Assembly (NCBI GenBank): GCA_019058245.1
Contig: JAHPZJ010000009.1
Location: forward strand, 1-31,273
From: Promethearchaeota archaeon
GTDB taxonomy: Archaea > Asgardarchaeota > Lokiarchaeia > Sigyniarchaeales > SOKP01
DNA: 31,273 bases
Reading direction: 5' to 3'
Within the stretch, counting starts at the first letter, position 1. Each line of letters begins with the position of its first letter. Below the pieces are notes generated by a model. The model was not told the DNA's origin. It worked only from the letters and a program-made list of their open reading frames with translations, and made no database searches. Below, in pieces: positions 1-31,273 of the stretch. Both the position numbers and the translations under genes were made by a program.

Positions 1-220
1 TTTCACGTTGTTTTATATCTTTTTAAATAATTCCTGAGTATTATCTATAAAAAATAACTTCATAACTTTAAATCTAGAATTGAATTAATTTTAGAATTAT
101 TATAACCATTAGGAGTTTAGAATTATATTTTATTGGTCAAAACAGAACTAAGAAGTAAAATAAAGCTTTAAAATTATTTCGGATTATTTAACTACAAAAA
201 AATGATAAAAGTAAATTATT

Positions 221-1045
221 ATGTGTGATTATTGTGCTTCTCATGGGGGGAAGTTAAGATGGTATTTAAATCCTGAGAATTACTCAGATCGTTTCCTTGA
301 TGATAAAAAAAGAATGAAAATTTTATATGATATAACGGGTTGGGGAATTGATCAATATCTTGATCATGCAACTAAGCTTTCTAAGAAAGCTAAAATTCCT
401 ATACTTGGAGGATTAGTTCGAAAAATAGGGAATTATATAGTACCAAACAAACATAGTGGTCAAGTTGTAAATTTAAGGGATGCTTTTAAGATAGTGGATC
501 TGGCAGATAATCTTTGTATTTTAGATTGTGTGTGTAGGAAAAATATTCGAGGTTCAAAGGAAGGAGTCTGTATAAATTTTGGACCTATTAAAGAGCTCTT
601 TCAAAAATTAAAACCAAGCGAAAAGATTGAAGTCATCACTCCAAATGAAGCTAAAGATTTGATTAAAAAATCAGATAAGCGAGGTTTTTACCATCAAGTT
701 CTTTATGCAAAATTACCATATCCAGTTGTTTTATGTAATTGCGATTCTAATAGTTGTACTGCTTATAAATTAAGATTTAATTTTGGTATTGAGAGGGGAA
801 TGATGAAAGGTCATGAAGTAGGTATTTTAGATGAAAAAAAATGTGATGGATGCGAATATCAAAAAGCTCCTCTTTGCCTTCATTATTGTCAATTTGGAGC
901 AATTAAATGGAATTCAAATGAAAGAATAATTCAAATAGATAAAAATATGTGTTTTGGGTGCGGTTTATGCGTTACCCATTGCCCTAAAGGTGCAATTTCA
1001 TTACAAAAAAGAATTAATTTTCCGGAAATTAAACAAATGTGGTGA
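221..1045 (+). CDS. Cys-rich 4Fe-4S binding protein with C-terminal ferredoxin domain
   Basis: C-terminal CDGC..C..C and CFGCGLCVTHCP ferredoxin motifs; additional CVCR, CNC..C and N-terminal CDYC..H clusters. Confidence 0.8.
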   Translation: MCDYCASHGGKLRWYLNPENYSDRFLDDKKRMKILYDITGWGIDQYLDHATKLSKKAKIPILGGLVRKIGNYIVPNKHSGQVVNLRDAFKIVDLADNLCILDCVCRKNIRGSKEGVCINFGPIKELFQKLKPSEKIEVITPNEAKDLIKKSDKRGFYHQVLYAKLPYPVVLCNCDSNSCTAYKLRFNFGIERGMMKGHEVGILDEKKCDGCEYQKAPLCLHYCQFGAIKWNSNERIIQIDKNMCFGCGLCVTHCPKGAISLQKRINFPEIKQMW

Positions 1046-1049
1046 TATT

Positions 1050-1292
1050 TTGAAGATTAAAATAAAAACTAAGAATTGTAAAGATCCGGATAGTTGTCTA
1101 AAATGTTTAGAAGTCTGTATTCCAGGTGTTTTTCTTCGAGTTTCAAAAAAAAAATTTAAGACAGATTTTGAGAGCCAAATTAAAATAAATGAAATGAGCC
1201 ATAAAATTTCGGTTAGATTTATTGATTCATGCACATTATGTATGAATTGTGTTATAATTTGTCCTGAAAATGCCATAACGATTAAAAAATAA
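1050..1292 (+). CDS. Small 2x[4Fe-4S] ferredoxin (probable TTG start at 1050)
   Basis: CKDPDSCLKCLEVC and CTLCMNCVIICP motifs; GGTGA SD-like motif overlapping the upstream stop, 4 nt before the in-frame TTG. Confidence 0.75.
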   Translation: MKIKIKTKNCKDPDSCLKCLEVCIPGVFLRVSKKKFKTDFESQIKINEMSHKISVRFIDSCTLCMNCVIICPENAITIKK

Positions 1293-1301
1293 TGATAATT
1301 T

Positions 1302-1448
1302 TCAGATTTCTTTGAATAATTTATTTAGTTCTTCTCTCCTCTTATCAAATAGAATTCTATTTTTTTTTATTATCAAGTTCCACAGCTGTTCTCTTTCTTG
1401 CTTGGAAGAATTTTCTAATTTCTCATATAATTTCTTAATTTCTTTCAA
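1302..1448 (-). CDS. Putative 48-aa helical small protein MKEIKKLYEKLENSSKQEREQLWNLIIKKNRILFDKRREELNKLFKEI (not in ORF track)
   Basis: Manually translated, 49 codons TTG..TGA; AAAGGGGA purine-rich SD-like motif upstream; K/E/L-rich composition like neighbouring genes; fills the gap between tRNA and ferredoxin. Confidence 0.55.
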   Translation of the reverse strand: MKEIKKLYEKLENSSKQEREQLWNLIIKKNRILFDKRREELNKLFKEI

Positions 1449-1483
1449 GAATAATATCCCCTTTAAGATTAAAGTCTAAAAAA

Positions 1484-1586
1484 TGCGCCCTCCGGGAATT
1501 GAACCCGGGTCGCCAGGGTCACCTCTCTTGTCTATAAGAACCAGAGAATTGGCAACCTGGCATACTGACCACTATACTAAGAGCGC
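1484..1586 (-). tRNA. tRNA-Gly(GCC) with a 31-nt intron; CCA not encoded
   Basis: Reverse complement: acceptor GCGCTCT/AGGGCGC-A, D arm GTAT..ATGC, anticodon stem CCAGG/CCTGG with TT-GCC-A, T arm CCGGG-TTCAATT-CCCGG; 31-nt insert in the anticodon loop with TCTCT/AGAGA helix. Confidence 0.95.
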
Positions 1587-1653
1587 AAATTTAGTAATAA
1601 TAAGAATATATTAAAAAATTAAAATTTAATTATTTAATGAATAGAATATAGTT

Positions 1654-2679
1654 TTATACAATTTCCGAAACAACTTGTTTAAGTAAATTATCATTGACAA
1701 ATTCTTCTAATTCTCCTAAACTCTGTGGAAGCCCTTCTCTTACTCCTACTTCCATACATTCCAAGTAAGACATTGCTGTAGCTAATTTAGAGATCTTCTC
1801 TAAAGGAAAATTATTCAACATTGAAACTAAAATCCCTGTTAAAAAAGCATCTCCAGCCCCAGTAGTATCTGAGACTTGATCTTTTGTATTGTAGATGCCA
1901 CTATTAATGATAATTTTACCATCTGATATTATTGAACCGTTAGGACCATCAGTAATAGAAATTAGTTTTATTCCCAAATCTAAGAAAGTTTTTATCATAA
2001 GTGTCTTTTTGTTTTCTCCTGTGAACTCTTGAGCTTCCTCGAGATTCATTGATACAACATTAGAATTAGAAATTAAGGTTTTTGCCCAGGTTGGGGCATT
2101 TTTTATAATTGACATACTAGGGGCCGCAAAAACTATCCCTCCATTGTCTTTTGTAAGAGTTATTGCTTTTTCAATAGCTTTACAAGCATGATCAGTCGTT
2201 AACGATGTCCAAGCGAATGCTTTAACTTGACTAAATAATTCTTCTTTAATATCTGATGGTTTCAATAAATTATTAGCCCCTTTATATGCAAGAATACTTC
2301 TATCTTTTCCCCATGGAGTTCGTAAAATTATTGATAGTGCCGTAATATCAGTATCAGTTTGAATTATTTGAGATAAATCGACTTTTCTTTTCTTTAAATC
2401 ATTTAAACAAATATTTGCTGAAAAATCATTTCCCATCACTCCAATATATGTACTATTTAACCCAAGCATAGAACTATTTGCAGCGATATTAGCACCCGAT
2501 CCTCCTGGAACAAATCTAACTTGTTTAACATTTAATTTCCGAGAATATTCTATTGCAGTATATTTTTTTATTATATCTTTATCAAATAATTCAAATCTTA
2601 GTATATCATCTATGTCAATCATAATATCTAATGTATTACTTCCGATTGTAATAATTTCTGGATTATTCAAAATACTCAC
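1654..2679 (-). CDS. PfkB/ribokinase-family carbohydrate or nucleoside kinase
   Basis: GGSGANIA and DTTGAGDAF PfkB signatures. Confidence 0.9.
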   Translation of the reverse strand: MSILNNPEIITIGSNTLDIMIDIDDILRFELFDKDIIKKYTAIEYSRKLNVKQVRFVPGGSGANIAANSSMLGLNSTYIGVMGNDFSANICLNDLKKRKVDLSQIIQTDTDITALSIILRTPWGKDRSILAYKGANNLLKPSDIKEELFSQVKAFAWTSLTTDHACKAIEKAITLTKDNGGIVFAAPSMSIIKNAPTWAKTLISNSNVVSMNLEEAQEFTGENKKTLMIKTFLDLGIKLISITDGPNGSIISDGKIIINSGIYNTKDQVSDTTGAGDAFLTGILVSMLNNFPLEKISKLATAMSYLECMEVGVREGLPQSLGELEEFVNDNLLKQVVSEIV

Positions 2680-2803
2680 TTATAGAAAATTAAAATTTTA
2701 ATTATAGAATAAGTTGAAAATAGAAATAAGTCTTTTAATAATTTTCCAAAGAATTGGTGTTTAGAGAATTGAAAAAATTTCTTTAATTTTTGGATTTATC
2801 TAA

Positions 2804-3367
2804 TTAATTCTTGAGGTTTTCTTTACTATTTTTAACAATTTTCCCCATTTTTTTTATCATTTGATGAGTAAGTTCAAGAAAAGCTTTTTCAACATTTTCT
2901 CCAGTTTTAGCAGAAGTTTCAATATAAATACATCCTTGTTTTTCTGCATATTGTTCCACTTCATTTTTATCTATAATTTGACCCGTTTCAGGTAATAAAT
3001 CGGTTTTATTCCCTATTATTATACTAGGAATATCTGTATGTATGATACTATGCATTTCTGAAATCCATTCTTTCATATTAATAAATGTCCGGTGTCTTGT
3101 AAGATCAAAAACAACTAAGGCGCCAAATGCACCATCGTAGAAGCTTCGATGGAGAAATTTAAATTTCTCTTGTCCTCCAATATCCCATATATGGAGTTTT
3201 ACAAATTTATCTGACTCATATTCTAAAGTTTTGGTGAGGAAATCTACACCAATCGTTAATTTATATTTTAGAGAGAATTCATCATGAACAAACCTATTTA
3301 GTAAACTAGTTTTACCGACTGCACCGGGTCCAATTATGATTACTTTGAAGCTATACTTCTCAGCCAT
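2804..3367 (-). CDS. Rab-like small GTPase (Ras superfamily)
   Basis: G1 GPGAVGKT, G2/RabF1 TIGVDF, G3 WDIGGQ, G4 NKTD, G5 ETSAK; no C-terminal Cys prenylation motif. Confidence 0.93.
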   Translation of the reverse strand: MAEKYSFKVIIIGPGAVGKTSLLNRFVHDEFSLKYKLTIGVDFLTKTLEYESDKFVKLHIWDIGGQEKFKFLHRSFYDGAFGALVVFDLTRHRTFINMKEWISEMHSIIHTDIPSIIIGNKTDLLPETGQIIDKNEVEQYAEKQGCIYIETSAKTGENVEKAFLELTHQMIKKMGKIVKNSKENLKN

Positions 3368-3385
3368 TCTACTTTTTTTTTATAT

Positions 3386-3411
3386 TTAAATCTATAATTA
3401 AATCTATAATT
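3386..3411. repeat. 12-bp tandem direct repeat (TTAAATCTATAA)x2 upstream of the Rab-like gene
   Basis: ttaaatctataa-ttaaatctataa-tt read directly. Confidence 0.5.
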
Positions 3412-3570
3412 GTAAAATAAATTATTAAATTTAATCTAAAAGTAATATTTATAATGTTTTCCATTTATCTTCTTTTAAAAAAAGATATAGAATTATAATT
3501 GAAAATGAAAAATCATTTTGTCTTACCAATACAATGTGGTTATTTGTAGAAATTAAAAAAAAAACACTTA

Positions 3571-4218
3571 TTATTCATCAGATTTCAATCGCTTCAATTC
3601 TTTTTCCAACTCTGCAATTTTCTCATCAGACGCCCCAGAAGCTGCACTTGGCAAAGCCACACCCATTTCTACTTGAATTTCAGCATCAATTTCTCCTAAA
3701 ACATCACTTACATCTGAATCAGTAACTGCTGTATCAATACTAATACTATCCATACCTTCTGTCGCAATGTCTGCTGTTACAGCAAAATCTTCCATATCCA
3801 TATCGATTTGGCTCATAATTTGAGTCATCTGTGGTACGGAAAGCTGAGTTTTTAAAGTCGATAGAGATTGGGCAATCCCTGTCATTATTTGTGATACATC
3901 TTTAACTGCAGTTGCTTGCTCCAATTTAAATTGTAATCCTTCTAAATTCGTTCGAAATTGTTCTATTGCTCTTGCTTGTTTTTTAACTTGAAGATAATTG
4001 CGTGCTTGAAATTTTGAACCATCTAAATCCCCCTGCTTTCTTAAATTTACGGCTTTATCTCTTGCGAGTTTTGCACTCATTTCTAATTTTTTTGTCTGTC
4101 TCATCAATCTTTTATTAAAGACTTTTAATTTAACTGAAGCAGAACGAATATTGTCTTTCCCTCTCTTACCACCTGAAAGCCATTTTGAGATATCTTTCAG
4201 AAAACCCATAATCATCAA
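3571..4218 (-). CDS. ESCRT-III subunit, Vps2/Vps24/Vps46 class (Snf7 domain)
   Basis: Basic helical N-half (KLARDKAVNLRKQGD..ARNYLQVKKQ), acidic C-half, C-terminal MIM1-like helix ELEKELKRLK; divergent from Vps4. Confidence 0.9.
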   Translation of the reverse strand: MMIMGFLKDISKWLSGGKRGKDNIRSASVKLKVFNKRLMRQTKKLEMSAKLARDKAVNLRKQGDLDGSKFQARNYLQVKKQARAIEQFRTNLEGLQFKLEQATAVKDVSQIMTGIAQSLSTLKTQLSVPQMTQIMSQIDMDMEDFAVTADIATEGMDSISIDTAVTDSDVSDVLGEIDAEIQVEMGVALPSAASGASDEKIAELEKELKRLKSDE

Positions 4219-4418
4219 AAATTATTAGTAATTGTATAATATATATAAAACTTCGGTCTTATATAATTATTTTTGGAGTCCAATAATTATATAGCCTAGG
4301 AGAAGAACTTACTCGTTATTTATTCAGCAAATTTGATATATAGAGATAAAATTATTAATTATACCAAATAATAAATTACATTAGCTATAAATAGTAAAAA
4401 TATCTTGGTATAATTAAT

Positions 4419-5630
4419 ATGTCATCAGTTGATTCTAAACTTTATCAATTCGCAGTCCAGACTGCTAAGGAAGCAGTGGCTTTAGACAGTCAAGGTAAGT
4501 ATAGACAAGCCATAAATAAATATCAACGTGCCGCAGAAATACTAATGCAATTCATGAAATATAATAAAAATCCTCAAATGAGGATGTTATGTCAAAAGAA
4601 TATTGAAGAATATATGGAACGTGCTAAAATATTAAAATCTCAACTGGGGGGAGCTAGACCAAGAGGATCAAAACCAAGTGTAAGTTCAAATGAGTCTAGT
4701 AATGCTGATAAATCTGAAACAGGTGTATCATCAGAAGAACAAGAACTTATTGAAATGATATCAGGAACAATCGTTACAGAATCTCCTAATGTAAAATGGA
4801 ATGATATCGCGGGATTAGAAAATGTTAAACAAGCCGTTAGAGAAGCGATAGTTTTGCCAATAGCAAAACCGGAATTATTTACGGGGGCGAGAAAACCTTG
4901 GTCTGGAATATTACTATTTGGGCCTCCTGGATGTGGTAAAACATTATTAGCGAAAGCAGCAGCAACCGAATGTAAAGCTACTTTTTTTAGTGCATCTTCA
5001 GCGGATTTATTAAGTAAATGGTTAGGAGAAAGTGAAAAATTAATTAGTTCCTTATTTAAAGTAGCAAGAATGAAAGCGCCGAGTTTGATATTTATGGACG
5101 AAATAGATTCTGTGGCTACAAAACGAGGAGAGGGTTCTGAGAGTGGTGGAGAACGAAGGGTTAAAACACAGTTATTAAGTGAGATACAGGGATTGAAATC
5201 GACTCATGATAACCTTCTCTTAGTATTAGGAGCAACTAATCGTCCATGGGATATAGACAATGCTATGTTAAGTAGGTTTGAAAAAAGAGTGCATGTTCCT
5301 CTCCCAGATTTAAAAGGACGAGTCGGTATTTTTAAGATCCATACTGAGGGGGTAAATACAGCCTTGTCAGATGAAGATTTTGTTGAATTAGCAGTGAGAA
5401 GTGAGGGGTATTCTGGGAGAGATATAGCAAATGTATGTCGTGAAGTAATAATGTTACCCGTTCGTGAATTAGATATGAGTGGCCTTTTGGAGGATTCAAA
5501 TAAAGACGTAGAGGTAAGAGATATTAATCTGAAAGATTTTAAAAAAACTCTTAAGAAGGTAAAGCCAATGACTAATACGGCATTATTAAAACAATATAAT
5601 GATTGGGCTAAGGAGTTCGGGGAAGCTTAA
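4419..5630 (+). CDS. vps4: Vps4 AAA+ ATPase with N-terminal MIT domain
   Basis: MIT-like N-terminus (AKEAVALD..Y..A..Y..RAKILK), Walker A GPPGCGKT, pore loop SKWLGESEK, Walker B FMDEID, ATNRPW, C-terminal YNDWAKEFG. Confidence 0.95.
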   Translation: MSSVDSKLYQFAVQTAKEAVALDSQGKYRQAINKYQRAAEILMQFMKYNKNPQMRMLCQKNIEEYMERAKILKSQLGGARPRGSKPSVSSNESSNADKSETGVSSEEQELIEMISGTIVTESPNVKWNDIAGLENVKQAVREAIVLPIAKPELFTGARKPWSGILLFGPPGCGKTLLAKAAATECKATFFSASSADLLSKWLGESEKLISSLFKVARMKAPSLIFMDEIDSVATKRGEGSESGGERRVKTQLLSEIQGLKSTHDNLLLVLGATNRPWDIDNAMLSRFEKRVHVPLPDLKGRVGIFKIHTEGVNTALSDEDFVELAVRSEGYSGRDIANVCREVIMLPVRELDMSGLLEDSNKDVEVRDINLKDFKKTLKKVKPMTNTALLKQYNDWAKEFGEA

Positions 5631-5636
5631 GAAAAG

Positions 5637-6542
5637 TTGATGAGTAAAATGGAAAAACAAAGAGAAAAACCTAAGGAAATTTCTAAAATAGATAAGGAAA
5701 AAGCAGAAAAAGAACTAAAAGAGCTAAGGCAGGAGTTAGCTCGTTTAAGAAAATTAAAACAAGAAAAAGAACAATTAGAAATCGAAGCGACTCAAAAGAA
5801 AATCATAAAAGAAAATGAAATTAAATCTACGGAGTTATATTATATTGAAGATCAATTTGATGAACTGGAGGATATACTATCCTCTAAGTTAGGTGAGATA
5901 GATACTAAAGTATATCAGAAGCATGCTGAGCAAGTTGAAACCGAATTACAAACTCTTGAAGAAGAAATTCTTGGAGAAAAAGGATTATTAGAAAAAAAGT
6001 TAAGTGCATATGAAAATTTATTAAATGCATATCCTTGGCTGGAAGAAGAAAGAAAAAAATTTATGTATACTATGCCTGACAAAAAAAGAAATGAAAATGA
6101 TTATATCTCATGGAAAGCAGAATGGGCAAAAGTTCTTTTCGATTATGTAAGATTTGCCGTTCTTCACATTATATATACAAGAGAAATAATTACTCATAAA
6201 CCATTTATAAATTTTGCCAAGCGTGAACAATATATAATAGAAATTGCTGAAGAATTAATAAGTCAAAATCAAGCTAAATGGTTCTCAAAAAAAAAGGATA
6301 AATTAAGAGTTTACTGGAAGACACTTGAAGTATGGTCAGATGAAATATATAACTGGGCTTATGAAAATGGTAAGATCGAACCTATTATGGTATATGAATT
6401 AAGAGAAGCAAAACAAGAGGATTTTAGCTCACTTCCATTAGAAGATTTAGAAGAAATTTTTAAGATCCTTGCTAAGAACCGTAAAGCAAAAGTATTAAAA
6501 CTAGATAATGGACAACTTGCTTTTAAAATTAGGTTAGAATAA
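5637..6542 (+). CDS. vps25: ESCRT-II Vps25-like winged-helix protein with long N-terminal coiled-coil extension
   Basis: W..W..L..Y helix, A.W....VYWKTLEVWSD.IY.W and YEL..F..L..L..I...L patterns typical of Vps25; lies 6 nt after vps4. Confidence 0.8.
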   Translation: MMSKMEKQREKPKEISKIDKEKAEKELKELRQELARLRKLKQEKEQLEIEATQKKIIKENEIKSTELYYIEDQFDELEDILSSKLGEIDTKVYQKHAEQVETELQTLEEEILGEKGLLEKKLSAYENLLNAYPWLEEERKKFMYTMPDKKRNENDYISWKAEWAKVLFDYVRFAVLHIIYTREIITHKPFINFAKREQYIIEIAEELISQNQAKWFSKKKDKLRVYWKTLEVWSDEIYNWAYENGKIEPIMVYELREAKQEDFSSLPLEDLEEIFKILAKNRKAKVLKLDNGQLAFKIRLE

Positions 6543-6557
6543 GAAATTACTCTTTTT

Positions 6558-7271
6558 TTATATTGATGGAAAATACCATTGTTTTCCTGTTAGAATATTT
6601 TCCCTAAATTTTGCAATTCCGCTATTTTCGAGTGATTCTAAAGCTCTTAATGCCCGGTCTTGAGACCAATTCAACCCACTACAAATATCCTCCAAGGTAA
6701 GAACTCCTTTTTCTTTAGCAAGGTTGACTACTTTCGTTTCATCTCCTGTATATTGAATTGGAAAAAATCGAACCATGATAGCTCCTGTATCTAATTCAGC
6801 AATATCCTCAATAACTTTTGTTTTTTTGAGTAATTTTAATGCTTTCTCAACGTCTTTGACTTCAATATTCCCATTCAAAATACCAGTATTCACTAATTCA
6901 AATACTTCTGATAGAGGGATTATTCCTCCTGTTTCCTCTTTACTCATTAATACCCTTTGATATGCTAACATACCTAATTTCTGATAATCTATTTTTGAGA
7001 ATTTTTTCAATACATCATGTTCAGTTATTTGTTCCGTAATGATTTTTGATGACGGAATGTTGTATTTCTTTTGTAATTCTTTAACCTCTTCTCTTAATTC
7101 AGGTGTTAGTGCCAATAAAACACCATGTTGCTTAGCTAATTCTCTGAGTTTATCTTTAGTAAACTTCTCAACGGATGCTTTTGCTTCCATATCTTTCATT
7201 TTAAGTTCTGTTGCTTTTTTTTTCATAGCCTCTTTTAAATCAATCTCATCCTCTATTTTACGAATACCCAT
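6558..7271 (-). CDS. ESCRT-II Vps22/Vps36-like (EAP30 domain) protein
   Basis: MGIRKI N-terminus, Y.KLG..., TGGIIPLSEV, DVEKALKLL and LNWSQDRA..ALE.L...G tandem winged helix; ESCRT context. Confidence 0.85.
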   Translation of the reverse strand: MGIRKIEDEIDLKEAMKKKATELKMKDMEAKASVEKFTKDKLRELAKQHGVLLALTPELREEVKELQKKYNIPSSKIITEQITEHDVLKKFSKIDYQKLGMLAYQRVLMSKEETGGIIPLSEVFELVNTGILNGNIEVKDVEKALKLLKKTKVIEDIAELDTGAIMVRFFPIQYTGDETKVVNLAKEKGVLTLEDICSGLNWSQDRALRALESLENSGIAKFRENILTGKQWYFPSI

Positions 7272-7365
7272 TTTTTATAACACTATTTTTCCATAATTTT
7301 ATAGATTATTAATAGAATTTTTGATATATTTGTTCCCAATAGGATAATTGAACTCTTATCTTAAC

Positions 7366-7493
7366 GAGATCTTTTTTATAAGATATAAAGTTATTCTAAT
7401 ATATAATTTGATTTATTTACTCCTATAATCCATTATATTTTTTTAATTTAATTGTTGTGAATTACATGCATAATAAAAATTCAAAAATGAAAT
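7366..7493. repeat. Copy 1 of a ~130-bp duplicated non-coding element upstream of MCP-like gene 1
   Basis: Aligns by eye with 8706-8835; identical 25-mer ATTTGATTTATTTACTCCTATAATC at 7406-7430. Confidence 0.85.
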
Positions 7494-7696
7494 ATTATTA
7501 TTTTCTTTTTTAGTATAAGTATCTATTCTGATATAAAACTGTCAATTTTCTAAATTCTTACACCTTTTGGTATTGAAATGATAAAAAAAGTTCGATCCTA
7601 AACAAAAATTAGGTTTTCTATTTACAAAAATTTAAAAAGATTTTTTATTATTATTTATGAAGAAAAACAGGAATTCAAGTTCAATTAAATCTTCAA

Positions 7697-8650
7697 GTGA
7701 TTTATTTAATGGCCCAATTATCAATTGAGAATGAAATAATACTGATAATAAGTGTATTTACTATAGTTTTCTTTTTCTTTCAAAGAAAATATAAATTGAA
7801 AATAGAATCATTAGCATTTAAAGTTATATTATTCATGGTAGTCTCTACCAGCACGCTCCTTCTATTAGCGATAATTGCTTTAGGATATTTAAAGAATGAA
7901 TTAATTGCTGCATTATCTATTATTCCTCCTGCAATAATTTTTATTTTATTTACATTCTATTATGTTATCAAGGTTATTAAAAATCAAGAGAATACAATTA
8001 AAAATTTATTAGATTCCAGTTCTGAAACGTCAATATTAGTAGCAAATATAGCAACGGAGATGGCAGCAAACGCGAGTGAAGTAAATGCAGCCTCAGAAGA
8101 AATTACTACATCAACACAAGAAGTATCAGCTAATACTCAATCTCAAGCTAAATCTTTAATTGAAATTAATGATATGGCAAATGAGATTTTTAGTTATGCA
8201 CAAGAAGTCATGAAATCTTCCAAAGATATCAATGATATTATGGATATAATTACTTCAATTGCAGATCAAACAAATTTATTAGCACTTAATGCTAGTATCG
8301 AAGCAGGAAGAGCCGGTGAACATGGAAGAGGATTTGCTGTAGTTGCAGATGAAGTTAGAAAATTAGCTGAAGAATCTAAAGGTGCTGTAGGAAATACTGG
8401 TGAAAAAGTACAAAAAATAAGTAATCGTCTTAAAAAAACAGTTCAGTTAATATCAACAATTACTCAGAATATTGAAAGTGCTACAGCAGCAGTACAGGAA
8501 AATTCACGGGCAATAGAAGAAATTAGTGCATCTTCTGAACAACAAACAACCTCAATAGAGGAGATCTCAACGACAGCTCAGAAATTAGGTAATATGGCAG
8601 AAGGATTGAAAGACAAACTAACTCAATTTACTTTAGCAGAGAAGAGATAA
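7697..8650 (+). CDS. Methyl-accepting chemotaxis (MCP)-like protein, about 3 TM plus signalling hairpin (start may be ATG at 7709)
   Basis: [38 protein letters not shown] hairpin tip; three hydrophobic N-terminal segments. Confidence 0.9.
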
Positions 8651-8705
8651 CGAATAATAATTGATAGAATTTTTTCTAATACGATATTTGAAATCTTATT
8701 TTAGG

Positions 8706-8835
8706 GAGATCTTTTCTATAGTATATAAAGTTATTCTATTGTATGATTTGATTTATTTACTCCTATAATCTAAGGATATTTTTTTAATTTAATTATTATG
8801 AATTATCTTGATTAATAATAATCCAAAAATGAAAT
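8706..8835. repeat. Copy 2 of the duplicated non-coding element, upstream of MCP-like gene 2
   Basis: GAGATCTTTT..TATAAAGTTATTCTA..25-mer at 8746-8770..CAAAAATGAAAT; offset about 1340 bp from copy 1. Confidence 0.85.
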
Positions 8836-8951
8836 TTTAAATTTTTTTCTAAGTAAAAATCAATACTTTTTAGAAGAAGATCTTAGTCTTTGTATTTGAA
8901 AAAATTTAAAAATCAATATAAAATGGTTGCAACAATTTTCGAGAAGTAATT

Positions 8952-9806
8952 ATGCCTAAATTACCACTTTTATATGAAATATTAATGGTAGTAGTTCTTT
9001 TTAGCTTAGTTTTCATTGTCTTTCAAAGAAAGTATAAATTAAAAAGAGAAACTTTAGCTTTTAAAGTAATGACAATTAATATTTTATCCACTATTGTGTT
9101 GTTGTTACTTGTGATAATCGCACTAGATACTTTTAATGGCGAGATTATTGTTATTATATGTATGGTCCCTCCTGCTGTTTCATTTGTTTTCTATTCATTT
9201 TATTATGTTATTAAAGTTATTCGACGCCAAGAGAATACAATTAAGGATTTGTTAAACTCTAGTTCTGAAATTTCAATAACAGTAGCAAATATCGCTTCTG
9301 AAATGGCAGCGAGTGTGAGTGAAGTAAATGCAGCTTCAGAAGAAATAACCTCTAAAACTACTGGAATTGCTTCAGATTCTCAAGAAGTTGTAAACTCCTC
9401 AAATAAAATTCAAAGTATAATGGAACTCATAACCAATATCTCAGATCAAACAAATTTATTAGCTCTTAATGCTAGTATTGAAGCAGGAAGAGCTGGTGAT
9501 CATGGAAGAGGATTTGCGGTCGTAGCAGATGAGGTTAGAAAATTAGCAGAAGAATCAAAAAAAGCGGTGCAAAATACAGATTCTGAAATTAGAGAAATTA
9601 TTGATAAAATTGTAAGAACATCTTCCTCTATCGAGGAGATAAGTGCATCAACAGAGGAGCAAACGGCTTTAATCATGGAAATATCAACTACAGCACATAA
9701 ATTGGGGACATTAGCCGAGGATTTGAAAAACCAACTAACTCAATTTGATTTTACATCTCAAAATATAGAAGCTTCTAAAAAGCTAAAAAAAAAGTATTTG
9801 GATTAA
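8952..9806 (+). CDS. MCP-like protein, shorter tandem paralog
   Basis: [38 protein letters not shown]; [14 protein letters not shown] and [12 protein letters not shown] shared with 7697..8650. Confidence 0.9.
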
Positions 9807-9926
9807 TATTTTCGAATCTAAAATTTTCTTTTTTTTATCAGAATTAGAGAGAATCATTTATTAATGTAAGTATAAATTAATATTCATAATAATTCTTATT
9901 TCTAATCTTTTTATTTCTGTTATAAA

Positions 9927-10505
9927 ATGAATGATAATCTATATTTTCGAAGAATAAATGAAATTGAAAAACAAATAATTTCCAATGAATATTCTATTAT
10001 CTCTATAGAGTTTCCTAAAATTATAGAGAATCTTAAAACACGTTTATATATTTCAATAGATAAATTACAAATTAAAAATAAATTCCCAAATATCTATTTA
10101 ATTCCTGAATCTCAAATAAATTTATTAAGAACTCTAGATAATGATAAAATTATCTCAGTAGGTCTGTATTTTGGTTTTATTAAAAAAGGAAAGTTCTATC
10201 TTAGTTTAGAAGGTGCAGAATTTTTATTCAATAATAATTTACTTTCTGATCTTAAGATAATCCAAGTAAGTGATAAAGGAGAAAAATCTATTTTATATGG
10301 AAATAACATCTTAAACAATATGATATATACTATTCCTGATTTCTTAAAAGAAAATGATATTCTATTGGTTGTCAATAGAAATGAAGAAATCATAGCACTT
10401 GCATTGTCTAAAATGAATTCTCAAAAAATTCAAAAAATCCACCCGGATGAATTGATTGCGATAAACTTAATTGATAAAGGAGTTTATCTGAGAGAAAACC
10501 AATAA
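9927..10505 (+). CDS. nip7: Nip7-like ribosome biogenesis protein (PUA domain)
   Basis: S.GLYFG..K.GKF.LSLEG, EKSILYGN.I and D.G.YLR patterns; adjacent to Nop2-like methyltransferase. Confidence 0.8.
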   Translation: MNDNLYFRRINEIEKQIISNEYSIISIEFPKIIENLKTRLYISIDKLQIKNKFPNIYLIPESQINLLRTLDNDKIISVGLYFGFIKKGKFYLSLEGAEFLFNNNLLSDLKIIQVSDKGEKSILYGNNILNNMIYTIPDFLKENDILLVVNRNEEIIALALSKMNSQKIQKIHPDELIAINLIDKGVYLRENQ

Positions 10506-10540
10506 TAGGGCTTTATTCAGATTGAATATCTATTAGAAAA

Positions 10541-11527
10541 TTAATCTTTTCTTTTTATAAGACAGAAATAAAATCCAATTGTATCATGAATATAAGGATA
10601 TAACCGTTGAGATAACTTTAACCCTTCTATTAATTTTGAGCCATATACTTCCGTTAAACCTTTTACACCATAGTTCTTAGAAATCTCAATTATAGAAAAT
10701 TCATTTGTATTCTGTAAAACTCTATCAATTACTAATTCATTCTCTTCTGGAGCAATTGAACATGTGCAATATAATAACAATCCTCCTGATTTCAAAGAAT
10801 TTAATCCCGCTTTTAGTAATTTTTTTTGAATTGAAGCCATTTTTTCAAGATCTTTCATTGTTTTATTTTTTTTTCTTTTTGGATCTTGTCTTATTAACCC
10901 TTCACCTGTACATGGAGCATCTAATAAAATTTTATCGGCTCTTATTTTTAGTTCTGATAAATTAATGGAATCCATATTAAGTACAACTGAATTAATCACA
11001 CCCATTCTACGTATGTTAATAAGTAAGGCAGGAATTCGATTCTTATATTTATCAATCAAAATCAATGTTCCCTTATTTTTCATTAATTGAGCTAAATGAG
11101 TTGATTTACTCCCAGGAGCCGCACACATATCAATTACAATCTCATTTGGCTTAGGATCGAGTATGACTGCCGAAAGCATAGAAGCAACATTTTGTAGATA
11201 ATAATATCCATGTAAGTATTCATGTAAAGAACCTAAGTTAGAAGACTCCTTAGTTACATTAAATCCATATGGAATCCATTCAATCTTTTCTAATTCAAAT
11301 CCTTTACCTTCCAATGTTGCCTTTAATTCTAAAGCAGATATTTTAAGAGTATTTACTCTGATAGATGGTATTAAGGGTTTTTCATTTGCTTTTAATAATT
11401 TTACTGCCTCATCTAATCCTAGAAATTGAATATATCTTTGTACCATATAAGGGAGATAATCATATTCTTCAGCAAGTCTTCTTGCATCCTTTTGCAATTC
11501 AGTAATGAATATATCAACTCGATTCAC
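10541..11527 (-). CDS. NOL1/NOP2/RsmB-family RNA m5C methyltransferase (probable GTG start at 11527)
   Basis: IRVNTLK, DMCAAPGSKS, LLDAPCTGEG and YCTCSI..EENE motifs; the ORF-track extension to 11671 overlaps cyaB and looks non-coding. Confidence 0.9.
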   Translation of the reverse strand: MNRVDIFITELQKDARRLAEEYDYLPYMVQRYIQFLGLDEAVKLLKANEKPLIPSIRVNTLKISALELKATLEGKGFELEKIEWIPYGFNVTKESSNLGSLHEYLHGYYYLQNVASMLSAVILDPKPNEIVIDMCAAPGSKSTHLAQLMKNKGTLILIDKYKNRIPALLINIRRMGVINSVVLNMDSINLSELKIRADKILLDAPCTGEGLIRQDPKRKKNKTMKDLEKMASIQKKLLKAGLNSLKSGGLLLYCTCSIAPEENELVIDRVLQNTNEFSIIEISKNYGVKGLTEVYGSKLIEGLKLSQRLYPYIHDTIGFYFCLIKRKD

Positions 11528-11588
11528 ATTTATTAATAGTAATATAAAATTATGTATTATATTTGTTATCAGAGAAAGAATATGTCTT

Positions 11589-12197
11589 ATGATTGAAGTA
11601 GAAATTAAGGTTAGAATATTAGATCCAGAGGCCATAAGAAATAATTTTAGGCAAAAAGGAGGTATATACAAATTATCATTAGAGCATGAAGATATTTACT
11701 TTAACATGCCAGAGGGATTAAGAGATTTTAAAGAGTCCGATGAGGCTTTAAGATTAAGGAAATCTATTGCATTCAATGAATCTGATGATTCAATTGGAAA
11801 AAAAACTGATTTTTATCTTACCTATAAAGGAAAAAAATTGGATAACTCAACAAAAACACGTGAAGAAATTGAAATTAAAATCGAAGATATTGAAAAAACA
11901 AAGAAGTTATTAAAAATATTAGGTTTCCAAGAAATTCTCACTATTAAAAAAGAAAGAGAATTATATGAATTTAAGTTAAAATCATATCATATAGAAGCGT
12001 TAATAGACTATATACCAACTTTAAAACAATATTTTATTGAAGTAGAATGTTTACTAGAAGCATCTGATAACTATGAAAGCTCTAGAGATGTTTTATTCGA
12101 GTTCTTAAATCTTTTTGGTATTAAAAAAGAAGAATCTATAAGAAAATCTTATTTAGAACTGATAATGGATAATTTAATGGAAAAATTAGAGAATTAA
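11589..12197 (+). CDS. cyaB: CYTH-domain protein (class IV adenylate cyclase / triphosphate tunnel enzyme)
   Basis: MIEVEIK (ExExK), D.YF, ALRLR, LTYKG, REEIE, FIEVE, SYLEL. Confidence 0.88.
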   Translation: MIEVEIKVRILDPEAIRNNFRQKGGIYKLSLEHEDIYFNMPEGLRDFKESDEALRLRKSIAFNESDDSIGKKTDFYLTYKGKKLDNSTKTREEIEIKIEDIEKTKKLLKILGFQEILTIKKERELYEFKLKSYHIEALIDYIPTLKQYFIEVECLLEASDNYESSRDVLFEFLNLFGIKKEESIRKSYLELIMDNLMEKLEN

Positions 12198-12225
12198 TTG
12201 AGTATATTTTGAAAATATACTCAAT
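12197..12225. terminator. Perfect 14-bp inverted repeat after cyaB (terminator-like or operator)
   Basis: ATTGAGTATATTTT-G-AAAATATACTCAAT between convergent genes. Confidence 0.5.
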
Positions 12226-12358
12226 ATGGAAATGGAAAAGAGAATAACTTAATTGAAAATTCTCTTTATGGCATTAATATTAATAAGAGGATAAGATTAT
12301 AAGAATAATAAGGAGTCCAATTTTTAAATAACTAAATTTTTAGAATCAGAATAAAAGA

Positions 12359-12637
12359 TTATTTTTTTAAGTCTGTATACTCTCCATCCATTATTCTGGC
12401 AATATATCGTCTTCCTTTAATAATCCACATGATTTTATGCCCTTGTCTTGCTTTTTTTCCCCATTCTGATTTTTTATTGCGATTTTGTTCTATATATCGA
12501 TATCCAAAAAGATCAATATATCGAACTCCACTTGAAAATTTGTTAATTGGATATTCAATCTCATCTAATTTAACTATTTTTTTCCTTTCAAATAGAGCAT
12601 GATAAATTATCTTTCCATTCTCTCTTAAATTTTCCAT
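12359..12637 (-). CDS. Small basic hypothetical protein
   Basis: Clean 92-aa ORF with an EQN..K.S.W...AR.G..I motif; function not recognised. Confidence 0.7.
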   Translation of the reverse strand: MENLRENGKIIYHALFERKKIVKLDEIEYPINKFSSGVRYIDLFGYRYIEQNRNKKSEWGKKARQGHKIMWIIKGRRYIARIMDGEYTDLKK

Positions 12638-12771
12638 ATAATTATATCAAATGAAATTGTAATTATATTTTATTCTTAAGTTACATCTTACCAGCTTTTG
12701 TTTAATAAATCTAAATTTATTATTCAGTCTTAGAATACAATGAAAACTACTGTAGTGAATAATCCGATATA

Positions 12772-13908
12772 TTAGGTGAGATCTGATCTTATTACTTCAT
12801 GATGACATACCGAAAGCGAGGTATTAGATGGTGCTATTATACTTAAATTCTCCAAAACCTCAACACAAGAAGATAAAATCACTAAATTTTGATTATTCCC
12901 TTTTAATTTAACTCCCTCATGAATTAAACAATTATCAGATACTATAGCCTTTTCAATATAAACATTATTGGAAATATAAGCTTTATTGTAAATTAAGGTA
13001 TCCTTGATTTCAGAATTTGCACCTATATAAACATTATCTCCTATAACTACATTTGGTCCAATCCGGCAATTTTTTCTAACAACTACATTTTCTCCAATAG
13101 TAACAGGAGGATATATTAGAGCTTTACCATCGATATCAAGACTATCATCAATTAAATTCTCCTTTTTTTCATCTGAACTAGCTAACAAATCATTCATTAG
13201 TTGAATATTACCTTCTAATAATTCTTCTGGTTTTCCTATATCCTTCCAAATACCTGGAATTGGATAATGATATAATTTCTCTTCACTTACTAAAATAGGA
13301 AAAACATCATGCTCCATTGACATTTTCTTATTAGGTTCAATGTATTTAAAAATTTCAGGCTCTAAAATATAAACACCAGCATTGATGGGCATTGGGACAT
13401 ATTTTCCATCTGGAGGTGAATATTCGGTCTTTTCAAGAAATTTTAATATTTTATTTGATTGTTTTTCAGTAATTAAAACACCATATCTTGATGGATCAGG
13501 AACAACTTTACTAGCTATTAGTCCTAATCCTTTAAATCTTTCATGAGTTTGTAACATTTCTTTAAAATTAAAATTTAAAATGACATCCCCATTCAACATG
13601 AAAAAATTATCGTCTTTTAAGTATCTTTCAGCTAATTTAATTGCTCCAGCTGTCCCTAAAGGGTTTTTTTCATCAGTATAATAAATCTTTACTCCGAATT
13701 TACTTCCATCTCCAAAATATTCTTTTAATACATCATCCATCACACTTACGGCTAATACAATATTTTTAATTCCAGCGGATTTTAGTAATAATATCTGTCG
13801 TTCTATAACAGGTTTATTTACTACTGGAATCAGAGCTTTAGGGATTGTACAAGTTAAAGGACGTAAGCGGGTTCCCCAGCCACCTGATATAATTATACCT
13901 TTTGTCAT
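12772..13908 (-). CDS. NDP-sugar pyrophosphorylase (mannose-1-phosphate guanylyltransferase-like) with C-terminal left-handed beta-helix
   Basis: GGWGTRLRPLT..PK, PLGTAGAI, LNGD, W.DIG.P; hexapeptide repeats IGENVVV..IGPNVVIG. Confidence 0.9.
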   Translation of the reverse strand: MTKGIIISGGWGTRLRPLTCTIPKALIPVVNKPVIERQILLLKSAGIKNIVLAVSVMDDVLKEYFGDGSKFGVKIYYTDEKNPLGTAGAIKLAERYLKDDNFFMLNGDVILNFNFKEMLQTHERFKGLGLIASKVVPDPSRYGVLITEKQSNKILKFLEKTEYSPPDGKYVPMPINAGVYILEPEIFKYIEPNKKMSMEHDVFPILVSEEKLYHYPIPGIWKDIGKPEELLEGNIQLMNDLLASSDEKKENLIDDSLDIDGKALIYPPVTIGENVVVRKNCRIGPNVVIGDNVYIGANSEIKDTLIYNKAYISNNVYIEKAIVSDNCLIHEGVKLKGNNQNLVILSSCVEVLENLSIIAPSNTSLSVCHHEVIRSDLT

Positions 13909-14055
13909 TGTGAGAAGTAAGTCGGTACATTAAAATTCTTTTAGAATATTTTTAAGGAATTAACATTCTAATTAAAATTTATTGTCTAATTATCTAATTT
14001 GATTAAAAAGGATTAAATAAATTTGTTTTAACTAAAAAAAAGAGAAAATAAAGAG

Positions 14056-15822
14056 TTACTTTTTAAATAATGGATCTGCTTCTTGTAGGACTCGTCTCTG
14101 AACTTTTCCCATAATATTTTTAGGAACCTCATCAATAAATTCAATGATGGCTGGGCATTTCCATTTAGTCATATTTTTTTCAGTCCAAGCAATTAATTCA
14201 TCTTCAGTAATTTTGCCTATATAATCCGATTTTAAAGCAACCCATGCTTTTGTTATTTCACCAACCTTGCCTTTAGGATCTGGTAATCCTGCGACAGCAG
14301 CTTCTGATACGGCTTCATGGCTCATAAGCATTGTCTCTACTTCAGCTGGAAATACTGAATGCCCTGCAACTTTAATTAATTGTTTCTTTCTGTCTCTTAT
14401 AGCTATAGTTCCATCATCATTCATAAAGCCAATATCTCCAGTTAAAAGCCACAATCGATCATCCCATTCTTTAATTGTTTCTGCTGTTTCTTCTGGTTGG
14501 TTTAAATATTCTTTCATAACTTGTGGACCGCAAATACAAATTTCTCCAGTATGTTCTTCTCCATATTTTGATCCTGGTAGACCATCTGCTATTGACCCTT
14601 TCTCAAATTCCTCTACATCAAAAATACCCCAATCTGTGCCTGTAAATGGCATACCTATAGTACCAACTGGACTTTCACCGAATAGATTTCCCGCACTTAC
14701 TACAGGACTTGTTTCTGAAAGCCCATATCCTTCTACAATTCTTCCTTGAGTATTTTCTTGAAATGATTTCTGTACAGGAGCATGCAAGGGTCCTGCACCT
14801 GAAATACACAGTCTAAGTCTTCCCATCAAATTTGGAAATTTCTCTAAATTTGGAAAGTCCGCTATTCTCTTGAATAAAATTTCAGCACCTGCATAAAAAA
14901 GACCTTTTGGAGCATCAATATGAGTAATTTCTTTTAAAAATTCGCCAGTAGGTGGTGGTCGCGGAAAAAGCATCATCCATCCCCCCAAAGCTATAGTAAC
15001 ATTCATAACTGTTGTCATTGCAAATGAATGGTACAGCGGAATTACTCCAATATCCCCCACACCAGGATCTTCACCTCCAACCCACAAAACACATTGTTTT
15101 GCATTAGAAACTAGGTTAAAGTGGGTTAGAACCGTTGCTTTAGGGATTCCCGTAGTTCCCCCTGTCATAATATACGTAGCGGTATGTTCAGTAGGATCAA
15201 ATTCTACTTTGGGAAGATCAGGTTCGGATTCAAGAAGATCTAATAAGTTTATAGCACTGGGAAAATCAACCTTTCCCTTAGGAATCTTACCCAACATTTT
15301 TCCTAATGTTTTTTTTATTCCTGATAACCCTGTAGCTAAATCAGCTATATTTGTGTAAATGACCATCTCAATATTAGTTCTATTTATGATCGGGCGTGCT
15401 AATTCTCCATATAGTGCATCTAAAGTAATTAAAACCTTTGAATTCGTCATTTTAAGTTGATGTAATACTTCTAAAGGTTTATAAGTAGGATTAATACCAG
15501 TTGCAATGGCTCCTAATTTCACTGTTGCATAAAAACAAATTACATATTGAAAACAATTTGGCATTAAAAATGCAATAATATCTCCTTTTTTCACACCCAA
15601 TTTGTGAAGAGAGGTTGCTAAAGAATCTATAGCTAATCCAGTTTGCTCGTAAGTCATCCAGGATTCAATAAACCACATCATTCTTTCATTAGCATATTTC
15701 TTGCGTTGGGTTTCAAAAAAATCCCCTAAAGAAAGTTTCTCGAATGTAGTATTTTTTGGAGTTTCTTTTGGCCACCATTTTTTGAACCATGCTTTATCTT
15801 CATTTACTTGCCATTCTGCCAT
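14056..15822 (-). CDS. Long-chain fatty-acid--CoA ligase (AMP-binding enzyme); probable ATG start at 15822
   Basis: TGGTTGIPK, EGYGLSE, TGDIG, DRKK and GKVQRR motifs; AAGGTGA SD upstream of the ATG. Confidence 0.9.
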   Translation of the reverse strand: MAEWQVNEDKAWFKKWWPKETPKNTTFEKLSLGDFFETQRKKYANERMMWFIESWMTYEQTGLAIDSLATSLHKLGVKKGDIIAFLMPNCFQYVICFYATVKLGAIATGINPTYKPLEVLHQLKMTNSKVLITLDALYGELARPIINRTNIEMVIYTNIADLATGLSGIKKTLGKMLGKIPKGKVDFPSAINLLDLLESEPDLPKVEFDPTEHTATYIMTGGTTGIPKATVLTHFNLVSNAKQCVLWVGGEDPGVGDIGVIPLYHSFAMTTVMNVTIALGGWMMLFPRPPPTGEFLKEITHIDAPKGLFYAGAEILFKRIADFPNLEKFPNLMGRLRLCISGAGPLHAPVQKSFQENTQGRIVEGYGLSETSPVVSAGNLFGESPVGTIGMPFTGTDWGIFDVEEFEKGSIADGLPGSKYGEEHTGEICICGPQVMKEYLNQPEETAETIKEWDDRLWLLTGDIGFMNDDGTIAIRDRKKQLIKVAGHSVFPAEVETMLMSHEAVSEAAVAGLPDPKGKVGEITKAWVALKSDYIGKITEDELIAWTEKNMTKWKCPAIIEFIDEVPKNIMGKVQRRVLQEADPLFKK

Positions 15823-15977
15823 TCTTTTCACCTTTTAAGTTGTTTTAATAGAGATTTCAAATTTTTATTAATAATTTTAATTATTAAAATTAATTTCTTT
15901 AAATTTTAAAATTTTATAAAAGTTAAGTTTATACTTTATTTACTAAAAATTTCAGTAAGAATTTTACCAAAAATTAT

Positions 15978-16739
15978 TTATAGGAATACTATTTCATATA
16001 AATCTCTTAAATTTGAGATAATCTTCCATGGAGTTATTCCTAAATTGTTTTTTTGAGGGTTTTTACCTACTTTTTTTGAAAAATAATCATTACCAGTTAA
16101 AATTCTTTTTATTTTTTGACGCTGAATTAAGATTGGTTTAATACCTGCATTTGTAGCACCTTCAATATCTTCACTACTATCACCTATGAAAACAACCTCC
16201 TCAGGTATTAACCCAACTTTTTTAAGTGTAATATGAAAAATTTTTGGATTAGGTTTTTTAACTCCAAGTTCTCCTGAAATCGCTATAAATTTGAAATATT
16301 TAGTAATTTGATATTTAGATAAAACTGTATAGATTGATGGTTGATGATCAAAATTAGTAACCAAGGCTAAGGTTTTTTTATCTTTCAAATTATCTAATAT
16401 AGGAATTGTTTCTGGGTCAATTATCACATGTTTTTGCCACGCATTAACAGTGGCATCAGCAATTTCTTTAATTTCAAATTTTTCTAGTTTTACATTTAAA
16501 TCGATTGCCAATGTATTTATCCTATTTTCATAAACAGTTAAATCTTCTTCACTTTTTGTTGGTTCTGGTCTATCAAAAAATTCTTTACATGTATTTGTAA
16601 ATTCGTTTTCAGTCAAATCTAATCCATGCCTTTTCATAAATTTATAAAAAGTATTAAACCAGTTCTTCCATGCTTTCTTGTTATTTTTAGGCACTAATAA
16701 TGTCCCATAAAGATCGAAAAAAACTCCTTTTAACAACAT
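15978..16739 (-). CDS. HAD-superfamily hydrolase
   Basis: FDLYGTL, VTN, KPNP.IF, FIGDS..DI.GA. Confidence 0.9.
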   Translation of the reverse strand: MLLKGVFFDLYGTLLVPKNNKKAWKNWFNTFYKFMKRHGLDLTENEFTNTCKEFFDRPEPTKSEEDLTVYENRINTLAIDLNVKLEKFEIKEIADATVNAWQKHVIIDPETIPILDNLKDKKTLALVTNFDHQPSIYTVLSKYQITKYFKFIAISGELGVKKPNPKIFHITLKKVGLIPEEVVFIGDSSEDIEGATNAGIKPILIQRQKIKRILTGNDYFSKKVGKNPQKNNLGITPWKIISNLRDLYEIVFL

Positions 16740-16878
16740 ATTCTCAATTTAGCCTAAATTAATTAAATTCTCTAGAGAACTCTGATTTTTTAAATTATGT
16801 AAAATATAATAACAAAAATTAAATGATAAAAATAATTCGAAATACTTAGAATTTGAAAAAACAAAAAGTATAGGAAAA

Positions 16879-17241
16879 ATGACGTGTATTCACGGTTTAG
16901 ATGAAATCAATTGTCCTACTTGTCGATTTTTGAAATCTACGACACCATTAAAAGAAATAAATCCAAGAAGTAGAAATTTTCTGAAAATTAAGCATCCTCT
17001 CTTTAAGAATAATAGAAATCTTGGGGATAAGCTTATTAGTGAAATAACACCAAAAAAAACTGGTCAGCATTTTCCCATTTTTATATCAAAACCTCATTCT
17101 ATTAATGAAATCCCTGACTTTAGAAATGAGTTCTTCTATGAAAGGATTAAGGAACTCGATTTAACTAAAGAAGATAATTATAAAATCCGAAAAAAGATCT
17201 CTCTTGAAAATCCTGAGTGGAAGTTTGAAGAAGAAACTTAA
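16879..17241 (+). CDS. Hypothetical protein with N-terminal CxH..CxxC putative zinc knuckle
   Basis: MTCIHGLDEINCPTCR; AGGA upstream of the ATG. Confidence 0.7.
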   Translation: MTCIHGLDEINCPTCRFLKSTTPLKEINPRSRNFLKIKHPLFKNNRNLGDKLISEITPKKTGQHFPIFISKPHSINEIPDFRNEFFYERIKELDLTKEDNYKIRKKISLENPEWKFEEET

Positions 17242-17388
17242 TAACTAAAATAGTGTATTGTAGTTTCTTTTCATTTTTAGCCTTAATTTATTAATTTTGA
17301 GATATAAATATAAGATATCTGATGATAATAATATAATATAAATCATTTTTTGAAATAATGAATATAACCAAAATGAGGTGAATCTCAA

Positions 17389-18030
17389 ATTTTTATTTAT
17401 TGGCTTGGTCACGCTGCTTTTAAAATAAAAACCCCTAGTGGAAGGAATATATATCTTGATCCTTACCAGCTTAAAGAAGGAGAAGAAAAGGCAGATATAA
17501 TTGTCTCAACACACACACATGGGGATCATTTTGATTCAAGTAGTATACAAAAATTGATGAAAGATGACACAATTGTAATAGGCCCTGAAAGTGCCTCTAG
17601 TAATTTGCAGGAATTTAATGGGACACCATTAAAATTAAACGATTCTATTGATTACAAAGATCTTTCCATTGAATTAGTTCCAGCCTATACTATTAAAAAA
17701 CCAACTCATCCAAAGAATAATAAATGGGCAGGGATAATAGTAAGTGCAGAAGGAAAATGTGTTTACCATGCGGGAGATACTGAAAAAATTCCAGAAATGA
17801 AAGAACTTGCAAGTCGTAAGATTACAGTAGCATTAATGCCATGTGGAGGAACATATACAATGGATTTTGATGAATCTACAGATGCAACTATAGATGTGCA
17901 ACCAGAAATAGTTGTCCCAATGCATAATTGGGGAAAAGATTTGACTGAATTCAAGAAATTGCTTGAGAAAAAGGATCCTAATATTAAAGTAGAAATCTTA
18001 GAAAAAGGTGGCAAACCGCTACAAATCTAA
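17389..18030 (+). CDS. Metallo-beta-lactamase-fold hydrolase; true start lies upstream of the ORF-track start at 17554
   Basis: In-frame upstream sequence reads IFIYWLGHAAFKIK..YLDPY..ADIIVSTHTHGDH (HxHxDH); later YHAGDT and VPMHNW; start codon uncertain. Confidence 0.85.
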   Translation: MFIYWLGHAAFKIKTPSGRNIYLDPYQLKEGEEKADIIVSTHTHGDHFDSSSIQKLMKDDTIVIGPESASSNLQEFNGTPLKLNDSIDYKDLSIELVPAYTIKKPTHPKNNKWAGIIVSAEGKCVYHAGDTEKIPEMKELASRKITVALMPCGGTYTMDFDESTDATIDVQPEIVVPMHNWGKDLTEFKKLLEKKDPNIKVEILEKGGKPLQI

Positions 18031-18278
18031 TATTAAACTGTTTTAATATTTCTCTTTTTTTATTTTATTAAGATTTTCAAATTTAAACGAAGTGTGTTGA
18101 AAATCTAAAAAATACTATTTTTTTTAATGAATTTTATAATAGTTATACAGGTACTAATCCCATCTAGGTGGAGATATATATAATAATGAAGAAAAATATA
18201 AATAAAAAATTCTAAATATGAATTTATTTTTTAATAATCAAAAGAATGGATGAAATAGATTCCTGTTGGTAATGGAAA

Positions 18279-19469
18279 ATGCATAATTTTGAAAAGCTTA
18301 ATAATATTTGTGTGGTTGGAGCAGGTGTAATGGGGCATGGAATTGCTCAAGTATCACTAGTGGCAGGTTATAACGTTACATTAATAGACCTAAATGAAAA
18401 AACTGTAGATAATGGATTGAAGAAAATTAAGCAAGGCTTAGAAAAAATGGCAAATAAGGGAATATTGGGAGGTGGTATATCTCCTGATGATCTTCTAAGA
18501 AAATGTACAAAATCAATAGATCTGGTTTCTGCTGTTAAGGATGCTGATTTTGTGTTCGAAGCCGTTATAGAGAAAATGGAAGTTAAAAAAAGAGTATGTA
18601 ATACAGTTATGCAAAATTCACCGCCTTATTGTATCTTTGCATCAAATACTTCAACATTTAGAATAACTGACATTGCAGAAGATTCAAAAAGACCAGAAAA
18701 GGTTATTGGAATGCATTTTTTTGTACCAGTTCCTAATCAATGTTGTGTTGAGGTAATGAAAGGGGAAAAGACTTCTGATGAAGTTTTAGATATATGTGTG
18801 AAATTGGGTGAAAATTTACCTTGTGTTAAAGGAAAAAGACTTTCAGTACGAATTGAAAAGGAAAGTCCAGGATTTATTGCTAATAGACTATTAATTCCTT
18901 CACTAATCTATACGAATTGGATTTTTGACCAAGCATATGAAAAGAACATTCCATGGGAACAGATTGATGCCGATGCTGGAGTAAGACATTCAATCTCAAT
19001 GGGTCCCTGTCAATTAAACGATTATTTGGGATTAGATGTTAGTTATAATGGTCTAAAGAGTTATGAAAAGTATATATCTCCTGATTTTGCTCCAGGTAGA
19101 GTGCTTACTAAATTTGTATTAGAAGGTAATTTAGGAAAAAAAACGGGAAAAGGTTTCTATGATTGGACGAAGGGAAAACCAAATGTAAATTTAAATAAAA
19201 AGGCAGGTCTATTTAACCCAGAAGTTCATTTAGCAATCCAATTAAATGAAGGTTGTAAACTTTTAGAAGAAGGGATCGTTTCAGGTTACAAAATTATTGA
19301 TGATATTATGTTAAAAGGAACTAGTATGCCTGGGCCATTTAATGCAGGGAAACATATTTATAAAAATTGGTCTAAACTACTTGAGGATATCGCAGAGAAG
19401 ACAGGAAAAGAATATCTTAAACCATGTAATCTAATGAAATCTGGTGATTTCCTTAAGATGAGAAGATAA
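18279..19469 (+). CDS. 3-hydroxyacyl-CoA dehydrogenase family protein with duplicated C-terminal domain
   Basis: VVGAGVMGHGIA, EAVIE, ASNTS, GMHFF, PGFIANR, LGKKTGKGFY; second NEG..LLEEG..ID repeat. Confidence 0.92.
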   Translation: MHNFEKLNNICVVGAGVMGHGIAQVSLVAGYNVTLIDLNEKTVDNGLKKIKQGLEKMANKGILGGGISPDDLLRKCTKSIDLVSAVKDADFVFEAVIEKMEVKKRVCNTVMQNSPPYCIFASNTSTFRITDIAEDSKRPEKVIGMHFFVPVPNQCCVEVMKGEKTSDEVLDICVKLGENLPCVKGKRLSVRIEKESPGFIANRLLIPSLIYTNWIFDQAYEKNIPWEQIDADAGVRHSISMGPCQLNDYLGLDVSYNGLKSYEKYISPDFAPGRVLTKFVLEGNLGKKTGKGFYDWTKGKPNVNLNKKAGLFNPEVHLAIQLNEGCKLLEEGIVSGYKIIDDIMLKGTSMPGPFNAGKHIYKNWSKLLEDIAEKTGKEYLKPCNLMKSGDFLKMRR

Positions 19470-19659
19470 CTCCCATATAATTTATAAATGTGATAGGTAT
19501 TTCATTTTTTAATATTAGTCAAAAAGAATAATTTCAGATAACCAAGAAATTTCTTATAGTTTTTTAAGATAAGATTTTAAAGTATGGATTTTAAAAGTAA
19601 TATATTAAATTATATATATCAAGAAAGTTAGCGAAATAAAGTGCAAAAAGTGAGGAAAG

Positions 19660-21393
19660 ATGGAAATCGACGAAGAATTAAAGTCAAATACTAATGTTGC
19701 ATATATTTCAATGGAAATAGCTGTGGATTCAAATATTCCTACGTATAGTGGAGGTTTAGGAGTATTATCAGGAGATACTGTTCGTTCAGCTGCAGATTTA
19801 GAAATACCTATGGTAGGTATTTGTTTATGCTATAGTGCTGGATATTTTTATCAATTTTTTAATGAATTTGGAGAGCAAAAAGAAAAAGAAATTGCTTGGA
19901 ATTTTTACTATGAGTTTGATAAAGTAGAAAAACCTATCTGCATAAAGATTGAAAATAAAGATGTTCTTGTAAGCGCATGGCTTTATCGGGTGATAGGACA
20001 ATCTGGACATGTTCTTCCAATTTATCTCTTAACTACAGATGTCGATGGCAACGAAGATTGGATGAAAAGAATGACAGGCTCTTTATACGACAGCACTAGT
20101 CGTTGGAATAGAATCGTTCAAGAAATGATTCTGGGAATTGGGGGCGTTAAACTCCTTAAATCACTGGGTTATGATAATATTACAACTTATCATCTTAATG
20201 AAGGTCATGGTTCCTTTGCTACATTGGAATTGTATAATGAATTGGGAAGCATTGAAAAAGTCAAGGAAAAATTTGCTTTTACAACCCATACTCCTGTTCC
20301 TGCAGGTCATGATCGATTCACGCAAGATTTGGTTAAAAAAGTATTTGAAGATAGAATGCCAAAAGAAATAAGAAACCTTGCTGATGATAATGGAGAATTC
20401 AATATGACATTCTTGGGTATGGCGCTTTCTAGATACAGAAATGCAGTTGCTAAAAAACATGGAGATATATCAAGAAAAATGTTCCCTCAATATGAAATTG
20501 ACTATATTACAAACGGTGTTCATCTAGCTTTCTGGGTTTCTAAACCCTTTCGAAAAATTTTTAATAGAAAATGGCCGAATTGGAAAGCAAATCCTTATGT
20601 TCTAGAAAATGCGATTGAGTTAGATGATTTAGAGTTATTTGATGCCCATATTGAAAATAAATTCAATCTTATCAATTATCAAAAAGGTCATAGTTGGAAT
20701 TTACTTGATGAAGAATTAATCACTATAGGTTTTGCTAGACGTTTTGCAACTTATAAGAGAGCTATTCTAATATTTCATGATATTGACAGATTAGGTAAAA
20801 TCTGTAAAAATAATATTCAATTTATTTTCGCTGGAAAAGCTCATCCAAAAGATCAAATGGGAAAAGATTATATTAAGAAAATCCATGAATCAGGTGAATA
20901 TTTATACGATAATTATGGAGTAAAAGTTGTTGTAATGGAAAATTATAATATGGATCTCTCTCATTTACTTGTATCTGGAGTAGACATTTGGCTTAATACA
21001 CCTAATAGATATCGTGAAGCAAGTGGTACTAGTGGTATGAAAGCAGCTTTAAACGGTGTTTTAAATTTCAGTGTTCAAGATGGATGGTGGTTAGAAGCAT
21101 ATAGGAAGAATTCCTTGGCTGGATGGGCTATTGGACCTGACGATTCAAACCCTGACGATCCTGGTGTTTCTAATAACTGGGATATTGATTCAAATGTAGT
21201 TTATAAAACTTTAGAAAACCAGATAATCCAAACTTATATGGATCATGATGAATGGATTTTTCGCCAGAAAAATGCAATAGCTTTAGCAGCATATTTTAAT
21301 ACACATAGGATGATTGAAGAGTATGCAGATAGAGCTTATAAATTAAAGAGACAGAGACCATGGAAGTTTCAACCTTCCTCTTCCTCTTCTTAG
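19660..21393 (+). CDS. glgP: Alpha-glucan (glycogen/maltodextrin) phosphorylase, GT35
   Basis: YSGGLGVL.GD, HLNEGH, FTTHTPVPAGHD, ARRFATYKR, AGKAHP, PLP site EASGTSGMKA. Confidence 0.95.
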   Translation: MEIDEELKSNTNVAYISMEIAVDSNIPTYSGGLGVLSGDTVRSAADLEIPMVGICLCYSAGYFYQFFNEFGEQKEKEIAWNFYYEFDKVEKPICIKIENKDVLVSAWLYRVIGQSGHVLPIYLLTTDVDGNEDWMKRMTGSLYDSTSRWNRIVQEMILGIGGVKLLKSLGYDNITTYHLNEGHGSFATLELYNELGSIEKVKEKFAFTTHTPVPAGHDRFTQDLVKKVFEDRMPKEIRNLADDNGEFNMTFLGMALSRYRNAVAKKHGDISRKMFPQYEIDYITNGVHLAFWVSKPFRKIFNRKWPNWKANPYVLENAIELDDLELFDAHIENKFNLINYQKGHSWNLLDEELITIGFARRFATYKRAILIFHDIDRLGKICKNNIQFIFAGKAHPKDQMGKDYIKKIHESGEYLYDNYGVKVVVMENYNMDLSHLLVSGVDIWLNTPNRYREASGTSGMKAALNGVLNFSVQDGWWLEAYRKNSLAGWAIGPDDSNPDDPGVSNNWDIDSNVVYKTLENQIIQTYMDHDEWIFRQKNAIALAAYFNTHRMIEEYADRAYKLKRQRPWKFQPSSSSS

Positions 21394-21452
21394 TCTATTT
21401 TGTTCTCTTTAATAAGTATATTTTTTTCATAATTACCAAAAGAATTTATTAT

Positions 21453-21962
21453 CTAAAGGGATTTAATACAATCGATTAATTCAAAAGAACATACTTTTAT
21501 ATAATCATCAAATTTTTTTCGAATCATATAGTCCTCTATTATTTGATTTAAAATTATTTCCAAGGTATCAATCCCTAATATCAATCCTTCCAAATTCTTT
21601 GATAAGAGAAGTATAAAGTTTGTATCTGATTTTATATAAAAACAGCTCTTATCTAATTCGATTTCAGAGTGAGATTCAATAATTTTATCAGAATTCTTTA
21701 CTGTTTCTGAATTTGAAAGAAGCATAATTAGAAACTTCTCCGAAAGTTCTTCCTTTAAATATGAATCTCTTATACCCGCAGCTTGTAGAGGTGTGTTAGT
21801 ATATGATTTGAATAGATATTGAAGTTTATTTAGGTACTTTCTAAACTTATTTTTATTATGAAAAAAAATAAGTTCATTACTTAGTTTTAGAGGTTCTTTA
21901 TCTAAATATACAATTTTATGAGGAACTTTATCAAATTTAAATTCTTTGAGGAAATTAGACAT
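21453..21962 (-). CDS. Hypothetical protein resembling a stand-alone GH20 N-terminal (domain 2) fold
   Basis: FYI....ILL.S....GL..GI.TL..I and terminal ..I.D pattern; no catalytic barrel. Confidence 0.5.
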   Translation of the reverse strand: MSNFLKEFKFDKVPHKIVYLDKEPLKLSNELIFFHNKNKFRKYLNKLQYLFKSYTNTPLQAAGIRDSYLKEELSEKFLIMLLSNSETVKNSDKIIESHSEIELDKSCFYIKSDTNFILLLSKNLEGLILGIDTLEIILNQIIEDYMIRKKFDDYIKVCSFELIDCIKSL

Positions 21963-22070
21963 TTTAATTATTCTCTATAATAGAATTATTTAATTATAGA
22001 AAATTGCAATTAATAAAAAAAGTTCTTGATTTTATTTTGTAAATAAAGCTGAAGAAAAATAACATAGCAC

Positions 22071-23054
22071 ATGAAATTAGGCTCACTTGACTTAAAAAAT
22101 CAATATCTTTTAGCTCCAATGTTAAATGTATCTACAAGTCCCTTTAGAAGATTTTGTAGATATTTCTCCAATATTGGATTAGTATTTGTCCCCATGTTAT
22201 ATACTAAAAAGATTGAAACACATCCAAAATCTATAGAAGAAGATTTACTTAAAATAGATCAAGAATATCCTATTGGTATACAGTTAATTGGCTCTGATCC
22301 TAAAGCATTGAAAAAGTCTATAGACCACCTTGAAAGCTATAAATTTGATATTTTAGATTTGAATGCAGGATGTCCATCTAATAGGGCTATTCAAGCCAAA
22401 GAGGGTGGATATTTAATGAAAGATTTAAAGATATTAAATTTATTAATTAAAGTCGCAGTAAAATATTCTGCTAGACCAATTTCACTTAAAATTAGAACGG
22501 GATTTAATAATCCAGTAAATATTAAAGATATGGCAAAAATAATAAACGATTCTGGAATTGATATTGCTATAATTCATGCTCGAACTGTTAAAAGCAGCTT
22601 TCGTGAGGAAAGTTTAGATTTAGATACTGTAAAGAGCTTAAAAGAGAAACTAAAAATTCCACTAATCGGAAATGGAGATATTATTAATCCAATTAGTGCT
22701 AAATATTTTATTGATTATACAAATGTAGATGGTTTAATGATTGGAAGAGAATCCATGGGAAATCCACAAATTTTTAATCAAATTCATGAATATTTCATAA
22801 ATGATAAAATAATTACCTTCAAAAAAGATTATATCATATATAAAAATTATCTCAAGATTTATGAAGATATTATTGATGAATTTCTTAATGGAATTTCATA
22901 TCAAATCGGTAATGAAGAATTCAAGTTTAAAGAATTAAAAAGAAATGCAATATGGTTAACAAAAAATATTAGGAATTCTACATCCACTAGGCGTAATTTA
23001 AGTAAAGTAAAAAACATTAAACAGTTGAAAAGCATTATAGAAAGAATTGAATAA
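22071..23054 (+). CDS. dus: tRNA-dihydrouridine synthase
   Basis: LAPM, IQL.G, DLNAGCP, LKIRTG, HAR, GNGDI, MIGR. Confidence 0.92.
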   Translation: MKLGSLDLKNQYLLAPMLNVSTSPFRRFCRYFSNIGLVFVPMLYTKKIETHPKSIEEDLLKIDQEYPIGIQLIGSDPKALKKSIDHLESYKFDILDLNAGCPSNRAIQAKEGGYLMKDLKILNLLIKVAVKYSARPISLKIRTGFNNPVNIKDMAKIINDSGIDIAIIHARTVKSSFREESLDLDTVKSLKEKLKIPLIGNGDIINPISAKYFIDYTNVDGLMIGRESMGNPQIFNQIHEYFINDKIITFKKDYIIYKNYLKIYEDIIDEFLNGISYQIGNEEFKFKELKRNAIWLTKNIRNSTSTRRNLSKVKNIKQLKSIIERIE

Positions 23055-23082
23055 GAAAAATTGAATTTTGCTATTTAATTTT

Positions 23083-24102
23083 TTATTTATATTTTTTTAA
23101 AAGCTCATTAGGGCTATATACGCCATCCTCAGTTATAATAGCTGAGACTAGCCTAAATGGAGTAATATCGAATGCATAATTTAAACACTCTACTCCGTCT
23201 GGAACAATCTGAACTTGACCTAATACATTACTTACTTCTTGGCTATCTCTCTGTTCAATAGTAACATCTTTAATTGTTTCATGAAGAGATAGTGTTGAAG
23301 TTGGAGCTGCAACATAAAAAGGGATATTATTATCTTTTGCTGCTAGAGCAACTAAATAAGTACCAATTTTATTAAACACAGCATCTGAAGTAACTCGATC
23401 AGTACCAACAATAACTTTGTTTATTTTTCCGAGTCTCATCAATAAACCAGAGGAAGTATCTGATATAACATTTACAGGGATTTTATCATATTGTAATTCA
23501 TAAGCTGTTAACCTAGCACCTTGTAATCTTGGTCTAGTTTCATCAGCAATTACACTTATGTTTTTTCCTTGTTCTATAGCGGCTCTAATAGGTGCTAAAG
23601 CAGTACCATATTGTACAGTAGCGAGAGATCCAGCATTGCAATGAGTTAAAACTATATCTCTATCATCTAATAAAGTCGACCCATTTTTACCTATGTTTTT
23701 ATTGACAGTAACATCTTCCTGAGCCATTAATTTAATTTCTTCGATAACTAATTCAGATAAATTCGAAGGATTATCTGGATAAGAACTAATAATATTCCAT
23801 ATTCTATTTATTGCCCAAGAAAGATTTGAGGCTGTAGGTCTGGTTTTTCTAATTATTTCTGCTGCTTTTTCGATTTCTTTAAGAAATTTCTCTTTTGGAA
23901 GATCTTTATATTCTAATGTGGCTAATGCCATCCCCATTGCTGCTGCAACTCCTATAGCAGGAGCACCACGAATATTCATAACTTTTATTGACATAGCAAC
24001 ATCACGATAATTATCAAATTCGAGGAATACCAGCTTATGGGGAAGTAAAGTTTGATCAATCATCTTTACTTTATTATTTACCCATTCTATTGAAGGAATC
24101 AT
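23083..24102 (-). CDS. mtnA: S-methyl-5-thioribose-1-phosphate isomerase (eIF2B-related family)
   Basis: IDQTLLP, IRGAPAIG, TRPTA, LTHCNAGSLAT, ETRPRLQGARLT, NKIGTY, FDITP. Confidence 0.92.
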   Translation of the reverse strand: MIPSIEWVNNKVKMIDQTLLPHKLVFLEFDNYRDVAMSIKVMNIRGAPAIGVAAAMGMALATLEYKDLPKEKFLKEIEKAAEIIRKTRPTASNLSWAINRIWNIISSYPDNPSNLSELVIEEIKLMAQEDVTVNKNIGKNGSTLLDDRDIVLTHCNAGSLATVQYGTALAPIRAAIEQGKNISVIADETRPRLQGARLTAYELQYDKIPVNVISDTSSGLLMRLGKINKVIVGTDRVTSDAVFNKIGTYLVALAAKDNNIPFYVAAPTSTLSLHETIKDVTIEQRDSQEVSNVLGQVQIVPDGVECLNYAFDITPFRLVSAIITEDGVYSPNELLKKYK

Positions 24103-24300
24103 AAGTATTTAGAATCAATTAAGCTTTAAAAATAAAATTTGAAATTGATTATTAAATTATTGTACTTAAAAATTAAGATTAGAGATTCATTAATAATATG
24201 TTCTTAAATTTTTATAAATAGTTTTAATATTTGAAAAAAGAGAAAATTGAATTTGATAACTAATTTAAATATGAAAATGTAATCTAATTTTAAAATAATT

Positions 24301-25185
24301 ATGGAGAAAATTGAAAAAAAAAGTATTATAAAATCCCCGATAATATCATGTTCAAGGAGAACCGATATACCTGCTTTTCTAATGGAGTGGGTGATTCATC
24401 GAATAAAAGAAGGTTATGTAGATGTAGTTAATCCTTTTAATCGAAAACAAATCAATAGAGTGTCATTAAGTCCGAATGATGTAAAATGTTTTGTATGGTG
24501 GAGTAAAAATTTTAGAGATTGGATTGATACTTATAATAAAAATAAAAACCTTTTTGATTCTTACCAAGGTCATAGTTTTCAATTTACCATAAATTCTCCC
24601 TCTGAATTAGAAAGAAACATTAAACTATCCCTAGATGAACGCATCAAGCAATTAGAATGGCTTTCTGAAGAATTTGGTCTTTCTGCTATTAATTATAGAT
24701 ATGATCCTATTATTTTTTATAGAAAAAAAAACTCAAATATAATTTCTAATAATTTAGGGGAATTCAGAACTATTATTGAAAAAGTCTCTAATATTGGAAT
24801 TAGAGAAATAATTTTTTCTTTTGCAACTGTATATTCTAAAGTAAAAAAGAGAATGAATGCCAGAGGCTATATACCTATTGATCCTTCTTTAAACAAAAAG
24901 AAAGAAATTTTAAATGAATTATTACAAATTTGTAATAAATATAATGTTCAATTGAAAGCATGCTGTCAACCAAAATTATTAGAAATTGAAGGAGTAGAAC
25001 AAGCTCATTGCATTGATGCCTATAAAATTGAAAAGTTAATTAAAGAGAAAATACCTAAAATAAAAGATACAGGACAAAGAAAAGATTGTGGATGTTTTAA
25101 ATCTAAGGATATAGGGGGATACTCAGGTATTTTTCGATGTAAGCATAATTGTGATTATTGTTATGCTTCTCCTGCAAAGAGATAA
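24301..25185 (+). CDS. DUF1848-family protein (radical-SAM-related, C-terminal Cys cluster)
   Basis: IISCSRRTDIPAF, V.NPFN, WSKN, RYDPI, CID, GQR..CGC..S.DIG.Y and CKHNCDYCYA. Confidence 0.85.
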   Translation: MEKIEKKSIIKSPIISCSRRTDIPAFLMEWVIHRIKEGYVDVVNPFNRKQINRVSLSPNDVKCFVWWSKNFRDWIDTYNKNKNLFDSYQGHSFQFTINSPSELERNIKLSLDERIKQLEWLSEEFGLSAINYRYDPIIFYRKKNSNIISNNLGEFRTIIEKVSNIGIREIIFSFATVYSKVKKRMNARGYIPIDPSLNKKKEILNELLQICNKYNVQLKACCQPKLLEIEGVEQAHCIDAYKIEKLIKEKIPKIKDTGQRKDCGCFKSKDIGGYSGIFRCKHNCDYCYASPAKR

Positions 25186-25353
25186 AAAATAACCTGCAGT
25201 ATTTATATACCTCCTAAATAATTATAAATTTTAATAGAATCTAATATATTGAATATTAAAGAAAAACCAAAATAGATACATACTTAAATAAATACCTTTT
25301 TTATATTATATATAAAATATTGTTGAGGTTTCACTATATATTGAGGTTTTATC

Positions 25354-26232
25354 ATGCCAAAATGTAAATTTTACATAGTAGATGTATTTGCTGAAAGGAA
25401 ATTTGAAGGTAATCAGCTTGCTGTTTTTATTTGTGAAGAAGTACTCTTTGAAGCGGAAATGCAAAAAATAGCAAAAGAAATGAATTATTCTGAAACAACG
25501 TTTATTACTTCAAAAGAAAATTATGATATACGTATTTTTACCCCTGAAGTAGAATTACCATTTGCAGGGCATCCCACAATAGGAACTAGTCTTGTAATAC
25601 AACAAGAAATAATTAAAGGAAATGTTAAAACAATTCTTCTTAATTTAAAAATAGGATCAATTCCAGTATTATTTAAATATAAATCAGGAAAACCAGATGT
25701 TATATGGATGGAGCATAATAGTCCTACATTTGGGAGATTTTTTGATAAAGAATTATTATCTCAAATTTTAAATCTAGATGAGTCTCATATTGATGATAGA
25801 TTTCCTATTCAAGAAGTATCTACAGGTATACCTTTCATCATAGTTCCCTTGAAGAATTTAGCTGCTTTAAAGAAGGTTAAAGTAGATGTAGATAAATATT
25901 TAGATCTTGTAGAAAAAACTGAGGCAAAGGCTATATTAATTTTTTGTCCAGAAACTCGAAATAAGGGAAATGATTTGAGTGTTCGGGTTTTTGCTTATTA
26001 TCATGGTGTACCAGAGGATCCTGCTACAGGTTCAGGGAATGGGTGTCTAGCAGCTTATTTGGTAAAGCATCAATACTATATAAAAGATAGTATTAATGCA
26101 AGAGTTGAACAAGGTTATGAAGTAGGACGTCCATCCTTGCTTTACCTGAAGGCTGAAAAAAATGAGGAAGAAATTATTAGTGTTTCTGTAGGAGGAAAAG
26201 CTTTCATCGTCGCAGAAGGAGAATTAAGATAA
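25354..26232 (+). CDS. PhzF-family isomerase/epimerase
   Basis: VDVFA...GNQLAV, SETTF, RIFTP..ELPFAGHPT, EDPATGS, EQG. Confidence 0.92.
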   Translation: MPKCKFYIVDVFAERKFEGNQLAVFICEEVLFEAEMQKIAKEMNYSETTFITSKENYDIRIFTPEVELPFAGHPTIGTSLVIQQEIIKGNVKTILLNLKIGSIPVLFKYKSGKPDVIWMEHNSPTFGRFFDKELLSQILNLDESHIDDRFPIQEVSTGIPFIIVPLKNLAALKKVKVDVDKYLDLVEKTEAKAILIFCPETRNKGNDLSVRVFAYYHGVPEDPATGSGNGCLAAYLVKHQYYIKDSINARVEQGYEVGRPSLLYLKAEKNEEEIISVSVGGKAFIVAEGELR

Positions 26233-26362
26233 ATAAAAAGAATGCTTTAGAATGATATTATTGAATAGACCATTGGTATATGTTATTATTTATTTATCAT
26301 TTTTATTAATTGATTAATTTTAATAATTTAAACTTACAACAATAATTCTAATTCTTTATCTT

Positions 26363-27802
26363 ATGAATACTAATATCAAATTCGCTTTCTTAACTGTTTT
26401 AATTGTTGTGATTCAGTCTATTTTAAAGGTAATTGGTGTCTTAATTACAGGAAGTTTAAGTTTTCTTTCTGAGACAGTGGATACTCTTATTGATATATTA
26501 TTTGTCTCTATTTCTTTATATTCTATATATCATAGTGAAAAGCCTGCTGATTATGAACATATGTATGGTCATAAAAAGATTGATTCTATAGGGGCTTTAA
26601 TTCAAGGAATTATTTTAATGAATGTATATATCTTATTAATCTATAATGCGATTCAAGTTATTATTCAACAAAGTTTTCTAATTACTAATCCTGAAACAGG
26701 ATTAATAATTTTAATAATTTCATTTTCAATAAATATAATATTCTCCAGAATCCTTATTTATAAAGGTAAACAGAGAAAAAGTCTAACTTTAAAAATACAG
26801 GGTTTAAATTTATTTCAAGATTCATTAAGAGCTCTCTTAGTAATATTCAGTTTTATTATTGCATCTTTTAATGTTTTTTTTATTGATCCCATCTTAAGTA
26901 TTGTTTTATCTGTTTGGATCATCACTGGAGCTGTAAAGTTGACTAGAGAAGGTACCAGAGAACTTACTGATACTAATCCTGTAAATATTATAATTTTAGA
27001 AAATTTACGACAAAAAATTTTTCAGTTAGAGCATGTTGTGGGGATTCATGATATAAAAATCCGAACAAGTGGTAAATCATTATTCCTAGAAGTATACTTA
27101 TCAGTTGAAGATCATATTTCCATTGTACATGCAAACGAAATCATCAAATCTGTAAGAAATATGAGTGAGAAGGTGTTTTCCTCATATGAAGTTGAATGCA
27201 TCATTGAAATGAATCCTATGGCTAGCGAAAAATCTATTGGCGAGGGATTAATTAATTTAATTTTTTCTATGAAATCGGAATACCCAAGAATCGAAGTTGT
27301 TAAAGATCTTAATGTATTTAGAATTAAAAATGAATATTTCCTGTCTTTAGTTTTAATAGTTGATGAAACACTTTCACTTGCAGAAGCTCATAAGTTAGCG
27401 TCTCTTTTTGAGGATGAGATAAAAAAACAATCTCCTCTTATATCTAGAATCATAACCCATATTGAAGGTCAAGCTCACACTGAAATTTCAATACATGATC
27501 ATATTAAATGTGCGGATGTAGGTCCAGAAATGATACAGCAAATAAGTGAAAATGTGGAAGAAGTGTTAAGAGTTCATTCTTATGTTAGAGGTTATCATGG
27601 ATTAGAATTTTGGGCAACAACGGATTATTGTATTCTAGAACTTCATATTTTTTTTGAGGGATCATTAAATATTTCACAAACCCATGAATACATTTCTGAA
27701 TTGGAAGTCATTATTAGAGCAAAACTAGGCATTGATAATTTAGACGCGATACTTCTTCATTCAGAACCAATAGAAGATCAGAAGGATGGTATCTTCTTTT
27801 GA
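26363..27802 (+). CDS. Cation diffusion facilitator transporter with three tandem cytoplasmic (ZT_dimer-like) domains
   Basis: About 6 TM, GS.S..E.VD..D, KPAD.EH.YGH.K; three repeats of S/N-I/L..A/T-H/N...H/E.E/N. Confidence 0.85.
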   Translation: MNTNIKFAFLTVLIVVIQSILKVIGVLITGSLSFLSETVDTLIDILFVSISLYSIYHSEKPADYEHMYGHKKIDSIGALIQGIILMNVYILLIYNAIQVIIQQSFLITNPETGLIILIISFSINIIFSRILIYKGKQRKSLTLKIQGLNLFQDSLRALLVIFSFIIASFNVFFIDPILSIVLSVWIITGAVKLTREGTRELTDTNPVNIIILENLRQKIFQLEHVVGIHDIKIRTSGKSLFLEVYLSVEDHISIVHANEIIKSVRNMSEKVFSSYEVECIIEMNPMASEKSIGEGLINLIFSMKSEYPRIEVVKDLNVFRIKNEYFLSLVLIVDETLSLAEAHKLASLFEDEIKKQSPLISRIITHIEGQAHTEISIHDHIKCADVGPEMIQQISENVEEVLRVHSYVRGYHGLEFWATTDYCILELHIFFEGSLNISQTHEYISELEVIIRAKLGIDNLDAILLHSEPIEDQKDGIFF

Positions 27803-27903
27803 GAAACTGAAATCTTCAAAATAAATATATATACACATAGTATCCAAGCTCTAAAAAGAATCTTTTATTAAAAATTAACTATTCTATTGAACTAAAATTT
27901 TTA

Positions 27904-27930
27904 AATATCATAATAGATATATATGATATT
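27904..27930. promoter_or_regulatory. Inverted repeat AATATCATA-N9-TATGATATT directly 5' of the structured element
   Basis: Perfect 9-bp arms at 27904-27912 and 27922-27930; AT-rich, so chance cannot be excluded. Confidence 0.35.
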
Positions 27931-28088
27931 GGCATAAATTTTCATGAATAAATTAAAAATACTAAATATGGCTCCTGTCAATCCCCTGGATTTTTGTCTT
28001 TTGGTTGTGTAAGAGATTACACATTAAAATTACCTACTCTACCTTTTAAAAGTTTATGCCTTATATTAAGGCTTTTTGGCAGGAGCTA
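27931..28088 (+). ncRNA. Candidate structured non-coding RNA of unknown family
   Basis: Helices 27931-42/28049-60 and 27969-81/28076-88, hairpins TGTGTAA-GAGA-TTACACA and GCCTTA-TAT-TAAGGC; non-Watson-Crick positions are G-U on the + strand. Confidence 0.5.
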
Positions 28089-28162
28089 CTCTTAATAACA
28101 CTGCAGCTTAATTTTGATAAATAGAGAGATGATAAAATCTCTCAAAAAAAAAAATAATATCT

Positions 28163-29008
28163 CTAAAGTAAAAGAAATAATTCTAATAAGAATGTATCTA
28201 AATTCAAATCCTTGAATAATTTCATATTATTAAAAAGATAGGCATAAATTTTTTCCTCACTAAAATATTTAAAACACGCATTTTTCCCTTTTTCTTCTTT
28301 CAGAATATTGATAATATCCGATAGAATAGTTTTTAAATTTTTAAAGACTAAATCCGTATCACTTTTAATTATATTGATATCTTTAATATTGAACCAGGAT
28401 TCTTTACTGAAAGTAATATTTTTTAACTCTGGTTTATTCCTGAAATCTTTTTGGTTTTTTAAAGTTTTAAATTTTTTTTCTATTTTATTAAGTATTATGC
28501 TTTTTGATTTAGAATACATTTTTTTTTCTATAACATTTCTTAACATAATTAAAATCTTTTGAAAAATACCTAAAATATCAAAAAAATCTGCCATTTGGGC
28601 TAAATTTTCCACTTCTCCCCACTGATCATAATAATCTTCTATTTCATTAAGAAATGGGAGAAAAATATTGATATCTCCATCCCAATTATGACCTTTTTTT
28701 TCCCAAACAGGAGTAAATTCTTTTACAAAAGCATTTTTAATAACATTTAATCTCCCTAAAAGAATCTCAGTTTTTATATGTTTTGTATCAGCAGCAACGA
28801 ACAGTAATTTCAACTTTTCTTCTAGTATATAAACCCATCTTAAACCCCCCATTTCTATAGAATCCAATGATTCTTTAAACTCAACCATAGAAAAATGGTG
28901 AAAAGCCGTTAAAAAACCAGAAACAATATCTTCATCTGCATCTGTTTTCAAAAAGGATCTATATAATAATTTAACTCCAGATTCTGCATCTAATATCCAA
29001 ATTATCAT
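28163..29008 (-). CDS. Longin-like (profilin/roadblock-related fold) N-terminal domain plus helical C-terminal domain, Asgard-type
   Basis: IWILDAESG..L.Y, D.D.VSGFLTAF..F, ESLDSIEMG, LLFV.AD, L..I...F...F pattern. Confidence 0.7.
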   Translation of the reverse strand: MIIWILDAESGVKLLYRSFLKTDADEDIVSGFLTAFHHFSMVEFKESLDSIEMGGLRWVYILEEKLKLLFVAADTKHIKTEILLGRLNVIKNAFVKEFTPVWEKKGHNWDGDINIFLPFLNEIEDYYDQWGEVENLAQMADFFDILGIFQKILIMLRNVIEKKMYSKSKSIILNKIEKKFKTLKNQKDFRNKPELKNITFSKESWFNIKDINIIKSDTDLVFKNLKTILSDIINILKEEKGKNACFKYFSEEKIYAYLFNNMKLFKDLNLDTFLLELFLLL

Positions 29009-29172
29009 ATTATGAACGATAATAAATAGCTTTTCTATAAGAGTTAATAAATATAATAATCATTTAAATTATTTCAAACTTCATTATATTACCAAGTAAT
29101 AGAAGAAACTATAGAGAGTATAGCGAGTAATTATTATTATTTAAACTAATTCCTTCTAAAAAATTTACATTT

Positions 29173-29829
29173 TTATTCTCTAAAGTATTTAAAAATTACT
29201 TTAATTATTAAATCTTGAAAACATTTAATAACATTTTTCCCGTATAATGCTTCTGTGGGATAAAGTATATATGTTCCATCAGAGTATTTTTCTTGAAGGG
29301 GAAGACCTAAATGAATTTTAAAAGCTTTAATTTGGATTGCATCTTTCAAATCTCTTTTATTTAACTGAATCAAGTAAGGTATACCTTTGGGTTTTGCGAA
29401 ACTTATTAATTCTCGAAAACTTCTTTTATTCTGTTCTAACTTCTCTGGATTTGAATCTCCTACAAACATAACACCATCAGCTCCCTCCAATACATACTCA
29501 CGAGTAGATAAAAAACGTTCTTGGCCAGTGCATGTTATTATATGACAAATAATATTGAATTTGATATCGTTTAAATTAAACTTGAATAAAAGGTATAATG
29601 AATCTTCCCATAAAGTTCTTCCTTCAGTAGTTTCTATTGAATAACCCTGAGTAAGTCTAAGTAAATCAAATTTTTCACGTAATCTAATAAAATTTGTGGT
29701 TTTTCCACTTTCCCCAGGACCCCAATAGACTATTTTAAACTGAATTAAATTTTCTGAATCGTTAAAATTAAAATTTTCACTTAGTTTTACACCTTCTCTT
29801 CCTTTATTTAATCCTGGTTTAATTTCCAT
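29173..29829 (-). CDS. MglA-like small GTPase
   Basis: KIVYWGPGESGKTTN, T.EGRTL..D, TCTGQ (MglA-type TxxGQ rather than DxxGQ), GADGVMFVGDS, QLNKRDL. Confidence 0.85.
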   Translation of the reverse strand: MEIKPGLNKGREGVKLSENFNFNDSENLIQFKIVYWGPGESGKTTNFIRLREKFDLLRLTQGYSIETTEGRTLWEDSLYLLFKFNLNDIKFNIICHIITCTGQERFLSTREYVLEGADGVMFVGDSNPEKLEQNKRSFRELISFAKPKGIPYLIQLNKRDLKDAIQIKAFKIHLGLPLQEKYSDGTYILYPTEALYGKNVIKCFQDLIIKVIFKYFRE

Positions 29830-30084
29830 GGTATTGATTCAAATTAATTTTATCAAGAATTATTAATAATAATTTTTGGCTCTCTATCTATTTGTTTTGT
29901 TCCAGTTTTACATAGTTTTCTATTTAATTACCCATAAGAGTATCTATTGTCATTTAATACTTTAACTATTTCATTTTTGACTAAAATTTGATAATATAAA
30001 TTATCAATTTTTCTCATATTGAATATTCTTTAATATTGATTATACGAAGATTATATAAAGAAAAAACTTCTATTCTAGGAAGAA

Positions 30085-31002
30085 TCAGATCACTTCTAAT
30101 CTTGAACTTTTAGTAAAGTTAAGCTCCTTTTCATTTGAATATGAATTTAATTTTAAGAAAAGGTTAGATATTTTAACATTATCTCCATCATTAATCGATT
30201 TTATACACTCAATAGCTTTTAATCCCCAAATGTTTATTCTTATTGAGTCAGTATTATCATTTAATATTAATTTAAGAAGAAAAGATTTTTCTCCATCCTT
30301 TAATGTTAATTCCCTTAACTCATCAATATGCACAATTCCCTTTACATATCTTATAAATCCCTCTTTTTCTTGAAGATTTTTAATTCTAAAAGAAAATTTT
30401 TTTTCAATTTCTTTTTCCTTAACTTTTTCTGGACGGTTTTGTTCTATTAGTTCAGGTAGGATTACTCCATCAGGAGCTAACACTAACTTTCCTTTATTAC
30501 TTAGATGAACTTCAAGATCGTTATCAATTCCTTTTTTAGAGTATCCTCCAATAACTTGAATAATTTCATCCTTTTTGAAATATTTATTTTCCATGTTTTT
30601 GACTTGCTGATTCCATAAAACAATTTTGATGCAATCATATTTATCACATATTTGAAAAGATCCTACAAATCCTAACGTATTATCCTTTTTGGTAAATTTT
30701 TTTATCTTAAAAATCTCTTTAATTCTTCCCGTAATTACTATATTTTGCATTCCTTCAATTATATCGGAAATATTAATTGCAAAATCATTGTAATCAATAA
30801 GTTCTTCAATTTCATTTTGGATATTAGGATCAGAAGAATAGATATTGATGCCATTTTCTTTGCCCACCAAATAAAGGGCACCCTCCTTTGTCATAAATCC
30901 TTGATATTCCTGAAGTTTTACATTGATTTTGGAATTAATTTCTTCTTCACTAAATCCAAGTTCCATTAAAGCTTCATATATCTGTTCTGCTCGTTCTGTC
31001 AT
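30085..31002 (-). CDS. RPA/SSB-like protein with two OB folds and an N-terminal helical domain
   Basis: G.MTKEGALYLVGKE.G N-domain; F.KKD...G.V....D....I.IVLW and L.D.TDSIRINIWG OB patterns. Confidence 0.8.
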   Translation of the reverse strand: MTERAEQIYEALMELGFSEEEINSKINVKLQEYQGFMTKEGALYLVGKENGINIYSSDPNIQNEIEELIDYNDFAINISDIIEGMQNIVITGRIKEIFKIKKFTKKDNTLGFVGSFQICDKYDCIKIVLWNQQVKNMENKYFKKDEIIQVIGGYSKKGIDNDLEVHLSNKGKLVLAPDGVILPELIEQNRPEKVKEKEIEKKFSFRIKNLQEKEGFIRYVKGIVHIDELRELTLKDGEKSFLLKLILNDNTDSIRINIWGLKAIECIKSINDGDNVKISNLFLKLNSYSNEKELNFTKSSRLEVI

Positions 31003-31273
31003 ATTTATTAAAACAAAATTTTATTCAAAATTTAAAATCAAAGCTTCGATGCTGAATCTTATTAGAATCTAGACAATAATTCCAATTATATTCTATAGAT
31101 CTATTTTCTTCAAAGAAAACTCCATATTTATGGAAATAATGCAATAAAGCATCAAATTCCTTTTTTTCGCATTTATCTTTACTGCTGAATTTGGCAGAAA
31201 TTGTTGTTCACTTCTATACAATTTTTAAACCTTAAAAAACAATAGATTGAAAAATATTTAAAGAAAAAATGAA

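Follow-up and report, generated by a model that had tools for sequence, protein, structure and literature searches.

Between two convergent genes of a 31,273-nt stretch of lokiarchaeal DNA (contig JAHPZJ010000009.1; hereafter the window) lies an intergenic element that raises a simple question: is it an RNA gene and, if so, what does its RNA do? An initial annotation, made from the sequence alone, had proposed a ~160-nt non-coding RNA or RNA switch with two crossing long-range helices, A/A' and B/B'. Its CDF label for the upstream gene was confirmed; this gene is absent beside several orthologous copies of the element. The 'longin' label given to the downstream gene found no Pfam or NCBIfam match. 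The features of the locus are the following:

26363..27802 (+): CDF cation-efflux gene, neighbour
27890..27907 (+): probable promoter, with a BRE-like purine run and a TATA-like box (TTTAAATA at 27900-07)
27931..27942 (+): segment A, where a ~40-nt leader probably begins; pairs better with A' in the window copy
27969..27981 (+): 5' strand of P1 (B), supported by covariation; G27970 is +1 of the family
27984..28004 (+): invariant single-stranded core with two U4 tracts, from column conservation and motif counts
27989-96 (+): Sm-site-like GAUUUUUG inside the core, from motif counts
28006..28023 (+): P2 hairpin, 7 bp, loop not conserved; two-sided change in 7/7 pairs
28024..28057 (+): unpaired pyrimidine-rich linker, the 3' end of which is A' (28049-60)
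28058..28072 (+): P3 hairpin, 6 bp, with GCC overlapping A'; two-sided change in 6/6 pairs
28076..28088 (+): 3' strand of P1 (B'), from pairing and covariation
28088..28093 (+): 3' tail, family consensus (U/A)CC(C/U)UUU, probable 3' end or terminator
28163..29008 (-): 281-aa gene, always found next to the orthologous copy (29 loci) but not related to the other ones

All the pairings that had been described are present in the window copy. A and A' (27931-42 and 28049-60) form 12 bp with one G-U pair, B and B' (27969-81 and 28076-88) form 13 bp with two, and the hairpin at 28006-23, the pyrimidine tract at 28031-47 and the hairpin at 28058-72, which has its GCC in common with A', are found as well. 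The element proved real, but the conserved RNA is shorter than ~160 nt and corresponds to the ~120 nt from B to B' (27969-28088). Folding against shuffled controls gave MFE z-scores of -2.47 on the plus strand and -1.93 on the minus strand, which is modest for a lone sequence, and 15 of 60 shuffled versions of the intergenic region around the element also contained a helix of at least 13 bp. The window sequence alone is modest evidence; the comparative data are decisive. An exact second copy of segment A, located at 28242-28253 (+) within the 281-aa gene on the opposite strand, is probably a chance occurrence in AT-rich DNA.

Distribution of the element

BLAST matches were obtained in 60 of 101 related genomes and were centred on 27964-28086, that is, on the stretch from B to B'. 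Covariance models also recovered the element in relatives, detecting it in every genome of the window's family (25/25, 22/22 and 31/31) with 1 to 7 copies each; the window genome carries another full copy on contig C31. Searching GTDB with the exact 21-nt core returned at least 119 stretches, nearly all of Loki type. The sister family carries a subtype with the core UUAUUUUGUCUUUUUGGAUG and an extra hairpin in 11 of 14 genomes, and its single-contig genomes of 4,324,194 bp and 6,035,313 bp have 4 and 3 full copies, respectively. No convincing match was obtained in the other Asgard families searched, where the element was not found rather than being absent.

A wider distribution suggested by NCBI titles (Hermod, Hod, Thor, Odin, Patescibacteria) was rejected, the contigs being identical or close to the Loki family. 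The titles of L031, L045, L050, L063, L065 and L072 (Hermod-, Hod-, Thor- or Odinarchaeota) look unreliable: their DNA matches the window's Loki family, and L063 equals L005. A weak match in another class (G127) was discarded as well; it falls within an ORF, in antisense orientation, and shows no conservation. Some loci are unusual in other respects. A core-only partial copy (L171:16118-16189 (-), genome G012) lies 13 kb from a full copy, with an RVT_1 reverse transcriptase gene (L171:12842-13891 (-)) and RadA downstream; the region is possibly an integrated element. At the very end of a 224.8-kb IMG/VR contig, a copy in which the 3' arm of P1 is damaged or missing (L150:35-146 (-)) adjoins an HNH endonuclease gene, and could be an attachment site or virus-borne. 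On L093, filed under a Patescibacteria MAG, two full copies (668-797 and 3648-3767 (+)) alternate with two ~620-aa TPR genes; this is probably a mis-binned contig with a tandem duplication.

Rfam gave no match for the window, and the window together with five homologous loci gave chance hits only. ARAGORN found no tRNA at the element, and the earlier statement that it is not a tRNA, 5S, SRP or RNase P RNA holds. It would resemble the archaeal C/D and H/ACA sRNAs, SRP RNA, RNase P RNA and tRNA in being a stable, structured and independently transcribed archaeal ncRNA. We found no description of this RNA in the literature searched, and no Asgard-specific structured ncRNA family in that literature or in Rfam 15. 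It is an undescribed ncRNA family of two Loki families, outside all the known classes with which we compared it. As to expression, the copies of genome G079 are covered by contigs from a single study (four RNA runs), the data being unstranded and possibly derived from DNA; two of these runs show no cover just upstream of the copies, and holes or depths of such contigs prove nothing.

Fold, strand and genomic setting

P1 (B/B'), P2 and P3 all covary. In a plain MAFFT alignment, unfitted to any model, two-sided changes were observed in 23 of 24 pairs and 87.6% of cells were paired, as compared to 34-51% in slid controls; model-fitted alignments, which are biased by the fitting, gave 24/24 compensatory pairs and 92-94% pairing. 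The sister-family subtype, folded independently, adopts the same fold, with compensatory changes in 18 of 29 pairs. The argument for a plus-strand RNA, drawn initially from the few G-U pairs of the window copy, is upheld at the family level: 146 G-U pairs against 30 A-C combinations on the plus strand indicate a plus-strand RNA. Among orthologues the RNA is 85% identical, versus 62% and 54% in its flanks. The GNRA tetraloop noted in P2 of the window copy is not a feature of the family, since the loops of orthologues read TTAT, TTCG, TTTA, GAAA and GTAA. Natural deletions have left only the 3' half of one copy (L024:217-284), removed P2 from others (L019, L023, L105) and P3 from a further set (L156-L158); because some copies lack P2 or P3, P1 and the core would constitute the minimal unit. 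We are close to certain that selection acts on the element and that it is a genuine structured RNA, and the proposal of a novel Asgard ncRNA stands in the form of a plus-strand structured RNA of Loki archaea.

Copies reside at several old, syntenic and vertically inherited loci with unrelated neighbours, and synteny is kept across genera. They share no common neighbour gene and no conserved ORF, and a single one of the 172 overlaps a long ORF. All four orientations of the flanking genes occur, the downstream gene being co-oriented in 84 cases and convergent in 59. Such features characterise a family of free-standing RNA genes rather than a MITE, a riboswitch or a peptide gene.

Multicopy occurrence with target-site duplications had been named as the mark of a MITE. 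The first was found, and a non-autonomous DNA element with B/B' as terminal inverted repeats, or a site acting at the DNA level, could also be suspected from the partial copies, one beside a reverse transcriptase gene and one ending a viral contig. However, target-site duplications of at least 3 nt accompany 0 of 172 copies, only 1-7 copies are present per genome, and the G-U strand bias, the covariation of the internal hairpins and the synteny across genera all speak against this possibility, which is already largely refuted and to which we attach almost no weight.

The commonest paralogue (44 loci; L151:1501-1631 (+), that is, G000:C31:2484-2614) is followed, ~260-370 nt downstream, by a Tes-like radical SAM gene in the same orientation, which we take to be tetraether-lipid synthase-like, in 43 of 44 loci and across genera. 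This position and the existence of mutually exclusive helices would fit a cis-acting leader or attenuator of the downstream gene. For the family such a role is very improbable: neighbours are unrelated, copies do not keep a constant position 5' of co-oriented related genes, and many of them, including the window copy, have a convergent downstream gene, on which ground the initial annotation had already seen no attenuator here. The ligand-sensing switch that it had also considered is not supported, given that all four gene orientations occur around copies. A self-cleaving ribozyme or a small-peptide gene is more improbable still. An ATG often directly precedes P1, which gives the window copy a 14-codon ORF, and conserved single-stranded nucleotides could be catalytic; however, ORFs run into the core in each of the three frames in some copies and not at all in others (56/25/27/41 copies), the core is invariant at all codon positions and almost all U, and no Rfam ribozyme matches the window or the five homologous loci. 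A small-ORF reading (frames LDFCLL, PGFLSFG, WIFVFW) was abandoned, the frame not being conserved.

The U-rich core and its leader

The most conserved part of the RNA, which had not been flagged initially, is the unpaired core AUUUUUGUCUUUUGG. Indeed, across 103 copies the stems turn over but UUUUGUCUUUUGG hardly changes, an invariance inflated by the fact that more than half of the copies were collected by exact core match; in copies found by BLAST or model searches, the core varies at its edges only. The core shows no covariation and is predicted to be unpaired apart from a weak 4-bp hairpin. It has the form U4-5 GUC U4-5, with RAUUUNUG in 165 and UUUGUCU in 171 of 172 copies; the final purine of the strict Sm consensus PuAUUUNUGPu is found in 0 of 172, and the core of the sister family reads UAUUUUG. 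C hardly ever takes the place of a core U, although occasional U-to-C changes would be expected if these positions paired with G's in a target; this suggests recognition by a protein rather than target pairing.

Target pairing would be the role of a guide RNA, with the invariant core base-paired to a conserved RNA such as 16S rRNA (near 715-734), where an 18-bp duplex of -24.5 kcal/mol can be drawn. But 2-3 of 40 shuffles equal this duplex, which leans on many G-U pairs never improved to G-C, and the sister-family core loses the CCUGG half while the 16S site is unchanged. Moreover, the RNA has no C/D or H/ACA boxes: box C (RUGAUGA) occurs in 0 of 172 copies and ACA after P1 in 3 of 172, and rRNA duplexes are near the shuffle level. 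We consider a guide function quite improbable.

A protein known to read such sequences is the termination factor aCPSF1 (FttA), which requires at minimum a pair of U4 tracts in a stretch of at least 18 nt; its Loki orthologue reads U-tracts (PMC8716108). The core columns do contain two U4 tracts in this arrangement. The RNA could then act as a decoy or regulator of aCPSF1, presenting a double U4 tract on a stable scaffold while its leader decides between premature cleavage and full-length RNA. The exact U4-5 GUC U4-5 form of the core, the aCPSF1 KH domain gene in the genome and the multicopy paralogues, which are typical of sponge RNAs such as CsrB/RsmYZ, are all consistent with this idea. However, aCPSF1 needs U-tracts, not a fixed GUC spacer with flanking G's, and it is universal in archaea whereas the RNA is limited to two families, making a decoy unlikely. 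The protein-sponge RNAs CsrB, RsmY and RsmZ, encoded by several paralogous free-standing genes, do resemble the Loki RNA in carrying conserved single-stranded motifs on variable stems, but these motifs are GGA loops rather than U-tracts, and a CsrA system is not expected in the host.

Most orthologues with segment A in register have a TATA box that starts 31 nt before A, and the distance from A to P1 in these same orthologues varies from 31 to 54 nt. The fixed spacing on one side and the variable distance on the other suggest that A is probably the 5' end of the leader. A generic initiator or BRE was rejected for segment A, which shows no genome-wide peak. The A/A' pairing is kept in most orthologues of the window copy, with one compensatory position, and is largely confined to that orthologous group, so that it does not qualify as a universal helix. 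Judged by complementarity, the core is the more general partner of A across the family: the motif G(A/G)C(A/G)3AAU, which is the G-U-tolerant complement of the core, also precedes paralogues without A'. Leader motifs complementary to the core were found in 45 of 166 leaders versus 3 downstream windows (7 expected), and the perfect 9/9 complement in 38 of 164 leaders versus 1 of 164 downstream windows, counts that include related copies and are not independent. The motif is present in 20% of RNA leaders against 0.9% of gene upstream regions and falls mostly 28-38 nt after the TATA box (31/44, versus 17% in the control). About a quarter of copies have it, and about a third of these belong to one orthologous group; an AUAGG leader occurs in other copies, and 34 of 42 such leaders are complementary to the linker.

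When growing transcripts are folded, A pairs first with the core (in orthologues) or with A' (in the window copy) and is displaced once P3 and P1 form; for the window copy, the predicted energies are -14.1 kcal/mol for A with A' and -6.4 kcal/mol for A with the core. The crossing helices had been read as a pseudoknot or as two alternative folds. Folding of growing transcripts favours transient alternative helices over a stable pseudoknot, which is less supported, and a 9-bp AU-rich pseudoknot may form. A/A' appears to be a short-lived helix of the leader, which gives way to P3 and P1 during transcription.

A putative Sm/Lsm small RNP

The best explanation, which we put forward with a little less than even confidence and from sequence features, is that the free-standing small RNA binds an Sm/Lsm ring through its core and so forms a small RNP. 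In the snRNP code, an Sm site is defined together with a 3' stem-loop (PMC12117405); here, the single-stranded core is followed ~9 nt later by P2. Transcription would start near segment A and, during synthesis, the leader would pair with the U-tract core and, in the window copy, also with A', hiding the two U4 tracts from the termination nuclease aCPSF1 or from too-early protein binding. P3 and P1 would then form and displace the leader, which might be trimmed at G27970. A U-specific protein would bind the exposed core, which a stem-loop follows as in the snRNP code; the likeliest candidate is a ring formed by the Sm/Lsm (SmAP) paralogues of the cell. The outcome would be a stable small RNP with the variable C/U-rich linker as an effector or guide surface.

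The window genome has four LSm-domain genes, three of them with the N and RG pocket residues. A divergent Sm paralogue (L323:1151-1459 (-), G000:C20) is 88-94% identical across the genera of the window's family (62% in one) and ~40% identical to all other Asgard Sm proteins; we regard it as a candidate partner of the RNA. Several points stand against the Sm reading: the final purine is absent, only about one copy in four has the leader motif, and Sm genes occur throughout the Asgard archaea, with 2-3 paralogues in most genomes and a count that does not track the RNA, whereas the RNA itself was found in two families only. Moreover, the literature describes archaeal SmAP rings as pre-formed and of the Lsm type (PMC12117405); to occupy a site within a closed multiloop, such a ring would have to bind through its face or be assembled on the RNA.

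The likeness to the Sm-class snRNAs (U1/U2/U4/U5; U7) resides in an internal single-stranded RAUUUUUG followed by a stem-loop and, as proposed here, in a precursor structure that masks the site, as human pre-snRNAs do (PMC10584915). U7 snRNA (AAUUUGUCUAG) and the Loki RNA have UUUGUCU and a pyrimidine-rich single-stranded segment in common. Unlike these snRNAs, the Loki RNA lacks the final purine, its ends are closed by a long stem, and its host is a prokaryote without a known Sm-type heteroheptamer, its Sm binding being putative. The window and five homologous loci have no Rfam match to U1-U12. By analogy, the RNA may work like an Sm-class RNA while being a homologue of no snRNA.

An SmAP partner would also be required, as an Hfq-like chaperone, by a trans-acting antisense sRNA similar to cuckoo/CcsR, whose C-rich linker would pair with Shine-Dalgarno sequences. 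The linker is CCUCC-rich in paralogues, and some subtypes have an extra hairpin inserted in it; CCUCCUCCC occurs in 54 and CCUCC in 74 of 172 linkers, and G-rich Shine-Dalgarno motifs are enriched before genes in the window genome. The CCUCCUCCC motif defines the multicopy, Hfq-bound cuckoo sRNAs (PMC4615179). The Loki RNA thus resembles the cuckoo/RSs0680 (CcsR) sRNAs of Alphaproteobacteria in being multicopy, in carrying this motif in about a third of copies and in its putative Sm-family partner (Hfq in cuckoo sRNAs). In cuckoo sRNAs, however, the motif is repeated in 2-4 hairpin loops, whereas the Loki RNA has it once, in a multiloop linker, and no such series of hairpins; it is missing from the window copy and the sister-family subtype, and the invariant part of the Loki RNA is U-rich. 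Linker pairing with translation-start regions was no better than that of shuffled linkers or pairing with coding DNA, with no Shine-Dalgarno preference, and no long genomic complement was found. We hold an antisense function to be as unlikely as the aCPSF1 decoy.

Y RNAs and vault RNAs are similar to the Loki RNA in their ~100-130 nt, paired ends, large pyrimidine-rich loop and U-rich 3' tail; unlike Y RNAs, it shows no conserved bulged-C Ro site, and it has no Rfam match. TROVE/Ro60 was found in 0 of 6 genomes tested, three of them single-contig, and a vault domain in 1 of 5, as a major-vault-protein repeat at G079:C1:3073492-3073611 (-) of a 6.0-Mb genome.

A bolder form of the Sm/Lsm reading, which we hold to be doubtful, is that Lokiarchaea make a dedicated Sm-class RNP. 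Its stable RNA, with an internal Sm site and a stem-loop, would be masked as long as it is a precursor and would then receive a heteromeric SmAP ring; the particle would be a prokaryotic parallel or forerunner of the snRNP core predating the spliceosome. The literature searched yielded no native Asgard Sm substrate, and the family provides a concrete 120-nt candidate. It bears on a question of spliceosome origins, namely how archaeal Lsm rings, which are pre-formed, turned into Sm cores assembled on RNA; its range of two Loki families among the Asgard groups searched argues for a Loki innovation rather than a direct snRNA ancestor. Should the RNA be an aCPSF1 decoy or an antisense sRNA instead, it would still represent a new layer of riboregulation in Asgard archaea.
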